Origin: Phycisphaerae bacterium
GTDB taxonomy: Bacteria; Planctomycetota; Phycisphaerae; UBA1845; DATKUK01
NCBI GenBank assembly: GCA_035530655.1
Contig: DATKUK010000098.1
Span: 4,652 to 68,651 of the forward strand
DNA length: 64,000 bases
Reading direction: 5' to 3'
How positions within the stretch are numbered: the stretch's first letter is position 1; the number at the start of each line of letters is the position of its first letter. The notes beneath the pieces were generated by a model. That model was not told where the DNA came from, ran no database searches, and saw only the letters and a program-made list of their open reading frames with translations. The position numbers were made by a program, and so were the translations under genes. Shown here one piece after another: positions 1 through 64,000 of this stretch.

Positions 1-661
1 CTCGTCCCTCGCCGTAATACACCGAGTAGGTGGCTGTGCTGCGTGCGTGCTGCACGAAGCGCTCGAGTAACGAGATGGGCTGGTCGTTCTCCGCCATCAG
101 GGCATGACCCAGTCGATGGGCCATAGCCACCGCCCGGAGCGAGCGAATCGTATCGGCAAACAGCGAGTGCGGACCGTTGAACGAGTAAATGTATCCGCCG
201 CCATCGCGGATGTGCGTCCAGCGCCGGGCCTGGACCGCGCCGGAGCATTTCAGCGCGAGTTCGTAGAAGTTTCTTTCCCACTCGTCCTGCTCAGTCTTGC
301 CCTCATTCATGAGCCGAAGCAGATTGCCGTACGTGCTGACGTTGTTGAATCCGTGATCGTGTACGCCCATGTGCGTTACGTGCGGGGCCATCACCGCCAC
401 CGTCTTCGCCCGACCAAGCTCGAGCGCATCGCGGTCGCCGGTTGCATCGAAGTGCAGGATGGCCGAGCCGAACTCAAAGCCCTGGGTCCACTCGGTCCAG
501 CCTCGCGTGGTGTACTTGCCCTTGATGGTGAACACCGGCGAGCCGGCTGAATGGTCGTACTCGCGCTGTAGCCGGTCGATCTTCGCGCCCGACAGCCGCC
601 ACAACTTCTCGATTCGGGGTATCAGATCGGCCGGGCTGAGTCGATCGTCGATCCTGATCAC
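1..661 (-). CDS. Glycoside hydrolase family 88-like (six-hairpin, unsaturated glucuronyl hydrolase type) protein. N-terminal ~220 aa only; the rest lies beyond the left window edge.
   Basis: Absent from the ORF track because it runs off the edge. My translation of the minus strand from GTG 661..659 (GGAGGA about 7 nt upstream) is open all the way to position 1. It reads VIRIDDRLSPADLIPRIEKLW...KGKYTTRGWTEWTQGFEFGSAILHFDATGD...GVHDHGFNNVSTYGNLLRL. The W..GF...TGD...HDxGF spacing resembles GH88. Confidence 0.6.
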   Translation of the reverse strand, partial: MIRIDDRLSPADLIPRIEKLWRLSGAKIDRLQREYDHSAGSPVFTIKGKYTTRGWTEWTQGFEFGSAILHFDATGDRDALELGRAKTVAVMAPHVTHMGVHDHGFNNVSTYGNLLRLMNEGKTEQDEWERNFYELALKCSGAVQARRWTHIRDGGGYIYSFNGPHSLFADTIRSLRAVAMAHRLGHALMAENDQPISLLERFVQHARSTATYSVYYGEGR

Positions 662-973
662 GCTCGTATCCTCCAACTACTGCGGTGCGGCTGCGCCGCC
701 GAGTGGCCCCATCGACCCACACCAAGCGGGTCGAGCGGTTTGGCCTCGTCGTTTGTCAGGCAGTCCACGCGCAAGCTGACGGAACACCACCCGCGCCTCG
801 GCCCGGCAGTCGCCTTATTGTTGACCCCGTCGTAGCGTTTTCAAGGCTGTCGCGTCATTCGGGCGCCGTGGCGTACCACCCAGATGGAAGGAGCAAGCGT
901 GCGCACGCGGCATGGAACCCTGATCATACAGGGCGTAAATCGGACGAATTCGGCTGCGGTTGAGCGGTCGTGC

Positions 974-2050
974 CTACGGCGACATCGGCTCCTCGGGCGC
1001 GACGGTGCGGGTTTGGCGGGGGGCCTCGGCGCTGATGCCGTGTAGCTGGAGCAAGTCGGCGGGCGACTCGGGCTGTCCGGTGCGAGCGGAAAGGTAGGCT
1101 GATTCGATCACGGCCATGGTCGGCAGTTGCTGCCCGCCTGTCGGCAACTCCGGGGGGCGACCTTCGGTGACCGCCTCGATCACTGCGTGAGTTTGTGCGA
1201 CCATCGCGCGCACAGGCTCGTGCGGACAGGTAACCGACGTCCGACCGTCGGCATCGATCAGTGCAAGACCGTTCGTATCGATTGTTGCGCTGCCCGTCGA
1301 GCCGTGCAGTCGAAACGAATCCTCCTGCGGTTGGCTGAGCCAGCTTGCCGCGATCAGTCCGGTTACCCCCTTGGGGTACCGCAACATGACCGAGGCGGTA
1401 TCTTCGGTGTCGTAACTCTGCGCGGTCTGCGTTCTGGCCAGACGGGTGGCGGTGGCCATCACCTCGTCGGGTAAGCCGAGCAAAGCGACGATCCGATCGA
1501 CCGCTTCGTAAGCCTGGTTCAGCAACACCCCGCCGCCAGCCCGGGCGCTGTCGCCCCGCCAGCCGAGAGGATCCTGAAGATGGCTCACCACCGCCGCCCG
1601 CGCCAGAAACAGCCTGCCCAACTCGTCGAGATGCGAGACCATCGCTTGATATCTCGGATCCACCCGCCACGCCGTGCCGACCAGCAGCATCCGGTCGGCC
1701 CGCTGGAAGGCGTCGACCAACCCCACCGCCTGCTCAAAACCCCGCGCCAGAGGCGGCAAACGCCACACGTGCGCCCCGCGACCGGCCGCCAGCAGGGCAT
1801 AATCGTTGCCGGCGAAAGGCGGGGCGGTAATCATCAGCAGATCACACTGTGATTGAACGACCAGTTGGCGGTAGTCGTCGAATAACTCGTATGTGCCCAG
1901 CCGGCTTGCCTCAGCCAGGACGTCGGCGCTGCGGTCCGCGACGGCCGTGACCCGTACCCGGGGCTCGGCCAGAAGGGCGCGCAGCAACGGCTCGCCCGCA
2001 CCCGACACACCCATCAGTGACACACTCACGTCGGCCATGCGACAGCTCAA
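974..2050 (-). CDS. Gfo/Idh/MocA family oxidoreductase
   Basis: 358-aa ORF. N-terminal Rossmann-like segment (VSLMGVSGAGEPLLRALL...VTAVADRS) and the overall layout are typical of Gfo/Idh/MocA. The start could be ATG 2038 (MADVSV) rather than 2050. Confidence 0.75.
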   Translation of the reverse strand: MSCRMADVSVSLMGVSGAGEPLLRALLAEPRVRVTAVADRSADVLAEASRLGTYELFDDYRQLVVQSQCDLLMITAPPFAGNDYALLAAGRGAHVWRLPPLARGFEQAVGLVDAFQRADRMLLVGTAWRVDPRYQAMVSHLDELGRLFLARAAVVSHLQDPLGWRGDSARAGGGVLLNQAYEAVDRIVALLGLPDEVMATATRLARTQTAQSYDTEDTASVMLRYPKGVTGLIAASWLSQPQEDSFRLHGSTGSATIDTNGLALIDADGRTSVTCPHEPVRAMVAQTHAVIEAVTEGRPPELPTGGQQLPTMAVIESAYLSARTGQPESPADLLQLHGISAEAPRQTRTVAPEEPMSP

Positions 2051-2139
2051 CTCTCCGAACAGGTCTGCCGTGCTTAGCCTCGCATGGCTGGATTGTCAAC
2101 ATGCCTAAGGCCCACCGACGTGGACGCCTTGATGTGCGC

Positions 2140-2167
2140 AAAAAAAAGGCGACTGGTGGCTGTCGCC
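2140..2167 (-). terminator. Rho-independent terminator (minus strand)
   Basis: The minus strand reads GGCGAC-AGCCACCA-GTCGCC followed by TTTTTTTT. This is a perfect 6-bp stem (2148-2153 / 2162-2167) plus a U8 tract (2140-2147). Confidence 0.75.
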
Positions 2168-3215
2168 CGTTGGGCTCTCCAGAGCCTTCACGCCAGTTAC
2201 TCGGCTGTGGCCGTTGCCGGCCCTTGCCGTTCCCTCATGGGCTTGGTCCGCCGTCTAGAGTTTCCCGCCCGGGCAGTATCGGCCGTATTGCTTAGCCGAT
2301 CCCGCTCCGCCGTCACTTGCGCTCGGCCCTGCGGTCTTCCTGCCAAGCGGACGTGCGGGCTCGTTTCCAAGTTCCCGCAACTTCCTCTTTTCGGCTTGGG
2401 CCGCCCTTCAGGGCATTTCCCAACTGGCGCTTGCCAGCTTTCCGCTAGCGGTCGCCGCTGATTAGAACGGTTTCCGCAGGCGGCTTGCCGGCGGCTCTCC
2501 TGAGCTTTGGTCCCCTTCAGCACATTCAAGGTCACCGGATCCGGTTCACACGGGCTTGGCGAGCCCGCCACCTTCCGCCCTCAGGGTTTGGTTACCCTCT
2601 CGACGGTTTACTCCCCGGCGACCCCAGTCGGCCATTTTCAGGCCGACGGCGCTACTGGGGTTGCGCCCTTCGGAGCGTTCCCCTCTCCGGCGGTACCACG
2701 GCGTTTCCGCCGCGCTGACCCACACGCCGTTAGCCGCCGCGTGCCAACCGACGGGGCAAACCCCGCCTGCAGCAAACGGCCAGCCCGACCTCTGGGCTTT
2801 GGTCCGCCGGGGAGTCCCTCGCGCCCGGCCGGGGTGTTTAGCTCCAGCCGGCGCCGGCTGCTCCCTTGGGCTTTCGCCTTTCTAGGGGTTACTCACCGCC
2901 CGCCTTTCCGCCTTCGGCGGATCCTCTCACGCACTTGGCGTCCGCCGGTTTGCACCAACGAACCGCCTGCGCCTCAGAGTATCAATCGGCGGCCGGTTAG
3001 CCCCGACTACGTGAGCCGGGGCGCCCCTTCTAAGGTTCTGCACCTCTGTGGGTCCTGGCAATTCGGGCACAGCCATTTCGGGCTATGTGTTCACCTCGCG
3101 AGTGCTCAGCGTTACCGCTGAACGCGGCTCGCTCTTTGAAATGGCTTCGGCCCTGCCGGAGCTTACCGGAACCTCAGAACGGTGCCGAGCGAAACAGCTC
3201 TCAGCCGCAATCTAA
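2140..3215 (-). ncRNA. Candidate large (~1.07 kb) highly structured non-coding RNA of unassigned family
   Basis: A 1.36-kb gap (2051..3414) has no credible ORF; the only ORFs are P/R/S/G-rich shadows. The minus-strand reading is packed with short GC stems capped by GNRA or similar loops: GGCCG-GCAA-CGGCC, CCGCC-GAAG-GCGG, GGCTC-TGGA-GAGCC, CTGGC-AAGC-GCCAG, GCGGAAACCG, GGCGAAAGCC, GGGAAATGCCC. It contains recurrent CCAAGCC/ACCAAAGCCC motifs and ends at the terminator at 2140-2167. The 5' end is uncertain. Confidence 0.55.
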
Positions 3216-3243
3216 ACACTACACCATGTTTGGCAGGAGTCAA
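3216..3243 (-). promoter_or_regulatory. Possible sigma70-type promoter for the candidate ncRNA
   Basis: Minus strand TTGACT (3243..3238), a 16-nt spacer, then TAGTGT (3221..3216). The -10 is weak; an alternative TAGATT lies a few nt downstream. Confidence 0.25.
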
Positions 3244-3414
3244 ATCAAGCGGATTGGATTTGGACTTTTCACAGCAGGCCATGTGGCACTTACGGCAACC
3301 CAGGACGCTGTAAGCTTCGGCGCCCACGAATATACGGGAACCACCTGTGCGCGCAGCCAATTCGTCGTAAAGTCCGAAAAATCTCTACCAAGGCGATAGA
3401 ATTTCGCCGGGCTG

Positions 3415-4746
3415 CTAGAGCAGGTTGGCCGCCAACTCCGCCAGCTTGCCGCGTTCGCCCTTTACAAGCTGCACATGAGCGGCCAACAGCTCGGCTCGGA
3501 AGTGGTTGACAAGATAGTTGAACCCGTTGCTGCCCGAATCGACGTAGGGATTGTCGATCTGCCAGGGGTCGCCGGTCAGCACGACCTTACTGCCCTCGGA
3601 GAGGCGGGTTATAACCGTCTTGATTTCGAGGGGGGTGAGGTTCTGCGCTTCGTCCACCACGACGAATTGATGGGCGATGTTGCGGCCACGGATGTAGCTG
3701 AGTGGTTGGACCTCGATCGTGCCGGCCTCCCATAATTCGCGCCAGTTTTTGCGCCCGGCGATGTCGCCGGCTGAGTCGAACAGGAACTCCAGCGTATCGA
3801 ACACCGGCTGCAGCCATGGGTAGAGCTTTTGCTCGATACCTCCGGGCAAATGGCCGAGATCTCTGCCCAGTGGCACGGTGGGACGACAGACCAGCAGACC
3901 CTTGTAGTTGCGACTGCGCAAGACGGCATGCAGCCCCGCCGCCAAGGCAAGAAGGCTCTTGCCTGTTCCCGCCTTGCCCATGATGGTGACCAACTGGATC
4001 CGGGTGTCGCGCAGCGCGTCCATCGCATAGTACTGCTGCTGATTGCGCGGGCGGATGCCGCACAGACCTTCCCCACTCTCCAGCAGAGCCTGGACCTGCC
4101 TGCAGTCGGCACTGATCCGCCCCAGCGCGGTGCGCCGGGCCCCGTCGCGGGGCTTCAATAAGACATACTCGTTGGGGTAGGCGACCACGCCTTCGGGCAG
4201 GGCGATGCTGCCGGCCGAGTCGAACTTTTCGACGTCCTCGCGCGCCAGGGCAAGCTCGATCTGCCCGGTGTATAGATCGCTCAGACCCACCCGGTCGGAC
4301 TCGTAGTCCTGGGTGCGCAGGCCCATGGCGTCGGCCCGTATCCGCAGGTTGATGTCTTTCGTGACGATGATGACGGGCACGTCGGGCTCGTCCTGCTGGA
4401 CGGTCTGGGCGATCCGCAGGATGTTGTCGTCGGCCAGCGTCGGGCGTGTTGTCCCCAGTTGGTCCATGCCGTCGCAGTACACCTTCAGCGTGCCGCCGCC
4501 GGGCAGCTTCACGCCGGCGGCCAGACCACCGGCTGCGGTGCCCCGAAGCTCGTCCAGCAGGCGCGATACCTGCCGGGCATTCTGGCCGCGATCCGACATC
4601 TCGCGCTTGAACTGGTCGATCTCCTGGATCACGTCGATAGGGATGATCACGGTGTTGTCCGCGAAGTGCGTCAACGACGTGGGATCGTGCAGCAGCACGT
4701 TGGCGTCCAGGACGTAGTTCTTACGCATGGAATTAAGTATAGACAC
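3415..4746 (-). CDS. PhoH-like ATPase with N-terminal PIN domain (YlaK-type)
   Basis: 443 aa. N-terminal PIN-like YVLDANVLLHDP...IPIDVIQEID. PhoH P-loop IMGKAGTGKSLLALA and Walker B FVVVDEAQNLTP. Confidence 0.85.
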   Translation of the reverse strand: MSILNSMRKNYVLDANVLLHDPTSLTHFADNTVIIPIDVIQEIDQFKREMSDRGQNARQVSRLLDELRGTAAGGLAAGVKLPGGGTLKVYCDGMDQLGTTRPTLADDNILRIAQTVQQDEPDVPVIIVTKDINLRIRADAMGLRTQDYESDRVGLSDLYTGQIELALAREDVEKFDSAGSIALPEGVVAYPNEYVLLKPRDGARRTALGRISADCRQVQALLESGEGLCGIRPRNQQQYYAMDALRDTRIQLVTIMGKAGTGKSLLALAAGLHAVLRSRNYKGLLVCRPTVPLGRDLGHLPGGIEQKLYPWLQPVFDTLEFLFDSAGDIAGRKNWRELWEAGTIEVQPLSYIRGRNIAHQFVVVDEAQNLTPLEIKTVITRLSEGSKVVLTGDPWQIDNPYVDSGSNGFNYLVNHFRAELLAAHVQLVKGERGKLAELAANLL

Positions 4747-4886
4747 CGCGCATCCTCCGGCAAGGGGATGCGGAGCTTGCCGGCCGGGTGTTGGCTGCGT
4801 GGGTGCCAGTCACCGCGCGACGGGGCCGCCGCGTGGCGGCCCGGCGCCTATCCTGGCGTTACCACCCCTGAATTGGTGGGATCGAC

Positions 4887-4915
4887 TTGACCAAGTGCGG
4901 GCCAGCCACTTTACT
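4887..4915 (+). promoter_or_regulatory. Putative sigma70-type promoter of the FHA gene
   Basis: TTGACC (4887-4892), a 17-nt spacer, TTTACT (4910-4915). GGGAGGA RBS lies just before ATG 4935. Confidence 0.4.
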
Positions 4916-4934
4916 GTAGGCTGGGAGGACGCGA

Positions 4935-5225
4935 ATGCCTTACTTCATTGTCGACTATCCGGGCGAGCGGACCGAGAAGTTTCCCATCGAGCAGGAGTTG
5001 GTGATGGTCGGCCGGTCGGGCGACGCCCACTTGCAAATCGACGACAAGAGCGTTTCCCGCGTCCATTGCGAACTCAAGCAGAGCGCCGACGGCACGTGGC
5101 TGATCACGGATATGGGCAGCCGCAACGGCACGAAGGTCAATGGGGACGCCGTCGAACAGGCCCGGCTTTACGAAGGCGACGAGGTGAAACTCGGCCGAGT
5201 TTTGCTGACGTTTTATGAGGGGTAG
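4935..5225 (+). CDS. Stand-alone FHA domain protein
   Basis: 96 aa with typical FHA signature: VMVGRSGDAHLQIDDKSVSRVHCEL...DMGSRNGTKVNG. Confidence 0.85.
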   Translation: MPYFIVDYPGERTEKFPIEQELVMVGRSGDAHLQIDDKSVSRVHCELKQSADGTWLITDMGSRNGTKVNGDAVEQARLYEGDEVKLGRVLLTFYEG

Positions 5226-5264
5226 CCGAGCCCGAAGCGCCCGTCCTTACCGCGCCGGGGTGTA

Positions 5265-5906
5265 TTGTGGGGAGATCATATAAACGGAACTGCCCAGGAT
5301 GCCATGCCCAACCACTGTGACAAAGATGCCCAGCGTTGTCCGTTCCCCAGTCCGCGTGTAGCCGGGGTACGGGAGCACTATCAGCGCGTCAAGTTTTTTC
5401 ATGCACTGGCCGAAACGTGTCGTGATCCCGCCGGGACGTTCCGCCTCCTGGTGGCGGGGCTCTATTCTGCACAAGGGGTCGTAGAATTGATTCTGGAGGC
5501 AGCCGCCAAAGGGGAACTCAACAGCACGCGCGAGCAGTTGAAGGTGCACCTGCGCAAGCAGCTCCCCTGGTTCGACCTGATCGAGAAGATCAGAATCCAC
5601 GATTTCCATCGGTTCGGTCTGGTTCCTCCAGATCCGCGATTCAAACTTACGATGTTCGGAGGGCCGGTGAAGCTTCGAGCACAGGCGGGAGCCGCCATCT
5701 ATCGAGTGCCCACCAGCGGTCCGGAAAAGCTGACGACGGGCAAGTCCGACATCCAGGAGCAGCGACCTCTCCTGAGTAGCGACGGCCAGTTCTTCGACGA
5801 AGCGAGCCGTCAATACGTGTCCCTTGACCAAATCCTTCGGGATTTCGTTTCTGCTGCTGTCGAGACGATAGAGGAATTCGAGAGGAACCTGGGGCAAACC
5901 AGTTAG
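5265..5906 (+). CDS. Hypothetical protein (orphan, visibly lower G+C)
   Basis: The plus-frame ORF has protein-like composition and G/C-rich third positions. The overlapping minus ORF 5247..5897 looks like a shadow. The start is uncertain (TTG 5265 or the internal ATG of MPNHCDK). No family recognised. Confidence 0.5.
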   Translation: MWGDHINGTAQDAMPNHCDKDAQRCPFPSPRVAGVREHYQRVKFFHALAETCRDPAGTFRLLVAGLYSAQGVVELILEAAAKGELNSTREQLKVHLRKQLPWFDLIEKIRIHDFHRFGLVPPDPRFKLTMFGGPVKLRAQAGAAIYRVPTSGPEKLTTGKSDIQEQRPLLSSDGQFFDEASRQYVSLDQILRDFVSAAVETIEEFERNLGQTS

Positions 5907-6008
5907 CCCACCTGACCACCGAATCGCCGCCGCGGCGATGATCGGTCATGCAGTACTGGTCGGGGGCGGTCCGGGCGGCTAAGCTTGGAACATCGGTGCA
6001 GCGGCAAT

Positions 6009-7385
6009 ATGACCATGCAATACTACAAGCCTGAGGGAGCCTTTTCTGTCGGCGACTGCATGCCGTACGGCCACGGGGAGGTATTTCATCTGTTCTACCT
6101 TCTCGATCAAGAGCACCATCAGGGCCGGGGCGGACTTGGCGGGCACCAATGGGCGCACGTGTCGACGCGCGATCTGGTTGACTGGCAGCCACACCCGCTT
6201 GCGGTGGCCTTGACGGAGGATTGGGAGGCGTCCATATGCACCGGCTCGGTGATTCATCACGACGGTACTCATCACGCCTTCTATGCCACGCGGAAAGCCG
6301 ATCTCACGCAGCACCTCAGCCACGCGACGAGCAGGGACGGTGTGACCTTCACGAAAACCGCGCCCAACCCTTTTGCGTCGGCACCGGAGGGATACTCGCC
6401 CGTCGACTTCCGCGATCCGGTGGTGTTTGCGGATGCAAGCGGGCGATTCCACATGCTTGTGACATCCAGGATTGACGACTACCCGCTCTTCGACAGGGGC
6501 GGCTGCCTCTTGCGGCTGAGTTCAGAGGATATGGAGAATTGGCGCGTCGAGTCGCCATTCCTGATTCCGGGCGGGCCACCGGGCTACGCCTGCATTCCCG
6601 AATGCCCGGACTACTTCCACTGGAACGGCTGGTACTACCTGGTGTTCGGGCTCGGGCTTCAGACGCACTACCGCATGTCACGAGAGCCTTTCGGGCCGTG
6701 GTGCCGGCCGAACGTGGATACCCTCGGCAACGCCATGCTGGCGGTGATGAAGACCGCACCGTTTGGGCGGGACAGGAGAATCGGCGTCGGCTGGATCGGC
6801 ACGCGGACGGACAACCGCGATTCGGGAGCGCGTCAATGGGGAGGCAACGCGGTCTTTCGTGAGCTGGTGCAGAACGCCGACGGCACACTCGGCACCAGGT
6901 TTCCACCCGAGATGATGCCTGGCGGGCACACGGCGATTGCCCCGGCCCTGGAGGCGCTCACCACTGGGGTGGGAGGAACCGCGCATCACGTCGAAGCCGA
7001 TGGTCGCCAGACCCAGCAGGTGGCTGCGCTAGGTCCCATGCCGGCAGACTACCGCCTGCGGGTCCAGATTCGCCCCGGAGGCGATACGGCCCGATATGGA
7101 TTGGGGCTCCGCGGGTGGGGCAATTATGCGACAGAATACTATCTGGCCTTTGAGGTGCCTGAACGACGGGTGTTGCTGGGCGAGGAGAGCATCGAGTGCG
7201 TTGACGGATTGGACCGCCCGTTTGATCTGGATGTCGTTCTGAAAGATGACATCATTGACGTGTGCGTCGCAAAGCGCCGTTGTCTCATCAACCGGGTGGG
7301 GGAGCTGAAGGGCGACCGCCTCTTTTTGCTCTGCGAAAACGGCTCGGTCGCTTTCGACGATTTGGAGATCAGGCCGCTGCCATAG
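6009..7385 (+). CDS. Glycoside hydrolase family 32-like (beta-fructosidase/levanase fold)
   Basis: WAHVSTRDLVDWQPHP, CTGSVI, FRDPVVF (RDP motif) and ECPDYF (EC motif) occur in GH32 order. ATG 6009 (MTMQYYKPEG) is preferred over the track's TTG 5985. Confidence 0.7.
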   Translation: MTMQYYKPEGAFSVGDCMPYGHGEVFHLFYLLDQEHHQGRGGLGGHQWAHVSTRDLVDWQPHPLAVALTEDWEASICTGSVIHHDGTHHAFYATRKADLTQHLSHATSRDGVTFTKTAPNPFASAPEGYSPVDFRDPVVFADASGRFHMLVTSRIDDYPLFDRGGCLLRLSSEDMENWRVESPFLIPGGPPGYACIPECPDYFHWNGWYYLVFGLGLQTHYRMSREPFGPWCRPNVDTLGNAMLAVMKTAPFGRDRRIGVGWIGTRTDNRDSGARQWGGNAVFRELVQNADGTLGTRFPPEMMPGGHTAIAPALEALTTGVGGTAHHVEADGRQTQQVAALGPMPADYRLRVQIRPGGDTARYGLGLRGWGNYATEYYLAFEVPERRVLLGEESIECVDGLDRPFDLDVVLKDDIIDVCVAKRRCLINRVGELKGDRLFLLCENGSVAFDDLEIRPLP

Positions 7386-7622
7386 GGCAACGGGTAACGA
7401 ACAGTCCGGATGCAGCAATTGGCGGCGGGTAGGATTCGCCCTATGCTCTGAATTCAGTCCCCCACCCCGTGCCTGGCAACGGAGTGGGGCACCGTCAAGA
7501 AATTCGCTCGTATGAACCGGGGCAGGCGAAACCTGCGCTGTCAAGGTGAGAACACTTTGGGTGCGAGTGGTCCGTCAAGGGGAAGTGGGCGGGCACGCCT
7601 TCGGCGTTGCCGCTAAACCATG

Positions 7623-7687
7623 GTGACCATGGCGGATGAGACCCGCCGACTTCGATCAGTGACCATGGCGGGTGGAACCCGCCCGAC
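7623..7687. repeat. Two tandem copies of a ~28-nt hairpin-containing unit
   Basis: GTGACCATGGCGGATGAGACCCGCCGAC (7623-7650) and GTGACCATGGCGGGTGGAACCCGCCCGAC (7659-7687). Each contains a GGCGG...CCGCC stem. They lie just downstream of the minus-strand kinase stop at 7702. Confidence 0.6.
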
Positions 7688-7701
7688 TATCCAGCATGTA
7701 T

Positions 7702-8799
7702 TCACTGAAGCATATTGCCCAGTCGATCGGCGTTGCGGGCCAGCCACGTGGCCTTGCGGCACACCATCTGGAGAAAGCCGAACCCGGCCAGATCGCCGAA
7801 CGAGCCCGTCGCGGCGATGGGCACCACGGCCTCGGCCACCAGCGCCTCGATCATCAAGGGGGGAATCGCCCGCAACTCGGCGACCGTGAGGGTATCGATC
7901 TCGTCGTAGCCGCGAAGAAATCGCTTGATGCGCGTCTCGTCGAAGAACTCAGGCCACTCGGCAGGGTCCTGCCCCCCGATGATGGCGAACTGGAGCGTGC
8001 CGTTGGCCACGTCGGTCACGCGAGGCTGGATGCGGGCCGCGTCGAAGTCCAACACCGCCGCCACGCGCCGGCTGCGAAACAGCACGTTGCCGGGGTGGTA
8101 ATCGCTGTGCACGATCTGCAATTGCCACCTTTGCAGCCCGAGGCTGTTGGCGGCGCTGGCTGCATGATCGTACACCTCGCGCACCTGCTGTATGGCGGAG
8201 AGGACTTCGGCTTCGCGGCCGTGCACGCTTTCGTGGGCGGACAGCGTGGTGGGGATCGCGTTGAGGCCGTTGCGAACCGGGTCCGAATCGTGATAGCTCC
8301 CGTGCGGCGGCACCCACTGGACCTCGTATTCGCGGACAAGCTTGTGATACATGGCCAGGGCCCGCCCGGCGTGGTAGGTGGCGTCGAGGCTCCCGTCGTA
8401 GGGCTCGGCCTCGACGTACTCGAACAACTCGAAGATCCATCCGTTCCAGTGCAGCATCGAGTTGTTGTCGGCCTTGGTGCCGATCAGGTGAGGCAGGGGA
8501 AACTGCCGCCGTGCCAGATAGTTCTGAAGCGAATGTGCGAACGCCACCTTGATCGGGTCGTCCTTGCCGCGGGCGCGCCGCTTCAGCAGAAACCTTCCAC
8601 CGTCGGTGGTCACCACAAACTTGGGGCTCTTGCGTGAGCCACGAGTGAACTCCTCGATGGTGTTTACAGGCTCGACGGGGTACTGCGCCAACACCTGGCG
8701 AAGCTCTACGTCGCTTAGGCTGTTGTGCTCGGTGGCCATATGCCCGTCCGGCGCCGCCGTCCCCCAGGGCGATTGAGGCGGCTGGTCGCTAGTGTACAA
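7702..8799 (-). CDS. Phosphotransferase family protein (APH / homoserine kinase type II-like)
   Basis: 365 aa. Brenner-type catalytic motif IVHSDYHPGNVLF and VLDFDAA. The start may be the internal MATEHN. Confidence 0.75.
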   Translation of the reverse strand: MYTSDQPPQSPWGTAAPDGHMATEHNSLSDVELRQVLAQYPVEPVNTIEEFTRGSRKSPKFVVTTDGGRFLLKRRARGKDDPIKVAFAHSLQNYLARRQFPLPHLIGTKADNNSMLHWNGWIFELFEYVEAEPYDGSLDATYHAGRALAMYHKLVREYEVQWVPPHGSYHDSDPVRNGLNAIPTTLSAHESVHGREAEVLSAIQQVREVYDHAASAANSLGLQRWQLQIVHSDYHPGNVLFRSRRVAAVLDFDAARIQPRVTDVANGTLQFAIIGGQDPAEWPEFFDETRIKRFLRGYDEIDTLTVAELRAIPPLMIEALVAEAVVPIAATGSFGDLAGFGFLQMVCRKATWLARNADRLGNMLQ

Positions 8800-8850
8800 C
8801 GCCCCGCCGCCGGGTTCAAAACTCGGCCCGACGTATCGCGTGCGGACGGC

Positions 8851-11565
8851 TTACGCGCTGCGCAGTGCCTCGACCACGTTGCCGCGCGCAGCCGAGGCGG
8901 TCGGCACGAGCCCAGCCGCCAAGCACGCGCCGATCGTCAGGGCGATGCCGGCGGCAATCCAGTTCCACGGAATCTGGAGGATGGGCTCGAACCCGAACAG
9001 TCGATAGTCCAAATGATTGGACACGGCTGCCATGTACAGGCCCAACACCACACCCATCAGCGAGCCGATCATCCCCAGGCAGATCGCCTCGCCCAGCACC
9101 ATGCGGACGACCTGCCACCGCGTCATGCCCACAGCCCGCAGGATGGCGATTTGCCGCCTGCGACTGGTGATATTGGCCATCATGCCGTTGGCCACACCCA
9201 GTGCGGCGATCATCAAGGCGATGGCCGCCGCGAACACAAGCCACAGAATCCCGCGGCGGAAGTCCTGCTCGATCAGCAACTTCAACTGCCTCGCCGAAAG
9301 CGACACATACCCGATGCCCTTCCGCAGGAAGTAGGAGAAGCTGAACTCGCTGGCGCCCAAGGCCGGCTGCTCGGCCGCTTCGCCCAGGCCCATGCGCCGG
9401 GCCATCTCCGCTATCACCGCCTGTTCATGCCGTCGACGTTGGGCCGGATCCATCTGGTCGCGGTTGCTGAAGTTGAACAGCACCAGATTGGACAGCCGTG
9501 TCCCGAACATCCGTTCGCACTCCTGCCGCGTGGTGATCATCGCGCCGACGGCCCGTCGCTGGTACGCCGTCCGCTGATCGAAGAAATCGGTCGCCACGTC
9601 GATGCCCGGCGAGTCGACGACGCCGACGATCCGCAGCCGGTGCTCGCGCCCGCCGTAGCCGATGAGCGCCACGTCGTCTCCTACACCCTTGCCGAACATG
9701 TTGGTGAACTCTTTGGCCACCACGATGGCACCGCCCTCCGCCAGGGCGCGCATCGCCTGTTCGGCGTTGCCGGAGAGGAACCGGAACTCCACCAGTTCGT
9801 CGAAGCTGTCCTGGTCGATACCCACCAGGTGAACCATAGGCTCCGAGCGGAACAGGCGCCAGATGCCGTCCACCTTCTCCCGTGCCTGGCCGGCCATCTC
9901 CGCCGGAATCGTCGTGACGGCCGTGAGAGCCGCAATCCCCTCGGTTTGGCGGGCCATCTCAATCTGCGGCTCGTCCAGGGCGTCGAACGACCACAGCAGC
10001 GCGTCGGGGAACTTCCGCGGAAACTGCCACCCGGCGATGATGCTTTCGGTGTTGGTCAGCAGGTTGATCATGAACGCCAGGCCCACCATGATCGCGCAGC
10101 AGATTGCGGCGTTGCGCCACCCGCTGCGCCCGAACTGGTCGATGAGCAACTGCCTTGGCATCCGAAGCGCCGCCGACAGCGGCACGGCCGCCAGCGACGA
10201 CAGGCAGCGGATCAGAATCGGCGCAATCAGTACGCACCCCGCCACCAGCACCGGGAATCCAAGCAACACGAACAGCCTGAGCGCGGCGAACGGCTCGATG
10301 GGCGCGAACGCCATCGCCGCCTGAGCGGCCAGACACAACAGGCCGATCCCACCCGCCGCCCAGTCCAGCCATGCTCTGGGCGAGACCGACCGAGGCCGTG
10401 TCGCCGTCATGGGTGAGACGCCCGAGGCCATCGTCGCCGGGATCGCCGCGGCCAGAAGCGTCGCAGCCAGTCCGCCCCAGCCGGCGAAGTGCAGCCCGCG
10501 CACGCTCAGATACCAGCCCCCGAACAAATGCTCGTACCAGAGTACTGCCAGTTTGCTTGCGGCGATGCCCAAGGCCATTCCCAGGCCAATACCTACGATG
10601 CCGATCGGCAGTGCTTCCAGCAACACCATAACCGCGACCTGCCCCCGCGTCGCGCCCACGCAGCGCAGCATGCCCAGTTGCACCATGCGCTCTACCACGC
10701 CCATGTTCAGCGCCGAAAAGATCACGAACACCGCCGCCAGCAGCGCGCAGATGCTGTTGAAGGACAGGATCAGGTTCAGCAGGCGCATGCCGTCATTGAT
10801 GTGCCGCAGCTTCGATTCGCTGGTGTCGATCGACAGATCGGCCGGTAGACGGCCACGCAGATCGTCTACGGCTGCACGCACCGAGGCGTCGGGCGCCAGC
10901 AACACGTCAATCGTATGAATCTTGTCGGCTGAGTACGTGATCTGCTGAAGTCGCGCGAGCGTCACGTACCCCTTGCTCCGCTGAAACATGCCGAGTTTCG
11001 GGCTGATCACCGTGCCGACGAGATCCAGCTCGATGCGCCGACCCGTGCCGTCCTCGATCGTCACCGGCTCGCCCACCCGTACTCCGAGCCCGGCGGCCAG
11101 GTCCGACTGGAGGACGATCGCGTCGACATCGCCGGGCCGTAGGTTTTGGCCGGCAGCAAGCTTGTACCCGCGCAATCGGTACTCGACGGACGGATCGACG
11201 CCGTAGCAGTCGAATGGCACCCGCCCCTCCAACGGCACCAATTCTTCATGGGCGAACGGCCGCTTGATCCCCGTAATCCAGAATCGACTCCGCGGTGCCG
11301 CTGCCGCCACCTCCGGCGCCTGGTTGACCAGATCGAGGGTCGATTCGTCAATCAGGGCGACCGAACCCAGCCGGTGTTCGACGTGAATCTGACTGCGGCC
11401 CAGCCAGCTCAGGATCCAGTTGGTCACCGACGCGCGCAGCGACTCGTAGCAGCAACTGACCGCCACCACCAGTGCGACGCCCAGGGTCACGGCGAGGACC
11501 GATGTGGCGGTCCGTCCGGGGCTAACCCGCCAGTTCCTGGTAGCGATTTGAGACCAGTGTCGCAT
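8851..11565 (-). CDS. ABC transporter permease, MacB/FtsX type with two FtsX-like membrane modules
   Basis: 904 aa. N-terminal ...RNWRVSPGRTATSVLAVTLGVALVV is typical of FtsX/MacB permeases. Two hydrophobic 4-TM blocks are separated by large soluble domains. Confidence 0.8.
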   Translation of the reverse strand: MRHWSQIATRNWRVSPGRTATSVLAVTLGVALVVAVSCCYESLRASVTNWILSWLGRSQIHVEHRLGSVALIDESTLDLVNQAPEVAAAAPRSRFWITGIKRPFAHEELVPLEGRVPFDCYGVDPSVEYRLRGYKLAAGQNLRPGDVDAIVLQSDLAAGLGVRVGEPVTIEDGTGRRIELDLVGTVISPKLGMFQRSKGYVTLARLQQITYSADKIHTIDVLLAPDASVRAAVDDLRGRLPADLSIDTSESKLRHINDGMRLLNLILSFNSICALLAAVFVIFSALNMGVVERMVQLGMLRCVGATRGQVAVMVLLEALPIGIVGIGLGMALGIAASKLAVLWYEHLFGGWYLSVRGLHFAGWGGLAATLLAAAIPATMASGVSPMTATRPRSVSPRAWLDWAAGGIGLLCLAAQAAMAFAPIEPFAALRLFVLLGFPVLVAGCVLIAPILIRCLSSLAAVPLSAALRMPRQLLIDQFGRSGWRNAAICCAIMVGLAFMINLLTNTESIIAGWQFPRKFPDALLWSFDALDEPQIEMARQTEGIAALTAVTTIPAEMAGQAREKVDGIWRLFRSEPMVHLVGIDQDSFDELVEFRFLSGNAEQAMRALAEGGAIVVAKEFTNMFGKGVGDDVALIGYGGREHRLRIVGVVDSPGIDVATDFFDQRTAYQRRAVGAMITTRQECERMFGTRLSNLVLFNFSNRDQMDPAQRRRHEQAVIAEMARRMGLGEAAEQPALGASEFSFSYFLRKGIGYVSLSARQLKLLIEQDFRRGILWLVFAAAIALMIAALGVANGMMANITSRRRQIAILRAVGMTRWQVVRMVLGEAICLGMIGSLMGVVLGLYMAAVSNHLDYRLFGFEPILQIPWNWIAAGIALTIGACLAAGLVPTASAARGNVVEALRSA

Positions 11566-12262
11566 CGCCGCTTCCTGCCGGCTCGATCGAGCCGACCAAC
11601 TTGCCGTCGCGCAGCACGTAGATGCGATCGGCTTGGGCCGCCGCGGCCGCCTCGTGCGAAACCATCACCACAGTCTTGCCCATCTCGTCGGCCAGCCGAC
11701 GCAGGAGGCGCCAGATCTCAACGGCGTTCGTCGAATCGAGATTGCCGGTCGGTTCGTCGGCCAGGATAACAGCCGGGTCGTTCAGCAGCGCCCGCCCAAT
11801 GGCCACCCGTTGCCGTTCGCCGCCCGACATGGCGTCGGGACGATGGCTCGCGCGGTTCCCCAGATGGACCAACTCGATCAGCTCGTCGGCGCGGCGACGA
11901 ATCTCCGCCTTGGGCGCCCCGTCGATCAGAAGAGGCAACACCACGTTCTCGCGAGCCGTCAGCGAGGGCAAGAGGTTGTAGTCCTGGAAGATGATCCCCA
12001 GTCGACGACGGCGAAAGAGCGTCCGCTCGCGGTCGCTGAGGGCGCTCAGATCGTGCCCCTCCACCCATACGCTGCCGCCGCTGGGCACGTCGAGCCCGCC
12101 CGCAAGGTGCAGCAACGTGCTCTTGCCCGAGCCGCTGGCGCCCATGACGGCGACAAACTCGCCCTTGCCCACCGAGAGCGAAACGCCCCGCAAGGCGCGG
12201 ACCACCTCCGATCCGGCGCGGTAGTCCTTACTGAGCTCGCGAATGTCCAGCACCATTGGCAT
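11522..12262 (-). CDS. ABC transporter ATP-binding protein (MacB/LolD type)
   Basis: Start moved to ATG 12262 (MPMVLDIRELSKDY). Walker A GASGSGKST, signature MSGGERQRVAIGRAL, Walker B ILADEPTGNLD. The 3' end overlaps the permease start by 44 nt. Confidence 0.85.
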   Translation of the reverse strand: MPMVLDIRELSKDYRAGSEVVRALRGVSLSVGKGEFVAVMGASGSGKSTLLHLAGGLDVPSGGSVWVEGHDLSALSDRERTLFRRRRLGIIFQDYNLLPSLTARENVVLPLLIDGAPKAEIRRRADELIELVHLGNRASHRPDAMSGGERQRVAIGRALLNDPAVILADEPTGNLDSTNAVEIWRLLRRLADEMGKTVVMVSHEAAAAAQADRIYVLRDGKLVGSIEPAGSGDATLVSNRYQELAG

Positions 12263-12412
12263 ACGACCCGCAAAGCTTACCACCGGTCGGGACGATCCGC
12301 CAATTCCCTCGCCTCGACCGTACAGCGCACGCCAAGCCGATTTGTCAGGGGTCTCGTGGCCACCTATAATCGGCGGCCTGGAAACGATACCTCGGTTCAA
12401 CGCAACCCAGTC

Positions 12413-13282
12413 ATGAAGATCGTTGCCACAGCAGACCTCCACTACAACATCGCGCGCAGCAAACAGTCCGCCGAGCAACTTGCCGGTGAGCTTATCGAGA
12501 TCGCACCCGACGTTCTGATCCTCGTGGGCGACCTGGCGGGCAAGCGCCTGGACGTGCTGGCACACTGCTTTGCCCTATTCGAGCCGCTGGGATGTCCCCG
12601 ACTTTACGTACCCGGCAACCACGAGCTTTGGGCCCTTCCCGGGCAGGACTCGCTGGACCGCTACGAACGTCTCCTGCCGCAGACCTGCCGCGATTGCGGT
12701 GTACACTACCTCGACGCCGCACCGTTCGTCCTCAACCGCATCGCCTTCGTCGGGAACGTTGGCTGGTATGACTATTCGTTCCAGTCTCGGCGTCTGCACG
12801 TGCCGGAGCGATTCTACCGGGCCAAGGTTGCACCCGGCGCCGCCAGGGCCCTGCCCCAATACCGCCATCTCGTCGAGGGCTGCGACGATCTGGGCGACGG
12901 ACTGCTACAGATTTCGACCAGATGGATGGACGGCGTCCATGTAACCATGGACCTGGATGACAGGCAGTTTCTTTCCCACCTGATCGATCGCATGACCAGG
13001 CACCTGTCCGAAGCCGCTTCGCAGGCCGATCAGATCGTCGCGGCCGTTCATCATCTTCCCTTCGTCGAACTCGTGCGGTATACGGACCGGGACAACTGGG
13101 AATTCGCCAACGCCTACATGGGCAGCGGACGTCTCGGCGAAGCACTGCTGGCCGAGCCGAAGGTCCGCTACGTCTTCTGCGGCCACAGTCATCTAGCTGG
13201 ACGGGTGACCAAGGAGCATCTGACGTGCATCAACATCGGTTCAACCTACACCCACAAACGCTACGAGTTGCTCGAACTGTGA
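12413..13282 (+). CDS. Metallophosphoesterase (calcineurin-like)
   Basis: Real start is ATG 12413 (MKIVATADLHYN). The motifs DLH, GDLAG, GNHE and GHSH occur in order. The upstream part of track ORF 11633..13282 is antisense to the ABC ATPase. Confidence 0.8.
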   Translation: MKIVATADLHYNIARSKQSAEQLAGELIEIAPDVLILVGDLAGKRLDVLAHCFALFEPLGCPRLYVPGNHELWALPGQDSLDRYERLLPQTCRDCGVHYLDAAPFVLNRIAFVGNVGWYDYSFQSRRLHVPERFYRAKVAPGAARALPQYRHLVEGCDDLGDGLLQISTRWMDGVHVTMDLDDRQFLSHLIDRMTRHLSEAASQADQIVAAVHHLPFVELVRYTDRDNWEFANAYMGSGRLGEALLAEPKVRYVFCGHSHLAGRVTKEHLTCINIGSTYTHKRYELLEL

Positions 13283-14661
13283 TCGACGCTTCGCCTGCCG
13301 GGCGTACAGCAACGGCTGTGCCACTGCTGCTGGCGGCGGGCCTGGTGACCCTCGTTGCGACCCGGGCCTGGTCCGTCGACGCCGAGCCGGACCCACGCAG
13401 CATGCGACGCACCCGCGTCGTGGAAGTGTTTGAGGCCACCCGCGACGCCGTGGTCAACATCTCGGCCACCCGCATCCTCGAAGAGCGCTCGCGCTTCGGC
13501 GATCTCTTTGACGAGATCTTCCCCAGGCAACTGGTGCCGCGTCGACGCTACCGGATCCAGAGTGCAGGCAGCGGCTTCGTGATCCACAAGGCCGGCTACA
13601 TCATCACCAACGCCCACGTCGTCGCACGGACGCAGGATCCGAAGGTGATCTTCGCCGACAAGCGCGAGTACGACGCGCGACTGATCGCCGCCGACCAGGA
13701 TCACGACCTGGCGGTGCTGAAGATCGAGGCCGACAAACCTCTGCCCCACCTCAAGCTTGGCCGAAGCGATGACCTGATGGTGGGCGAGACGGTAATCGCC
13801 ATCGGCAACCCGTTCGGATACGAGAACACCGTCACGGCGGGAATCATCAGCGCCCTCGATCGCCAGCTCGTCTTTGCCGGCGACCAGGGCGAGGTGACCT
13901 ACCGCGGGCTGATCCAGACCGACGCAGCCATCAATCCAGGCAACTCGGGTGGGCCGCTGCTCAACGTGCTGGGCGAGCTGGTCGGGATCAATTCGGCCAT
14001 TCGTGGCGACGCCGAGAACATGGGGTTTGCCATACCGGTGAATCAACTGCGGGCTTTGCTGCCCAACATCCTTAGTCCCGAGCAGCTCCATCGGGTGCAG
14101 GTGGGCATGCGCGTCCGGGGGCAAAGCAAGGCTCTCGTGGTGGAGGTGCTTGCCGACAGTCCCGCCGCCGAGGCCCAGGTCCGCCCCGGCGACCATCTGC
14201 TGACCATCGATCAAACACGCCTGGCCGACGCGCTCGACTTCTACTTCGAGATGCTGGACAAACGCGCCGGCCAGACCGTCGCCATCGAACTCATGCGCGA
14301 CGGTGAAAAACGCATCGCCCAACTCGAACTCCGCCCCGTGCCCAAGCCCGACGGAGCCGCCCTGGCGCGCCGGCGTATCGGGATCACGCTCGACGAACTG
14401 GCCCCGAGCGATGCGGCCCGTCTAGGCCTCGGCACAGAGGGCGCGCTGGTCATCAGCGAGGTGGAACGCGGCTCGCCTGCCGACCGAGCCGACATGTATC
14501 GCGGCGACGTGTTGTGGCAGCTGGGAAGCTATCGCGTCAGCAACCTGGACGAGGTGGGTCAGATCCTCAAGGACACCCAGAGCGGCGACGTCATCTATAT
14601 ACGCATCGTGCGCCTCAGCGGAATCGCGCATTTTTTGCGGGGTACGATCAAACTGCGCTAG
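13279..14661 (+). CDS. HtrA/DegP-family serine protease with PDZ domains
   Basis: Trypsin-like core with TNAHVV, DLAVLKI and GNSGGPL, followed by two PDZ-like segments. Start ambiguous: GTG 13279 overlaps the upstream stop as GTGA, or GTG 13225. Confidence 0.85.
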   Translation: MIDASPAGRTATAVPLLLAAGLVTLVATRAWSVDAEPDPRSMRRTRVVEVFEATRDAVVNISATRILEERSRFGDLFDEIFPRQLVPRRRYRIQSAGSGFVIHKAGYIITNAHVVARTQDPKVIFADKREYDARLIAADQDHDLAVLKIEADKPLPHLKLGRSDDLMVGETVIAIGNPFGYENTVTAGIISALDRQLVFAGDQGEVTYRGLIQTDAAINPGNSGGPLLNVLGELVGINSAIRGDAENMGFAIPVNQLRALLPNILSPEQLHRVQVGMRVRGQSKALVVEVLADSPAAEAQVRPGDHLLTIDQTRLADALDFYFEMLDKRAGQTVAIELMRDGEKRIAQLELRPVPKPDGAALARRRIGITLDELAPSDAARLGLGTEGALVISEVERGSPADRADMYRGDVLWQLGSYRVSNLDEVGQILKDTQSGDVIYIRIVRLSGIAHFLRGTIKLR

Positions 14662-14684
14662 CCGAATCGGATGAACCCCCCGGC

Positions 14685-15824
14685 ATGAAGATTCTCATCG
14701 CAGCCGACAGCTTCAAGGGCGCCCTGCCCGCACAGAGCGTATGCCAGGCCATTGCAGAGGGACTGCGCGACGTCTGGCCCGACGCCGAGATCGAACTGGT
14801 CCCCATGGCCGATGGTGGCGAAGGAACGGTGCAGGCCTTGGTGTCGGCCACCGGGGGAGTGGAACGGTCAGCCACCGTCCGCAGGCCGTTACAGGGCGAG
14901 TTGTCTGCCTGTTTCGGTCTGCTGGGGGATGGGAAGACGGCCGTCATCGAGATGGCAGCCGCCTCCGGCCTGCCGCTCGTGCCGCCCGAACAGCGCGACC
15001 CGCTGCGAACCACAACGTTCGGCACGGGCCAGTTGATCCAAGCCGCACTGGATTGCGGCGCCCGGCGGTTGATCATCGGCATCGGCGGCAGCGCCACCGT
15101 CGACGGCGGCGTCGGATGTGCCCAGGCTGTGGGGGTTAAGTTTTTCGACGCGCAGGAACGTCTGCTGCCGGACGGATTGGCCGGCGGCGATTTGCCGCGA
15201 ATCGCCCGCATCGACGGGTCGCAGGCCCTCGCCCGCCTCCAGACGGTGCGAATTCTCGTCGCCTGCGACGTGAGCAACCCGCTGTGCGGGCCCGACGGCG
15301 CGGCAGCCGTGTTCGGGCCGCAGAAAGGGGCAACTCCCCAGATGGTCGAACAGCTCGATGCAGGACTGAGCCATCTGGCGGAGCTGATCCGTCGCGATCT
15401 GGATCGTTCGATCGCCGACCTGCCCGGCGCCGGGGCGGCGGGTGGACTGGGCGCCGGCCTGGTCGCCTTCTGCGGCGCCCAGCTCAAGCCGGGTGTCGAT
15501 ATCGTCATGGAGCAACTGCGGCTCGCCGAGCGGATGGACGGCTGCGATCTCGTGATCACCGGCGAGGGCCAACTCGACGCCCAGAGCGTGATGGGAAAGA
15601 CCGTCAGCGGCGTTGGGCAGCTCGCACGGAAACTGGGCGTGCCCGTCGTCGCACTGGCTGGCTCGATCGGACCGGACGCATGCCTCGCCCTAAACGTCGT
15701 CGATGCATACTTGTGCATACTCGACGGGCCCATGAGCCTTTCGCACGCCATGGACGGCACGGCTGCGATGCTGCGGGCAACGGCGGCCAACCTCGCTCGC
15801 GTTTGGTCCGTCGCCCGGGCATAA
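14685..15824 (+). CDS. glxK: Glycerate kinase
   Basis: MKILIAADSFKGAL...MADGGEGT...IGIGGSATVDGG...ITGEGQLDAQS are canonical glycerate kinase motifs. Start is ATG 14685. Confidence 0.85.
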   Translation: MKILIAADSFKGALPAQSVCQAIAEGLRDVWPDAEIELVPMADGGEGTVQALVSATGGVERSATVRRPLQGELSACFGLLGDGKTAVIEMAAASGLPLVPPEQRDPLRTTTFGTGQLIQAALDCGARRLIIGIGGSATVDGGVGCAQAVGVKFFDAQERLLPDGLAGGDLPRIARIDGSQALARLQTVRILVACDVSNPLCGPDGAAAVFGPQKGATPQMVEQLDAGLSHLAELIRRDLDRSIADLPGAGAAGGLGAGLVAFCGAQLKPGVDIVMEQLRLAERMDGCDLVITGEGQLDAQSVMGKTVSGVGQLARKLGVPVVALAGSIGPDACLALNVVDAYLCILDGPMSLSHAMDGTAAMLRATAANLARVWSVARA

Positions 15825-15858
15825 TGTTTAATCGCACGGATTCGCTGGGAGCGAACGG

Positions 15859-17139
15859 ATGGATTACTTTCGGTTTCGCCAGGGACAACTCCACTGTGAG
15901 CAGGTGCCGGTCGAACAACTCGTCGCCCGGTTCGGCACGCCGCTGTACGTCTATTCGCAGACGACGCTGGCCGAGCACTACGACCGGATCGCCACGGCCT
16001 TTCGCGACCTGCATCCGACGATCTGCTTTTCGATCAAGAGTTGCCAGAACGTTCACATCTGCCGTGTGCTCGCCGGGCGTGGGGCCGGCTTCGACGTGGT
16101 CAGCGGCGGCGAACTGGCGCGAGCTCTGCAAGCCGGCGCCGATCCGGCCAGGATCGTCTTCGCCGGCGTGGGCAAGACCGACGTGGAGATCAACCAAGCC
16201 ATTGACGCGGGCATCGGATGGTTCAACGTCGAGTCGGAAGCCGAGCTGGCCAACCTGGCGGAGATCGCCGCCGGGCGTAGTGCACAGGTCCGCGCCGCCC
16301 TTCGTGTCAATCCCGATGTCGACCCGGACACGCACGCCTACACCACGACGGGCAAGAAGGAGACGAAGTTCGGCATCGATCTGGATCGCGCCGGCGACGT
16401 GTTTGCCCGCTTCGGGCGGAACACGTCGGTCCTGCTGCGGGGGCTGCACCTGCATATCGGCTCGCCGGTCAACACCGTGGCGCCCTACAAACAGTCGGTT
16501 GAGAAGGCCCTCGCGCTCATCGATCAACTGCGTCGCGACGGGTTCGACATCGAGGCCATTAACATCGGCGGCGGCTTCGGCGCATACTACCTGGGCGAAG
16601 AGGCGCCAAGCGCCACCGAATATGCATCGGCCATCGTACCGCTGCTTGAGGGCAGGCAGTTACGAGTGCTGATGGAGCCCGGGCGATCCATCGCCGCCAA
16701 CGCGGGCATCCTGGTGACCCGTGTGCTCTATCTGAAGCGTTCCGGCTCGCGGCAGTTCGTGATCGTCGACGCGGGCATGAACGATCTGATTCGCCCGGCC
16801 CTGTACGGGGCATTTCATTTCATTTGGCCGGTGAGCCCGTCAGACGACTTCGCCGTCGAAAGCCGCCAGGCCGATCTGCGCATGCCCGGCACGCTCGAGG
16901 TCGACGTGGTCGGACCGGTGTGCGAGACGGGCGACTTTCTCGGCAAGGGTCGACACCTACCGCCCATCCAGCGCGGCGATCTGCTGGCCATCTTCAGTGC
17001 CGGCGCGTACGGCATGGTCATGTCCAGTCAGTACAACTCGCGGCCTCGCGCCGCGGAAGTCCTCGTCCACGACGATGACGTCAGGCTGATCCGCCGCCGC
17101 GAGACCTACGACGACCTGCTTGCGCCCGAGCGGGTTTGA
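15859..17139 (+). CDS. lysA: Diaminopimelate decarboxylase
   Basis: 426 aa. Fold-III PLP decarboxylase: FSIKSCQN (PLP Lys), HLHIGS, EPGRSIAANAG, VVGPVCETGD. Confidence 0.9.
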   Translation: MDYFRFRQGQLHCEQVPVEQLVARFGTPLYVYSQTTLAEHYDRIATAFRDLHPTICFSIKSCQNVHICRVLAGRGAGFDVVSGGELARALQAGADPARIVFAGVGKTDVEINQAIDAGIGWFNVESEAELANLAEIAAGRSAQVRAALRVNPDVDPDTHAYTTTGKKETKFGIDLDRAGDVFARFGRNTSVLLRGLHLHIGSPVNTVAPYKQSVEKALALIDQLRRDGFDIEAINIGGGFGAYYLGEEAPSATEYASAIVPLLEGRQLRVLMEPGRSIAANAGILVTRVLYLKRSGSRQFVIVDAGMNDLIRPALYGAFHFIWPVSPSDDFAVESRQADLRMPGTLEVDVVGPVCETGDFLGKGRHLPPIQRGDLLAIFSAGAYGMVMSSQYNSRPRAAEVLVHDDDVRLIRRRETYDDLLAPERV

Positions 17140-17458
17140 TGCCGCGACTGTGGTCCGTGACGCAATTCTGGGGACGCACAGCCTGGGTCGGTGGCCCGCT
17201 GGGATGGCTTTACGTGCTCGGGTGTTTCTGCGGGCGGGTGCCCTGGGGCTTTTCGACCCGCCAGCGCGATTCGCCAGTCGTTCGCACAATGAGCCGACGG
17301 GTACCGCTGGGGTGCGCAGCGGCACAAGTAACGCGGCGGCCGCAGCCGGCGCGCGCACCCACCGTCCGGGTCACCCCTTGGTGGCACGACCCGGTTAGCG
17401 CCCGCCGCTGGGCGCTTCTTCTCTCAGAGCAGGAAATAATTCAGCTGTCGATCCGAGT

Positions 17459-17797
17459 CTACCAGCGCCGCCCGCGCCCGCCGCCGGACCCGCCACCGGG
17501 CCCGCCGCGTCCGCGCCCGCCACCGCCACCGCCACCGCCACCGCCACGGCTGGTCTTGGGTCGCGCTTCGTTGACGGTGAGGGCCCGTCCGGCGATCTCT
17601 TTGCCGTTAAGGCCGTCTATCGCGGCCTTGGCTGCCGCCGAGTCGGACATCTCGACAAACCCGAAGCCGCGGAGACGGCCGGTTTCGCGATCGGTGATCA
17701 GGTTGACACTGTCCACGTCACCATACTCGGCGAACAGTTGTCTTACCTCCTCCTCGGTTGCCTCGTACGAGAGGTTACCCACATAAATATTGGCCAT
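17459..17797 (-). CDS. RRM-type RNA-binding protein with Gly/Arg-rich tail
   Basis: ATG 17797 with GGAGA RBS. RNP2 IYVGNL and RNP1 RGFGFVEM. The C-terminal tail is GGGGGGGGGGRGRGGPGGGSGGGRGRRW. Confidence 0.9.
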   Translation of the reverse strand: MANIYVGNLSYEATEEEVRQLFAEYGDVDSVNLITDRETGRLRGFGFVEMSDSAAAKAAIDGLNGKEIAGRALTVNEARPKTSRGGGGGGGGGGRGRGGPGGGSGGGRGRRW

Positions 17798-17903
17798 GGC
17801 ACGATCTCCTGCCGTGTTGACTGATTCGAGGGCTAACCGAGGTGTGGCAACGTCGCCATCAGAACGGACCCCAGCGCAAACCGTCGGACAGTCGAACCCC
17901 CAT

Positions 17904-17932
17904 ACAATAGGCCGACCGGACGGCGCTGTCAA
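17904..17932 (-). promoter_or_regulatory. Putative strong sigma70-type promoter of the RRM gene
   Basis: Minus strand TTGACA (17932..17927), a 17-nt spacer, TATTGT (17909..17904). This would give a leader of about 100 nt. Confidence 0.45.
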
Positions 17933-18135
17933 ACGGGCATGCCCCGCCGCACCTTTGGCGGCGGAACGCGGCCGCCCGAAGTTAAGGCCCCCCGTAACCG
18001 TTGCCGATTGCCCGGGGTTGTACTTGCAGGCTCTGCCAGCCGGCTGCCGCCATCCGGTCTGTAGTAACTGTGGTTGCTCTGAGCCCGTGGTCTTGCAGCA
18101 CGCCAGGACGTGTCGACCGGCATGCAACGGCGGGT

Positions 18136-19497
18136 TCACTCACCGGTTCGGTCCGTGGGCAGTGAGCGAAAGTGCATTCCGACATCGTACCGCCCCGGCG
18201 CCACCGACTGGCACCGCACGATCTGGCCGTCGATGAACTCGCGTCGCCACTCACGGCCGCCATGGATATACAATCGCACCCATTGGCCCAGCCTGATCGG
18301 CTTCGAGCTGAAGAACCCCAGGCCCGATCGCGAGACATCGCGCGCCAGGATCTGAAATTCGTCTTCCACTTCCCAGTCGCTACCGCCCCATTTGATCAAC
18401 TTGAGCCGTGCGGCTCGGCCAAGCGGGCGTCTGAGGTGTCTTGGTGTTCCGTCCCTTGGCGGGGCTTCGTCCTGTGTTCCTGCATCCGATGGCCGGAGGG
18501 TTCCCGCCAGCATTTTGGTCCACCCTATCACGACCTGCGGATCATACCGTTGCTCAGTTGCCCCTTGGCTGAGAAGGTTCAAAGCCCTTGAGACCGACAA
18601 CGGGTTCTGCATGTACGGACGCACGGCGGTCATGGCGTCGAACGAGTCGATGACAGAGCAAAGACTGCTGATTGGATTGATTTGATCGCCCTTGAGTCCG
18701 AGCGGATATCCGCTTCCATCGAGCCGCTCATGATGCTGGCTCACGACATTCAACACCAGTTCGTCCGTCTCACCGGACTCCTGTAAATCGCGCCGTCCGT
18801 TCGCGGGATGCCGTCGAATGAGCGCCCATTCATCCTCGCTGAGGTCTTCCTTCTTGTTAAGGATTGCATCCGGAATCTGAACCTTGCCGATGTCGTGTAC
18901 CAGTCCCGCCTTGCACATAGCCGACAGGCGGTCCCTGTCGTGGCAACCCATGAAATTTGCCAGCGGGACCATCCACGTGGCCACGTTTACCATGTGTGTG
19001 GCCGTGCAGAAGTTGTGCTTCGACGCGGCATAGAGGTGCGAGAATGAACTTTGATCGCGAAGGACCAGCGTGACCACGGACCGTGAGACGTTTTCAAGTC
19101 TCTCCTTGTGGGCTTGTAGATCGAATTCCGCAAGCACCTCGTCCACCAGCCCCAACGCGGCCTCGTAGGCGACCGACGAGGCCCGATCAAGGCTAACCGA
19201 CGGATCGGCAACGAAGACCTGAAGCCGCTGCTCAAGTTCGCAGCGGTACTGACGACGGTCGGTCACTCGAATGAAGACCGACTGCACCCCGTTCGCCAAT
19301 AGACGTTCACGGTCTGCTTCGCCGAACTCCGTACGCTCGCACCGGTACAGCGTGAAGCCGCTTTCCACCGGAAGGTAGATGGGGATCTGCATCAGCGCGG
19401 CCGCCGGCGCCTGCAGCAGGCTAATCGGTGCATACTCCGGCTGCTGTGGACCATCCACCGCTACAGCCTGAGCTGTCAGATCAACGTCGCCCCCCAA
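18136..19497 (-). CDS. HD-GYP domain c-di-GMP phosphodiesterase fused to a C-terminal PilZ domain
   Basis: HD-GYP core: VHDIGKV...HHERLDGSGYPLGL. C-terminal PilZ signatures RRPLGR and DVSRSGLGF. Confidence 0.8.
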   Translation of the reverse strand: MGGDVDLTAQAVAVDGPQQPEYAPISLLQAPAAALMQIPIYLPVESGFTLYRCERTEFGEADRERLLANGVQSVFIRVTDRRQYRCELEQRLQVFVADPSVSLDRASSVAYEAALGLVDEVLAEFDLQAHKERLENVSRSVVTLVLRDQSSFSHLYAASKHNFCTATHMVNVATWMVPLANFMGCHDRDRLSAMCKAGLVHDIGKVQIPDAILNKKEDLSEDEWALIRRHPANGRRDLQESGETDELVLNVVSQHHERLDGSGYPLGLKGDQINPISSLCSVIDSFDAMTAVRPYMQNPLSVSRALNLLSQGATEQRYDPQVVIGWTKMLAGTLRPSDAGTQDEAPPRDGTPRHLRRPLGRAARLKLIKWGGSDWEVEDEFQILARDVSRSGLGFFSSKPIRLGQWVRLYIHGGREWRREFIDGQIVRCQSVAPGRYDVGMHFRSLPTDRTGE

Positions 19498-19564
19498 GAG
19501 AATGCTCCCCCGACGACGCGGAATGCTCTATGACCGATATCGTCCCTCGATTCGTTGCGGTACA

Positions 19565-19590
19565 GAAAAAAAAGAGCCGGTTAACCGGCC
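19565..19590 (-). terminator. Rho-independent terminator (minus strand)
   Basis: Minus strand GAGCCGG-TTAA-CCGGCTC followed by T8. It lies downstream of the PilZ-HEAT gene. Confidence 0.75.
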
Positions 19591-19843
19591 GTCTGACTTC
19601 CGATAATACTTGTCGTCGTTGCTTGGCTCGGCGTCCCGGCATCTGGGCCCAACGACGCGATGCTGCGATCGCGAAGCCCATGCCATCGCGGCAGGGACCG
19701 GGCTGCCGATACGACGAGCGATCAGTTGCATGAGGCGAGTGTTCCAGCTCATAGTGGATCTTGAATAGCGATAACGTGGATCGGGAAGCTATCCTTACAC
19801 ATCACCATACGCACGGGAAGTCATAGAGTCGACACCAGACCCG

Positions 19844-20914
19844 CTACCTGTGCTGCTTAATGTACTCGCGCGCCTCGGTGACGCCTTCGACGTTGGCGCG
19901 GAACTTCTTACCGACGACGATGCCGAGGGTGTATGCGGCTCGACGCGACAGATGCGAGTCGGTGTGCAGCACGCGCGCAATGAGCCGTACTCCACTGGTA
20001 TCCCCAAGACGTCCCAACGCTGCGGCTGCCCGCAGAGCCACCTCGTCGTCTCTGTGCTGAAGCAGAACCCGTAACGACTGGATCGCGTCGGTGACCCGCA
20101 GTTGCGCCAAGGCCTCAGCGGCCTCGGCTTGAATCGACGCATTGCTGTCCTCGAGTAGTCGGATCAGCGCGGCGATTCCGTCTTTGCTGATGATCTGCAT
20201 CAGGACCGGTATCGTTGCGCGACGCACCATGTGGTTCGGCCACATGGACATGGCGACCACTTTGGCCACGACCTCGGGTGATCGCAGGGGCTGCTTACCG
20301 AGCGCCGCAAGCATGTTGAGGGTCTTCTCGTGTCGAGACGTCGTCGTTGCTGAGGCGTCCGTCTTCGCCTCGACCTCGGGCTGCGACGTCTGAGAAGCAC
20401 ACTCGTTGAGTTTGGCCCGTGCTTGCTCGTACGCCTGGCGGCTCAGTAGCGGTTCTTCAATGCGGCAAAACTGTAAGCCGGAGAGATACCAGCCATCCTC
20501 AACGCGCCGGGAATAAGCGACGGTGCCGGTCAGTTCCTTGCTTTTGCCGTCGGGCAATCCGATCACGACAAAGAGCGCCTGCCCGCGAACGAAATGCTCA
20601 CGAGAAAGGAAGCCAAGTCCCCCCACCGAGATGTCACGCATGTCACCGAAGGTGAGGCGAGGGCCTTGGTTGCCTTGGGCGACGTGAAGGACTTCGCAAT
20701 CGATCGGGAACTTCCGGCGCGGAGTGCGCCTCTTTTCTGCCCAGCGCTCATCTTGCGAAGCTGCGAGCGAGTCGATCTGCTCGAGAATCGCCGAGACTGC
20801 CTGGACGTGGTCTGCGGTCCCCCGTTCCACCGTCCCCCATGTCATACCGAACGTATCGGACGGCGATGACCGTTGCTTAAGGATTCGTCGATCGACAAAC
20901 CCATGCATCCGCAC
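19844..20914 (-). CDS. PilZ domain protein with C-terminal HEAT-like repeats
   Basis: PilZ motifs RRTPRR and DISVGGLGF. The C-terminal half has repeated ...LLEDSNASIQAEAAEALAQL...LLQHRDDEVALRAAAALGRLG... HEAT/PBS-lyase-type repeats. The start is uncertain. Confidence 0.75.
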   Translation of the reverse strand: MRMHGFVDRRILKQRSSPSDTFGMTWGTVERGTADHVQAVSAILEQIDSLAASQDERWAEKRRTPRRKFPIDCEVLHVAQGNQGPRLTFGDMRDISVGGLGFLSREHFVRGQALFVVIGLPDGKSKELTGTVAYSRRVEDGWYLSGLQFCRIEEPLLSRQAYEQARAKLNECASQTSQPEVEAKTDASATTTSRHEKTLNMLAALGKQPLRSPEVVAKVVAMSMWPNHMVRRATIPVLMQIISKDGIAALIRLLEDSNASIQAEAAEALAQLRVTDAIQSLRVLLQHRDDEVALRAAAALGRLGDTSGVRLIARVLHTDSHLSRRAAYTLGIVVGKKFRANVEGVTEAREYIKQHR

Positions 20915-21060
20915 GCAACGGCCTGATTCTCACTGTAGGTCGTGCGTTGCCTACGCGAAGGCCGTACACGGCTACGCACCTCCCGGGACGAAACCGCCCG
21001 ATAATGCCGTGGCGGAGACCATGGCAGCACAGCGACCCCGCGCCGCGAAGTGCCGGTGCG

Positions 21061-21399
21061 TCACGGCTCGGCCTGCGTGGCGTGCATGTTCGGCGGCCCA
21101 CCGGCCAGCAGCTTGCGCAGCCCGCAATAGTCCAGCAGAGCCTTGATCCGAGCGGGCGGGTTGATGATCCTGATCCAACCGCCGTCCCTGCGGAGTTGGA
21201 AGCCCGCATCGATGATCACGCCCAGTCCGTCGCTGTAGAGGACTTCTAGCTTCTGAAAGTCGAGAATCACGTGACGGTAACCCAGACGCACAAGCAGCGC
21301 AAGTTCTTTACGCAAGTCCCTTACGGCTGTCGGATTGGCTTCGCCGACGAGCGTAACCAAGGCTTGATCCCCGTGCAGGTCTGTGAAGATCTGGAACAT
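21061..21399 (-). CDS. STAS domain protein (anti-sigma-factor antagonist-like)
   Basis: 112 aa. It has the SpoIIAA-like pattern ...VILDFQKLEVLYSDGLGVII...RIINPPARIKALLDYCGL. GGAGG RBS is present. Confidence 0.75.
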   Translation of the reverse strand: MFQIFTDLHGDQALVTLVGEANPTAVRDLRKELALLVRLGYRHVILDFQKLEVLYSDGLGVIIDAGFQLRRDGGWIRIINPPARIKALLDYCGLRKLLAGGPPNMHATQAEP

Positions 21400-21708
21400 G
21401 GCCCGCCTCCTTTCAACCGGCGGTCGCCGCGTTGCGACCCGCGTCCTCGTCCCTCCGGTGAACGGCTATCGCAACAGGCATGCCAAGCCCTGCGCCGAAC
21501 ACGATAGAAAAGTCGCCTCGCGCAACCGCCTCAAAACAAGTGACTTACGAGCCCCCTGAAAACGAGTCGGTAACGGACGCCGTGCCGTGGCAATGGCGGC
21601 GGGCAATAGTGCCCAAGTGAACGGGCCATCTGGGGGGGCATTTCGCCAACCCCCCGAGTTGTGCTGTATCGCGCTTTAGTAAGGAAGGTGGGTCGTGGGT
21701 CGTCTTCG

Positions 21709-21800
21709 TCACGGCTTCGCCGCGCGGTTGTCCATGTGGTCTTTGACGACGGTGTAGTCGGCCATGGTAATGCACAGCGGGCCGTGGTTGACCCGGAGTC
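21709..21800 (-). pseudogene. Orphan 3' fragment of a dockerin-tailed gene
   Basis: The minus frame reads ...RVNHGPLCITMADYTVVKDHMDNRAAKP*. This parallels the intact tails ...DLNGSGRVTTADYSVVKAHLGIRAPAKP*. The nucleotide sequence around the stop (TCACGGCTTCGCC) is the same as at 21946. Confidence 0.45.
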
Positions 21801-21843
21801 CCGAAGCGACGGGGGCCGTGGTAGGGTCCCACGTACCAGTCGA

Positions 21844-21900
21844 GGCGAATAAGCAGCAGCGTCGCTGCGCAAAGAGAGGGCCGCCCGGTATTGACGGCCC
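21844..21900. repeat. 57-nt conserved 3'-flank / terminator module, copy 1
   Basis: About 83% identical by eye to 23924..23980. On the minus strand it forms GGGCCG...CGGCCC followed by TCTCTTTGCG. It lies downstream of the gene ending at 21946. Confidence 0.55.
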
Positions 21901-21945
21901 GGCGACTGCTTCACCCACGCGGCTGTGGCCCCCGATAGCGCCCGG

Positions 21946-23577
21946 TCACGGCTTCGCCGGCGCGCGGATGCCCAAGTGGGCTTTGACGACGCTGTAGTCG
22001 GCTGTGGTGACACGGCCGCTGCCGTTAAGGTCGTATCGACTATCCGTGTACTCACCGAGGTGAGCTTTCACTTCGGAGTAGTCAGCTGTCGTGACGCGCC
22101 CGCTGTTGTTGGCGTCACCTTGCAGCGTGCACACGTCGAGCGTAAACGCCTCGGCGGCGAAGTCCTGCGATGGTGTGACGCGGTACCACGTTTGATCGGC
22201 AAGCTGAGGTCCGTCCTCGACAGCCTTGAGCGTCACACCGTCCGCCTCGACCGCGTAGGTAAACGCGCCGCTCACGTCGTTGTTGGGGTCGCCCAGTTCG
22301 GTGATGAGCAGCGGGTCGCCGACGGGCAGGGCGATCGGAAAGTCGAACGTCAAGACGATGATGTTGTTCTCGGTCTTGGGCAGCGTGCCGTCGGCCGGAG
22401 GCTCGCTGGAGACCAGTATCGGCAGCGGCACGGCAAACTCGTACGCGCCGATGTCCAGCATCGCGTCGCTGGGTCGGCTCTGGCGGTCGGTCGGGTGCAG
22501 GTACTCGTAGACGGGCGTCAGCGAATAGCCCAGACCCAAGCCCGGGTCGCTGCCCGCATCGATCGCGCCGGTCGAACTGGCGGTCAGGTGATAGTCGTAG
22601 TTGGGTCCATCGGCCAGATAGGCATTGCTGGTAACCCAGTTGGTCACTTGCGTGCCGAGCCCGTTCAGGATGGTGCCGGCGCCCTGGAAGATGTTGTTTT
22701 GCAGCAGACAGTCGACCGCGCTCGCGTTCCGCACGAACGTGCCGCTGCCGCGGTTGTTCACGATGGTGTTGTTGATCACGTAGAGATGCTGATCCGGGTT
22801 GGAAGCACCTTCCTCGGCGTAGCTGATGATGCTGCTGTTCTGGGAATACGGTCCCTGCTCGACCATGTTGCCGATGATGTAGCTCGTGCCGCCGTTAGGA
22901 ATGTTGATTTCGTACGAGGCGTTGCCCGTCTCGTTGGTGATGCGGTTGTATTCGATGTAGTTGACTCGGGCCCGGGTCTTAACCTCGTGGCCCACATAGG
23001 CGTGATGACTCCAGCTGTGGCGAAGCGTGAAGCTGCCGACGTTGGAGATGTACATATTGTGACTATAGCCGTCGCCGTAGCCGTTATTGTAGAACTCGCT
23101 GTACTCGACCAGGACGTTGCTGCTGGTGTTGCCGCCGCCGAGGATGCCGTCCTCGTTGTCGTGGAAGTAGCAGTAGCGGACCGTCAGATTGGTTCCCTCC
23201 TGCCGAATGCCCGCGCCGTTCTGGTCCGGCACCGTGCAGTTGCGGAACTCGATGGACTCGACCGTCGTATTCGACCCGCCGATCACCCAGATGGCCTTGC
23301 CCCCGGTGCTGGTCCCGCCGGCATCGAGGATCGGGCGAGTCGCCCCGACGCCTCGCAGCGTCAGGCTGCTCTTGCTGATCGAGGCGTTGCCCTGACTGCC
23401 CGTGTAAGTACCTGAGTGGATCTCAATGGTGTCACCATTGACGGCCGCATTGACGGCCGCCTGAACCGTGCTGTACGTCTGGCCGGCCCCCACGCTCAGC
23501 ACCGCCGCTGACCCCGTCGACGCGCACACCGCGACAACCATGAACCAAGCCACCGAACCGTTCTTCACCACACACAT
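21946..23577 (-). CDS. Secreted right-handed beta-helix (pectate-lyase-fold) protein with C-terminal dockerin-like module
   Basis: Start moved to ATG 23577 (MCVVKNGSVAWFMVVAVCASTGSA signal-like; GGAGGA RBS). It has repetitive beta-helix-type segments (NNTIVNN, IGNMV, ITNETGN). The tail carries two repeats, DANNSGRVTTADYSEVKAHLG and DLNGSGRVTTADYSVVKAHLG. Confidence 0.75.
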   Translation of the reverse strand: MCVVKNGSVAWFMVVAVCASTGSAAVLSVGAGQTYSTVQAAVNAAVNGDTIEIHSGTYTGSQGNASISKSSLTLRGVGATRPILDAGGTSTGGKAIWVIGGSNTTVESIEFRNCTVPDQNGAGIRQEGTNLTVRYCYFHDNEDGILGGGNTSSNVLVEYSEFYNNGYGDGYSHNMYISNVGSFTLRHSWSHHAYVGHEVKTRARVNYIEYNRITNETGNASYEINIPNGGTSYIIGNMVEQGPYSQNSSIISYAEEGASNPDQHLYVINNTIVNNRGSGTFVRNASAVDCLLQNNIFQGAGTILNGLGTQVTNWVTSNAYLADGPNYDYHLTASSTGAIDAGSDPGLGLGYSLTPVYEYLHPTDRQSRPSDAMLDIGAYEFAVPLPILVSSEPPADGTLPKTENNIIVLTFDFPIALPVGDPLLITELGDPNNDVSGAFTYAVEADGVTLKAVEDGPQLADQTWYRVTPSQDFAAEAFTLDVCTLQGDANNSGRVTTADYSEVKAHLGEYTDSRYDLNGSGRVTTADYSVVKAHLGIRAPAKP

Positions 23578-23923
23578 ATTCCTCAATCCTCCGAAATCAA
23601 TCAGCCAAGTGCAGTACAGACCCCTCGCAGGGGTAGGCCAACTGCCGGCGCAGCGACAGCCTTCGACCGAAGGAAGCAGTCCGCGTACTTGGCGATGACG
23701 ATCGCGACCAGCAACCTTCCCTTCCAACCCCCACAACAACATCAGACGTCATATTCTAGCACACCAACGAAGCGCGTGCAAGCCCGCATGTCCGCCTGCC
23801 CGTCGGGCCGATTATGGGGCTTTAGGCCGACATTACCCAGACAACCTTGCCCGGCTACGCCGCCAGCTCGTGTTCAGCTATCCACAGCGACGGTGCGGGT
23901 CAAGGGTTCCACGCAGCCGTCGG

Positions 23924-23980
23924 GGCGAATGAGTAACAGCGTCTCTGCGCAAAGACAGGGCCACCCGGCGTGGACGGCCC
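23924..23980. repeat. 57-nt conserved 3'-flank / terminator module, copy 2
   Basis: See 21844..21900. It lies downstream of the gene ending at 23998. The minus strand reads GGGCC...GGCCC then TGTCTTTGCG. Confidence 0.55.
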
Positions 23981-23997
23981 TCGGCACCAAGCCACGA

Positions 23998-24756
23998 TCA
24001 TCGATACCCCACCAATTCCACAGCATCGATCTCGTTCCAGCCCGCGATGGCCGCAGTATCGAGATCCAGCCGGACCGTGTCGGTCAAGTAGCTGGTCTGA
24101 GCGACGGAGACCTCAAACCAGTTCAATTCGGTGACCTCGGAGCGAGTGCCCTCCCAGATGATGTTCTGCAACCCGTCCGTGTCGATCAGTGTGACGCGGA
24201 TGATCGCACCACCATGATAGCTTTCGCGAACCCGCACCTGCGTTGCCTGCACCGGCGTGGCGTACACCAATTCCAGCCACTCGAGACCAGCGTTCTGATT
24301 CTCGGGGGCCCACGCTGTCGCAAGGTCATCGTACTCAAAAACGTTTGGGGCGCCAGTGGCCTGCATCGCCGCGTAATCGCTCGCCTCGTACTCGCTGCTT
24401 GCGGTGGCCGAGACGGCCCACTGGCCAAAAGCGTCGCAAGCGTCGCCGACGCCATTTGCGTCGCCGTCCTCCTGTTCGAAGTTCGATGTGTCTGGGCAGT
24501 TGTCACATTCGTCACCGACATAGTCACCGTCGGCATCGAACTGGTCGGCGTTGGCCACGTCCGGGCAGTTGTCGCAGTCATCACCTACGCCGTCACCGTC
24601 GACGTCGGCCTGGTCCGGGTTGGACAACGCCGGGCAGTTGTCTTGCGCGTCCGGGACGGCGTCGCTGTCAAAGTCCAGACAGCCCATCATGAACAGGCTC
24701 AGTACGATGGTCAGCCGAGTCGCCCATTCCGTTCGATCGGTCAATCTGCGATACAT
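23998..24756 (-). CDS. Lipoprotein with thrombospondin type-3 (calcium-binding) repeats
   Basis: Start moved to ATG 24756 (GAGAGGA RBS). Lipobox-like LSLFMMGC. There are four DxDxDGxGDxCDNCP-type repeats: DNCPALSNPDQADVDGDGVGDDCDNCPDVANADQFDADGDYVGDECDNCPD... Confidence 0.8.
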   Translation of the reverse strand: MYRRLTDRTEWATRLTIVLSLFMMGCLDFDSDAVPDAQDNCPALSNPDQADVDGDGVGDDCDNCPDVANADQFDADGDYVGDECDNCPDTSNFEQEDGDANGVGDACDAFGQWAVSATASSEYEASDYAAMQATGAPNVFEYDDLATAWAPENQNAGLEWLELVYATPVQATQVRVRESYHGGAIIRVTLIDTDGLQNIIWEGTRSEVTELNWFEVSVAQTSYLTDTVRLDLDTAAIAGWNEIDAVELVGYR

Positions 24757-25197
24757 GACTAATCCTCTCTTCGGGTGAAATGGACTGTTTTTCTGGTTCG
24801 GAGCACGCACCACAGAGTGCCCTTTGATGTGAGTAGGCTCGAAGCCCAGAAGGCGATGCAGATGCTTCCGCGACCGGTCCTGTCTCGCGCGTGGTTGACA
24901 TTCACACTGCTCAACCGGTGCCAAGAGCCTATCCTGTTGCAGTCTGGTCTGCAAGGATGAAACCGATCACCACTCGGCACTGCGGTGACCAAGTGTGGCG
25001 ACAGGACGGTCCTTACGGCTTCGCCGGTGTGCGGTTGTGCATGTGTTGCCAGCGACAGCGTGCAAGCAGGTGCGCGGTTCCCCCGGTGACCTGCTCCCCA
25101 AGAACTGATCCATGTGTTATGAGAGTCTTTGGCCCGGCAAGCTTGAGCCAGCCTGTCGCGGCGTCAAATGTGCCGAAGGCAACCGATGCAGGGGTTA

Positions 25198-26090
25198 CTT
25201 AGAGCACCTAACATAATGGATTTTCAAGTATCCGATGGCAGATCAACACGCAGCCGATGATAAGAAACGCCTGGTGGATGTCGAGACGACGTTCGTAACG
25301 GATTCGCAGGCGGCGGAACTGATGCAGCCAACTCAAGGTGCGTTCAACCACCCAGCGATACACACCCAGACCACTGCCGTGTTCGGTGTTACGCCGGGCG
25401 ATGTGCGGCTCCATGCCCACCTCGCGCAAGGCTTGGCGGACCGGTTCGGAATCGTACCCACGATCGGCATAGAGCTCATCGAAGCGATAACGCGGAGCGC
25501 CGCGCACACCCGATATGGCCGGAACCTCATTGACCAGTTCAAGAATCTGGGTAACGTCGTGACGGTTGGCGGCGGTGGTCTTGGCCACGATGGGAACCCC
25601 ATTGCCATCGGTCAGCAGATGGTGTTTGGAGCCTGGTTTTCGCCGGTCTACAGGGCTGGGGCCGGTTGCTTCGCCCCCCCCACCGCACGAAGGGTAGCGC
25701 TGTCCACGGCACACCGACGGAAGTCGATCTGGTCGGCCTGCCGCAGTTTGTTCAGTAGAATACGATGGATGGTTTCCCAGACACCGGCCTCCTGCCAATC
25801 GCGCAGCCGTCGCCAACAGGTCATTCCGGAGCCGCAGCCCATCTCCTGCGGCAACATCTCCCACGGGATGCCCGACACCAAGACGAAGATGATGCCGCTC
25901 AGACACGCGCGATCCGGCAGGGGCTTGCGCCCGGGATGGCGTGTCCTCCGCGGTTTGACCGGAATGTAGGGTTCGATCAGTGCCCATAGTTCATCCGTTA
26001 CCAGCGGTTTGGCCATAGCCGTGCCTCCATGCACAAGGTCCCCTGGCCCAATATCGGCTACATCAATGCCATTCTGTTAGGCGCTCTAAG
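25198..26090 (-). mobile_element. IS5-family insertion sequence (IS427-like group), apparently intact
   Basis: 22-bp imperfect terminal inverted repeats: CTTAGAGCACCTAACATAATGG (25198-25219) versus the reverse complement of 26069-26090, CTTAGAGCGCCTAACAGAATGG. They enclose a two-frame DDE transposase. The exact tips and target duplication are not resolvable (TA is present at both junctions). Confidence 0.85.
25208..26016 (-). CDS. IS5-family DDE transposase, two frames joined by a programmed frameshift
   Basis: orfA is MAKPLVTDELWALIEPYIP...DSATLRAVGG (ATG 26016, GGAGG RBS). orfB is ...GEATGPSPVDRRKPGSKHHLLTDGNGVPI...ADRGYDS...RWVVERTLSWLHQFRRLRIRYERR. The frames meet at a G8 run on the coding strand (C8 at 25674-25681). 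Confidence 0.85.
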
Positions 26091-26246
26091 ACTGTGCACT
26101 TGCCCGCTTCAAAAGCCTTATGCTACCAGGATCGACCCCATAGCTACAATCAAGGCAAAAGTGGGCGCCAGGAAAGCCACAAGGTCTCATGATGGTTCTC
26201 TTGACAACGTGAGGCCCCCGGGTCGGGTGGCACGGTCTTGCGCAGC

Positions 26247-26296
26247 AAGGCCGTGAAGGTCGGGTGAACGATCCCGCGCGGCCGCGGTTTGCGAAT
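26247..26296. repeat. ~50-nt hairpin-containing intergenic repeat, copy 1
   Basis: AGGCCGTGAAGGTCGGGTGAACGATCCCGCGCGGCCGCGGTTTGCGAATG. About 80% identical by eye to 26974..27022. Contains the CCGCG-CGGC-CGCGG hairpin. Confidence 0.5.
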
Positions 26297-26371
26297 GGGT
26301 AACACCTTTTCTTCTCTTCGTTGCACTCAAGGAGAGTCTGGGTATTCTGTGTTGGCAGGACAGGAGTGAGC

Positions 26372-26902
26372 ATGGGATTCCTGGAGCTTCGTCGGCATTC
26401 CACAAGAGTCCCTGGGACCGACCATCTCTCCCAGGAGGGAGTAAGACTCGCCCAACGTGTGGGCACCAGCATGGACCCGTTCGCACGGGTGATCGCCAGC
26501 CCTTCGCCGTGGACCTATGAGACGGCCATTGCGACGGGCTTCGCTGTCAGTGATCGCTACACCCCTGTTCCGTTCACCGAGACCGAATGGGAAGAACTCG
26601 GCCAGCTCATGCCGCCTGGCACTCCCTTTATCGTCAGATCGGAAACCATGCAGCGGGTCGGTCTGGCAGAGCGCCTGGGTAATGCTTTGCGCAATCAGTG
26701 GACCGATTACGCCGCCGCTGTCCCGCACGATGAATGCTGTCTTGTGGTTACGCATAGCGGATACATTGACAACAGTGCAGTCGCCTGCCTTCCTGCTGAG
26801 CGCCACGCACAGTGGGGCGAGAACTTTGGCCACTGTGAAGGCATTCGACTTGCTTTCGATGACGGACACTTCGTTTCCGGCAAGATCATCCGAGTGCGAT
26901 AG
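26372..26902 (+). CDS. Histidine phosphatase superfamily (phosphoglycerate-mutase-like) protein
   Basis: ATG 26372 with CAGGAG RBS. LELRRHS (RH motif) near the N-terminus and VVTHSGYI later. Lower G+C. Confidence 0.55.
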   Translation: MGFLELRRHSTRVPGTDHLSQEGVRLAQRVGTSMDPFARVIASPSPWTYETAIATGFAVSDRYTPVPFTETEWEELGQLMPPGTPFIVRSETMQRVGLAERLGNALRNQWTDYAAAVPHDECCLVVTHSGYIDNSAVACLPAERHAQWGENFGHCEGIRLAFDDGHFVSGKIIRVR

Positions 26903-26973
26903 CTCTGCTTGCCTGCCTACTTGTCTCGATCCTTGGCGAGCCGGCTGGCATCCCGGCGCGCCGGGACGCGGCG

Positions 26974-27022
26974 AGGCCGTGAATGTAGGGTGAACCGTCC
27001 CGCGGCGGCGGGGTGCGGAATC
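26974..27022. repeat. ~50-nt hairpin-containing intergenic repeat, copy 2
   Basis: AGGCCGTGAATGTAGGGTGAACCGTCCCGCGGCGGCGGGGTGCGGAATCG. The hairpin here is CCCGC-GGCG-GCGGG, a different stem sequence at the same position as in copy 1. Confidence 0.5.
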
Positions 27023-27150
27023 GAGAGCCCGTCGCCAAACATCTGGCCTTGGACATCACCCTCCACCCACGCGGCCAGCCCCGCAAAGACACGTAAAATC
27101 CATCCTGACAACCTTTTTATCCCCGTCAGGCGCATGCGCCGGTTATGCGC

Positions 27151-27825
27151 TCACTTCTTGTTCGACTCAGTCTCTTCGATACTCCACTCGCCGACGCAAT
27201 GACGGTCGTAGAAGACCTTCTGTCGGGGCATCGCCAGGATTTCATGCACGACAAAACGCTTTTGAGGATCTCTGCTGAACACGGTCGAAGAGAAAGTGGA
27301 GCGCCCAACGATGGCTGTATCAGCACCTCTGTCCGTGCCAGCGATCGAGATCACCTCGTGGAACGGCACCACATGCCCACCATCGGTCGCCATGAAGACA
27401 CACTCAACGGCTGTCTTCAGGCCGTAGCCGCCGATCGCCAACAAAGCCTCCACGAAAATCCACGTTGGAGACCGGTAGCCGTAGCGCGCATAGCTGAACT
27501 CGATGGTGTCACTTAGGCTAGACGGAACCGAATCCACAATGGAAACCTTGGCATCCTGCAGCTCCCGTCGGGTCTGGTCCGACATCAGTGGGTATGGAGA
27601 GTCAGGCAAGTTCCTCCAACAGGGCGGAGAGGTGACACAGAAGACAGGGATCGCAACGTCCGCAACGACGTTACGGGCCTTCAGCGCAGTCTGTCCCGAA
27701 AGGGAAGCCACGATTACAGGAGCAGCTTCTCTCTGTTCCGCCAGATACGCGATGACCGTCTCAAGAGTCGCGTCGGTATTGCTGCAGCCCGGCTTGTCGA
27801 AGAACTTGACCCTTCGTTCAGTCAT
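27151..27825 (-). CDS. Pyruvate kinase alpha/beta (C-terminal) domain-like protein
   Basis: 224 aa. VKFFDKPGCSNTDATLETVIAYLAE...VIVASLSGQTALKA...GLKTAVECVFMATDGGHV...ISIAGTDRGADTAIV matches the stand-alone PK_C-like family pattern as I recall it. Lower G+C. Confidence 0.6.
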   Translation of the reverse strand: MTERRVKFFDKPGCSNTDATLETVIAYLAEQREAAPVIVASLSGQTALKARNVVADVAIPVFCVTSPPCWRNLPDSPYPLMSDQTRRELQDAKVSIVDSVPSSLSDTIEFSYARYGYRSPTWIFVEALLAIGGYGLKTAVECVFMATDGGHVVPFHEVISIAGTDRGADTAIVGRSTFSSTVFSRDPQKRFVVHEILAMPRQKVFYDRHCVGEWSIEETESNKK

Positions 27826-27924
27826 TCCATCATCTCCGCATGACGTCAGAGCTGAGCGGCGTCCGTTACGCCGTCCGCTCCATCGCTCTGTTCGGCAGTT
27901 TCCATGATTCTTGCCCCGTCTACT

Positions 27925-28416
27925 TCAAGAATCTTCGAGATCTGACAACGTATCCGGGAGATCATCAATGCCTGCAAATTCCTTAACCACAATCGATTTG
28001 ATTCGTGATTTTATTTCTTCCTTAATGCGCGGATACGTCATCTGAGACTCGCCGCCAATGCATTCGCAATTATCTTCAATCAGGATGTCCGGCAGCGCCC
28101 TCTTGGCAACATCTCCATATTCCTCGCACGACTCTCGAAACAACACTGGCCCCTTTGGAAAACCATGCTTACGCAGAACACTCTTGTCATGTTGCAGGCC
28201 CTCTGCATCCTTATGAAAAGTTAGATATAAGATCTCCGCACCCTGTTTCTCCCATGCTTTCAATTTGGCAACGGCATTGCCGATGGGCACATACGATGCG
28301 AAATCATGCACTGATGCTTCGCTGTCCCGCACTTGTTGGGATCGCTCCTCTGGCGTATGATTGACGCCATTCTTCTGCATTATTACTGTACCATGCAAGA
28401 AGACCATTATCCTCAT
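27925..28416 (-). CDS. Hypothetical protein (markedly low G+C)
   Basis: Start moved to ATG 28416 (MRIMVFLHGT; AGGAGAGG RBS). Protein-like composition. No family recognised. Confidence 0.55.
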   Translation of the reverse strand: MRIMVFLHGTVIMQKNGVNHTPEERSQQVRDSEASVHDFASYVPIGNAVAKLKAWEKQGAEILYLTFHKDAEGLQHDKSVLRKHGFPKGPVLFRESCEEYGDVAKRALPDILIEDNCECIGGESQMTYPRIKEEIKSRIKSIVVKEFAGIDDLPDTLSDLEDS

Positions 28417-28449
28417 CGATAGCCTCTCCTGCGTAATGCCGGATGAAGA

Positions 28450-28608
28450 AAAGATGTCAGGATGATTCGGTGGCACTCCTCACTTCCCCCACGTACCATC
28501 CGACCCTTTCACCAATATCAGTCTGCCGTCGCCGGGCCAGGGCCGCGTCAAGCCGGGCTGTCCGTCGACCGCCACCGTCAACGCTTCGCCCGGCCGGGCC
28601 AGCTCGTC
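28450..28608. repeat. ~159-bp direct repeat, copy A (flanks the aldolase gene)
   Basis: Aligns with 29732..29889 at an offset of 1281-1282 bp and about 80% identity by eye. On the minus strand it encodes ...DELARPGEALTVAVDGQPGLTRPWPGDGRLILVKGSDGTWGK*. This is a C-terminal fragment paralogous to ORF 29762..30022, plus the downstream intergenic sequence. Confidence 0.75.
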
Positions 28609-29677
28609 ACTCAACGCACCCGGCCCGCCGCGACTCCTTCAATGCCTCACCCAGAACGGCCCCGGCCTCTACAACATCACCGTCGTCAACCCCGTAATGC
28701 GTCATCAGACGAATCCACTCGCCCCACGGCGCGCGCCAAGGCCCCGCCACCCCAACACCATGCTCCGCCGCATATCCCACGAACTTCTGTCCGTCGACCA
28801 GCTCGCCATCGAACGCAATGTCGATAATATTCGTCTGTACGCGATGAGCAAGCCTCAGCGGCGGCATCTCAGCTACCAGCCCAGCCAGTTGTTTGGCACG
28901 TCGATGATCCTCGCTGAGTCGAGACGGCATCTCCCGCAGCGCCACGAGCCCCGCTGCCGCCATCGCACCCCCCTTATGTATCCCGCCGCCAAGCATCTGG
29001 CGGTACTCCCTCGCACGATCGATCACCTCTTGCGAACCGAGGACCAGCGAACCGAACGGCGCCCCCAGGCCCTTCGACAGACACACCTGTACGGTGTCCG
29101 CGCCATCTGTGAGATCAGCAACGCTCGTGCCGCTGGCCACAGCGGCGTTGAAGATCCTGGCTCCGTCAATGTGCAGTCTGAGCTCATATTCCCTCGCCAC
29201 CGTGACCAGATCAGCAAGGACATCCTCCCCCCAGGCCACGCCTCCGCGGAAACTGTGGGTGTTCTCCACGCAGATCACCCCCGCGCGATGGCCGATGTCG
29301 CAATTCCGCAGGCGCTCGCGGACCATCCCCCCAGCCAGCACGCCGTTCGTCTCGATCGGAATCAGTCGGCACCCGGCCAAACGCTCGAAGCCGCCTCCCT
29401 CCGACGACACAATGTGCGTCCACGGGTCAGCGATGATCGCACCGCCCGGCTGCGAGATCGCCAGTAGACTGACGAGGTTGCCCATCGTCCCGCTGGCGAC
29501 AAACAGCGCCGTCTCCTTCCCGAACATCGCAGCGCACGCCTCTTCGAGCGCCGCAACGTTGGTGTCTTCGCCCCGCAGCGCATCTCCCCCAACCTCGGCC
29601 TCCGCCATGGCACGCCGCATGGCGGGCGTCGGCTCGGTATGGATATCACTGCGCAGGTCGATTCTGTACTTGCCCAA
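28607..29677 (-). CDS. ltaE: Low-specificity L-threonine aldolase (beta-eliminating lyase family)
   Basis: 356 aa, TTG start. DLRSDIHTEPTPAMRRAMAEAEVGGDALRGEDTNVAALEE...LFVASGTMGNL... is typical of LtaE-type PLP aldolases. Confidence 0.8.
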   Translation of the reverse strand: MGKYRIDLRSDIHTEPTPAMRRAMAEAEVGGDALRGEDTNVAALEEACAAMFGKETALFVASGTMGNLVSLLAISQPGGAIIADPWTHIVSSEGGGFERLAGCRLIPIETNGVLAGGMVRERLRNCDIGHRAGVICVENTHSFRGGVAWGEDVLADLVTVAREYELRLHIDGARIFNAAVASGTSVADLTDGADTVQVCLSKGLGAPFGSLVLGSQEVIDRAREYRQMLGGGIHKGGAMAAAGLVALREMPSRLSEDHRRAKQLAGLVAEMPPLRLAHRVQTNIIDIAFDGELVDGQKFVGYAAEHGVGVAGPWRAPWGEWIRLMTHYGVDDGDVVEAGAVLGEALKESRRAGCVE

Positions 29678-29731
29678 TGGCGAACCTCATCTTTCCGGAT
29701 AACGACTTACCGACAATCCCTTCAGGAGGCA

Positions 29732-29889
29732 AAGGGTGTCAGGATGCTCTACTGGCACTTCTTACTTCCCCCACGTGCCATCAGACCCTTTCACCAATAT
29801 CAGCCTGTCGTCGCCCGGCCGGGGCAGCGTCAGGGCAGGCTGTGCGTCAACCGACACGGTCAACGCTTCGCCCGGCCGGGCCAGCTCGG
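29732..29889. repeat. ~159-bp direct repeat, copy B
   Basis: See 28450..28608. This copy covers the 3' half of the intact small ORF 29762..30022 and its downstream intergenic sequence. Confidence 0.75.
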
Positions 29890-30022
29890 TATTCAGCAGA
29901 ATCGCGAACGACTCGATGTGCACGGTCGTCACAGCAAACTCGCCCGGCCTGCTGCAAACCGCCTCGATCCGCGCGATCTCCGCCGCCTTGCCGGGTTCGT
30001 GCTGCTGCGACGAAGTACTCAT
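29762..30022 (-). CDS. Small hypothetical protein (86 aa)
   Basis: Strong third-position G/C bias in frame. Its C-terminal half is conserved in the truncated copy at 28478..28610. It lies 44 nt downstream of lpxB. No family recognised. Confidence 0.55.
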   Translation of the reverse strand: MSTSSQQHEPGKAAEIARIEAVCSRPGEFAVTTVHIESFAILLNTELARPGEALTVSVDAQPALTLPRPGDDRLILVKGSDGTWGK

Positions 30023-30065
30023 GCTGGCCAGCCGTCCCGATTACAGAGCCCCTCGCACGTGCCGC

Positions 30066-31220
30066 CTAACGCGGCAGCATATCCAGCAGGATCTCCGCCG
30101 CCCCCTCCGACGCACCGGGACTCGCCAACGGCGCGATCACCTGCCGCAACTCATCCCGCATTCGCCTCAGCCGGTCCGGGTGCAGCAGCATCTCGACAGC
30201 CGCCTGCCCGATGGGCTCGGCCGATCGGTAGTACGGCATGAACTCCGGCACCACCTCGCGCCCCGCCAGCACGTTAATTAGCGCCAGGTGCCGCGTATGG
30301 ATCAGCCACCGCCCGATGAGCTGGTACCCCCAGCGCGATGCGTTATACATCACGATCATCGGCGTGCCGCGATACGCCACCTCCAGCGTCGCGGTGCCCG
30401 ACGCCACCAGCGCCAGGTCGGCCGCCCGAATCATCTCAGCTCGATGGTCGTAGCAGAGCGTGGCTGCAAGACCACTGGCAGCCAAAGCCGGCTCGATCAC
30501 CTCACCAGCCGCCTTGCTGGCTACCGAGATGAGGAATCGCGCCGACGGGAACCGCCGGGCTACAATCCTCGCCGCATCGAGCTGACCCGGCAGCACCTCT
30601 CCAACTATGTGCCGCCGCGACCCCGGCAGCAAAGCCACCACCGGCTGGCCGCTGCCACGAAGACCCGCAACCTGCTGGTCGTCCACCGTCTGGCTGGCCA
30701 ACTGATCGAACAGCGGATGCCCAACGTAGGTCGCCTCGATCCCGTGCCCCGCGAAGTACGCCGGCTCGAAGGGCAGGATGCACGCCAGCCGATCCACACG
30801 CCGGCGGATCTTGCCCACCCGGAACTGCCCCCACGCCCACGTCTGCGGCGCCACGTAGTACATCACCGGCACGCCACGCCGCCGGCATCGCCTCGCCAGC
30901 GGCAGATTCAGCGTCGGCGAGTCGATCAGCACCGCCGCGGCAAACCTCCCCGCCGCAAGCAGCCGGTCCAACCGCCAGAGCACCCGAACCGCCACACCCA
31001 CGTTGGCCACCGCCCCCAGCAGCATCGCCGACCGTCCCGCCAAGTCGGCAATCGGCTCACAGCCGGCTTCACGCATCATCGGGCCCGCCAGACCGGCGAA
31101 TCGCACCTTGGGCGCCCGGCGAGCCATCGCCTGGATCAGCTCGGCCCCATACGTGTCGGCACTGGCCTCACACGCGCTGATCAGCACCGTTGGCTCGTCC
31201 GAACCGTCTAAATTGGCCAT
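30066..31220 (-). CDS. lpxB: Lipid-A-disaccharide synthase
   Basis: 384 aa. N-terminal ISACEASADTYGAELIQAM, and ...YYVAPQTWAWGQFRVGKI..., ALVASGTATLE are characteristic of LpxB. Confidence 0.85.
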   Translation of the reverse strand: MANLDGSDEPTVLISACEASADTYGAELIQAMARRAPKVRFAGLAGPMMREAGCEPIADLAGRSAMLLGAVANVGVAVRVLWRLDRLLAAGRFAAAVLIDSPTLNLPLARRCRRRGVPVMYYVAPQTWAWGQFRVGKIRRRVDRLACILPFEPAYFAGHGIEATYVGHPLFDQLASQTVDDQQVAGLRGSGQPVVALLPGSRRHIVGEVLPGQLDAARIVARRFPSARFLISVASKAAGEVIEPALAASGLAATLCYDHRAEMIRAADLALVASGTATLEVAYRGTPMIVMYNASRWGYQLIGRWLIHTRHLALINVLAGREVVPEFMPYYRSAEPIGQAAVEMLLHPDRLRRMRDELRQVIAPLASPGASEGAAEILLDMLPR

Positions 31221-31381
31221 ATCGCGGCTGATCCCTTCGAAAGCCTCCAGAAGATCGCGACTCTACTGACCCACCCGTCGGCCTGCAACGATCGCCGACC
31301 GGCAAGCTCAACCCCCGGCTGAGGCGACCCGAGGCCCACCCCGGGCACCAGCCGCCCTGCCAAGTGCCCAAACAAATGCCC

Positions 31382-31410
31382 TTGACCCGATCGGCGGGCG
31401 GCCCTAAGCT
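31382..31410 (+). promoter_or_regulatory. Putative sigma70-type promoter of rpsB-tsf
   Basis: TTGACC (31382-31387), a 17-nt spacer, TAAGCT (31405-31410). This gives a leader of about 90 nt before the GGTGGAGG RBS and TTG 31508. Confidence 0.4.
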
Positions 31411-31507
31411 TGGTGGCTCTTGTGCTCGCGGTCTTCAGTCGTAACCGCCTGCAAACAGGAAACCTAGGGTTAAGGAAAGCCCAAAATTCACACGGTGGAG
31501 GTGTAGC

Positions 31508-32476
31508 TTGGCGTCATCGTTGGTCCGCGAGTTGATCGATGCCGGGGTCCATTTCGGCCACCGCGTCAGTCGGTGGAACCCCAAGATGGAGCCCTACATC
31601 TTCGGCAAGCGGAATTCGATCCACATCATCGACATCAAAGAAACAGTCAAGGGCCTGCTGCGAGCCAAGAAGTTTATCGCGCAGATGGTCGCCGACGGCG
31701 ATGACGTGCTGTTCGTCGGCACCAAACGCCAGGCGCGACAGGCCGTCCGAACCCAGGCCGATCGATGCGGCATGCACTATGTCACCGAACGCTGGCTGGG
31801 CGGCACCTTGACCAACTTCCGTACCGTCCGCTCCCGCCTCCAACGCCTGGAAGAACTGGAAGGCTACGAGGCCAGCGGAGAACTGGACACCTTCTCCAAG
31901 AAGATGAAAGCCACCCTCCAGCGCGAGAAACGCAAGATCGCCCGCAACCTCGGCGGCGTCAGACGGATGGAGCGGCTGCCCGGCACCTTGGTTATCGTTG
32001 ACGTCCGGCGAGAACACCTCGCCGTCAAGGAGGCCAGGAAGCTTGAGATCCCCACCGTCTGCCTGATCGACACCGACAGCGATCCGGACTTCGCCGACAT
32101 CCCCATCCCCGGTAACGACGATGCCATGCGCGCCGTCGAGCTGATGCTGACGCAACTGGCCGACGCGGTCGAGGAAGGCAAGAAGGGGCGGCTCGCTCCC
32201 TCCGAGGAGGCCGGCCCCCGCCGGCGTTCCCGTCGTCCTACCACGGCACGGGCCGATCGGCAGACGCCTGCCCAAGCCCCCGCCGAGGTACCAGAGCAGG
32301 CCCCAAGCGCCCAGCCGGGCACCGCCCCGCAGCCGCAGGCGGCGCAGGCAGACGCCGACCAGCCGGCGACTGAACCCCAGCCAACTCAGCCGGTTGCCAC
32401 ACCGTCCGAGCCCGATACAACAGGACCCGTCGAGGACCAGAGTCAGGACGACAAGACACCGGACAGCGCCGGCTAG
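31508..32476 (+). CDS. rpsB: 30S ribosomal protein S2 with a ~90-aa low-complexity C-terminal extension
   Basis: LIDAGVHFGHRVSRWNPKMEPYIFGKRN..IHIIDI is canonical S2. The tail from about nt 32204 is P/Q/A/E-rich. Confidence 0.9.
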   Translation: MASSLVRELIDAGVHFGHRVSRWNPKMEPYIFGKRNSIHIIDIKETVKGLLRAKKFIAQMVADGDDVLFVGTKRQARQAVRTQADRCGMHYVTERWLGGTLTNFRTVRSRLQRLEELEGYEASGELDTFSKKMKATLQREKRKIARNLGGVRRMERLPGTLVIVDVRREHLAVKEARKLEIPTVCLIDTDSDPDFADIPIPGNDDAMRAVELMLTQLADAVEEGKKGRLAPSEEAGPRRRSRRPTTARADRQTPAQAPAEVPEQAPSAQPGTAPQPQAAQADADQPATEPQPTQPVATPSEPDTTGPVEDQSQDDKTPDSAG

Positions 32477-32557
32477 ACAACGCCGTATGCGCCAATAACC
32501 GGCCGCGATCGACGCGTGCCAACCGTCCTCTATAGACTTGGAAGGAGCGAGATCTCA

Positions 32558-33400
32558 ATGGCGACGATCAGTGCAGCCGACGTCAAGGCGCTGCGTGACA
32601 AGACCGGGCTGCCCATGATGGACTGCAAAGCCGCCCTCGTCGAAGCCGGCGGCGATCACGAGAAGGCCACCGAAATCCTCCGCAAGAAGGGCGCTGCCGC
32701 GGCCGAGCGCAAGGCCGATCGCGAAACGGCCGAAGGCCGTATCGGCTGCTACCTCGATCAGCAGCAAGGTGTCGGAGCCCTGGTCGAGCTTCGTTGCGAG
32801 ACCGCTCCGGTGGCCAAGAACGAAGGCTTCATCGCCCTGGCCAACGAACTGGCCAAAAGCGTCGCCCTCGCCGATACCCCCCCTGACGTGGAAACACTGC
32901 TTTCTCAGCCTCTGGCCGACGAGCCTGCAAAGACCATTCGCGATCGGATCAACGACACCGTCAACATCCTTCGCGAGAACATGGCCCTGGCCCGCGCCGC
33001 ACGGCTCGAGGGCACATTGGCCAGCTACGTGCACCACAACGGGCAGGTCGGCGTGCTGACGCAGTTCCAGGCCGACCAGCTCGACCCCCAGTTGGCCGCC
33101 GATATCTGCATGCAGATCGCCGCCATGAGTCCTCTGGCCGTCTCACGCGACCGCATCGACCCCGAGTTGGTCAAGAAAGAGCTGGAAATCGCCCGCGACC
33201 AGGCAGCCCAGACCGGAAAGCCCGAGCAGATCCTCGATAAGATCGCCCAAGGCAAGCTCAACAAGTGGTACGCCACCTGTGTCCTGTTGGAGCAGCCGTT
33301 CGTGCGCGAAGACAAGAAGACCGTCGAACAGGTGCTCAAGGCTGCCGGGGGCGTGGTCGTCAAGGATTTCGCGCGGCTACAGGTCGGTCTGGTCGCCTGA
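32558..33400 (+). CDS. tsf: Elongation factor Ts
   Basis: ATG 32558 with GGAAGGAG RBS. MATISAADVKALRDKTGLPMMDCKAALVEAGGDHEKATEILRKKG is canonical EF-Ts. Confidence 0.9.
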   Translation: MATISAADVKALRDKTGLPMMDCKAALVEAGGDHEKATEILRKKGAAAAERKADRETAEGRIGCYLDQQQGVGALVELRCETAPVAKNEGFIALANELAKSVALADTPPDVETLLSQPLADEPAKTIRDRINDTVNILRENMALARAARLEGTLASYVHHNGQVGVLTQFQADQLDPQLAADICMQIAAMSPLAVSRDRIDPELVKKELEIARDQAAQTGKPEQILDKIAQGKLNKWYATCVLLEQPFVREDKKTVEQVLKAAGGVVVKDFARLQVGLVA

Positions 33401-33444
33401 CGGCCGGTCGCACCACAACACAACCCAAGTCGGGGACAGCCGCC

Positions 33445-34170
33445 ATGCCGGCAGGAAAGCCCAAGTATCGACGCGTCATCCTGAAAATCAGTGGCGAGGG
33501 GTTCTGCCGGTCAGGTCAGAGCGGCATCGACCAGGAGCAGCTTCAGAGCATCGCCCGCCAAATCGCCGACGTCGTCAACCTGAACGTGCAGACGGCCGTC
33601 GTGGTCGGCGGCGGCAACTTCATCCGCGGAGCCACCATCGCCCAGCAGACCCAACTGCAACCCGCCACCGCCCACTACATGGGCATGCTGGCGACCGTGC
33701 TGAACGGGCTGGCCTTGCAGGACACCCTTGAGGCCTTGGACATCGCCACAAGGCTCCAATCCGCGATCAACATCTCCGCCGTGTGCGAACCGTTCATCCG
33801 CCGACGATGCATTCGCCATCTGGAGAAGGACCGAACCGTCATCCTGTCAGCCGGCACCGGCAATCCGTTCGTCACCACCGACACCTGTGCGGCCCTGCGA
33901 GCGACCGAAATCAGCGCCGACGTCCTGCTCAAAGCCACCAAGGTGGACGGCGTGTTCGACAAAGACCCGGTCATTCACCCCGACGCCAAACGCTTCGACC
34001 GGCTCACCTACGACGAGGTCATCGACCGGCGCCTCAAAGTCATGGACGTCAGTGCCATCGATCTCTGCCAGCAGCATCGCGTGCCGATCGTCGTGTTCAA
34101 TCTCACCGAACCGGGCAATATGAGACGCGTCGTCATGGGTGAGTCGGTCGGCACACTCGTAAGCGACTGA
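33445..34170 (+). CDS. pyrH: UMP kinase
   Basis: ATG 33445. YRRVILKISGE...VVVGGGNFIRG...GTGNPFVTTDTCAALRA...ATKVDGVFDKDP are canonical PyrH motifs. Confidence 0.9.
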   Translation: MPAGKPKYRRVILKISGEGFCRSGQSGIDQEQLQSIARQIADVVNLNVQTAVVVGGGNFIRGATIAQQTQLQPATAHYMGMLATVLNGLALQDTLEALDIATRLQSAINISAVCEPFIRRRCIRHLEKDRTVILSAGTGNPFVTTDTCAALRATEISADVLLKATKVDGVFDKDPVIHPDAKRFDRLTYDEVIDRRLKVMDVSAIDLCQQHRVPIVVFNLTEPGNMRRVVMGESVGTLVSD

Positions 34171-34199
34171 CCTGCTCCGGTCTTCCGCCCTCCCCGCGC

Positions 34200-34234
34200 A
34201 AAAAAGAAGGGCTGCCATACGAGCTTGCGGCCCC
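34200..34234 (-). terminator. Terminator-like hairpin between convergent pyrH and the ABC exporter operon
   Basis: Minus strand GGGCCGC...GCAGCCC (7 bp with one mismatch) followed by TTCTTTTTTGCG. On the plus strand the same stem has a G-U pair but no U tract. Confidence 0.4.
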
Positions 34235-34288
34235 GCCAAAAAGCCGTGCCCCACCGCGTATGGCCGGCAGCCGCCGGCGAACCAGGCG

Positions 34289-34432
34289 TCAGGCACCCAA
34301 CAAGGGCAGCAGCGCCGAAACCAACGTCAGATAGGCGCTGCTCAGCACGAATCCCGTGCACCCGCCGGCGATCAGCACCACACTGCCGCTGACACCGGCC
34401 AGTCCGATCCACTTCAGGCTCCGTCCGTCCAT
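34289..34432 (-). CDS. Possible 47-aa hydrophobic small protein
   Basis: Below the ORF-track size cut-off. ATG 34432 is preceded by GAGGAGAC and lies 8 nt after the exporter stop. Sequence: MDGRSLKWIGLAGVSGSVVLIAGGCTGFVLSSAYLTLVSALLPLLGA*. Confidence 0.35.
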   Translation of the reverse strand: MDGRSLKWIGLAGVSGSVVLIAGGCTGFVLSSAYLTLVSALLPLLGA

Positions 34433-34442
34433 CCTCGTCTCC

Positions 34443-36773
34443 TCACCCGACGTCGCGAAACTGCCGCTCGTACAACGTCTTGTACAGCGGGCAACTGGCT
34501 ACGAGCGTATCGTGGCTGCCCACCGCAATGATCTTGCCCTCGTCCATAACCACGATCTGATCCGCCTCGGCAATCGTGCTGAATCGATGCGCCACCACGA
34601 ACGTCGTCCGCCCGTGCATGATCTCGTGCAGCGCCTTCTGGATCTTCATCTCCGACTCGGAGTCCACCTGGCTGGTGGCCTCGTCGAAGATGAGGATCGC
34701 CGGGTCACGCAGAATCGCCCGGGCAATCGCCAGCCGCTGCCGCTGCCCGCCGCTGAGTGTCAGCGCCGAGATTATCGCGTCGTACCCCACCCCGACTTGC
34801 CCGTTGTGCTCGCCCTGCAGTTGCTGGATGAAGTCGTCGGCATAGGCAGCCCTGGCCGCCACCACGATTTGCTCGTCCGTCTTGTCCGGCTGGCCGTAGG
34901 CGATGTTGTTGCGGACCGTGTCGGTGAAGATCACCGTGTCCTGCGTCACCAAACCGATCTGACCTCGCAGGCTCGCCAGCGACACGTCGGCCAAGTCGGA
35001 TCCGTCAAAAAGCACCTGGCCCCGCTGCGGCTGGTAAAACCGCATCAGCAGAAGGCACAGCGTGGTCTTGCCCGACCCGTTCGGCCCGACAATGGCCGTG
35101 ACCTGGCCGGCTCGGACCTTCAGATTCACGCCGCGAAGGGCCGGCGTCTCCGGTCGGGCCGGATAGGCGAACCACACGTCACGAAACTCGATCCACTCCC
35201 GAAGCCTCGCCAGCGAGACGCGCCGCGTCGCCGTCTCCGGCGGCTCCTCCGAAGGCATGTCGACGACTGCGAACATTCGCTGGGCGGCCGCGTCGGCCTC
35301 CTGGAGGTGGTTGTTCACGTTGGCCAACTTGCGGATCGGGTCGAACATGGCCGCCAGACAAACCACCGACGCGATGAAGCTGCCGGCCAACCCACCCGCC
35401 GCAACGTCCTGCTTGAACACCAGGTATCCGGCAAACAGCACGAACGCTCCCACCGCCGTCACACCCACAAACTCCAGGATCGGTGAGGTGGCCGCGTCGA
35501 TCCGCGCGATCTTGAGTTGCTGGCGAAGAATGCGCCGCTGCTGGCGGAAAAAACGCACCCGCTCGCGGCGCTCGGTGTGGTAGGCCTTGACGATCTGAAT
35601 GCCGGCGATCTTCTCGTCCAACAGCTCGATCAGATGACCCCAGGCCATCAGCGACTTCTTCTGAGCGCGACGAATCCGCCGACCGAACTGCACGATCAGC
35701 ACCGCCGCCGCCGGCGTGGCTACCACCACCGACAGCACCAACTGCCAGTTCAGATACATCGCCAGCACGAACACCCCCACCGCCTTGAGCGGCTCGCGTA
35801 TCGTCTTGCCGAACAGCGAGCGCATGCCCTTGCGGATAACCTCCGAGTCGCGTGCAAAGCGCGACATCGTGTCGCCCGCCTGCTGTTGGCTGAACCACCC
35901 CATCGGCGCCTGCAATACGTGCGCGTAGGCCAGCGTCCGCATGTCCAGCAGGCCCCGCTCCGACACCAGTTCCACCATGTATTCGTGCGTAAACCGACTC
36001 ACCCCACCCAACAGCGAGAACACCAGCAGCGTGCCGATCACCAGCGCCAGCATCCGCATCCTGCTGACCAGCGTCAGCTCCCTCGGCAGCAGGGCCGCCA
36101 CGTCCAGCATGCGATGCTGACGCCATCCCAGCGACTCCGGCGTGATGTCCACCTGAGCTTGTCTGCCGTCGTCATACATCAGGTCGATCCGGGCTGGCCT
36201 GCCCTCCGGCAGCGCGCAGATGTGGCGGTATAGCTCCACATCCGTCCCGTGCTGCCCATTGATCGCGACGATCCGATCCACACGTGCCATACCGGCCAGG
36301 GGCGAGTTGGGATCCGCGTCGACCTTCAGCACTTTGATATAAGGCTTGGGCGGCACATCCTCGGGAAAGTCGCAGTCCAGCCGGTCCTCAGCGACGTGTC
36401 GGTACAGCCAGTCGCCCACCGTCTCATGCCGCGAGAACATCACCGTCAGGAACGGTATGATCGACGAGACAGTCAGGGTGTAGAAGATGCTCACGCCGAC
36501 CGCCGCCGCCAACCCCGTCGCCAGATAGCGGCGATGAGGCCAAATGTACCCCAGCGCACGGCGGAAGTACCGTAACCTAAGCTCTGAAACGTCTTTGCGC
36601 CTGCGGCTCAATGCAGCCAACCTCACAAGATCACTGGCGGACAGTCTACCGCCGCATCGCTCGGCTGTCACCGCAGCAGTCCGACCCGCCGCCCGAACGA
36701 CCGCTCTGCAGGTGATCGCGTCAGACTGCCCGCTGCGGGTCGCCCCTTGCGTTTCAAGCCTCCGAGAAAACAA
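34443..36773 (-). CDS. ABC exporter (fused permease-ATPase, MsbA-like) with a PDZ-like insertion in the first extracytoplasmic loop
   Basis: Type-I exporter TMD followed by an NBD with GPNGSGKTT, LSGGQRQRLAIARAIL and ILIFDEATSQVD. Between TM1 and TM2 lies IKVLKVDADPNSPLAGMARVDRIVAINGQHG...RIDLMYDDGRQAQVDITP. The true start is probably downstream of 36773; the N-terminal ~60 aa look non-native. Confidence 0.8.
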   Translation of the reverse strand: MFSRRLETQGATRSGQSDAITCRAVVRAAGRTAAVTAERCGGRLSASDLVRLAALSRRRKDVSELRLRYFRRALGYIWPHRRYLATGLAAAVGVSIFYTLTVSSIIPFLTVMFSRHETVGDWLYRHVAEDRLDCDFPEDVPPKPYIKVLKVDADPNSPLAGMARVDRIVAINGQHGTDVELYRHICALPEGRPARIDLMYDDGRQAQVDITPESLGWRQHRMLDVAALLPRELTLVSRMRMLALVIGTLLVFSLLGGVSRFTHEYMVELVSERGLLDMRTLAYAHVLQAPMGWFSQQQAGDTMSRFARDSEVIRKGMRSLFGKTIREPLKAVGVFVLAMYLNWQLVLSVVVATPAAAVLIVQFGRRIRRAQKKSLMAWGHLIELLDEKIAGIQIVKAYHTERRERVRFFRQQRRILRQQLKIARIDAATSPILEFVGVTAVGAFVLFAGYLVFKQDVAAGGLAGSFIASVVCLAAMFDPIRKLANVNNHLQEADAAAQRMFAVVDMPSEEPPETATRRVSLARLREWIEFRDVWFAYPARPETPALRGVNLKVRAGQVTAIVGPNGSGKTTLCLLLMRFYQPQRGQVLFDGSDLADVSLASLRGQIGLVTQDTVIFTDTVRNNIAYGQPDKTDEQIVVAARAAYADDFIQQLQGEHNGQVGVGYDAIISALTLSGGQRQRLAIARAILRDPAILIFDEATSQVDSESEMKIQKALHEIMHGRTTFVVAHRFSTIAEADQIVVMDEGKIIAVGSHDTLVASCPLYKTLYERQFRDVG

Positions 36774-37214
36774 GACTTACGTGGTAGCAGCGAAGTCGTG
36801 CTCGCCGTTCGGCATGCGTGGCCGGACGGGGTCAGGGGGGCGCCGACATATCACATCCGTATCACCCCACGTTCCGCGCCGAACTCGCGGAACCGTATTG
36901 CCGCCATACCCTCTCGGGCAGGAGCGCGAGCATACGCGAGGCCCCCAGACCCCTTGCATATCCAAACCGGCGCATCTACGATACGGTTATATCGTTTTGG
37001 GGCGGGAGCATTATCCGCCACCGGGAGGTGTTCCGCCGGACCTTGGGCGAAGGCGGGTATTACCAAGACGTGAAGCGTTCGCAGCACGTCTCACCGGGAC
37101 GCATGACAGCGTGAGACGGTCGACGGGGCACTAACCAGCGGAGTTGACTCGCGCGGCGGGGCGGGGTGCTTGGTGCCTGAGGAGAACTGGGAAGTCGCCA
37201 CTGAGGCAAAACAC

Positions 37215-40200
37215 ATGCGTGTGTTCATCAGCCACTCGTCGAAGGACAAGCCCCAGGTGGAGGTGCTTGCCTTGGCTCTTCGCGAGCGGGGCATTGAAGT
37301 CTGGCTGGACAAGTGGGAGATCGGGCCCGGGGACGACATCGTTGCCCGGATCAACGCCGGGCTGGAGGAGGCCACGGCGGGGCTGATCGTCTTTTCCAAG
37401 CACTCGCGAGAAAGCCGATGGGTCGAGGCGGAGACAAGCTACCTCACCTACGCGCGCATCAACGAGGGCAAAGTCCTGATTCCGGTCAAGGCCGGGGGCG
37501 ACGCCTTTGTCCCCCCGCTGCTGCGACCGCTGGCTTACCGCGGGATTGAAGAGGTTGAGGCCATCGCTGACGCTCTCCAGGGGAGAAGGCCAAGCAGACC
37601 ACCTGCTCGGACAAGGGACGAGCACAGAGTCGAGCGGGTTGTCATAGCTCTGCAACGCGAGGGGCAAGCCGGTGTTCAAGTGGACGTGCACATCGGCCAG
37701 GAGCAGTACGCGAGCCGGCCTCTGGCCGCGCTTCCGCGTGAGGTAACCAGAGGGCGCGACGCGTTTCTTCGGGGCTTCCGCTTGGGGCTTCGCCGGGATC
37801 CGGCCACGGCCGAGCGCGCGTCGCTCGAGTCCTCGGTGGTCGAGCTGGGGCGTGCGCTCTGCGGAGTTTGCCTGCCCGGCGATGCCGCTGAAGCCTTGCT
37901 CAACATGGTGGACGGCTGCCCGGTCGGGACGACGGTGGAAGTGTGGTTCGAGGCCAGTGACCCGGAGCTGCTCGGGCTGCCGTTCGAGACTCTTCGGCTG
38001 CCCGGCGACCGCCTGCTGGCGACCGTGCCTTCGGTGGTAATGGCGCGCCGGCCGATCGGGCTGCAGCACGCATACCGTCAGCCCCTGCCCGGCCCGCTCA
38101 AGATCCTCATCGCCGTGGCTGCTCCGGATGAAGAGCTGACCACCTCGGTGGTGCTCGACCAGGAGCGGGAACTCCAGAACATCCTGGACGCGACCGAGGC
38201 GGCGCAGCGCAGTGAAAACGTCGAGGTCCGCATCCTCGAGGTGGGTCATCCTGAGGTGATGGCGGCGGCGATAGAACGAGACTCTTATCACGTCCTGCAC
38301 ATCTCTTGCCACGGCATGCCGGGCAGGCTGGAACTCGAGGATGAGGAAGGTCGCGCCGTGCTCACAACCGCGGGGGAGCTGCTCGAGCCCATCCGCGAGG
38401 CGGGGGGCCCGCTGCCGCTGGTTTTCCTGAACGCCTGCCATGGTGGCGTCGAGGGTGGGCAAACCGCGAGCCTGGCCGAGGAGCTTCTGCGCGCCGGCGT
38501 TCCCTGCGTGCTGGCCATGCAGACGTCGGTGAGCGACTACTACGCAACCCAACTCGCCCGCGCATTCTACGAACACCTGGCACGCCGGGAGATCTTGCTG
38601 CCGAGCCGGGCCCTGGCTCAGGCCCGAAAGGACCTCGAAAAGGCGCGGCGCCGAGCGGTCGAGCGAGGCGAACCGATCGAGCAGACCCAGCCCGAATACG
38701 CCACCGCCACGCTCTTTGTCGCAGGCGACCACGAGCCGCAGCTTGGCGACTTCGCGCGCGACAAGGAGCCCCTGAGCGAGCGCCCCGTACACGACATGAC
38801 CGGCCCGGTCCCGCAACTTCGCATCGACGACCTGATCGGCCGCCGCAACGAGCTGCGCCAGACGCTCCGACCCCTGCGCGACCAGACAACCGCACATGCA
38901 GGCGTGGTGCTCACCGGAATCGGCGGCGTGGGGAAAAGTGCGGTCGCGGGCCGGGCGATGCGGAGACTGGCGGAGAGCGGCTTCCTTGTGGCCGCCCACG
39001 TCGGGCCGTGGGACCTGGAACGGATCGCCGTCGCCGTGGGCACCGCGCTGGTCCGCGACGGTCGCGATGAGCTAAAGGCGCTCGGTAAGATTCTCGTGCA
39101 ACCGAGCCTCGACGACCGCGTGCGCCGGCAACTGCTTGCGGGGCTTCTCGCGGCCGAGCCCCTGGTTCTCGTCCTTGACGACTTTGAGATGAACCTCACG
39201 GAGGGCGGCGCGGCCTTTCGCGACCCGGCCGTCGCCGAGTACCTCGGCGAGCTTCTTGAATCTGCCCGGCGCGGTCGTCTGCTGTTGACCTGCCGCCACC
39301 CGGTGCCCGGCACCGAGGCGCACCTGCGGCGGATCCGCATCGGTCCCTTGAGTCCCGCCGAGAGTCGCAAGCTCCTGCGGCGCCTCGACCAGCTCAGCGG
39401 GCGCGATCCCGCGGAACTCGCCCTGGTGCTGCGCGTGATCGGCGGGCATCCCCGCATGCTCGAGTTTCTCGACGGGGTGCTCCGGGGCGGGACGGGACGT
39501 CTGCCCCACGTCACAACGAAGCTGCGCAAGACGATGCAGGCCGCCCAGGTCGATCTCGACGGCGGGTCCCGGGATCTGGAGGAGGGTATTCAGCAGGCGC
39601 TGCTCCTGGGGGCCCGCGATGTGCTGTTGGAAGAGCTGCTCGACATCAGCCGGGCCGAGGACTTGGAGAGCGTGCTTCTCCAGACCGCCGTGTCGAACCT
39701 ACCCGTCAGCCCTGCCGGCCTGGCGCACATGCTGGCCGATGGCCCGGCCGAGAATCTCGCTGCCGTCGAGAGCAGGCTGCATCGTTTGGAGGAGCTTTCC
39801 CTCATGTTTCGCTTCCCTGACGGGTCGGGGTGGGTGCACCGTTGGACGGCCGAGGGCCTCGCCCGACTCGTGCCCGATCAGGAATACCGCTGGCGTGCCA
39901 ACCGCGCCGGGCGCTACCGCTCGTGGCGGGTCGAGCACGAGAGCCACAGTCTCGAGGACGGCTGGGAGGCCGTGCGAAACCACCTCGTCGGCCGCGACTT
40001 CGACGCGGCAACGGGGGTCGCCTTCACCTGTTTCGATGCCCTCCGCCGCTTCAACCAAACCACCGCCATTGCCGCCCTGGCGGGTGAGGTGTTGGAGGTT
40101 CTGCCTCTGGATCATCCGAACTACGGGCCCGTGGCCGACCAGGAGGGGCAAGCCCATCTCGCCCTGGGGTTCGTAACGCTTGCGGTCGAGCGGTACGAAA

Positions 40201-40577
40201 GCCTTTTGCGCCTTCACAAGGAACGAGCGGAGTCCGAGCCCGATCGCGCGGACTACCAGCGGGACCTGTCGGTGTCGTACAACAAGGTGGGCGACCTGTA
40301 CCAGAGTTTGGGCCAGGGCGAGAAGGCGAGGGAGGCCTACCTCAACTCGCTGCAGATTGCCGAGCGCCTCGCGGAGTCCGAGCCCGATCGCGCGGACTAC
40401 CAGGTAGACCTGGCCAGCTCGTTGGTAAGGGTGGCGCTAACGGGAGCGAGTGAGCGGCAGAAGGGACTCAAGCGCGCACTGTCGATCTTGACAGCTCTGC
40501 GAGACCAGGAGCGACTGGCACCCGTTGACGAGGGCAAGATCGCCGCACTCGAGCAGATGATACAGGGCGGCGGCTAG
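37215..40577 (+). CDS. TIR - CHAT (caspase-like protease) - STAND P-loop NTPase - TPR multidomain protein
   Basis: ATG 37215 (MRVFISHSS; GAGG about 8 nt upstream). Numbering is from the track start at 37170. TIR is aa 16-~135: FISHSSKDK...GIEVWLD...LIVFSKHSRESRWVEAE. CHAT is ~aa 265-520, with HISCHG (His381) and FLNACHGG (Cys423). NTPase: GIGGVGKS (583-590), LVLVLDDFE (665-673), GGHPRML. The C-terminal TPR region has duplicated AESEPDRADYQ.DL units. Confidence 0.85.
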   Translation: MRVFISHSSKDKPQVEVLALALRERGIEVWLDKWEIGPGDDIVARINAGLEEATAGLIVFSKHSRESRWVEAETSYLTYARINEGKVLIPVKAGGDAFVPPLLRPLAYRGIEEVEAIADALQGRRPSRPPARTRDEHRVERVVIALQREGQAGVQVDVHIGQEQYASRPLAALPREVTRGRDAFLRGFRLGLRRDPATAERASLESSVVELGRALCGVCLPGDAAEALLNMVDGCPVGTTVEVWFEASDPELLGLPFETLRLPGDRLLATVPSVVMARRPIGLQHAYRQPLPGPLKILIAVAAPDEELTTSVVLDQERELQNILDATEAAQRSENVEVRILEVGHPEVMAAAIERDSYHVLHISCHGMPGRLELEDEEGRAVLTTAGELLEPIREAGGPLPLVFLNACHGGVEGGQTASLAEELLRAGVPCVLAMQTSVSDYYATQLARAFYEHLARREILLPSRALAQARKDLEKARRRAVERGEPIEQTQPEYATATLFVAGDHEPQLGDFARDKEPLSERPVHDMTGPVPQLRIDDLIGRRNELRQTLRPLRDQTTAHAGVVLTGIGGVGKSAVAGRAMRRLAESGFLVAAHVGPWDLERIAVAVGTALVRDGRDELKALGKILVQPSLDDRVRRQLLAGLLAAEPLVLVLDDFEMNLTEGGAAFRDPAVAEYLGELLESARRGRLLLTCRHPVPGTEAHLRRIRIGPLSPAESRKLLRRLDQLSGRDPAELALVLRVIGGHPRMLEFLDGVLRGGTGRLPHVTTKLRKTMQAAQVDLDGGSRDLEEGIQQALLLGARDVLLEELLDISRAEDLESVLLQTAVSNLPVSPAGLAHMLADGPAENLAAVESRLHRLEELSLMFRFPDGSGWVHRWTAEGLARLVPDQEYRWRANRAGRYRSWRVEHESHSLEDGWEAVRNHLVGRDFDAATGVAFTCFDALRRFNQTTAIAALAGEVLEVLPLDHPNYGPVADQEGQAHLALGFVTLAVERYESLLRLHKERAESEPDRADYQRDLSVSYNKVGDLYQSLGQGEKAREAYLNSLQIAERLAESEPDRADYQVDLASSLVRVALTGASERQKGLKRALSILTALRDQERLAPVDEGKIAALEQMIQGGG

Positions 40578-40804
40578 GTCGTGGCACGTCGGTCCAGTAT
40601 CGAACGGCGGCGGAACCGATCGGTACGCGCAACGCAGGCCCCTTCCCCTATCGCATTGTAATTCCGCTAAAGGCAACAGGTTCTGCGGGAACCTGCGGCC
40701 GGGTGCACAGTTGGCCCGGCCCAGGACTGTTGCCTCAGATAAGCCTAAGCGCGTCGCATGGCCTCCTGAGCTCTTTGAGACGCACGTGACGCTTCGGCTG
40801 TGTT

Positions 40805-41254
40805 TCAAAGACCCGCCCGATCCAGACGGTGAATGAAGCTCTGCTTCCTGGCGTGTCGGCTTCGGATTTCTTGCGTGTAAACGGCAAATCGGCTCGTTTG
40901 CTTCGCCAGCGACCAGCAGTTCATCCCGATTAATGCCTTGGGCGACGAGAGCGCCACCTCGACAACCTGCTCGACGATCTCCGAGAAGAACTTCCGCGGC
41001 TCGCCGTGAGCACAATAGTAGGGATACCAACTGATGGCGGGAACCCCACCGTCATTGAATCGGCGAATGATCTGCCGAACCCATACGTCGCTGTATCCGA
41101 CCCGCCAGGCGATCTCGGCGTTGGACACGCCACCGCCACTCAGCAGAATGACGCGGGCGTGGCGACTGTTGACAGGATTGGTGCACTGGCGTTTCATACG
41201 ATGCAGCTTCTGACGCTCATACGGGTTGGGCCTCCGTGCCCTGACTTTGACCAT
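40805..41254 (-). pseudogene. IS630-family transposase remnant (N-terminal HTH part only)
   Basis: 149 aa. ...RHARVILLSGGGVSNAEIAWRVGYSDVWVRQIIRRFNDGG... plus a second HTH-like segment. The ORF stops where the DDE domain should begin. No inverted repeats were found. Confidence 0.6.
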
Positions 41255-41386
41255 TGCAGGTCTCCTCGTGATGAACTGCGGTGCTTCTCAACACGCGGAG
41301 ACCCTATATATTGCCCATAACCCGTGGGCGCAAGTGCCTGTCTTAACAGCAATGACGACGACATAACTCTCAAACCGAAAGCGGCA

Positions 41387-42616
41387 CTAGTCGGCGTGTG
41401 GCGCGAAAGGCGCTTCGTACTCCACGCGCAGGTCGTTCTCGCCGACTTGCAGCGGGTGGGTGATATTCGCACGGACGGCGAGGTGGCGCTCGCCCTGGTC
41501 GATCACGTAGCCGCTGGAGGGACACGGGCTGAGCGGCTGGCCGTTGAAGAGCAGGGCTTTGATGCGGGCCCGTGGGTCGAGGCGGAGCTGTAGGACGATG
41601 CCGGCCGGCGGATCGGCGATCTTGTTGTTGACCTGCACGCGGACGGTGGCGACGTGGCCGGGGTCGGCCGGGAGCCGCGAGACGTTGAAGATCCCGCCCT
41701 CGAGGATGGCGCGGGCGGTCTTGCGGCGGTTGACGCGGCGCTGCCGGCAGTCGGCGCCGTAGGCCATGAGGCAGCCGACGGGCGAACCGGCGATCAGGTC
41801 GCAGGGATATCCTCGGTAGGGCTGGTGCCGGTCTTGGCGGTCGCCGACGCGCACCAACGTCGAAAGCCGCGCCACGGCCGAGCGGATCGAATCTTCGAGC
41901 GGGTAGTAGTTCTCCGTCGTCTCGACGGTGTAGGTCAGGGCGTTGTCCTCGGCCAACAGGCGCAGGAAGAGCGAGTCCTGGTGCTGCTCGCCGGCGCGCA
42001 GCGGGACGATGTGACAGAAACGCTGCGGGTAACCGAGGGCCTCGGCTGCGGCGTCCATCTCGTGGCTGACGGCCAGGCTCGCCAGGAACAGCCCGTTGCG
42101 GCCGGCGAGCATGGGGACGTATTGGCTGTCGCCGATCGCACCGCCGGCCAGGCCGTGGACATCGGCGTAGCAGTCGGGGATCCAGTGCTGTGCGACGGCG
42201 TAGGCGGCGCGGGCCTCGGGCGTGGTCGGTTCCTTGCCGAGCGGAAAGGCCTGGTAAATGTTGACGTCCTGCGCGTTGTGGTAGGTGTTGCGGACCGCGC
42301 CGTCGGGGTTGAGGCAGGGGCATATGAGGATCACCTGCGTGCGCAGATGTCGCGAGCCGTCGTTGGTGAGCAGCCAGCGGGCCAGGGCAAGGACGGCAGC
42401 GCGGCCGACCTCCTCGCTTCCGTGCGTGCCGCCGGTGAAGAAGGCGACGGACTTCTGCTCGACGGACACAGCCGGGTCGGTAAGAGTGAGCAGCGGGATG
42501 GGTCGTCCCTCAAACGACTTGCCCATGTCCTCGAACGTGCAGTAACCGGGTACCTGGCGGGCAAGGGCCTGGCATTCACTCATGACCTCTTCATAGGTTG
42601 GCCTGGTTGCGGGCAT
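41387..42616 (-). CDS. M14-family zinc carboxypeptidase
   Basis: 409 aa. GKSFEGRPIPLL, FFTGGTHGSEEVG (HxxE zinc ligands) and CLNPDG are in M14 order. The overlapping P/R-rich ORF 41370..42323 is a shadow. Confidence 0.8.
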   Translation of the reverse strand: MPATRPTYEEVMSECQALARQVPGYCTFEDMGKSFEGRPIPLLTLTDPAVSVEQKSVAFFTGGTHGSEEVGRAAVLALARWLLTNDGSRHLRTQVILICPCLNPDGAVRNTYHNAQDVNIYQAFPLGKEPTTPEARAAYAVAQHWIPDCYADVHGLAGGAIGDSQYVPMLAGRNGLFLASLAVSHEMDAAAEALGYPQRFCHIVPLRAGEQHQDSLFLRLLAEDNALTYTVETTENYYPLEDSIRSAVARLSTLVRVGDRQDRHQPYRGYPCDLIAGSPVGCLMAYGADCRQRRVNRRKTARAILEGGIFNVSRLPADPGHVATVRVQVNNKIADPPAGIVLQLRLDPRARIKALLFNGQPLSPCPSSGYVIDQGERHLAVRANITHPLQVGENDLRVEYEAPFAPHAD

Positions 42617-42809
42617 TGCAGACCTCCAAGCGGCGATGACGGCGCAACGTGGCAGCCGCGCCGTCTGTTGTGCGAACGATGTTCATCCTAGCCGATGGTG
42701 CGACTTTGGGAAGTAGCTACTGGGCAGACGGACGCACATTAGATCCAAGGTAGGTTGACGAAAAGGAAAGTACTGATAGGACGGTGGTCGGCCTGCGATC
42801 TTAAGTCGG

Positions 42810-44210
42810 TCATCGGCGGAATTCTGCTATGGCCCGCTCAAGAACCGGATCACGTCCGGTCGCCACATCTTCGACAGTCGGTTTTGCCAGGACATCCGGC
42901 TGAATGCCCATGCCGATGAATTCAGATTTGTCGGGCAAGAGCATGTAGCGGGTACAGACACGGAACGATCCGCCCCCGGGCAATTCGAGCATCAGTGGAT
43001 TGCCTGTGCTTCCGCATGTGGGTTCGCCGATGGTCTTTGCGCGCCCTCCGACTGCCAGCGGACCGACGAAATCCTCCGCGGCGCTGGCCGTAGCGGCTGA
43101 TATCAGCAGGACGAGTTCTCCCAGGAAGCTTGGTGTATTTATCGCCGGGGTCAATGATGGCATTTGGACTACTTCCCACGTGACGCCGGTCCCGTTCTCG
43201 CCACGGCCCCACCCGCGCAGCGCCGGAGCATAGGTGGCCCGCCGTTCGACCATACCCGGCAGATCCGTCTTGATAAGGCGTTGGATGATGCGATCACCGT
43301 TGCCACTGTTGCCCCCGCTGTTGCCCCGCAGATCGATGATGAGACCGTCTATCTGGCCAAGCGAGGTCAGCGCCTCGTCGAACTGCCGGACCACCTCACT
43401 GTCGCTGAAGCTGCTGATTTTCACGTATCCAATGTTCCGGGCGATACGGCGAGTCGTGATACGGCCATCGCGGCTGAGCGGGTTGTAAAGGGTCCAAGGC
43501 GTTTGCCCGCTTTGCTCTTTCCGGCTCCAGCGACATGTGTACAGCCGTCCATCAGGTTTACGCAAAGTTACTTCGACAGCCGTGCCTCTCGCGCCTCGAA
43601 GTAGCCTCGACGCGGTATCCAAGCGGCGACCGTGATCGGTGGCTGAGGGAAGATACGGGATAATGTGTGCCGCCGCATAGGCGCCAACGGGTGTTCCGTC
43701 TACCTCCACCAGCGCGTCGCCCAGAGCCAACTGACCTCGGGACTCCGCATCGACGGCGTAGCCGACAACCACATACTGATCGGCGACGTACCAAAGCCGC
43801 ACCGGTGGAGAAACATCTTCCTGTTTTCGAAGACGGGACGGTGGAGTAACACTTACATGGGGATCATGCGCGAGTGCAACGAACGCCTGTAGCCGCCGGT
43901 AATACTCCCAATCAGACTGCTCGGGCAGCACCTGCGCAATTCGTCGACGGAACTCTGTGTCCCAGTCAAGCTCGCCCAGGCGATGCCACATCGGATAGTT
44001 GTACTTGACCTCCGACCAGATCAGCGCGAGTCCCCCAACCCTATCCTGAGCCGAGAGCGTTGACGCTTCGGTTCGGAGCTGACCGGCGGTCGGCGCCGTG
44101 GTAGGCCCAGACCAAGCCGGTCCGGGCAGCGCCACGAGCACAACCAGAACGGAAAGCACTTCCGTCCACTGTCCGCGAATCATCCTCGTCTTCTGCAACC
44201 AGGCACCCAC
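42810..44210 (-). CDS. S41-family (C-terminal processing / tail-specific) peptidase
   Basis: 466 aa with a signal-like N-terminus. LIIDLRGNSGGNSG and ...LISAATASAAEDF... are typical of S41. Confidence 0.8.
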   Translation of the reverse strand: MGAWLQKTRMIRGQWTEVLSVLVVLVALPGPAWSGPTTAPTAGQLRTEASTLSAQDRVGGLALIWSEVKYNYPMWHRLGELDWDTEFRRRIAQVLPEQSDWEYYRRLQAFVALAHDPHVSVTPPSRLRKQEDVSPPVRLWYVADQYVVVGYAVDAESRGQLALGDALVEVDGTPVGAYAAAHIIPYLPSATDHGRRLDTASRLLRGARGTAVEVTLRKPDGRLYTCRWSRKEQSGQTPWTLYNPLSRDGRITTRRIARNIGYVKISSFSDSEVVRQFDEALTSLGQIDGLIIDLRGNSGGNSGNGDRIIQRLIKTDLPGMVERRATYAPALRGWGRGENGTGVTWEVVQMPSLTPAINTPSFLGELVLLISAATASAAEDFVGPLAVGGRAKTIGEPTCGSTGNPLMLELPGGGSFRVCTRYMLLPDKSEFIGMGIQPDVLAKPTVEDVATGRDPVLERAIAEFRR

Positions 44211-44495
44211 ATCCTAGCCGATGACCCCGCTTTGGGAAGTAGCTGTTGGGCAGGCAGGCGCAGATCAGATCCAACGCGACTTGGCGAGGGGAAAGGGTTG
44301 ATGGGATGGCGTTCGGCGTAGGACATCAAACAGAGTTACTTCCCTCTCCTGCCCAGTGTATTCGAAACCCGTGAAGGCCGACGGTTAAGCTTGGTCGAAT
44401 GGTGACACTCCGTCGCCAAGTGCGCGCACAGGAAAAGATGTATGTCTCGCGTTGGGAAAAAAGTTCATTTGGCGCGTTTTTTTGTGGTTTTTTGC

Positions 44496-44523
44496 TTGAC
44501 AGGATGATTCGCAGCGATAGATT
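44496..44523 (+). promoter_or_regulatory. Near-consensus sigma70 promoter with T-rich upstream tract
   Basis: TTGACA (44496-44501), a 16-nt spacer, TAGATT (44518-44523). It is preceded by GCGTTTTTTTGTGGTTTTTTGC (UP-element-like). It sits in a local low-G+C patch. Confidence 0.6.
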
Positions 44524-44572
44524 GCACGGTTCAGATTGGCTTAAGGCACCATTCTCTAAAGAAAGGAGGCGA

Positions 44573-44638
44573 ATGATGAGGATGCTAGACATTCGCGCCA
44601 ATGGGGCCGCCTCCGGTTCGGTCGCCATTACGGCGTAA
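44573..44638 (+). CDS. 21-codon small ORF (leader peptide or small peptide candidate)
   Basis: AAAGGAGG lies 4-7 nt before ATG ATG (44573/44576). Sequence: MMRMLDIRANGAASGSVAITA*. It begins about 45 nt downstream of the predicted transcription start. Confidence 0.45.
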   Translation: MMRMLDIRANGAASGSVAITA

Positions 44639-44680
44639 CCTCGGTCACTTCCGCAAGACAAACTGGTAGACGGCGGGAGC

Positions 44681-44725
44681 GTCCGCGCAGATCGAACTAG
44701 CGCGGTCCGACATTTTGTGTATTTG
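44681..44725 (+). terminator. Terminator/attenuator-like hairpin plus U-rich tract after the small ORF
   Basis: TCCGCGC (44682-44688) - loop - GCGCGG (44700-44705), followed by TCCGACATTTTGTGTATTTG. The stem is short, so this is tentative. Confidence 0.3.
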
Positions 44726-44844
44726 AGGGCCTTCAGTCAGGGGCCTGGTGGGGTTGGCGCGCCGCGTGTGCCCGCAGAGCGGGTGTCGTGACGGCGAGGC
44801 AGACCTCGGTGTGATCGGTGTGCGCCGATCGATGGTGAGTAGAG

Positions 44845-45381
44845 ATGTGGATCATGAATGCAAGACGAATGGGAATAGGAACGATGTCACAGCAGCAGGT
44901 GATGGCGTATCAAATGGAGCCGTTGGTCGAATCCGATCGCAGGATCGTGCGGGCGGTGGCTCGGTTGCAGTACTTGGCGTGGGGCGTGGCGCCGAGCGAG
45001 GAGACGGTCGAGCAGCGGGCCGCTCGACTGAGCGACGAACTCGCTCAGTATGTGCCGGCCAGCATGGGTGTGTTCGTAGCCAGTTGGCGTATGTGCGTCA
45101 CGGGCGTGGGCAGGATATGTCGACACGCCGAGGTTGGGTCGCAGTGGTGGCTGACGCTCCTGGTGCATCCGAACCATCGTCGTCGAGGCATCGCCACGGG
45201 ATTGTTCGGTGCGTGTCGCAGCCATGCGGCCGAGCACGGCGCGAGCGTGATCCGGTCCGAGTTTCGAGCCGACAACGTTGCCGCGGTGGCCCTGCACGAG
45301 CGGCTGGGCTTTCTTTGTGACGGTCGGCTGCGCTGTCCGTCGGACGGCAGCGAGACGGCCGTGTTCAGCCTGGCGTTGTAG
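44845..45381 (+). CDS. GNAT-family N-acetyltransferase
   Basis: LLVHPNHRRRGIATGLF (acetyl-CoA motif A) and NVAAVALHERLGF. The start is uncertain (several in-frame ATGs between 44845 and 44914). Confidence 0.75.
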   Translation: MWIMNARRMGIGTMSQQQVMAYQMEPLVESDRRIVRAVARLQYLAWGVAPSEETVEQRAARLSDELAQYVPASMGVFVASWRMCVTGVGRICRHAEVGSQWWLTLLVHPNHRRRGIATGLFGACRSHAAEHGASVIRSEFRADNVAAVALHERLGFLCDGRLRCPSDGSETAVFSLAL

Positions 45382-45392
45382 GATGCGGACGC

Positions 45393-46511
45393 ATGACACA
45401 TACGGACGAGGTTGCCGAGGCCCGCGCCCGCGATGCCGCAATCCACTATGGACACAAAACCCCGGCGAAACGGAAGAAGCCAGTGAGATACGGGCTTATT
45501 ACATCCCGCTGCAAGGCAGTGGCCGATCGCATCGCTTTTCCCGCACAGTCGTCGGTCCTCGACGAGGCAGCGCTGTTCCTGCGGGTGGTGAAGGCATACG
45601 ACCTTGATAGGCCGAGCGATTGTCGCTTCCTGAGTCGCGGCGATTCAGACGTATACCGAGTGTGTGCCTCCGGCAAGCGGTACTACCTGAAGGTATACAG
45701 ACCTCCCCATGGCCTTCCGCGGGCGGAGGCCGAGGCTCGGTTCGTGCGGGATCTGCACGCGGCCGGCGCGCCGGTCGTGCCCCCCGTTCCGCGGCGAGAC
45801 GGGCGGTATGCCTGTGAGGCCGTCGCGGCCGAAGGCCGGCGCCCGATCCTCCTTTTCGAGGAGGCGCCCGTGGCGGCTTTCTCGGCCGCCAACGTGGCCG
45901 ACTGCTGCGCGCTGGGGCGGGCCGTGGCCACATTGCATGACACGGCTGACTCGCTTGACCAGAAGTACGATTTGCCGGTGTTCGATGGGGTCTGGGTTCT
46001 CAACCGCATGTTCCCGTACGCCCGGTCATACCTGTCGCCGAGGGACTATGCGTACACCCGTCAACTTCTGGAACGAGTGACGGGACTTCTGCACGGGCTG
46101 CCTACGTCCTTGCCGCACTTCGGTGTGTGTCACCGCGACTTGGCGCTGTCGAATATCCGGCAGACGGAGGATGGCCGAATCACGTTCTTCGACTTTGGCG
46201 ACGCCTCCTACACCTGGCGGGCCTACGAGCTTGCTGCGCTGCGCGAACGGCTCCCCGGCGATGGTGCGCCCTGTAGCGCGTCCGGCCGCCGCGACGCGTT
46301 GCTTGAAGGGTACTCCGCCATTCGAGCCGTGCCGGCGGGCATTCCGGAGTGCATCCCGGCGCTGGTGTTGCTTGGCCGTCTGCTGTGGTTCTGCGCGGCG
46401 ATGGCGAAATGCCCCCTTCGCATGGGCACAGACGGGTTCAGTGAGCAGTTCATCTGCAAAGAACTCTCCGTCGCCCGGGATCTGGAGGCGCAACTTCCGG
46501 CGGGCGCATGA
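45393..46511 (+). CDS. Phosphotransferase family protein (APH/choline-kinase fold)
   Basis: 372 aa. VCHRDLALSNIRQ (catalytic loop) and ITFFDFGDASYTW (DFG-like). Confidence 0.75.
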   Translation: MTHTDEVAEARARDAAIHYGHKTPAKRKKPVRYGLITSRCKAVADRIAFPAQSSVLDEAALFLRVVKAYDLDRPSDCRFLSRGDSDVYRVCASGKRYYLKVYRPPHGLPRAEAEARFVRDLHAAGAPVVPPVPRRDGRYACEAVAAEGRRPILLFEEAPVAAFSAANVADCCALGRAVATLHDTADSLDQKYDLPVFDGVWVLNRMFPYARSYLSPRDYAYTRQLLERVTGLLHGLPTSLPHFGVCHRDLALSNIRQTEDGRITFFDFGDASYTWRAYELAALRERLPGDGAPCSASGRRDALLEGYSAIRAVPAGIPECIPALVLLGRLLWFCAAMAKCPLRMGTDGFSEQFICKELSVARDLEAQLPAGA

Positions 46512-46620
46512 ATTGCGCCAACAGACGAATCGAGGCGACGTGTGACAGCGTGCCTCATCGAAGTCGTTATGTGATATCATCGGCGCCTGACCTCGTTCCA
46601 GTCTGCTTTAGGAAAACCGA

Positions 46621-47433
46621 ATGACTGTGCGAATCGAATATCGTCCTGCACATCTCACATTTGAGGAGTTCCGCCGCGTCGACGGGGAGTGCTTTCCCGC
46701 AGAGTCCATCGCGTCTGAAGGCTTTTCTACCTTCATGGCAGACAACTTCTGGGCAGCATACGACGGTGACTCGTTGGTGGCGTTTAGCCACGTCGTCCGC
46801 AAACCGGACGTCGCGTGGATATCGAGGATCGCCACCTCTACTGCCTACCGAAATCAGGGCGTCGCGACAGAGCTGATGCGCACCATGGTTCATCACTGCC
46901 TTCGAATCGGCCTGTCGGACATGATGCTCTATGTACAGAGCGACAATACCGCCGCCATACGTCTATACGAATGCTTTGGATTCCGGACGGTCGAATCAGC
47001 CTATCAGTTCATCCTCTCAGGGCCTCGGCTGCTGAGACCGCCTCCTGATGCCGTCGCCGCACCTATCACCGCAGTTCCGATCACGGACCTCAGTGGGTCC
47101 TCCCTGCCACACTGGCCACGTGAGTGGTCCAATATCGCCGATACGCACAGACCGCCTGAGCAGTATGTTCTGGTCTTTCACGATGAGTCTGGCACGCATC
47201 GCGGATACTGTAGGCTGGTCCCGCGCTTCCCCGGCTGCTTCCCATTTGTCGTCGACAGACCCTCGACATACCTTACTGGGGTGCTGCACGCTCTCCATGA
47301 TTTCCTGTTGCCCGAAAGGGATATCTTGAAGCTAACGTTTTCCGATGATGCACTCGCTGATGCATGTGTTGAGCTTGGGTTGAAGCTCAACTATCAGCTT
47401 TTTAAGATGCTTCGACTAGCCGGCAAGCCATGA
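46621..47433 (+). CDS. GNAT-family N-acetyltransferase with extra C-terminal domain
   Basis: ISRIATSTAYRNQGVATELMRTMV and AAIRLYECFGF. The C-terminal ~110 aa are unassigned. Lower G+C. Confidence 0.7.
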   Translation: MTVRIEYRPAHLTFEEFRRVDGECFPAESIASEGFSTFMADNFWAAYDGDSLVAFSHVVRKPDVAWISRIATSTAYRNQGVATELMRTMVHHCLRIGLSDMMLYVQSDNTAAIRLYECFGFRTVESAYQFILSGPRLLRPPPDAVAAPITAVPITDLSGSSLPHWPREWSNIADTHRPPEQYVLVFHDESGTHRGYCRLVPRFPGCFPFVVDRPSTYLTGVLHALHDFLLPERDILKLTFSDDALADACVELGLKLNYQLFKMLRLAGKP

Positions 47434-47662
47434 TGTGTGAGACCGGGATGGCGCCCGACGTGACGGCGGAAGGATTGCATCGCCACCGAGGTGAGAAGCA
47501 GTCGAGGTGCTCGCGCGCCGGATCTGTGTCCAGACCGTTCGATGCATTGTAGTTGTCGCCTGGAAGTGTTAGGATTGCGGTCGCGCGGCGAACTGGCGGG
47601 GAAGTCTGGGGCGCCGCCGGTGCAAGGGGCGGTTGCATGTGTAACCTTGAGAGGATACTGGA

Positions 47663-48052
47663 ATGGAACCAGCGGAATTGCCCAAGACCGTCGCCTACTG
47701 CGGGCTGGTGTGCGGTTTGTGTCCGCCGCCGCGCACGTGCGAGTGCCGAACAAGCCCCAAGCCCGAGGAAGCTAACTGCTACCAGCGGAACTGTTGCATC
47801 GGCAAGGACCTGGACGGCTGCTGGGAGTGCGACGAGTTTCCGTGCGATAGGGGGTACTACAGCAAGGACAACATGTGGCGCGGCTTGAACGTGGCTTCGG
47901 TTCAGTGCGTCCGAGACGGCGGCAAGGAGGATCTGGTCAAGCTGATCCTGGCGCGCCATGGCGGGCAGCACTATCACGGGTTCTACATGCGAAAGACACC
48001 CGACCAGGTGCTGCGCATGCTGCGGGATGCACCGGAAGAACCGGGTTCGTAG
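47663..48052 (+). CDS. Cys-rich DUF3795-like protein
   Basis: 129 aa. YCGLVCGLCP...CYQRNCC...CWECDEFPC pattern as in DUF3795. The antisense ORF 47402..48280 was rejected. Confidence 0.6.
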   Translation: MEPAELPKTVAYCGLVCGLCPPPRTCECRTSPKPEEANCYQRNCCIGKDLDGCWECDEFPCDRGYYSKDNMWRGLNVASVQCVRDGGKEDLVKLILARHGGQHYHGFYMRKTPDQVLRMLRDAPEEPGS

Positions 48053-48273
48053 ACGGACTCGCAGGGGATGAAGGCGCTGCTCCGCGCGTCGCAGGCACGA
48101 GACGACTTGGGACAGCGCCTCAGAACCGGGGTTCCTGGCTGCGATAGATCGAAATGCGCCGGCCAGTGCCGCTGGTGGTCGCACCGGGCGAGCCCTGAAA
48201 GGACGACGGCGACCACAGCGAAATCGCCAAGCCCACCACGCCTGCACAGGGGCACCATCGGCAGGAGACGAAT

Positions 48274-50418
48274 ATGGCAAGGATAGTGTGTCGTGTGATG
48301 ACCGGCGTTGCTCCTGTCCTGATATGGTCGGCCACGCTGGCGACGGACGGTCCTGAACCGACGACAGCCCCTGGATCGGAGACGCTCACGCTGGTGGCAG
48401 CCGGCGCGGCGGTGACGGTCGACCCGGCTGGCGGCAAGGTCACATCCATCCGAGTGCGCGACGCGGAGGAAATGGCGACGGAACACCCTGCTGGCAGCGA
48501 GAAGCCCTTCGGCTACCTCGAAGTGATCGACCTGCGCGACCACCGCCGATACAATCCGGTGCTGGGGAAACCGCTCATCGTGAAGTTGAGCGTGTCTGGC
48601 GAGGCTGACGAGGGGGCAGCCTGCTTCGAGCAGCAATACGACGGGGCGCCGTTTGCGGTCCGCCAGACCCTCCGCGAGACGCCAGCGGGCGTGCGGTGGG
48701 AGGCGACGCTGCGACTCCTGGAGGGTCAGGACCAGAACCGTTCCGTTCGGATCAACTGGGTGCTGCCCCTGCCTTACGGTTGGCACTTTTGGGGACCCAA
48801 CTCCGTTGCGTCCAGCCAGACCAATGGCGTCACGCCCTACCGCTTCGTCTACGGCCACACCGACCCAGGTACCTGGGCCACGGTCATCCCGCTGGTAGGT
48901 GTGTGGGGCGAGAAGGCGGGCGCGGCGGTTTTCTCGCCTCCCGACGTACGCAAGTGCCAGATCAGCTTCGACGTGTTCACCCAGGACTGCCTCGACGCAG
49001 GCAGGGGCGTCGTCCGCCAGACCCAGGACTTGCAGAGCCTGCGCGTCGCGCACCACATGGTCGGTCTGCGTCCGGGCAAGGAATTGCGCCTGGCGATCTG
49101 CATCGCGGGCACGCGGGCGGACTGGCGCAGCGTCCTGGGCCACTACGTGAACGCTTACCCGGAGCTGTTCGAGCCCGCCCCGGCAGCGCGGAAGTACGAG
49201 GGGCTCTATGGCATAACCTCGCCGGCAGCTTGGGTCCACGACGGCGACCACCGTCGTACGAGCAGATTCCTCTCGGCCGTGCGGGCGACCTGCGTGGAGG
49301 TCCACGCCCACTTCCTCGAGTACGGCTATTACATTGACGACGACGTCGTCGCTAACCCGGACAAGGAGTACCGGTGTCGACCGCACGATTGGAAGCCCCT
49401 CACGTATGCCGGCAACCGCAGGATCTTCGGCGAGATGCTGGCTTGCGGCGCCGCACCGTTTTTGTACTTCCATAACGTCCACGCCCGACCGGAGACGGTG
49501 GCCAAGCACTTCCCCGGATTGGTGGCGTTCGATGAACGTGGCGAACCGCAGAACGTCTACCGGGGCGAATGGGCCGTCGCCGCTCAGGTGGATAACGCCT
49601 TCGGTCGCCACCTCATCGACCAACTCCACCGACTGATAAGCGCCTACCCGGAGGTGCCCGGTTTCTTCGTGGACAACTATTCCGGGCAGCGGATCGACTT
49701 CGCTCACGATGACGGCGTGACGATGGTGCACAATCGGCCGGCGTATGACTTCAACCGCAACCTGCAGGATGTCGGCACAGAGTGTCTGCGAATCGGGCGC
49801 GAGGCGGGCAAAGTGATGATGGTGAACAAGCTCGCCACGATAGAGAGTGCGAAGGGCGCGGACATGGTGCTTGTCGAAGCACTGGACCCGCAAACATTCG
49901 TGGTGCACGCCTTCGCCTGTGTGAACCGCGCGTTCTTTCCGTTCGGGCCGGACCGGTCCCAGGGCGAAGAGGTGGAGGAGCATCTGCTTCAACTCTTACT
50001 GATTTGGGGCGGCACGCCGGCCGTCCGACCGCGCGAGCACCTGGCCCTGCTTAGCGCCTATCGCTCGCTGACCGACGCGCTCATCGGGAAGCGCTGGGTG
50101 TTCGACGAAGACCCCCTCACGTTGCCGGCCGGCTATGAGGGTCAGATCTTCCGCATCGATCCGCACGCGCCGCACGCGGGCGACGTCGTGGTGACGGTGG
50201 TCGACCCGAATCGCTCGTGGAAGGACGGCAAGTTCAGCGAAGGCGCAATCGTGACCGTCCGCTTGCCCGAGGCTGCCGAATTGAGCAAGGCGACCTGGCT
50301 GTCCGTTGAGCGATGGGACCAGCAGCCCACGACCTGCCAAATCGAGCGAACGGGCCGATCCCTGAAGATTCATCTGCCGCCGGTCGGCGCCGTCGGCATC
50401 CTGCGCCTCAGTCGATGA
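48274..50418 (+). CDS. Large secreted hypothetical protein (possibly glycan-active; family not recognised)
   Basis: 714 aa with a signal-like N-terminus and protein-like composition. The antisense 669-aa ORF 47983..49992 is R/H/V-rich shadow. Confidence 0.6.
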   Translation: MARIVCRVMTGVAPVLIWSATLATDGPEPTTAPGSETLTLVAAGAAVTVDPAGGKVTSIRVRDAEEMATEHPAGSEKPFGYLEVIDLRDHRRYNPVLGKPLIVKLSVSGEADEGAACFEQQYDGAPFAVRQTLRETPAGVRWEATLRLLEGQDQNRSVRINWVLPLPYGWHFWGPNSVASSQTNGVTPYRFVYGHTDPGTWATVIPLVGVWGEKAGAAVFSPPDVRKCQISFDVFTQDCLDAGRGVVRQTQDLQSLRVAHHMVGLRPGKELRLAICIAGTRADWRSVLGHYVNAYPELFEPAPAARKYEGLYGITSPAAWVHDGDHRRTSRFLSAVRATCVEVHAHFLEYGYYIDDDVVANPDKEYRCRPHDWKPLTYAGNRRIFGEMLACGAAPFLYFHNVHARPETVAKHFPGLVAFDERGEPQNVYRGEWAVAAQVDNAFGRHLIDQLHRLISAYPEVPGFFVDNYSGQRIDFAHDDGVTMVHNRPAYDFNRNLQDVGTECLRIGREAGKVMMVNKLATIESAKGADMVLVEALDPQTFVVHAFACVNRAFFPFGPDRSQGEEVEEHLLQLLLIWGGTPAVRPREHLALLSAYRSLTDALIGKRWVFDEDPLTLPAGYEGQIFRIDPHAPHAGDVVVTVVDPNRSWKDGKFSEGAIVTVRLPEAAELSKATWLSVERWDQQPTTCQIERTGRSLKIHLPPVGAVGILRLSR

Positions 50419-50866
50419 CGGGCAGACCCGGCGAATCCGATGGGTGGTCCTTGTTGAAGCCACCATACCGGTAACGGGCGTCCCTGCAGGGCGGGGACGT
50501 CGGTGAAGCCGTTAACGCTTCGCATGTCTGCATGGTCGCCCCCGGTCAGCCGACATTCCCCAGATATAGGCGGTTCTTGAAGATACAGAACCACCCCATG
50601 GTGCGCCTCCAGTATGCCGGACCTTCGGCAGCTATCTTACTCGAAATAGAGGACTTGCCCAGTCGCCGCTCGTGGACCACGTGCTTGGAGCACAGCAGGA
50701 TGGCCGACGGGAGGAATCAGCAGCCTGGACCTTTCGGTCAGGAACTCCCGCCGCACAATCTTGGCACATAAGGGCTTGGCCAAGGCAACTACAGCTTACG
50801 TGACCGTGGTTGCACAGCGCGCCGGGACTCGAGCGAGGACCAAGGGTGTGCGTCGCTGTGCCGCGA

Positions 50867-51553
50867 TCACCCATCGTAGCGATAGCCCACGCTATGCACC
50901 GTCAGGATGATCGCCGGGTGCTTAGGGTCCTGTTCGATTCGCTTGCGAAGCTGAGAGATGTGTTGATCGAGCGTGCGGCTGTTGGGGATGTGGTCGAGCC
51001 CCCAGGCTTCCTGGAAAAGCGTGCGCCGGTCGACGACTCGCCCCTTGTTATCGTGCAGTGTTCGCAGGATTGTGATGTCCCGCAGGCTCAGTTCGATAAT
51101 GTGGTCGCCGCGCCGGGCCCGCAGTTCGTCCGGGAGCACCTCCAGGTCGCCCATTTGCAGAGGCTGGGCTGTCGGTGACCGGCTGGCCGACGACAGGTAG
51201 CGGCGCGTGACGGCGCGGATTCGGGCGACCACCTCGCGTATGCCGAACGGTTTAACGATGTAGTCGTCGGCGCCGAGTTCGAGGCCAACCACCTTGTCGA
51301 TCTCCTCCGACTTGGCGCTGATGAAGATCACGGGGACGGCTGCCTTCAGCTTGCGGATCTCGCGGCAGACGTCATAGCCGCTCAGGCCGGGCATCATAAT
51401 GTCGAGGCACACGAAATCCGGATCTTCACTCTTGAAAAGCTCCAACGCATCGTGACCGTTCCTGGCGGTGACGGTCTGGTAGCCTTCGAGCTGGAGGATT
51501 TCTTCGAGCCCGTTGAGAATGTTCGGGTCGTCCTCGGCGATGAGTATCTTCAT
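50867..51553 (-). CDS. OmpR-family response regulator
   Basis: MKILIAEDDP...DFVCLDIMMPGLSGYDV...FISAKSE. C-terminal winged-helix ...ILTVHSVGYRY. Confidence 0.9.
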   Translation of the reverse strand: MKILIAEDDPNILNGLEEILQLEGYQTVTARNGHDALELFKSEDPDFVCLDIMMPGLSGYDVCREIRKLKAAVPVIFISAKSEEIDKVVGLELGADDYIVKPFGIREVVARIRAVTRRYLSSASRSPTAQPLQMGDLEVLPDELRARRGDHIIELSLRDITILRTLHDNKGRVVDRRTLFQEAWGLDHIPNSRTLDQHISQLRKRIEQDPKHPAIILTVHSVGYRYDG

Positions 51554-53220
51554 GGTGCTTCTCCCTCCGGCGCCGGCGGGGTGGCAATGCGAAGCTCGAA
51601 CACGGCGCCCTCGTTCGTCGGCAGGACCACAAGGTCGCCACCGTGCAGCCGCGCCAGGTCTCGCGCGATCGACAGGCCGATGCCCGTGCCCGCCACGCCG
51701 TCGGTGAGTTTGTTGCTGATGCGGTGAAACGGCAGAAAGATCCGTTCCCGCTGGACGTGCGGGATGCCCGGGCCTCGGTCGGCGACGGTAACCACGGTCC
51801 GCCCGTCTCGCTGTCGGGTGGTGATGTTCAGCACGCCACCGGACGCGGCATACTTCTCGACATTGTTGAACAGATTGCCCAGGATCTGTTCGAGGGCGTC
51901 GCGGTCGAGCTGAACCTGTTGGCCCGCCTGGGCGTCCAGCGTCACGTCGATACCGTGGGCCTTGAGCGAGGGCCGGAAATGCTCGAGCACCGCTTCGACG
52001 ACTTCGTCCACCACGTCGCGGCGCGGGTGCAGGGCGAGTTCGTGCCTCTGTTTGCGACTGAAGCTGAGGATATTGCCGATCAGGCGACTGAGACGCTGGC
52101 TTTCGGAGACTATCACGTCGAGCCGTCTGCGGACCTTCTCGTCCTCGTCCGGCAGGCCGGCCTCCAACAGTTCGGCATACATGCGGATGTTGGTCAGAGG
52201 CGTCTTCAGTTCGTGCGAGACCTGGTTGACAAACGTGATCCGTTGTGCGGCTTCACGCATCTCTCGGGTGTTTTCGCGATAGAAGTACACAGCCAGCCCG
52301 GCCAGCACCAAGCCGACCGCGACCACAGCCCCTGCCAGGCTAAGATAGGTGCCGAACCCACCCAGTGCGGCCATCTGTTCAGGTGGGAGGTAATACTTCA
52401 GCGTCCAGGCGTTGAGCGGATATTGCAGCGGCTTGGCGACCACGGGCTGCTGGTCCGAACCCGATTCGTACGCGCCCCATTGATAGACCACCTCGTCGAG
52501 CGCGTTACACAAGGCAATGCGTCCCTGTAAGGGATACGTGGCAGTCGGATCGGTGTTCGGCAGCAGACCGATGACATCAGCAAGCAGTCGTACACTATCG
52601 AGTTCGGCACCGAGGATGTTGCCCAAAGCGTCCTGCCGCCAGAACAGAACCTGCATCCCTCGACCCCAGTACCATGTGTACCAGCCATGGGTCCTGACGG
52701 GCTGTGAGCCCGACTCGGCTGGCGAGGGCGTCTGCTGCACAGACTGCCTTGCCTGTCTCGGCTGCGGACGAGGCGGCGAGGGGACTTTCTGTGAGCTGCG
52801 CTCGATGGGTCTGTCCTGCGATTGGTGGATCAGGTTTTTGCCGATGAGGATGTCCTTGGTCCGCTGGAGGAAGTCCCATTCGGCCTGGCTGAGCTGGTCG
52901 GTGGGCGAGGGAAAGAGGACTCTCCCCGTGGCGTCGAGATGAAACATCTGCTCGACAAACGGCGCGCTGCGTGTGAGTTTGCGGAGCGACTCTGCATCCG
53001 GCGATTCGACATCGATCAGTCCCAGCAGGTTGCTCTCGCGCTGCTGCATGAACTGAGCGATCGTGCGATCGACATCGAACAGCTCTTGCAGCAGGAGTTC
53101 ACTGAATCTGTCGCGGACGGCCTCCTGCTCATAGCGGGCCACCCGAAGCCCCAGCCACATGACAAGCCCGAGCGGCAGCAGCACCATGAGCAGGAAGATG
53201 ACGATCAGTTTCGGCTTCAA
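51550..53220 (-). CDS. Sensor histidine kinase
   Basis: Two TM segments flank a ~250-aa sensor domain. H-box FVNQVSHELKTPLT. N/G boxes NLFNNVEKY, DRGPGI, GTGIGLSI. There is a 4-nt overlap with the regulator gene. Confidence 0.9.
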   Translation of the reverse strand: MKPKLIVIFLLMVLLPLGLVMWLGLRVARYEQEAVRDRFSELLLQELFDVDRTIAQFMQQRESNLLGLIDVESPDAESLRKLTRSAPFVEQMFHLDATGRVLFPSPTDQLSQAEWDFLQRTKDILIGKNLIHQSQDRPIERSSQKVPSPPRPQPRQARQSVQQTPSPAESGSQPVRTHGWYTWYWGRGMQVLFWRQDALGNILGAELDSVRLLADVIGLLPNTDPTATYPLQGRIALCNALDEVVYQWGAYESGSDQQPVVAKPLQYPLNAWTLKYYLPPEQMAALGGFGTYLSLAGAVVAVGLVLAGLAVYFYRENTREMREAAQRITFVNQVSHELKTPLTNIRMYAELLEAGLPDEDEKVRRRLDVIVSESQRLSRLIGNILSFSRKQRHELALHPRRDVVDEVVEAVLEHFRPSLKAHGIDVTLDAQAGQQVQLDRDALEQILGNLFNNVEKYAASGGVLNITTRQRDGRTVVTVADRGPGIPHVQRERIFLPFHRISNKLTDGVAGTGIGLSIARDLARLHGGDLVVLPTNEGAVFELRIATPPAPEGEAP

Positions 53221-53272
53221 GCTAACCGATCCTCAACTCAACCAGCACCTCGAGCCGGCCCCGCCGTCGCCG

Positions 53273-54634
53273 TCAACGCTTGCCCGCGCGACCCGCTGAC
53301 TGCTGCTGGCTGCGATGGAGCTGATCCGCCCGCATGATCTTGCGCTGCTTTCCCCAGTATCTGTCCTCAAGTTTATCGGCATCCTCGGCGTTTTGCACCG
53401 CATATTCACCCAGCCTCTTGGAACCGTACTTCGCCGCGTTGGAGCCAAGGTAGCGTTCGTTCAGCAAGAGATTGCGACGCGCATCCGCGATTTTTCCCGC
53501 ATCCCTGAGTTGCACGGCCAGCGCATTCCGCTCGGCTGCGATGAGTTCGACCACGTCCACGGCCACGGTCGTGTTGGTTCGTGCCTCGACGAGTTCCTTT
53601 GAGCGGGTGAAGCTTACCTCCAACGACCTGCCCAGTCGATCGGTCGTGCCTGTCCTCATATTGTCGTAGGTCACGCTCACTGTGGCCAGCGGGCGCGTGC
53701 TGTCGGCGGGCATAGGCGGCACCTCGATCTCCAGCAGAATAAACTTCTCGTGCTTGCTGTCGAGCTGGTTGACCAGAACGAACACGTTCTGACCGTTGAT
53801 CGCGCCGCTGCGGCCAAGCAGCCGGACGGGGCGGATCCCCGGGGCGCAGGTGATCTGCGTTCCGATATCCCGGGCGACAATGGAAAGAGCCTGGCCGAAC
53901 TCGCTGTCGAACACAGCGGCCAGATCCCCTGCCTCCTCGACGAAGTAGTGGTTGCCGTCACTGTCGTAGGCGAGCCGGGTCATGAGGTCTTCGTTGTAGT
54001 TCAGGCCCAGTCCGATCGTCGTGACCGAGATGCCTTCCTTGATGAGCGAGCGGCCCAGAGCCCCCAGCTCGGCAGGCGTCTGCGGCCCGACGTTGGCTAG
54101 CCCGTCGGACAGCAGTACCAGTCGGGCGGGTCGGTCATCTGCCAGGAACTTCCTCAACTCCTCGGCGCCCTTACTGACGCCGGCGAACAGGGCGGTGCTC
54201 CCGCCGGCGTTGATGCTGCGGATCTTCCTGAAGACGGCCTGCTTGTCGGTTACCTTGGTCGCGGGGATCAAGACGTCGACGGTGGACTGATAGGTGACCA
54301 CCGAGATGATGTCCGCGGTGCCGAGACGGTCGATGGCCATGATGGCCGCCTCTTTGGCCCGGGCGATCTTCTCACCGCGCATGGAGCCCGAGATGTCGAT
54401 CACCACGGCAATGTTGACCGGCCGGCGCTGACCACCGTTGTCCAAGTCGAATCCGCTCAGGCCGACCCGCAGATAGGCCGTCTGTTGGCTGTCGGCCAGC
54501 AGCACGGGCTTGTCGATGGCTGTGTGCAGGCCCAACTGCCCACCGTGGGCCACGTCGGCGCGGATCAGGTCGGCAGCCGGCAAAACGACGAGCAGAGCAG
54601 CCACCAGTTGTGTGAGAGGTGATGAGGCGTTCAT
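53273..54634 (-). CDS. Secreted von Willebrand factor A (VWA) domain protein
   Basis: Signal peptide, then a MIDAS-type VVIDISGSMRGEKI...GGSTALFAG...LLSDGLANVG. Confidence 0.85.
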   Translation of the reverse strand: MNASSPLTQLVAALLVVLPAADLIRADVAHGGQLGLHTAIDKPVLLADSQQTAYLRVGLSGFDLDNGGQRRPVNIAVVIDISGSMRGEKIARAKEAAIMAIDRLGTADIISVVTYQSTVDVLIPATKVTDKQAVFRKIRSINAGGSTALFAGVSKGAEELRKFLADDRPARLVLLSDGLANVGPQTPAELGALGRSLIKEGISVTTIGLGLNYNEDLMTRLAYDSDGNHYFVEEAGDLAAVFDSEFGQALSIVARDIGTQITCAPGIRPVRLLGRSGAINGQNVFVLVNQLDSKHEKFILLEIEVPPMPADSTRPLATVSVTYDNMRTGTTDRLGRSLEVSFTRSKELVEARTNTTVAVDVVELIAAERNALAVQLRDAGKIADARRNLLLNERYLGSNAAKYGSKRLGEYAVQNAEDADKLEDRYWGKQRKIMRADQLHRSQQQSAGRAGKR

Positions 54635-55004
54635 GATCTTCTCCTTTCCAGTGAGCTTTGGTCTGCGTATAGCGCCTGATTCTCCCGAGACGGCACATCG
54701 TACTCATTAGAACTATACGGAATCGGCCAAGACGAGTGGTCAGCCCCAGGTAAGATGACTGTAAAAGATTTGTGAGCATCCTCGGGTACACGGGGCGCTG
54801 GCTAGCGGGCAAAGTCATTAAGGGACTGCTGATTGGGGGTGCCGGGGCGAGTCTGGGTTTCAAGTCTGTAGCGCATCGCTCGGACAGTCCGGCGGACTAT
54901 GCGGGTGACCTCGCTACGGCTAGGATCAACGAGGAATCGTGGTCGGTGGTCTCGGTCATGTGTCCAGGTCGCCGACACTTGGCGCAAACGACGGAGGTGT
55001 GGGA

Positions 55005-55799
55005 GTGAACGTGACCCTGACGATCAGCACGTGGGACTTCAAGCATCTTGGCAGCGAGTACGCATCGGCGGCTCGCGTCATTGAGAAGATTCATTCGCTT
55101 GGCTACGGCACCGAACTGTGGCTCAACTGGGATGCCGAGCCCGAGTTCTACGACCGAGCCAACTGGGACGACCTGCGAACGATCGTGGGGGCATCGCCGG
55201 CGCTGTCGTTTCACACGCGAAACCAGCAAGACCGCATGTTCGAGGAGATTGAGCTGTTGGCCTACCTTGGCGGTCGGGCGCTGGTCGTCCATCCATGCGT
55301 GGTGAGTCTGGCGGAGTACCGGCAGGAGCGCCCGGCCGGCCATCCGGATGTCCCTTTCATTCGAGACTTGGCGGCCGCCGCCCGGCAGCACGGCGTGTTC
55401 TTGGCTTTGGAGAACATCTTCGCCCGCACCTTCCTCGATCGGACGCTGGAACACGTTGAGACCTTTGACGAGCGCGGCGGACTTGGCATCTGCATTGACC
55501 TCGGGCACGCCGAAATGCGGCGGGACGAGGTCCACGATGCCCACGAGGCTCCCGAGACGCTCATAGGTGATTACGGTCCGGTGCTGCTGCACCTGCACGT
55601 TCACGACGTGGTCGACGGGCGAGATCACAAGCCGCTCGGGACGGGGTCGCTCAACTACGACGCGATCGCCGCCGCTCTGCGCGACGTCGATTTCCACGGC
55701 ACGGCCGCGCTCGAGATCCAGGCGGACGATCCTGTTGCCACCATCCACGAGGGCTGGCAGTATCTCAAGCAGGCCTTTGGTGACGACCTGAATCGATAG
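55005..55799 (+). CDS. Sugar phosphate isomerase/epimerase (xylose-isomerase-like TIM barrel)
   Basis: ...HPCVVS...LALENIF...GICIDLGHAEM...HLHVHD pattern. The start is ambiguous: GTG 55005 follows ACGGAGG, while the track gives 54939. Confidence 0.7.
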   Translation: MNVTLTISTWDFKHLGSEYASAARVIEKIHSLGYGTELWLNWDAEPEFYDRANWDDLRTIVGASPALSFHTRNQQDRMFEEIELLAYLGGRALVVHPCVVSLAEYRQERPAGHPDVPFIRDLAAAARQHGVFLALENIFARTFLDRTLEHVETFDERGGLGICIDLGHAEMRRDEVHDAHEAPETLIGDYGPVLLHLHVHDVVDGRDHKPLGTGSLNYDAIAAALRDVDFHGTAALEIQADDPVATIHEGWQYLKQAFGDDLNR

Positions 55800-55915
55800 G
55801 CGAACGGCCACGAACCGGCACTGAGGCGTTGGCTGCCCGGCGGTCGATCCGCCTGAACGCCGAGCGAGGATGGTCCGGACGAGGGGTCTGGCTGACAGAA
55901 GCGAAGGAGAGCGAA

Positions 55916-57826
55916 ATGGCTGCGGTCATGATGATGATTTGGGTGCTCGGCGACAGCCAGAAGGTCAATCCCATTTCGGGCAACATATTGGAGGAGCATT
56001 ACTGGCATCAGATCGAAGGCAAGGGCGATCCCTACTACGCCGCGCCCAGCTATCAGGGCGAGCGCTCGGGCAGTCTGCGCAAAAAGTCGGCCGTCTGGGA
56101 CTACGACAGCAAGCGCATATCGCTGAGAGTTGCGAGCAATGAATTCGTAGCCTTTCAGGTGATCGTCGCCCACACCGGTAAGCCGCTGAAAGGCGTGTCG
56201 GTCAGCGTGGGCGAGCTGACCGGACCCGACGGTGCGACCATCAGCTCCGACCACATCGAGGTGTTCGTCGAGTGGTACGTGAACGTCGCCAGCCTGGCCA
56301 AGGACAGTTGGGACTACCGAACGTACCACGGCCCGAAGTATTGGTATCCCGATGCACTGATTCCGTGCAAGTTCGACCGGTGGGGCAAAGTCGACGTTCC
56401 CGACGAGCGGCTGGGTGTGCCCGGTCAGACGTGTCAGGGGTTCTGGGTCGATGTGTACGTGCCGCACAAGACGAAGCCCGGTGCGTATCGCGGCACGGTG
56501 GTCGTATCGGCGGCCGACGGCGCACGCCAGGAGCTCGACCTGCACCTGGAGGTCCTGCCGTGGCAGTTGCCCGACGAGCTGAGCTTCGTGGCTGAGATGA
56601 ACACCTACTCCAACCGCTTCGCGCGGGAGCCAAACTTCGATGCCGAGGACGGCAGCGCCAAGCATTTCGCCATCGAAGAGGCCTTTCACAAGATGGCCCA
56701 TCAACACCGCTGCACGTTAAACATCTTCCCCGGCTGGCCGTCGCGACGCGAGCGCACGACCAGGCAAGTCGTGGATCAGAGCTACGTGCCCAAGATGGCC
56801 GGTGCCGGCGAGAAGATCCATGTGGCTGACTGGTCCCAGTTCGATCGACATTTCGAGCGATACTTCACCGGCGATGCGTTCAAAGACTGTCCGCGTGCGG
56901 GCGTGCCGCTGACCCACTTTTACCTGCCCTTCAGTCTCGGCTGGCCGAGCGCGTTCTCGCAGTACTACGAAGATCGCCAGACGTACGAAACGGAATACGT
57001 CAGAATCCTCAGGGAATTCGACGCGCATATCGCCGAGAAGGGCTGGAACAGGACGCAGTTCCAATACTTCTTCAACGGCAAGAAGAAGTTCGGCGAGCCG
57101 TGGAATACGGACGAACCCACCGCCAAGGACGAGTACGACGCGCTGCGCTACTATGGGGACCTGCTGATCAAGGCCATCGGGCCACGTACCGCCCGCAAGG
57201 GCAACATACGCTATCGGATCGACATCGGGACGTACCGCACGGCCGGAACGCAGCTTGACGGGGTGGTCGACCTGCGCTGCGTGAACTACGAGGTTACCCC
57301 GCCCGCGTTCTGGGGTGACTGGACCAACGGTCTGCGGCCCGGCAAGGCCGCCGGCGAGCAGTGGTGGTACTATGCCCAGGACCACAAGAGGCAGCGCCAT
57401 ACGCGGATCGATTGGGCGCTGACTTGTACGATCCTCTGGGGTTGGGCCGGTTGGGACCTGAAGACCGACGGTTTCTGCCAGTGGCAGTGCGTGGGCTGGG
57501 TAAACGAGGACCCGTACGGTCTGCCCGGTGGGGGATGGAGCTATGCCCACCTGTTCTATCCGGGAAAACGCTTCGGGTACGACGGCCCGATCGCGTCGAT
57601 GCGTCTCAAGGGCATTCGCCGCGGGCTACAGGACTATGAGCATCTGGCGATCCTGACGCAGCGATGCAAGGGCGATTCGGCGCGAGCGGACGCGATTCTG
57701 CGCAAGTACTATAGTCTTACCGGCGCCGAGCCAGGTTCGATCCGCGTTGAGGCTGAGGACACCTACAAGATGCGCTACGAGACGTTCGCGGCGATTCTCG
57801 CAGCCGAGACGGCTCGTGCCCAATGA
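55916..57826 (+). CDS. DUF4091-type (GH123-like) glycan-active protein
   Basis: ATG 55916 with GAAGGAGAG RBS. LRVASNEFVAFQVIV..., GFWVDVYVPHKTKPGAYRGTVVVS..., LDLHLEVLPWQLPDE are typical of DUF4091 proteins as I recall them. Confidence 0.6.
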   Translation: MAAVMMMIWVLGDSQKVNPISGNILEEHYWHQIEGKGDPYYAAPSYQGERSGSLRKKSAVWDYDSKRISLRVASNEFVAFQVIVAHTGKPLKGVSVSVGELTGPDGATISSDHIEVFVEWYVNVASLAKDSWDYRTYHGPKYWYPDALIPCKFDRWGKVDVPDERLGVPGQTCQGFWVDVYVPHKTKPGAYRGTVVVSAADGARQELDLHLEVLPWQLPDELSFVAEMNTYSNRFAREPNFDAEDGSAKHFAIEEAFHKMAHQHRCTLNIFPGWPSRRERTTRQVVDQSYVPKMAGAGEKIHVADWSQFDRHFERYFTGDAFKDCPRAGVPLTHFYLPFSLGWPSAFSQYYEDRQTYETEYVRILREFDAHIAEKGWNRTQFQYFFNGKKKFGEPWNTDEPTAKDEYDALRYYGDLLIKAIGPRTARKGNIRYRIDIGTYRTAGTQLDGVVDLRCVNYEVTPPAFWGDWTNGLRPGKAAGEQWWYYAQDHKRQRHTRIDWALTCTILWGWAGWDLKTDGFCQWQCVGWVNEDPYGLPGGGWSYAHLFYPGKRFGYDGPIASMRLKGIRRGLQDYEHLAILTQRCKGDSARADAILRKYYSLTGAEPGSIRVEAEDTYKMRYETFAAILAAETARAQ

Positions 57827-57962
57827 GCGTACCGCGTCGTGCGGAGGTCTGGCGGCGATCTGCGAATTGCGGCTGCGCGAGCGTTTCGGGCAGCGGGTAC
57901 TGGTCACGATGCTCAAACCCAAGTGCCTGCAACGTCGGCGACAGGTGTTTTACCGTCGAGTT

Positions 57963-59372
57963 CTATCCCCTGGCCCCTTCTGCGACCTGCGCCATGTATA
58001 GCACCGCGTCGCCGTCGAACGGTGAGGTCAAGGCTCGCCTTGCCCCGCCTGCCACGGGCTCGCCACGGACGACCGCGCCGGTGGACGGGTTGAACCATTC
58101 CACCCGGAAGTGGCTGGAAACGGCGGAAAGATCCACCGTCACCCATGGGCCTTGCGGCAGATACACCAGATACTCGGCGCCGTCGGCGGCTGTGCTGGCC
58201 AGACAGTAGCCCGACGAGGCCAGCCCGGGCTCGGGCTTCATGGCGGCCAGATTCATCCTGTCGGCGTACATGCGGGTGTAGCCCATGTTGATGCGAAGGG
58301 TGTCCCAGTAGGGATCGGGCTTTCCGTTCTGTGGCCCGTTGCGGGTCAACACGTACCAGGGGGCAGGGTCGATGTAAGGGTCCATGAAAAGCGTCTGCTG
58401 GCCGCGGGTGAAGCTCTTCCAGACCCAGGCGCGCTGGCCGCCGATGCCGACCTTCTGAAGGGCCGTGAAGAAGAAGGAGTGATCGGTGTCGTTCAGGATG
58501 ACCTTGCTGCCGTCAGCCGCAGGCGGGTCGGTCTGATAGCCTCCTTCCGGGCTCGGGGAGATCCAGTCGGCGGGGCTTTCGAACAACATCGAGTTGCCGC
58601 CATCGGGCCACTGGACGGTCATGCCCACCGGGTGTTGGGTGGGCTTACCGGCTTCGTAGGTCTTGATGAAGCGGATAATGTGGTACTGCCACGCGGTATT
58701 GGCTGGACCACCGTTGTCCTCATTCGTGATTTCATAGAGGACGTTACTCAGGTCGTTGACGGTGTCGATAACCTTCGCCACGTAGGCCTCGTGGACCGCT
58801 GTAATCGCGGGAACTGTCAGGCTATGCACTTCCAGGCCCTTACCATCCTTGTCGGGATCGCCGTCAATGCTGTTGATGTTGTTGTCGGCGTGGAAGGGGT
58901 GCCCCGGCCAGGGGTCGTGGTGATCTTTATCCTTTTCCGTGATGCTGAATCCCTGGAACAGCATGACGATTACGTACATGCCGCGGTCGCGGGCGGCGAT
59001 GACCCGCTCGCGCATGCGGTCGAAATAGAGTTGGTTGAACTTTGTTAGGTCGAACTTCGGCTCCCCGTCGCGTGCATCACCCGGGCCCGTGCGCAGGTAG
59101 GGCATCGGATCCTGCCGGTACGTGATTCTGCCCGCGGCATCAAAGGAGGCGGCGTGTTCCCATGCCCACAGCCGGAAGCAGTTGTGCTTGCGGGCCTCGA
59201 GGAAGTCCAGGTACTCGTCGAAGTCGACGGTGGGATTCGAACGCTCGGGCAGCCGGGTGATCTCCTGCAAGTTGTTCCAGGTGTGCGAGCCCGTCACGAA
59301 AACGACCTTGCCGCTGCCATCGGTGAAGTATCGTGGGTTTGCCGGATGGACTCGAAGAGGACCCTTGGCCAT
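57963..59372 (-). CDS. GH5-fold glycoside hydrolase, DUF4038/GH140-like, with collagenase-type C-terminal binding domain
   Basis: ATG 59372 (MAKGPLRVHPANPRYFTDGSGK...). ...CFRLWAWEH..., MYVIVMLFQGF, YEITNED (candidate acid/base NE). C-terminal ...VEWFNPSTGAVV... Confidence 0.6.
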   Translation of the reverse strand: MAKGPLRVHPANPRYFTDGSGKVVFVTGSHTWNNLQEITRLPERSNPTVDFDEYLDFLEARKHNCFRLWAWEHAASFDAAGRITYRQDPMPYLRTGPGDARDGEPKFDLTKFNQLYFDRMRERVIAARDRGMYVIVMLFQGFSITEKDKDHHDPWPGHPFHADNNINSIDGDPDKDGKGLEVHSLTVPAITAVHEAYVAKVIDTVNDLSNVLYEITNEDNGGPANTAWQYHIIRFIKTYEAGKPTQHPVGMTVQWPDGGNSMLFESPADWISPSPEGGYQTDPPAADGSKVILNDTDHSFFFTALQKVGIGGQRAWVWKSFTRGQQTLFMDPYIDPAPWYVLTRNGPQNGKPDPYWDTLRINMGYTRMYADRMNLAAMKPEPGLASSGYCLASTAADGAEYLVYLPQGPWVTVDLSAVSSHFRVEWFNPSTGAVVRGEPVAGGARRALTSPFDGDAVLYMAQVAEGARG

Positions 59373-59541
59373 GACGTTTGACTCCCCTATTTGCCGTGTC
59401 GTGTTCACGTTGGCCTGTTGATCTCGATTGAATCGGCGGTTCGCACGCCGTGCCGCCACCGACACGCGTACGCATCTGCCGCGCCACGCCGCCAACCGCA
59501 AGTCGCGTGCGGCAGGGCTCGCCATGCGCCGACCGATGAGT

Positions 59542-60624
59542 CTAAGGCCCGTCGCCTGGAACGGGTAGATCGCGGAAAAACGCCAGCAGCGCGGGCACGT
59601 CCATGGCGTGGCCCATGTCGGGGCTGACGATCAACCGGACGTTGTCGGCCGAGCCGGCGGCGGCGTAGATCTGCCTGATCTCCTGCAACATCTCGGGCAC
59701 GGCCTCGTTGTACGCGGCGGCGTAGTTGTCCTTGCCTGGTTCGTTCAGGCTTGGGGTGTCCCGTTGGCCGTAGTGAATGACCAGCGGTCGAGGCGCGTTC
59801 ATGCCCGCAATGTCGCTGCGTTCCATCCAGTTGACGATACCGGGAACGCAGTGGGCCGGTCCGTTGTAGCACCGACAAAAGTGAAGGGCGAACGATCCCG
59901 AGCTGCCGCTGGCGAAGATGCGCCGCACGCGCTGGCTGAATGGCGGGTAGGCGACCGCCAGATCACCGCCGTAGGACAGACCGGCTGCGAAGATGTCCGT
60001 CACCGACAGCTCGGCAGCCAGCCAGTTTTCCCATCGCAGAAGATCCTCGATGTTCTCACCGACGACCGAGCAGCCATGGAGAAACGCGTCGGTGACATAC
60101 GAGAAGTGCATACTCTGCTCGTAGTCCATGCGGTAGCCCGGCCGACCGGCGGCCAGATCGCGCAGCGGCCCGAACCCGCGATGGATGGGCAGCAGCACCA
60201 CATAGCCCGCCCTGGCCAGTTCGATAGCAAAGCCGCGGTAGGCATCGTTGCGGAGCCCGAGGCATCCCTCGCCCCTGCCGGGGCTGTGGCCGTGAATGGC
60301 CATCACGGCCGTGCCCGGCATGCAGTCGGTCTCGGGACGCAGCAGGTAGGCAGGGATCGACAGATCCTCGGATACGTTCATCACCAGCACCGAGATCCGC
60401 ACGCCCTCGTGCACGGTATGGCGGAGCGGGCTCACGCTAACGGGCGCGGCCACAGGTAGCTGGAGATTCAGCAGCTCGGCCAGCTTGGCTCGGGCACGAT
60501 CGCACCACGCCCGAAACTCGCCGCCGACGTGTTTGTAGGACAGCACTCGGCCGCCCGGTGCGTGCAGAAACCTCAGCGTCAACTCTGAACTGTCGATCAG
60601 GAAATCCTGGTCCATCGCATTCAT
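59542..60624 (-). CDS. Alpha/beta hydrolase (acetyl-xylan-esterase / dienelactone-hydrolase-like)
   Basis: 360 aa. AVMAIHGH, nucleophile elbow GLSYGG, C-terminal ...SPDMGHAMD. Confidence 0.7.
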   Translation of the reverse strand: MNAMDQDFLIDSSELTLRFLHAPGGRVLSYKHVGGEFRAWCDRARAKLAELLNLQLPVAAPVSVSPLRHTVHEGVRISVLVMNVSEDLSIPAYLLRPETDCMPGTAVMAIHGHSPGRGEGCLGLRNDAYRGFAIELARAGYVVLLPIHRGFGPLRDLAAGRPGYRMDYEQSMHFSYVTDAFLHGCSVVGENIEDLLRWENWLAAELSVTDIFAAGLSYGGDLAVAYPPFSQRVRRIFASGSSGSFALHFCRCYNGPAHCVPGIVNWMERSDIAGMNAPRPLVIHYGQRDTPSLNEPGKDNYAAAYNEAVPEMLQEIRQIYAAAGSADNVRLIVSPDMGHAMDVPALLAFFRDLPVPGDGP

Positions 60625-60647
60625 CCGTCCTGTGGGGCGTGACCTAT

Positions 60648-61805
60648 CTACATCGTCAACTTATGACCGCTGTCGTCGAGGCCCTGTTCGTCATAACGGC
60701 GTCCCCAGACCAGTCGCATGCCGAATCCCGGCGCCGATGGGACATCCAGCACGCCCTGCCGGACTTCATACAGGGAAGTATCGACGCCCTCGGTCTCGTC
60801 GATCACGCCTTCCACGGGCGATACGCCACCGACACCCGCCAGCAGGTGGGCCGCATAGTAGGTCTTGAGCTTCAGATCGAAGGTATGCGGCGACAGCAGC
60901 AGGCCGCACTCGATGGCTCGCCTCGCCAGCTTGCGCCATCGCGTGAAGCCATACCCGTCGATGTCGAGGTTCAGGATGTCGACCAGGCCCTCAGCGCCGA
61001 GGTCGAGCAGGAACTCGACATCGGCTTTTGCCTCGCCTTCGACGACTTTTGTGGCTGGGCTGAGCCGTTCGATCTGATCCCTGAGGCGTCGCAGCTCGTC
61101 CCGGGTTTCGTGGAAGGGCTCTTCGATGGCGTACAACTGACAGTCGGCGACGGCCTGGAAGTAACTCAGAAACCCGTCGCAAGTGAAGCCGTTGTTGGCG
61201 TCGACCATCAGCAGCACATCGGGGAAACGCTCGCGTATCGCGCGGGTCACCTCGATGTCCCTGTGCAAACCCTGCTCTTCGGGCATCCATCGGCGACCGC
61301 GGCCGATCTTGATCTTGAAGCTGCGATACCCCAACTCGTAGTCCTGGCGGCAGTGATCGAGGACGACTTCGAGCCCGCCCGGATCGTAGGCTGGTGTGAC
61401 GTCGTCCATGTAGATCATGGCGTCGTAGACGGGCACTGCCTTCCCGCCGGCCGCACCCAGCATTCGGTAGACGGGCACATCGAGAATGACGCCGGCCAGA
61501 TCGTGCAACGCGAAATCCAACGGCATGGCGTCGTCGGCCATGACTCCCACAGCCGGGTCAAAAACGTCGCACAGCCGCCGGCCGTGCAGTTGAGGCGTCT
61601 GCCCTGGTGGCAGGTGCCGGCAGATGCCCCATCCAGCCGCGCCCTGATCGGTGACCACCTCGCGCACGAGCAGTTCGCGTCCGTAGCCGTGCTCTTCGAG
61701 ATTGGCGTTGCGCCCGACGAGGCGAGGCCAGCGTGTGCGAATCTTGTACGTCCGGATTTCGGCTATGCGGTGTTCGGCGAGGCGTTCGGCGTGCAATAGC
61801 GTCAC
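60648..61805 (-). CDS. Enolase-superfamily enzyme (mandelate racemase / sugar-acid dehydratase-like)
   Basis: Start moved to GTG 61805 (AGGAG 6 nt upstream). Metal-ligand-type segments LMVDANNGFT, IEEPF and DILNLDI. The upstream part of the track ORF is P/R-rich. Confidence 0.7.
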   Translation of the reverse strand: MTLLHAERLAEHRIAEIRTYKIRTRWPRLVGRNANLEEHGYGRELLVREVVTDQGAAGWGICRHLPPGQTPQLHGRRLCDVFDPAVGVMADDAMPLDFALHDLAGVILDVPVYRMLGAAGGKAVPVYDAMIYMDDVTPAYDPGGLEVVLDHCRQDYELGYRSFKIKIGRGRRWMPEEQGLHRDIEVTRAIRERFPDVLLMVDANNGFTCDGFLSYFQAVADCQLYAIEEPFHETRDELRRLRDQIERLSPATKVVEGEAKADVEFLLDLGAEGLVDILNLDIDGYGFTRWRKLARRAIECGLLLSPHTFDLKLKTYYAAHLLAGVGGVSPVEGVIDETEGVDTSLYEVRQGVLDVPSAPGFGMRLVWGRRYDEQGLDDSGHKLTM

Positions 61806-62144
61806 AGCATGCTCCTGTCGTCGGCCCGGTGCTCGTGGCGGCACCGTGCAGTCGTGCTTCGCTGGTGATCGGGTCCACAGCAGCGTCCTGGGTGGTGAGG
61901 ATACCGCCTGGCTGCGGCAAGCGGGAGCGTGGTGATGTTTTTTCCTGGGCCGACATGGTCGACGGGGTAGTGACAGGGACGAATCGGCTGGAAAAAGGCG
62001 ATGTCCAACGGCGCAGGTAGACGCTGCCGCAATGGCTCGGACCTTGATACAATGACCGCCCACGGTTTGGTGGATGAGGGTGTTTTCCTTGCGGGCGCGT
62101 TTGGCCGCCATCATTGGAGCAGGCACGACGAGAGGACAGGGCTA

Positions 62145-62966
62145 ATGACGGATAAGAAGCTGCGGATTCTGTTGATCGGGGCACATCCGGACGATTGCGA
62201 GGTCAAGTGCGGCGGCACAGCCGCGCTGTGGGCGCGGGCGGGGCATACCGTACGGTTCGTCAGCGCGACCAACGGGCAGACGGGCCATCACGAAATCGGT
62301 GGGGTCGAGTTGACGCGCCGTCGAATTGCCGAAGCCCGGGCGGCAGCCGCGGTGATCGGCATCGAGAGTCAGGTGCTGCCCATCCCCAACGGGCAGATCG
62401 AGCCGACCTTGCCCTACCGGTGGATGTTCATCCGCCTGCTGCGCGAGTTCCAGCCCGACCTCGTGATTACGCACCGACCCAACGACTACCACCCCGACCA
62501 CCGCTATACGTCGCAGCTCGTGCAGGATTCGTCCTACGTGGTGACGGTGCCCAACACCGTGCCGGAAACGCCGGCGCTGCGCCGCATGCCCGTGATCATG
62601 TACATGTCCGACACGTTCGCCAGGCCGTACGCCTTCCAGGCCGACGTCGCGATCGACATCGACGCGGTGATCGACACCAAGGTCGACATGATGCACCAGC
62701 ACGCCAGCCAGTTCTACGAATGGGTGCCGTACAACCAGGACATTCTCGACCAGGTACCCGACGGCGACGACGCACGCCGCAAGTGGCTGTTCGATTGGCG
62801 GACGCCTGCCGACCGCGACCGGGCCGACCGCTATCGCGAGCAGTTGATCGTCCGCTACGGCCAAAAGCACGGGGCAGCCGTCAAGTACGCCGAGGCCTAC
62901 GAGGCGTGCGAGTACGGCGCGCCCTTTGACGAGGCACTGGCGAAAAAGCTTTTCGGCGAACTGTAG
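62145..62966 (+). CDS. PIG-L/LmbE-family deacetylase
   Basis: ATG 62145 with GAGGA RBS. LLIGAHPDDCEVKCGGT and ...HRPNDYHPDHR... are canonical. Confidence 0.8.
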   Translation: MTDKKLRILLIGAHPDDCEVKCGGTAALWARAGHTVRFVSATNGQTGHHEIGGVELTRRRIAEARAAAAVIGIESQVLPIPNGQIEPTLPYRWMFIRLLREFQPDLVITHRPNDYHPDHRYTSQLVQDSSYVVTVPNTVPETPALRRMPVIMYMSDTFARPYAFQADVAIDIDAVIDTKVDMMHQHASQFYEWVPYNQDILDQVPDGDDARRKWLFDWRTPADRDRADRYREQLIVRYGQKHGAAVKYAEAYEACEYGAPFDEALAKKLFGEL

Positions 62967-63162
62967 CGCGGACGCGATTGATGGGGTGCAGGGAGAGTTG
63001 GCTTCCCCGTCCCCGGCTGGGGCGCTTCAGGAAGCCGTGGAAAAGGTTTGAACGAGCGATCCAGGACGGCGAGGTCGCCACCGCCATAACAAAGGGGGGT
63101 CGAGCCTGGGCAGCTCAACCCCTCTTGTTTCTGCCGTTCGAGCCTACTTGCACGCAAGCGGG

Positions 63163-64000
63163 CTACGGACACAGCGGCGGCTTGGTCGGCCCGCGATGTC
63201 CTATATTGGCCTTGACCACACTGTAGTCCGCCGTGGTTACACGGCCACTGCCGTTCAGATCCGCACGCACGTCACCCCGCGCGCCCAACGCCGCCTTCAC
63301 GCACGTATAATCCGCCGTGGTCACGCGGCCGCTGTTGTTGCAGTCGCCGACGAGCGTGTACACCTCGAACTGGAACGGTACCATGCACGCCCAATCAGGC
63401 GCCGACTCGACCTGGTACCACGTCAAATCGGGCAACACCCCACTGTTCGGATCGTTCGGATCCGTGTTCTCCCTGCCCTCGAGCGTCGTGCCGTTCGGAT
63501 CGTCCACGTCAATCGAATACACAAAGTTCGCGCTGACGTCCGCGCAGCCGTTGGTCATGTCGGTAATAACCAGCGGGTTGCCCGAATCCGGAAGCGTGAT
63601 CGGACGGTCGAAGGTGCACAGGATGAGGTTGTTCAGCGTCTTGGGCAGCGACCCGTCCGCCGGCGGTTCGCTGGCGAGCAGTGTGACGAGCGGCGTCACC
63701 TCCACCGTCGTGCACACCGGCGCCGACACACAGCCGTTTCCGTCGGTCACCGTCAGGCAGTACTCGCCGGCCACGGCGGGTGAGATCACGGGGCATTGCT
63801 GGTCGGACCAGTAGTCGTCCGGTCCGGTCCAGTAGTAGCTGGCCATTCCGTCAGGCCCGCAAAGTTGCACGTCCTGTCCTTCACAGACCGGACCGTCGTT
63901 CGACGCCGTCGCCGTCGGGTTGGCATTGACCGTTAGTGTGGCCGGATCGCTGGGGGTGGTACCGCAGTCGTCGGTCACGTCGCAGGTGATCTGCGCCCCG
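63163..64000 (-). CDS. Cell-surface protein with Cys-containing Ig-like repeats and a C-terminal dockerin-like module. C-terminal part only; the N-terminus lies beyond the right edge.
   Basis: The frame stays open through position 64000 (...GAQITCDVTDDCGTTPSDPATLTV...). The tail is ...DCNNSGRVTTADYTCVKAALG...DLNGSGRVTTADYSVVKANIGHRGPTKPPLCP*. It shares a ~170-aa C-terminal module with 21946..23577. Confidence 0.75.
   Translation of the reverse strand, partial: GAQITCDVTDDCGTTPSDPATLTVNANPTATASNDGPVCEGQDVQLCGPDGMASYYWTGPDDYWSDQQCPVISPAVAGEYCLTVTDGNGCVSAPVCTTVEVTPLVTLLASEPPADGSLPKTLNNLILCTFDRPITLPDSGNPLVITDMTNGCADVSANFVYSIDVDDPNGTTLEGRENTDPNDPNSGVLPDLTWYQVESAPDWACMVPFQFEVYTLVGDCNNSGRVTTADYTCVKAALGARGDVRADLNGSGRVTTADYSVVKANIGHRGPTKPPLCP

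Follow-up and report, generated by a model that had tools for sequence, protein, structure and literature searches.

Between the PIN-PhoH gene (3415-4746, minus strand) and the GFO/IDH/MocA oxidoreductase gene (974-2050, minus strand) of the window, i.e. the whole stretch of 64,000 nucleotides that was analysed, lies a gap of 1,364 bp, and the question is what such an interval encodes. A preliminary description had seen no plausible CDS in it and had proposed an independent transcript of an undescribed or at least unassigned family of large structured RNAs. The gap is real, and comparison of indels, codon positions and translations with 112 relatives revealed no conserved CDS in it. The proposed RNA family is supported too, and none of the four results that had been named in advance as speaking against it (a confident match to a known family, an intact CDS in relatives, lack of a transcript, lack of covariation together with ordinary folding energy) was obtained. 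We consider it highly probable, at roughly 85%, that the minus strand from 3208 to 2147 is a stand-alone gene for a highly structured and very abundant ncRNA of about 1,062 nt that belongs to an uncatalogued family and is, as far as found, the first example of it.

The extent of the mature RNA (2147..3208, minus strand) follows from metatranscriptome contigs, a family HMM and contigs of relatives that consist of this RNA alone. Its 5' end lies near G3208 and its 3' end is the final base of the terminal helix P1; the primary transcript probably extends into the subsequent U-run, to about 2139. The family HMM matches 3193-2160 (E 1e-151), which is the sole copy within the 64-kb window. The 4,227 covariance models of Rfam 15 gave no match at gathering score in the window or in the 38 loci with relatives that were scanned (18 genomic loci with homologues and 20 diverse members). 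Permissive scans (E<=5-10) of the window and the 20 diverse members produced nothing consistent, only three unrelated matches at chance level (L31 leader, E 1.5; M23, E 5.1; suhB, E 2.4), none of which recurs. A full-text literature search, which was incomplete in that subscription journals might hold such a report, found no description of this 1-kb RNA. The Planctomycetes motif Rhodopirellula-1 (Weinberg 2010) is a cis-regulatory candidate and was rejected as the 1-kb RNA, and in a 2026 preprint on intergenic features both Planctomycetota and PhoH are absent.

Exact contigs from soil metatranscriptomes cover 2148-2967, 2169-2979, 2193-3168 and 2336-3200 and together span 2148–3200. Contig depth, which is a poor measure of expression, is about 1,000-1,200 for the RNA (three soil metatranscriptomes gave 1,035-1,216, X8 gave 24), 0 for the flanking genes and 2-6 for mRNA fragments across 20 kb of the same genome. 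The independent transcript that had been postulated is thus found alone, with flanks at 0-6. DNA depth is flat at about 15-18, so the RNA gene is single-copy. The contigs carry no strand information; the minus strand is deduced from the promoter, the U-run, the G-U pairs, the purine skew and the folding energy. In the four distant metatranscriptomes examined the summed word depth reaches up to 1.25 million at the core 2577-2604 (more than 1 million in one marine-sediment library), and the sole site of this core that varies at 3% of depth or more is 2578. Chance similarity to rRNA was rejected as the source of this depth since the sequences flanking those contigs fit the family consensus. The stand-alone contigs of relatives, about 1,040 nt long, start in the 5' strand of P1 and end at its 3' strand, and one of them (L073) ends in ...CACGCCGC, followed by sequencing adapter. 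Three contigs show a head-to-tail junction. A circular RNA as main form was rejected, because nearly all stand-alone contigs begin and end at P1 and one carries the terminal adapter, which means that the main form is linear.

Judged from its sequence, the RNA is served by a sigma-70-like promoter of its own (TTGACT-16-TAGTGT, minus strand), with the predicted -35 box TTGACT at 3238..3243 and the predicted -10 box TAGTGT at 3216..3221, 16 nt further on and about 7 nt before G3208. Relatives carry TTTGCC, TTGACT or TTGCAT at the same distance and TATGTT, TATACT, TATAGT or TAGATT as -10 boxes. The promoter suggested earlier at 3216-3243 coincides with these conserved boxes, and a simple consensus promoter scan did not call it. 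About 30 nt upstream of the -35 box an element conserved among 28 aligned DNA loci is found (CCUGCUGUGAAAAG, 3265..3278, minus strand), which in the family reads CCTGTGA or forms the palindrome TTGACAnnnTGTCAA. The window lacks the complete palindrome; the element is a possible regulator site.

The two ends of the RNA are joined by P1, an 18-bp helix positioned directly before the U-run (RNAduplex, 29 loci). Its 5' strand (3186..3208, minus strand; GCGGCUG aga GCUG uu UCGCUCG) pairs with 2170-2147, the 3' strand (2147..2170, minus strand; CGGGCGA CAGC cac CAGUCGC). Both sides change in 8 of 12 pairs of this helix (helix 1 of alignment A1) and in all six pairs evaluated in an alignment of 113 sequences. 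A run of eight U residues at 2139..2146 (minus strand) constitutes the termination signal, and a U-run was detected after the 3' strand of P1 in 32 of 41 loci with flanking DNA. In the window an alternative to P1 exists as a local hairpin, GGCGAC/GUCGCC (2167-2162/2151-2146), and the region qualifies as an intrinsic terminator with a 7-pair stem (five G-C pairs) and T8. This hairpin with its U8 had already been described and is present; what did not stand is its reading as a plain hairpin, as its 3' arm also pairs with the 5' end of the RNA. Only 12 of the 32 relatives have a qualifying local hairpin before the U-run, and otherwise the stem is the long-range P1.

The minus strand is purine-rich and folds with -551 kcal/mol versus -494 for its complement. 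Against 40 dinucleotide shuffles the MFE z-score is -8.0 for the minus strand, -4.3 for the complement and -2.1 for neighbouring CDS, so that the folding energy lies far below that of shuffled sequence. Covariation gives overwhelming support to a conserved fold. With 22 genomic sequences 253 pairs were obtained, 179 of them compensatory; with 113 non-redundant members (median identity 68%) there are 307 predicted pairs, 237 of which show compensatory changes. In the latter alignment 91.9% of the cells are canonical, versus 36-43% when the structure is slid. With 92.7% of cells paired, both sides change in 181 pairs, versus 98 +/- 5 after shuffling (0 of 500 shuffles reach 181) and 90-96 in the slid control. 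When covariation was scored blind to structure (MIp), 40 of the top 50 pairs were predicted pairs and 175 of the 307 were reciprocal best partners; this analysis yielded no convincing sign of a pseudoknot, i.e. of long-range Watson-Crick pairing beyond the nested fold. The compensatory pairs exceed both the shuffled and the slid controls, and by this general criterion the region is a structured ncRNA. Several hairpins that had been picked by eye belong to the conserved fold according to covariation (GGCCG-GCAA-CGGCC, CCGCC-GAAG-GCGG, GUCGGC...GCCGAC and AUCGGC...GCCGAU), whereas GGCUC-UGGA-GAGCC, CUGGC-AAGC-GCCAG, GGCGAAAGCC and GGGAAAUGCCC each form a strand of some long-range helix or a junction linker, and the same holds for the supposed CCCCA/UGGGG extension.

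The body of the RNA comprises five domains around a central junction with purine-rich linkers (AGAA, CGAAA, GCAA, ACCAAA and CCAA). Ten helices contain the same module: four to five conserved base pairs, a symmetric 3x3 internal loop and four to five more pairs. The outer positions of the loop are A.A or G.G and covary (A.A<->G.G), the middle position is variable, and seven of the ten modules start 4 bp from a junction. All coordinates of domains, mapped to the window from the 113-sequence consensus, refer to the minus strand. Domain 1 (3040..3185) is closed by GCACC/GGUGC (3185-3181 / 3044-3040) and contains a GUAA-capped hairpin (3118-3109) and the conserved 9-nt loop GAACACAUA. Domain 2 (2877..3035) is closed by CCUU-AGA-AGGGG / CCCCU-AGA-AAGG with loop no. 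1 (3031-3029 with 2883-2881) and has loop no. 2 further inside (2975-2973 with 2930-2928). Its positions 3029/2883 exchange A.A for G.G (58 AA, 54 GG) and with a MIp of 0.98 represent the strongest pair outside the predicted structure. Domain 3 (2665..2871), closed by GCCC-AAG-GGAGC / GCUCC-GAA-GGGC with loop no. 3 (2867-2865 with 2671-2669), includes loop no. 4 (2792-2790 with 2725-2723) and a GAAA-capped hairpin (2709-2702).

Domain 4 (2512..2660) is closed by CCCC-AGU-AGCGC / GUGCU-GAA-GGGG with loop no. 5 (2656-2654 with 2518-2516) and contains the hairpin GUCGGC...GCCGAC (2647-2627), in which 2641/2633 exchange GA for AG, as well as an 11-bp helix (2624-2614 / 2539-2529). The most conserved hairpin of the family, 32 nt at 2575..2606, reads CCGUC-GAG-AGGGU-AACCA-ACCCU-GAG-GGCGG and comprises loop no. 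6 (2601-2599 with 2582-2580) and the apical AACCA (2593-2589), closed by U2594-A2588. Its closing helix covaries (UG/CG/UA and CG/GC/UA). The AACCA hairpin is identical in all members found, and its 20-mer 2600-2581 served as search key. Domain 5 (2174..2505) is closed by GCUC-AGG-AGAG / CUCU-GGA-GAGC with loop no. 7 (2501-2499 with 2180-2178); it has loops no. 8 (2409-2407 / 2238-2236), no. 9 (2391-2389 / 2256-2254) and no. 10 (2330-2328 / 2308-2306), a GCAA-capped hairpin (2221-2210) and, at the tip of one arm, a 36-nt insertion (2445..2480) that is present in the window and missing from most relatives (alignments A1 and fam95). No array of tandem repeats was found, only a 21-bp chance match, and the direct repeats that were detected are dispersed helix strands.

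The family was retrieved with one core string, the 20-mer 2600-2581, and consequently the invariance of this 20-mer among the fetched loci is given by construction. It matched 23 genomes, all of them (23/23) Planctomycetota and mostly Phycisphaerae, and full-length homologues are present in each. At least 120 metagenome contigs match as well, most of which are the RNA of about 1,040 nt alone. The carriers include many uncultured Phycisphaerae of soils and sediments. As far as seen, the RNA family is carried by Phycisphaerae-type Planctomycetota only; phage and plasmid collections gave no BLASTN match to the RNA and the IMG/VR viral collection no match to the core 20-mer. Encoding no protein, belonging to no catalogued family and being common to many uncultured Phycisphaerae, it seems to represent a new class among large bacterial RNAs.

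What such an RNA does can be approached from its anatomy, which tentatively suggests that it acts in trans through the shape into which it folds, serving as a stable scaffold with a long lifetime or as the RNA of a ribonucleoprotein. The ten purine loops would then be packing or docking modules, either for A-rich linkers or for a protein bound at several sites, and the AACCA hairpin could be a recognition site. P1 would shield both ends and in most members might also be the stem that triggers termination. The PIN-PhoH protein may be the processing or remodelling enzyme of the RNA or its regulated partner; being a helicase-nuclease fusion and a frequent neighbour, it points to RNA metabolism. 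Its gene (PhoH2-type; 3415..4746, minus strand; Pfam PIN_4 7e-31, PhoH 3.8e-48) is the next gene upstream and has the same orientation, an arrangement shared by 13 loci including the window; of the 20 loci with enough upstream DNA, 11 show it. Among clustered neighbouring ORFs annotated with Pfam it is the only recurrent neighbour, and the adjacency is seen throughout the diversity of the family. Some 45% of loci lack it and the other neighbours are heterogeneous; the link may therefore reflect no more than inherited gene order.

The scaffold reading has its nearest competitor in an RNA-only, self-assembling particle, in which the monomer would fold first and then join into homo-oligomers, with repeated purine loops and A/C-rich hairpin loops making contacts between copies. 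According to PMC12286853, ROOL, GOLLD and OLE form RNA-only homo-oligomers, and the 1-kb RNA is like them in being large, ornate and abundant and in having no protein gene as constant partner; its ten-fold repeated module and a number of conserved loops rich in A and C fit as well. We nevertheless regard this as rather unlikely, because no self-complementary (palindromic) loop was seen and similarity to ROOL, GOLLD or OLE is absent in both sequence and models. With ROOL and GOLLD it shares the format of a large ornate bacterial RNA with many conserved helices, but their models do not match, the 64-kb window contains no tRNA gene, and the phage context known from those RNAs is missing. OLE RNA (RF01071) is likewise large, intricately folded, highly conserved, very abundant, stand-alone and confined to one bacterial lineage. 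It works as a ribonucleoprotein with a kink-turn internal-loop motif for protein recognition (PMC9723947, PMC12054373). In contrast, the repeated motif here is a symmetric 3x3 homopurine loop, the length is about 1,060 nt versus ~600, the hosts are Planctomycetota instead of Bacillota, RF01071 is unmatched, and the neighbours are PIN-PhoH or unrelated genes and not oap genes.

That the modules hold PIN-PhoH as a decoy or antitoxin-like partner, from which it is freed when the RNA is degraded, appears still more doubtful. It would accord with the upstream, same-strand PIN-PhoH genes described above, with ten near-identical modules and with PIN domains being typical toxin nucleases (PMC5499597). 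It is at odds with the other neighbours in about 45% of loci and with the RNA having its own promoter and terminator. Moreover, PIN-PhoH proteins are, as far as is known, widespread in bacteria that lack the 1-kb RNA, and the tandem direct repeats beside a toxin gene that are typical of type III antitoxin RNAs were not found. Sponge RNAs (CsrB/RsmZ, CrcZ) are similar in having many copies of a short motif in one abundant RNA and in their A-rich single strands. Their GGA or A-rich motif resides in hairpin loops, whereas the repeat here is an internal loop with a variable middle within long-range helices, and the 1-kb RNA has three times their length and a much more strongly constrained structure.

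A cis-acting part of an mRNA, be it an extended 3' UTR of the PIN-PhoH mRNA or the leader of the gene downstream, is highly improbable, although both neighbours in the window are on the same strand as the RNA: the promoter is conserved even where PIN-PhoH is missing, a U-run follows the RNA, the downstream genes vary between loci, and transcript contigs end at the ends of the RNA with flanks at depth 0. There is equally very little chance that the RNA belongs to a selfish or mobile element, whether as a group II intron without an ORF, as a guide RNA linked to an IS, as a retron or as RNA carried by a prophage. Domains radiating from a central junction, ends that are brought together and a similar overall size do recall group II introns, and a few head-to-tail junction contigs exist. 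But the window contains one copy of the gene only, its DNA depth is that of the chromosome, and Pfam annotation of the window genes and of upstream neighbours revealed neither a reverse transcriptase nor a transposase or phage gene. Models for introns, omega-RNA and retrons are unmatched, like the phage, plasmid and viral collections. Group II domain V had not been recognised by eye, and the Intron_gpII and group-II-D1D4 models gave no match either. There is no conserved ORF and no intron-encoded protein, the transcript runs from a promoter to a terminator of its own and is not inserted in a gene, and its most conserved hairpin combines a symmetric 3x3 loop with an AACCA pentaloop.

A divergent or expanded universal RNA (RNase P RNA, tmRNA, SRP RNA, 6S RNA or an rRNA fragment) must be considered extremely improbable. 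Like RNase P RNA and tmRNA the 1-kb RNA is abundant and housekeeping-like, with its own promoter, ends paired in a terminal helix, a core of rRNA-like conservation and variable peripheral arms. However, it is two to three times longer than these, has a narrow taxonomic range and lacks their defining blocks. The failure to recognise RNase P, tmRNA or SRP RNA by eye was borne out by the Rfam models, which for these, for 6S RNA and for rRNA gave no match even at E<=10, and by ARAGORN, which found no tmRNA. A decayed gene or a real opposite-strand gene, such as the 204-codon frame at 2507-3121 (plus strand), has a practically negligible chance in spite of long stop-free plus-strand frames in most members (median 197 codons), since these reflect how rich in purines the RNA strand is, the stop-poor strand being simply its pyrimidine-rich complement, and an antisense CDS was rejected because 88% of the indels between the window and 112 relatives are out of frame (1,920 + 490 not multiples of three versus 313 multiples), there is neither codon-position periodicity nor an excess of third-position variation, translated similarity is confined to the nucleotide-conserved core, and compensatory base-pair changes amount to hundreds.

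To our knowledge, RNAs of more than about 500 nt whose structure is dense and conserved are very rare in bacteria, and each one we know of so far (RNase P RNA, tmRNA, group I/II introns, OLE, GOLLD, ROOL and HEARO) is a ribozyme, the core of a ribonucleoprotein or an RNA assembly. The 1-kb RNA is about twice the size of OLE and is backed by hundreds of covarying pairs. Structural and biochemical work can start from the ten-fold purine loop (A.A<->G.G), from the AACCA hairpin, which is nearly invariant, and from PIN-PhoH as recurrent neighbour. Its hosts belong to a poorly studied and mostly uncultured class, frequently met in soils and wetlands as well as in marine sediments and digesters. Given the very high depth in environmental RNA, sequences of this family are probably present without annotation in many metatranscriptomes; a family model would allow their annotation in environmental data and their removal from the "unknown" reads. 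It is conceivable, if doubtful, that we are dealing with a large RNA machine built on a so far undescribed homopurine 3x3 module, which would be a top-abundance non-ribosomal RNA of Phycisphaerae in soils and sediments and would function as the core of a ribonucleoprotein or of an RNA-only assembly, together with PIN-PhoH. If true, its standing would be comparable to that of OLE, ROOL or GOLLD, though it is unrelated to them.

The gap of 1,364 bp that separates the PIN-PhoH gene (3415-4746, minus strand; Pfam PIN_4 7e-31, PhoH 3.8e-48) from the gene of a GFO/IDH/MocA oxidoreductase (974-2050, minus strand) encodes, with a probability of about 0.95, an independent, highly structured and abundant non-coding RNA of an uncatalogued family that, as far as seen, occurs only in Phycisphaerae-type planctomycetes. 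This gap is rich in G+C and its minus strand is rich in purines (plus strand AT skew about -0.3, GC skew about -0.14), the RNA consisting of 35% G, 23% A, 27% C and 15% U. The folding energy of the minus strand is -551 kcal/mol compared with -494 for the complement, and against 40 dinucleotide-preserving shuffles the z-scores are -8.0 and -4.3, respectively, and -2.1 for a PIN-PhoH coding piece of equal length. Since purine skew, folding energy, shuffle z-scores and a terminator-like hairpin with T8 (2168-2139, minus strand) agree, the hairpin-dense structure recognized in the preliminary description is real and beyond chance. The window contains one copy of the RNA (family HMM, 3193-2160, E 1e-151); there is no tandem repeat array.

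On the minus strand a -35 box (TTGACT, 3243-3238) is followed after 16 nt by a -10 box (TAGTGT, 3221-3216) about 7 nt before G3208. Relatives possess TTTGCC/TTGACT and TATnnT at the same places even without a PIN-PhoH neighbour, so the promoter formerly regarded as possible has conserved counterparts. About 30 nt upstream of the -35 box lies another conserved element (3265-3278 in the window, minus strand; seen in the loci L001, L003, L004, L009, L014, L019, L021, L023, L084 and L120), which in many relatives forms the palindrome TTGACAnnnTGTCAA and in others, as in the window, comprises only CCTGTGA(A/G). Judged by its sequence it looks like a candidate site at which a dimeric regulator of this gene would bind.

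Both ends of the RNA pair in the helix P1, whose three segments (3208-3202 with 2153-2147, 3198-3195 with 2163-2160 and 3192-3186 with 2170-2164, minus strand) total 18 bp and covary (GCGACG/CGUCGC in most members, GCGGCUG/CAGUCGC in the window). A U8 run (2146-2139, minus strand) follows directly. Of the intrinsic terminator proposed previously, hairpin and T8 are present in the window, but the local hairpin GGCGAC/GUCGCC competes with P1. A U-run was detected in the 3' flank of 32 relatives, of which only 12 have a qualifying local hairpin before it, mostly a weak one. In the others the stem abutting the U-run is the long-range P1, and from these sequences we infer that family-wide the helix joining the two RNA ends would act as terminator stem. 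After the U-run about 27 of the 32 show (A)UGCGC (GCGCA at 2134-2138 in the window, minus strand), for which no obvious pairing partner was found in the RNA.

The five domains D1 (3185-3040), D2 (3035-2877), D3 (2871-2665), D4 (2660-2512) and D5 (2505-2174), all on the minus strand, are connected by the junction linkers AGAA, CGAAA, GCAA, ACCAAA and CCAA. The most conserved hairpin (2606-2575, minus strand; CCGUC-GAG-AGGGU-AACCA-ACCCU-GAG-GGCGG) belongs to D4 and its closing helix covaries. Among the hairpin caps are GNRA tetraloops (GUAA, GAAA, GCAA), tetraloops of the UNCG type and several A/C-rich loops that are conserved. An arm of D5 has at its tip a 36-nt insertion (2480-2445, minus strand) that most relatives lack. 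An 11-nt loop (2284-2294, in the hairpin 2300-2278) reads UAAGCAAUACG in the window and GAACCAAUAAG in most relatives, so that in these the AACCAA of the invariant hairpin loop recurs.

A symmetric 3x3 internal loop, bordered on both sides by 4-5 strongly conserved base pairs, is found in ten helices, among them those that close D2 to D5; typical strands are CCCU-ANG-AGGG, CUCU-GAA-GGGC and CUCG-AAG-AGAG. In seven of the ten this module starts 4 bp from a junction, in two 5 bp, and one runs on from another module. The outer loop positions oppose each other as A·A or G·G and switch together (AA/GG counts 58/54 at 3029/2883, 78/27 at 2601/2580, 44/43 at 2409/2236, 96/16 at 2328/2308 and 98/10 at 3031/2881), whereas at the middle position variation is free. 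Among the covariations outside the Watson-Crick structure, 3029/2883 ranks first (MIp 0.98). In comparative rRNA analysis such an A·A to G·G exchange signals a specific non-Watson-Crick homopurine pair.

For 22 genomic sequences RNAalifold predicted 253 pairs, and 179 of these show compensatory changes; by pair counting, 92.7% of cells were paired, both-side changes occurred in 181 pairs (98 ± 5 in shuffled controls, none of 500 reaching the observed value; 90-96 in slid ones) and the covariation score was 0.416 (0.19 shuffled, 0.08-0.12 slid). With 113 full-length members, left after removal of sequences at least 95% identical, 307 pairs are 91.9% canonical (36-43% slid), and 237 show compensatory types each seen at least twice. 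When all ~630,000 column pairs were ranked without reference to structure, by mutual information with average-product correction, predicted pairs made up 40 of the first 50 and 73 of the first 100, and 175 of the 307 are reciprocal best partners. Thus, the RNA passed both the covariation and the shuffled-energy checks suggested beforehand (237 compensatory pairs; z -8.0).

Relatives were gathered by the most conserved 20-mer, AGAGGGTAACCAAACCCTGA (window 2600-2581), which is present in 23 species-representative genomes, all of them MAGs of Planctomycetota and for the most part labelled Phycisphaerae, and in at least 120 further loci of JGI metagenome records. All 23 genomes contain a homologue (nhmmer E 1e-70 to 5e-20): in 20 the alignment spans most of ~1.1 kb, in one (L005) it spans about 700 nt, and the remaining two homologues are truncated where their contig ends. 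Median pairwise identity among the 113 members is 68%, and the window copy is 56-63% identical to every other one. Most JGI matches listed are contigs of 1,000-1,060 nt made of the RNA alone, which begin in the 5' strand of P1 and finish at its 3' strand; one terminates with CACGCCGC followed by Illumina adapter. These ends fix size and ends of the mature RNA. The majority of contigs is linear. Head-to-tail junctions were observed in L062 (~1036-1056), in L078 (~1045-1056; a perfect palindrome, GCAACTTTTC|GAAAAGTTGC) and in a contig of the run X14 joining window 2171 to 3192; they could represent a circular form of minor abundance, a product of ligation or template switching that arose at the blunt end of P1 when the library was made, or chimeric assembly. 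The locus L002 has a partial second copy of the last ~140 nt (3939-4081, E 1e-17), which is on the strand of the full gene and lies ~2.2 kb downstream of it.

With OLE, ROOL and GOLLD the window RNA shares large size, ornateness, abundance and the lack of a known function; with RNase P RNA and tmRNA it shares paired ends and an own promoter, and its wheel of domains resembles that of group II introns. Of the defining features of these six that were checked none was found, and we rate the RNA as a new class among the large ornate bacterial RNAs, themselves a loose group, the literature comparison being incomplete. A particle of the ROOL, GOLLD or OLE kind, oligomeric and made of RNA only, is rather unlikely. 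Less probable still is a decoy for PIN-PhoH. In 13 loci, that of the window among them, the gene directly upstream, on the strand of the RNA, is PIN-PhoH (55-60% identical to that of the window); of the 20 loci with enough upstream DNA, 11 have this arrangement. RNA identity in these loci (0.60-0.96, median 0.69) spans the whole diversity of the family, and loci without this neighbour are interspersed among them. Other upstream genes are mutually unrelated (aminotransferase, GDSL lipase, chemoreceptor, PAP2, FliD, SASA esterase, WYL protein, ribosomal protein S1), and downstream genes are not conserved.

A cis-regulatory UTR is very improbable. In four soil RNA libraries contigs identical to the window were found (2148-2967, 2169-2979, 2193-3168 and 2336-3200) at an assembler depth of ~1,035-1,216, or 24 in one very small library, contig depth being a rough abundance measure. 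Both flanking genes have depth 0 in these libraries, which bears out the independent transcript claimed in the preliminary description; a further 20 kb of the same genome gave few mRNA fragments at depth 2-6. As contigs are strandless, the transcribed strand (minus) is inferred, on the basis of promoter, U-run, purine skew and folding energy. Six soil metatranscriptomes contain 51-88% of the 31-mers of the RNA, and its exact sequence occurs in six soil DNA metagenomes. DNA depth is flat (~15-18), with one contig spanning the locus. Elsewhere in the window, a minority of the X1 soil DNA (depth 4.9 vs ~16) joins 11761 to 12881 without 1,119 bp, so that a coding region is polymorphic there for a deletion or insertion, and at 17517-17551 a (GCCACC)n simple repeat, a low-complexity coding repeat, breaks DNA contigs with a jump in depth (31-nt contig at depth 700). 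Contigs of the 5' domain (3012-3179) in the soil runs X9 and X10 have depth 2.6-43 compared with ~1,035-1,213 for 2148-2979, which could be due to differences between strains, to a break in the assembly or to partial decay at the 5' end; in X7 one contig of depth 1,216 covers both parts. In metatranscriptomes from marine sediment, estuary, sediment and rhizosphere, 20-29% of the 31-mers occur, together with hundreds of related contigs. Summed word depth at 2577-2604 reaches 1.25, 0.48 and 0.29 million in three of them, and a single site there varies at 3% of depth or more. Ribosomal RNA was ruled out as source of this depth, since the contig flanks match the family consensus and thus derive from relatives.

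A mobile-element RNA is equally improbable; the Pfam-annotated genes include no reverse transcriptase, transposase or phage gene, and phage, plasmid and viral collections gave no match to the RNA. A divergent form of a universal RNA is hardly credible. None of the 4,227 models of Rfam 15 reached its gathering score in the 64-kb window or in the 18 homologue-bearing genomic loci scanned, consistent with the unassigned family postulated before, and permissive scans of the region and 20 diverse members yielded just three unrelated chance-level matches; ARAGORN found no tRNA or tmRNA in the window. Full-text literature, of incomplete coverage, returned no description, even for the core sequence as text. 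A decayed or antisense gene is practically negligible: indels versus relatives in the longest plus-strand frame are mostly not divisible by three (1,920 and 490, compared with 313 divisible), this frame has no third-position excess of variation, and the absence of a plausible coding sequence noted at first reading is thereby supported. Translated similarity is limited to the nucleotide-conserved core. The stop-free plus-strand frame of 204 codons (2507-3121), antisense to the RNA, was rejected as a gene; most relatives have similar ones (median 197 codons), and it is a composition artefact, as the pyrimidine-rich complement of a purine-rich RNA is poor in stops.

Regarding its role, the following picture is tentative as a whole. 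The window RNA may be long-lived and act in trans by means of its fold, either as a scaffold or as the RNA of a ribonucleoprotein. Its ten purine loops would be packing or docking modules, the AACCA hairpin would be the recognition site and P1 would shield the RNA ends. PIN-PhoH, a nuclease-helicase fusion, may be the processing or remodelling enzyme of this RNA or its regulated partner.

Follow-up and report, generated by a model that had tools for sequence, protein, structure and literature searches.

The locus and its gene

The window (the whole stretch of 64,000 nucleotides that was analysed, from a soil bacterium) carries at positions 37215-40577 of the forward strand a reading frame without stop of 1,120 codons followed by a stop codon, and translation thus confirms the uninterrupted protein of about 1,120 aa that the first-pass annotation had described. 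The gene and its flanks comprise the following features:

36612..37214, no strand: intergenic region between this gene and the msbA-like gene, which diverge from it, presumed promoter region (gene calls)
37203..37206, + strand: GAGG, ribosome-binding-site-like, 8 nt before ATG 37215 (read from the sequence)
37215..40577, + strand: complete TIR-CHAT-STAND-TPR gene (translation, Pfam domains, full-length AF2 model)
40805..41254, - strand: 149-aa HTH ORF, putative remnant of an IS630-family transposase N-terminus (NCBIfam transpos_IS630, Pfam HTH_23 and HTH_29)

The longest ORF starts at TTG 37170, but the true start, as judged from the sequence, is ATG 37215, because the GAGG lies 8 nt upstream of it and those homologs whose N-termini were inspected also begin there with MRVFISHS, as does the consensus. 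The residue numbers given earlier (E88, H381, C423 and K589) had been counted from the TTG and are 15 too high, the correct ones being E73, H366, C408 and K574, whereas the nucleotide coordinates hold and every quoted motif is found at its position (SRWVEAE, residues 67-73; HISCHG, 362-367; FLNACHGG, 404-411; GIGGVGKS, 568-575; LVLVLDDFE, 650-658; GGHPRML, 743-749). Upstream, the gap measures 441 nt if the longest msbA-like ORF is taken and 603 nt if the gene call is followed, and the region 36612..37214 gave no match to the sigma-70 consensus on its + strand and none in an Rfam search; downstream, 227 nt separate the gene from the next ORF. This ORF had been called an IS630 remnant, which is plausible but weakly supported, as the match to transpos_IS630 covers only positions 1-84 of 299 and, at E 1.4e-7, is below the cutoff. 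Inside this ORF, positions 40900-41175 show about 5-fold higher depth in soil metagenomes. The neighbourhood in the window is of a housekeeping kind (viz. lpxB, rpsB, tsf, pyrH and the msbA-like gene). Close relatives of this genome retain the flanking synteny and lack the TIR-CHAT-STAND-TPR gene at the same site, and the gene is therefore accessory, despite its housekeeping neighbours.

Domain organisation of the protein

Four modules follow one another in the order originally reported, with significant matches to TIR_2, CHAT and AAA_16 and a short TPR tail. The full-length AF2 model of the 1,120-aa protein has a pLDDT of 88.5 and a pTM of 0.70. All of the features within the gene are on the + strand:

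37215..37583, +: TIR domain of the AbTIR/PdTIR/TcpB type, residues 1-123 (Pfam TIR_2, PDB matches)
37431..37433, +: Glu73 codon, candidate catalytic (alignment and conservation)
37584..37628, +: flexible Pro/Arg-rich TIR-CHAT linker, residues 124-138 (low pLDDT, homolog comparison)
37629..38729, +: CHAT/separase-type protease module, residues 139-505 (Pfam CHAT, sub-model, structure matches)
38310..38312, +: His366 codon, catalytic (conservation)
38436..38438, +: Cys408 codon, catalytic (conservation)
38817..39869, +: STAND NTPase, NB-ARC/AP-ATPase-like, residues ~535-885 (Pfam AAA_16, Foldseek)
38916..38939, +: Walker A GIGGVGKS with Lys574 (conservation)
39162..39188, +: Walker B LVLVLDDFE with Asp655, Asp656 and Glu658 (D655 and E658 invariant, 120/120)
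39288..39296, +: TCR, residues 692-694, candidate sensor-1 Arg (conservation)
39441..39455, +: GGHPR, GxP-like, in the helical domain (conservation)
39834..39845, +: VHRW, residues 874-877, candidate MHD-like motif in the winged-helix domain (conservation)
39876..40565, +: all-helical TPR-like arm, presumed sensor, residues 888-1117 (helix-pair repeats in the AF2 model)
40221..40508, +: two 48-aa repeat units, residues 1003-1050 and 1051-1098 (period 48; second unit degenerate)

The TIR domain matches Pfam TIR_2 over residues 3-108 with 87.5 bits (cutoff 28; 1.2e-24) and the PDB entries 7uxr, 3h16, 7uwg and 8g83 (AbTIR) at 1e-9 to 1e-20, and its nearest TIRs are experimentally active bacterial NADases (AbTIR 8g83/7uwg, PdTIR 3h16 and TcpB 4lqc). 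In an alignment with AbTIR, PdTIR and the 7uxr TIR, Glu73 occupies the position of their W-x-x-x-E glutamate, and 109 of the 111 homologs having a residue in this column have Glu there; the candidate catalytic residue is thus intact, as had been proposed.

The CHAT match extends over residues 242-481 (95.6 bits, cutoff 24; 4.7e-27), and the module has two halves, a pseudo-caspase and, after it, the active caspase. A sub-model of residues 125-520 (pLDDT 90.4) matches SAVED-CHAT 8tl0 at 2e-12, separase, and DdvA (8rot, 1.6e-8), and can be superposed on Csx29 over ~390 columns with TMq 0.53-0.57; in NCBIfam the HetF cell-division CHAT protein is matched in part (1.5e-9). The His/Cys dyad is likewise intact, both residues being kept in 120/120 close homologs, and in distant ones His366 is found in 104/110 and Cys408 in 109/116.

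For the STAND module, which is made up of a P-loop domain, a helical domain and a winged-helix domain, Pfam AAA_16 is matched at residues 540-690 (39 bits, cutoff 32.6; 1.6e-9) and NACHT is below its cutoff (14 bits vs 26.7). Foldseek places it with the STAND-TPR protein PH0952 (6mfv, 4e-12), CED-4 (2e-7), NRC2/3/4 and RPP1. The earlier assignment of a P-loop STAND module with Walker A, Walker B and GxP-like motifs is upheld by this match and by the near-invariance of the motifs. G568, G570 and G573 occur in 120/120 homologs, and position 574 is Lys in 119/120 (kept in 121/125 distant members); H745 is present in all 120, P746 and R747 each in 119. R694, invariant in the close-homolog alignment and kept in 127/130 distant members, belongs to a TCR motif that we liken to the RNBS-B 'TTR' of NB-ARC proteins. 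The VHRW motif is a candidate for the MHD-like motif: in close homologs R876 and W877 do not vary and H875 is conserved to at least 90%, and distant members keep H875 in 104/124 and W877 in 126/127.

The C-terminal arm matches TPR_12 at residues 1019-1069 with 23.6 bits, below the cutoff of 30.1, and TPR_10 is also below cutoff; its PDB matches are bacterial KLC-like proteins and LGN. The duplicated AESEPDRADYQ units noted previously are real (residues 1005 and 1053). They are part of a 48-aa unit, the consensus of which begins RLAQAEPDRADYQRDLSVSY, and whose copy number among 120 homologs ranges from 0 to 13, the window copy having only two; four nucleotides of this repeat region (40221..40508) differ from the public contig. 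The units are 75% identical within one protein and 63% between proteins of different phyla, an unusually strong conservation, whereas a specific sensor that evolves fast would be expected to show another pattern.

Distribution of the family

The full architecture is present in at least 100 clusters at 45-73% identity, and ~980 representative clusters are found at E<=1e-30. The family is spread patchily over at least 10 phyla and includes members from Cyanobium, Accumulibacter, Variovorax and Acidobacteriota, so that the architecture, which had been thought unusual, is not rare. The TIR Glu, the CHAT dyad, Walker A and B and the motifs of sensor-1-like, GxP-like and MHD-like type hardly vary among more than 200 homologs, and in distant members (35-60% identity) the catalytic and nucleotide-binding residues are still ~95% conserved; the two enzymes and the switch are thus under purifying selection. 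CHAT-STAND-TPR forms the core that stays constant, and the N-terminal module is swappable, being TIR_2, SEFIR, Trypsin_2, another domain or none. Some genomes have tandem paralogs.

No partner gene is conserved among the homolog loci, in agreement with the claim that the gene stands alone. The enrichment of homologs in defence islands, proposed as a check, gave a neutral outcome: near 37 homolog loci no enrichment of defence genes was found, the neighbours including housekeeping genes and giving only single PADLOC hits, and the 125 nearest ORFs at these loci carry 144 Pfam families. No member was found on viral contigs, which is neutral for an immune reading.

Interpretation

The protein belongs to a large and widespread family whose members are probably single-protein immune or cell-death receptors. 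The reading that we prefer, with a probability of about 0.6, is that of an NLR-like receptor of bacteria with a STAND NTPase of NB-ARC/AP-ATPase-like type as its base, which would have a TIR NADase and a CHAT protease as N-terminal outputs and would serve in immunity or cell death. At rest, the ADP-bound NOD and the TPR arm would hold the protein monomeric and inactive. If a trigger, most likely a phage protein but possibly another invader- or stress-derived ligand, binds to the TPR arm, then nucleotide exchange and ATP-dependent oligomerisation of the NOD would follow and the N-terminal domains would be gathered. The TIRs would then assemble composite active sites in which NAD+ is cleaved, leading either to its depletion or to cyclic-ADPR-type products, and CHAT, activated by induced proximity, would cut cellular proteins and possibly its own polypeptide, so that the infected cell would stop growing or die (abortive infection). 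In favour of this reading are the domain matches by profile and by structure, the conservation of the catalytic and nucleotide-binding residues, the likeness of the NOD fold to CED-4, plant NRC/RPP1 and PH0952, and the precedent of the validated TIR-NLR and Avs systems. The patchy spread, swappable N-terminus, variable repeat number, tandem paralogs, absence from syntenic close relatives and adjoining IS remnant are traits typical of NLR-like defence genes. However, the lack of defence-gene enrichment, the housekeeping context in the window, the unusual conservation of the repeats, the presence of two units only and the lack of any Avs, bNACHT or TIR-NLR model match outside the TIR count against the immune interpretation.

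A rather unlikely alternative is that CHAT is a built-in maturation protease and not a killing effector, which after STAND oligomerisation would cut the linker and release the N-terminal effector, here the TIR, for example to form active filaments. The constancy of CHAT-STAND-TPR beside a varying N-terminus is in its favour, as are autoproteolytic effector deployment, proposed for constant-caspase systems by Kaur et al. (PMC7159879, PMC8195603), and the specific processing carried out by the characterised CHAT proteases Csx29 and SAVED-CHAT (bioRxiv 10.1101/2023.06.23.546230; PMC9729208). The linker between effector and core, disordered (pLDDT <50 at residues 125-136 of the AF2 model), rich in R, P, A and G and held at 18-25 aa in 106 homologs, also fits such a role, but its sequence is variable and a conserved cleavage motif is absent from these 106. 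Further, the members P0013, P0033 and P0047 lack an N-terminal effector and still keep the His/Cys dyad, therefore CHAT must have another substrate in them, and plant TIR-NLRs need no cleavage for activation of their TIR.

It is more doubtful still that a cyclic ADPR-type signal made by the TIR switches on CHAT in the same or neighbouring molecules, with STAND-TPR only gating the TIR. Type IV Thoeris, in which TIR-made N7-cADPR switches on a separate caspase-like protease (bioRxiv 10.1101/2024.10.24.620036; PMC13243611), provides a precedent for this coupling in cis, which had been implied for the present protein, and by their residues both enzymes appear catalytically intact. However, the CHAT dyad is kept in members that lack the TIR or have a trypsin domain in its place, and a TIR product therefore cannot be a general requirement for CHAT activation. 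Besides this, Pfam and PADLOC revealed no nucleotide-sensor domain (SAVED, SLOG or Macro), and the protease is of CHAT/separase type, with no match to the models for Thoeris proteases in NCBIfam (2026).

Similarly improbable is a role outside immunity, as a HetF- or DdvA-like regulatory protease or cell-fate switch that cuts a regulator (an anti-sigma factor or division protein) on an endogenous or environmental cue, for although the partial HetF match, the resemblance of CHAT to the anti-sigma factor DdvA, the missing defence-island signal, the housekeeping context and an ECF sigma-70 gene divergently upstream in 3/37 homolog loci are in line with it, that neighbour is seen at these 3 loci only, the gene is accessory, patchy and missing from close relatives, and a conserved NADase-type TIR with swappable toxic-type N-terminal domains fits conflict systems better.

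Comparison with known systems

PADLOC and NCBIfam gave domain-level matches only, and the literature search gave no name for the TIR-CHAT-STAND-TPR architecture, in keeping with the initial view that it is not a named defence system; in PADLOC no Avs, bNACHT or TIR-NLR model was matched beyond the TIR domain. Comparative genomics has already described its general kind, viz. NLR-like proteins of bacteria whose effectors are TIR or caspase domains, and has established that STAND/NLR-like proteins of bacteria carry TIR and caspase/CHAT domains as effectors at the N-terminus (PMC7159879, PMC8195603, bioRxiv 10.1101/2020.01.06.895854). Two effector-type domains on one STAND scaffold, also regarded as unusual at first, have precedents: TIR with CHAT/caspase in one polypeptide has been noted (PMC10907252, PMC8195603), both as STAND-GT4 proteins that bear TIR and caspase and as a DGR target with CHAT+TIR (PMC10907252).

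Activity against phages has been validated for Avs proteins and for the single-gene TIR-STAND-TPR proteins called TIR-NLR (PMC9122126; PMC12803255), the latter having been described from P4-like satellite hotspots of E. coli by Rousset et al. 2022 (PMC9122126; PADLOC PDLC03015). TIR-NLR shares with the window protein a single polypeptide from a stand-alone gene, an N-terminal TIR, a central STAND NTPase, C-terminal TPR-like repeats and the presumed logic of a TIR activated by oligomerisation, but it is without a protease domain, has 824 aa rather than 1,120, is borne on mobile elements in E. coli, and is similar in sequence only in the TIR (PADLOC E 0.023). The PDB entry 9m0n, an 824-residue TIR-bearing 'tetratricopeptide repeat protein' which, to judge from its length alone, may be this system, matches residues 2-96 only. 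The Avs families and bNACHT have the same effector-STAND-repeat sensor layout, single genes, swappable N-terminal effectors and patchy spread, whereas the window protein has two enzymatic domains in tandem and its family near-identical 48-aa units instead of a diverged sensor.

Type IV Thoeris also couples a TIR enzyme to a caspase-superfamily protease for cell-killing immunity, but through a two-gene operon and diffusible N7-cADPR, without STAND or TPR; the window protein is one polypeptide with a CHAT/separase-type protease, and its TIR is dispensable in sister proteins. Csx29/TPR-CHAT (type III-E CRISPR, Craspase) and SAVED-CHAT (type III-B/CBASS) share the two-lobed fold of pseudo-caspase and active caspase with the His/Cys dyad. 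However, their activator is Cas7-11/target RNA or, via SAVED, cyclic oligoadenylate, and their substrates are dedicated partner proteins encoded next door, whereas the window gene has no conserved partner and activation of its protease would come from the STAND switch.

The general class of the window protein is that of the bacterial AP-ATPase/caspase/TIR 'apoptosis-like' conflict proteins (Kaur et al. 2020, PMC7159879; Kaur et al. 2021, PMC8195603; Dyrka et al., bioRxiv 10.1101/2020.01.06.895854), which likewise combine STAND NTPase and TPR with TIR and caspase/CHAT effectors as 'all-in-one' proteins. The passages of these surveys that were consulted neither single out nor name the present family, and the surveys stress multicellular bacteria, whereas the family occurs also in the four groups listed above. 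Plant TIR-NLR resistosomes (RPP1, Roq1) and the CED-4/Apaf-1 apoptosome share the NOD fold, and the TIR output of the window protein resembles the former and its caspase-family output from a STAND platform the latter. However, in these eukaryotic assemblies the output is either a TIR or a caspase that is recruited, and the two reside on separate proteins, whereas the window protein fuses both to one NOD and has as its presumed sensor TPR in place of LRR or WD40 repeats.

Reading frame, start and integrity of the TIR-CHAT gene

The TIR-CHAT gene at 37215-40577 (+) is translated without a stop into 1,120 residues. The longest possible ORF starts at TTG 37170, but ATG 37215 is the true start: a GAGG stands ahead of it at 37203-37206, and those homologs whose N-termini were inspected begin at the same ATG with the motif MRVFISHS. 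All of the motifs quoted in the first-pass annotation were found at its nucleotide coordinates; its residue numbers, however, are 15 too high, because they were counted from TTG 37170, and in the corrected numbering the residues in question are E73, H366, C408 and K574. As most homologs are 1,200-1,560 aa long, a truncated gene was suspected, but this is ruled out by homologs of 1,119-1,127 aa (P0006, P0038 and P0039) that align with the window protein from end to end; the differences in length among the homologs are due to variation in the number of 48-aa repeats. The antisense ORFs at 37131-38999 (-) (622 aa), 38618-39529 (-) and 39699-40217 (-) were rejected as genes and are regarded as high-GC artefacts, because similar antisense ORFs recur in the homolog loci. 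The GC content of the gene (0.66-0.69) is just slightly above that of its flanks (about 0.63) and is hence uninformative as to a foreign origin. Around the gene, an Rfam search gave no match to a regulatory RNA, and scans for promoter and terminator consensus sequences gave nothing useful on the + strand.

Domain architecture and conservation of the active sites

The following features are found along the window protein (residue numbers from ATG 37215):

residues 3-108, TIR_2 (PF13676), Pfam 87.5 bits against a cutoff of 28, E 1.2e-24
residues 124-138, flexible Pro/Arg-rich linker between TIR and CHAT
residues 242-481, CHAT (PF12770, caspase-haemoglobinase fold), Pfam 95.6 bits against a cutoff of 24, E 4.7e-27
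residues 540-690, AAA_16, Pfam 39 bits against a cutoff of 32.6, E 1.6e-9
residues 888-1117, all-helical C-terminus
residues 1019-1069, TPR_12 and TPR_10, sub-threshold matches in Pfam
40221-40508 (+), two 48-residue units at the end of the protein, the second degenerate

The matches to TIR and CHAT profiles proposed from the sequence are thus both significant, lying above the gathering scores. In an AlphaFold2 model of the full-length protein, based on 70 homologs (pLDDT 88.5, pTM 0.70), disorder is confined to the linker and to a loop at residues 191-195, and Foldseek searches with this model retrieved the STAND-TPR protein PH0952 (6mfv, 4e-12), SAVED-CHAT (8tl0), CED-4, NRC2/3/4, RPP1 and Csx29. 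For conservation, a close set of the 120 best homologs and a distant set of 145 representatives at 35-60% identity were used.

By sequence, the TIR domain is nearest to AbTIR, PdTIR, TcpB and the 7uxr TIR, and its E73 aligns with the Glu of the W-x-x-x-E motif (helix C) in AbTIR, PdTIR and the 7uxr TIR. A Glu is present in this column in 109 of the 111 homologs of the close set that have a residue there. The domain therefore has both the profile match and the candidate catalytic Glu, with NAD+ cleavage as its putative activity.

A sub-model of residues 125-520 (pLDDT 90.4) was aligned with the CHAT module of Csx29 over about 390 columns, a comparison suggested by the first-pass annotation and borne out by this alignment, and in Foldseek it also matches separase, SAVED-CHAT and the anti-sigma factor DdvA. 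On the strength of these four matches, residues 139-505 are a single complete two-lobed CHAT module, in which a pseudo-caspase half is followed by the active caspase half. An additional domain between TIR and CHAT was also considered and rejected, as residues 139-241 correspond to the pseudo-caspase half of the CHAT/separase module. The two residues of the catalytic dyad, H366 and C408, are each conserved in 120/120 of the best homologs, and in the distant members H366 is found in 104/110 and C408 in 109/116.

The NOD, at about residues 535-885, carries GIGGVGKS (Walker A), LVLVLDDFE (Walker B), an invariant TCR that is a candidate sensor-1, the GxP-like motif GGHPR and VHRW, a candidate MHD-like motif; this motif set we take to be NB-ARC-like. 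K574 is conserved in 119/120 of the best homologs and D655, E658 and H745 in all 120. Foldseek matches of the NOD are to PH0952, CED-4, NRC and RPP1. The protein thus has the arrangement of a STAND NTPase: behind the P-loop with Walker A/B come helical and winged-helix domains, and behind these a repeat sensor. Pfam NB-ARC (PF00931) was not reported on the window protein at E<=1 and NACHT (PF05729) reached 14.2 bits, under its cutoff of 26.7; because both profiles are below threshold, the NOD is assigned to the NB-ARC/AP-ATPase-like clade on fold and motifs only. Among the tabulated homologs, a precomputed PF00931 match is present solely in P0103, and PF05729 matches are present in P0103, P0009, P0065 and P0067.

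In the distant set, the dyad, Walker A/B, R694 and H745 are still about 95% conserved. A lack of conservation of the catalytic residues, which would have spoken against the first-pass proposal, is hence seen in neither set, and both enzymes and the switch are under purifying selection.

The C-terminal repeats

The C-terminal TPRs with duplicated units described from the sequence are borne out as regards the two 48-residue units; the TPR profiles, however, stay below threshold. In the C-termini of P0002-P0120, the unit has a strict period of 48 residues with the consensus RLAQAEPDRADYQRDLSVSYNKMGDLYRALGQGEQAREAYLKSLAIAE, it is present in 0-13 copies per protein, and its copies show 75% identity inside a single protein and 63% identity when proteins of different phyla are compared. 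Such units are unusually uniform for a presumed sensor. The window and the public contig L081 (ena:ERZ27256808:k141_1455253) are identical over 23,363 nt except for 4 nt, at 40347 and 40358-40360, all of which lie within TPR unit 1. The resulting changes, S1045 to A and A1049 to R, fall precisely on the two dimorphic positions of the unit (S/A/D and A/R), and a 171-nt unitig in soil runs is an exact match to the window version. In four soil-metagenome assemblies, word depth relative to flanking single-copy sequence is about 4-fold at 40230-40400 (TPR units) and about 5-fold at 40900-41175 (the IS630-like fragment), and the assemblies break at both places. The TPR-unit stretch and the IS630-like fragment are therefore multi-copy, either in the genome or in the community.

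A large family with a constant core and a modular N-terminus

A word-indexed search gave at least 235 homologs. The best 120 each score >1,000 bits and are mostly 45-73% identical over 95-100% of the query; most of them have TIR_2, CHAT and AAA_16, with TPRs present or absent. In an exhaustive search of 1.84 billion representatives there were 977 clusters at E<=1e-30, 7,119 at E<=1e-10 and a TPR-inflated 31,448 at E<=1e-3. Matches in genomes come from Acidobacteriota, Gemmatimonadota, Chloroflexota, Planctomycetota, Bacteroidota, Actinomycetota, Myxococcota, Eisenbacteria, Alphaproteobacteria, Cyanobacteriota (including Cyanobium) and Betaproteobacteria, the last with the cultured Variovorax rhizosphaerae and Azohydromonas aeria as well as Accumulibacter and Zoogloea. 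The source annotations of the homologs are generic ('TIR domain-containing', 'CHAT domain-containing', 'tetratricopeptide repeat protein'). Carriage by phages or prophages was rejected, as a scan of viral contigs gave one distant CHAT domain only and the family is essentially absent there.

CHAT-STAND-TPR is the constant core of this family, and its N-terminus is modular. Some close homologs begin at the CHAT module or bear N-terminal TPRs. The alignment with distant members starts from about query residue 200, as it does with actinomycete genome loci, and in place of TIR_2 the distant members have a SEFIR-type TIR, a ParA-like domain plus SEFIR, Trypsin_2 or unassigned domains. Two homologs, P0154 (1,645 aa) and P0197 (1,884 aa), have 500-620 extra N-terminal residues without a Pfam match, which lie ahead of the TIR in P0154 and in place of it in P0197.

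Genomic neighbourhood and accessory status

The window represents an ordinary stretch of a soil bacterium's chromosome, and the complete TIR-CHAT gene is present in six soil-metagenome runs. The local gene order is lpxB, rpsB, tsf, pyrH, msbA-like exporter, TIR-CHAT gene, IS630 remnant, M14 peptidase, S41 peptidase, acetyltransferases and APH, and the remainder of the window consists of metabolic and envelope genes. Two other ORFs of the window are recorded here:

48274-50418 (+), 714-aa ORF with coding-type GC3 (0.81) and zero Pfam/NCBIfam matches
3415-4746 (-), 443-aa PIN_4 plus PhoH-like ATPase fusion, an uncharacterised nuclease/ATPase type

The non-coding gaps around the gene, reported earlier as 440 and 230 nt, measure about 441 nt on the upstream side and 227 nt on the downstream side. 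The IS630 remnant holds in part: the 149-aa downstream ORF matches the IS630 transposase model (E 1.4e-7), but just at positions 1-84 of 299, and a remnant is a plausible reading of it.

In six metagenomic contigs of close relatives (L083-L087 and L094), the msbA-like gene is 87-94% identical in amino-acid sequence, and four of these contigs have lpxB-rpsB-tsf-pyrH as well, in whole or in part, with the order kept and 91-99% identity. When these contigs are compared with the window at 34443-42616, divergence begins immediately upstream of msbA, where none of the six has a TIR-CHAT match (tblastn E<=1e-10; 1.1-9 kb of sequence). This space is occupied by a divergent M14 peptidase in L083 and by a GH123-like protein of roughly 1,010 aa in L086 and L094. 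The site is thus a local variable region and the TIR-CHAT gene an accessory gene, missing in close relatives in which the flanking synteny is intact. Horizontal acquisition is indicated by the break in synteny, by the IS fragment next to the gene and by the 45-73% identity across phyla.

When all ORFs (simple ORF caller) within 10 kb of 37 homolog loci were clustered, no conserved neighbouring or partner gene was found across these loci, and all that recurred were paralogs in tandem or adjacent position, artefactual antisense ORFs and an ECF sigma factor. The paralogs (L028 4801-9783(+), L022, and L071 5256-9545(-)) are CHAT-STAND-TPR proteins of 1,400-1,660 aa from Ca. Accumulibacter, a Holophagae MAG and Sphaerisporangium, and they are local duplications of NLR-like genes. 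In 3 of the 37 loci, the ECF-type sigma-70 gene is divergent and lies upstream of the homolog, at a distance of 0.4-1.9 kb:

L001, 9006-9575 (-), ECF sigma gene
L030, 7744-8355 (-), ECF sigma gene
L056, 206-aa ORF (-), 1,874 nt upstream of the homolog

Sigma70_r2 and r4 were confirmed in the L001 copy, and Sigma70_r2 was matched by three members of the neighbour set. Alongside these neighbours stands the likeness of the CHAT module to DdvA (8rot); the two may be a coincidence, or may indicate sigma-factor coupling in a subset of the family.

The 125 nearest ORFs of the 37 loci fall into 144 Pfam families, housekeeping enzymes among them, and PADLOC gave, in raw counts, only single matches on these ORFs (DarG, an RT, a PycC-like protein, mad3 and PDC-M50A). 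The test for enrichment in defence islands that the first-pass annotation had proposed is therefore neutral in outcome.

Proposed mechanism and alternative readings

As observed, two conserved enzyme domains, both intact, come first in the protein, ahead of a STAND switch that is likewise intact and of an arm of helical repeats. A general NLR-like role in immunity or cell death is the main reading, to which we assign a probability of roughly 60%, and its mechanism is drawn from the established biology of STAND/NLR proteins (Avs, TIR-NLR, plant TNL resistosomes and the apoptosome). A ligand would bind to the C-terminal arm, after which nucleotide would be exchanged and the protein would oligomerise; induced proximity would then switch on both the TIR, which would cleave NAD+, and the CHAT protease, leading to abortive infection. 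A non-immune regulatory role, similar to that of HetF or DdvA, is a less likely reading and fits poorly with the accessory, patchy distribution of the gene.

Within the NLR-like reading, three wirings of the two enzymes can be considered, of which parallel dual effectors are favoured, because members without a TIR retain the CHAT dyad. It is rather unlikely, by our estimate, that the protein launches its own effector, with the oligomerised STAND activating CHAT, which would then cut the linker and free the N-terminal warhead (TIR, SEFIR or trypsin): the constancy of CHAT, the variability of the warhead and the flexibility of the linker would all suit such a release, but no conserved cleavage motif was found in the TIR-CHAT linker. 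If true, a single polypeptide would provide for sensing, for maturation by proteolysis and for the release of the effector; this would be a bacterial counterpart to the maturation of caspases by the apoptosome, here feeding into a TIR output of the resistosome type. The activation of CHAT by a product of the TIR, as in type IV Thoeris, is disfavoured by the family variants that lack the TIR or have trypsin and by the absence of a nucleotide-sensor domain.

The family joins resistosome-type (TIR) and apoptosome-type (caspase-like protease) outputs on one NB-ARC-like switch, and its members are abundant among bacteria of soil and water from many phyla. Its natural variants (no TIR, SEFIR, trypsin) therefore provide a ready comparative series on how two death effectors are coordinated on a single oligomerisation platform, whether in parallel, sequentially (with the protease releasing the TIR) or redundantly against phage inhibitors.

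Comparison with known systems

To our knowledge, characterised bacterial STAND/NLR-like defence proteins bear a single effector domain, and we know of only one characterised TIR-plus-caspase system, type IV Thoeris, in which two proteins are joined by a diffusible signal. That the window protein corresponds to no named defence system, as proposed earlier, agrees with PADLOC 2.0 and NCBIfam 20, which yield domain-level matches only (PDC-S66, SAVED_TIR and ThsB for the TIR; SAVED_CHAT and HetF for CHAT). The Avs and bNACHT models of PADLOC 2.0 gave no match to it, and the match to TIR-NLR (E 0.023) is restricted to the TIR domain. Type IV Thoeris is a two-gene operon of a short TIR protein and a separate caspase-like protease, whereas in the window one ORF carries both together with a STAND module, and the NCBIfam Thoeris protease models do not match the window protein. 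In the type III-E Craspase (Csx29), the TPR is N-terminal to CHAT and the protein acts with Cas7-11/gRAMP and Csx30; in contrast, the order in the window is CHAT-STAND-TPR, and no cas genes are present among the genes examined around the TIR-CHAT gene. The window protein thus belongs to none of the systems Avs1-5, bNACHT, TIR-NLR, type IV Thoeris and Craspase.

Searches of the literature for the TIR-CHAT-STAND-TPR combination in one protein brought up nothing specific and no paper on the family. However, related proteins have been described. PMC7159879 and PMC8195603 describe bacterial proteins of the STAND/AP-ATPase type that combine TPRs with TIR or caspase effectors, the latter paper also mentioning TIR and caspase on STAND-GT4 proteins, and 'all-in-one' NLRs with TIR2 or CHAT N-termini appear in bioRxiv 10.1101/2020.01.06.895854. 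A CHAT+TIR target of a DGR has been mentioned (PMC10907252), and TIR-NLR has been validated as a defence in which a single gene carries TIR, STAND and TPR (PMC9122126). The family would enlarge the catalogues of defence systems by one large uncharacterised family; the architecture is real, intact and abundant, yet the kind of system it represents is already known and is not a categorical surprise to specialists.
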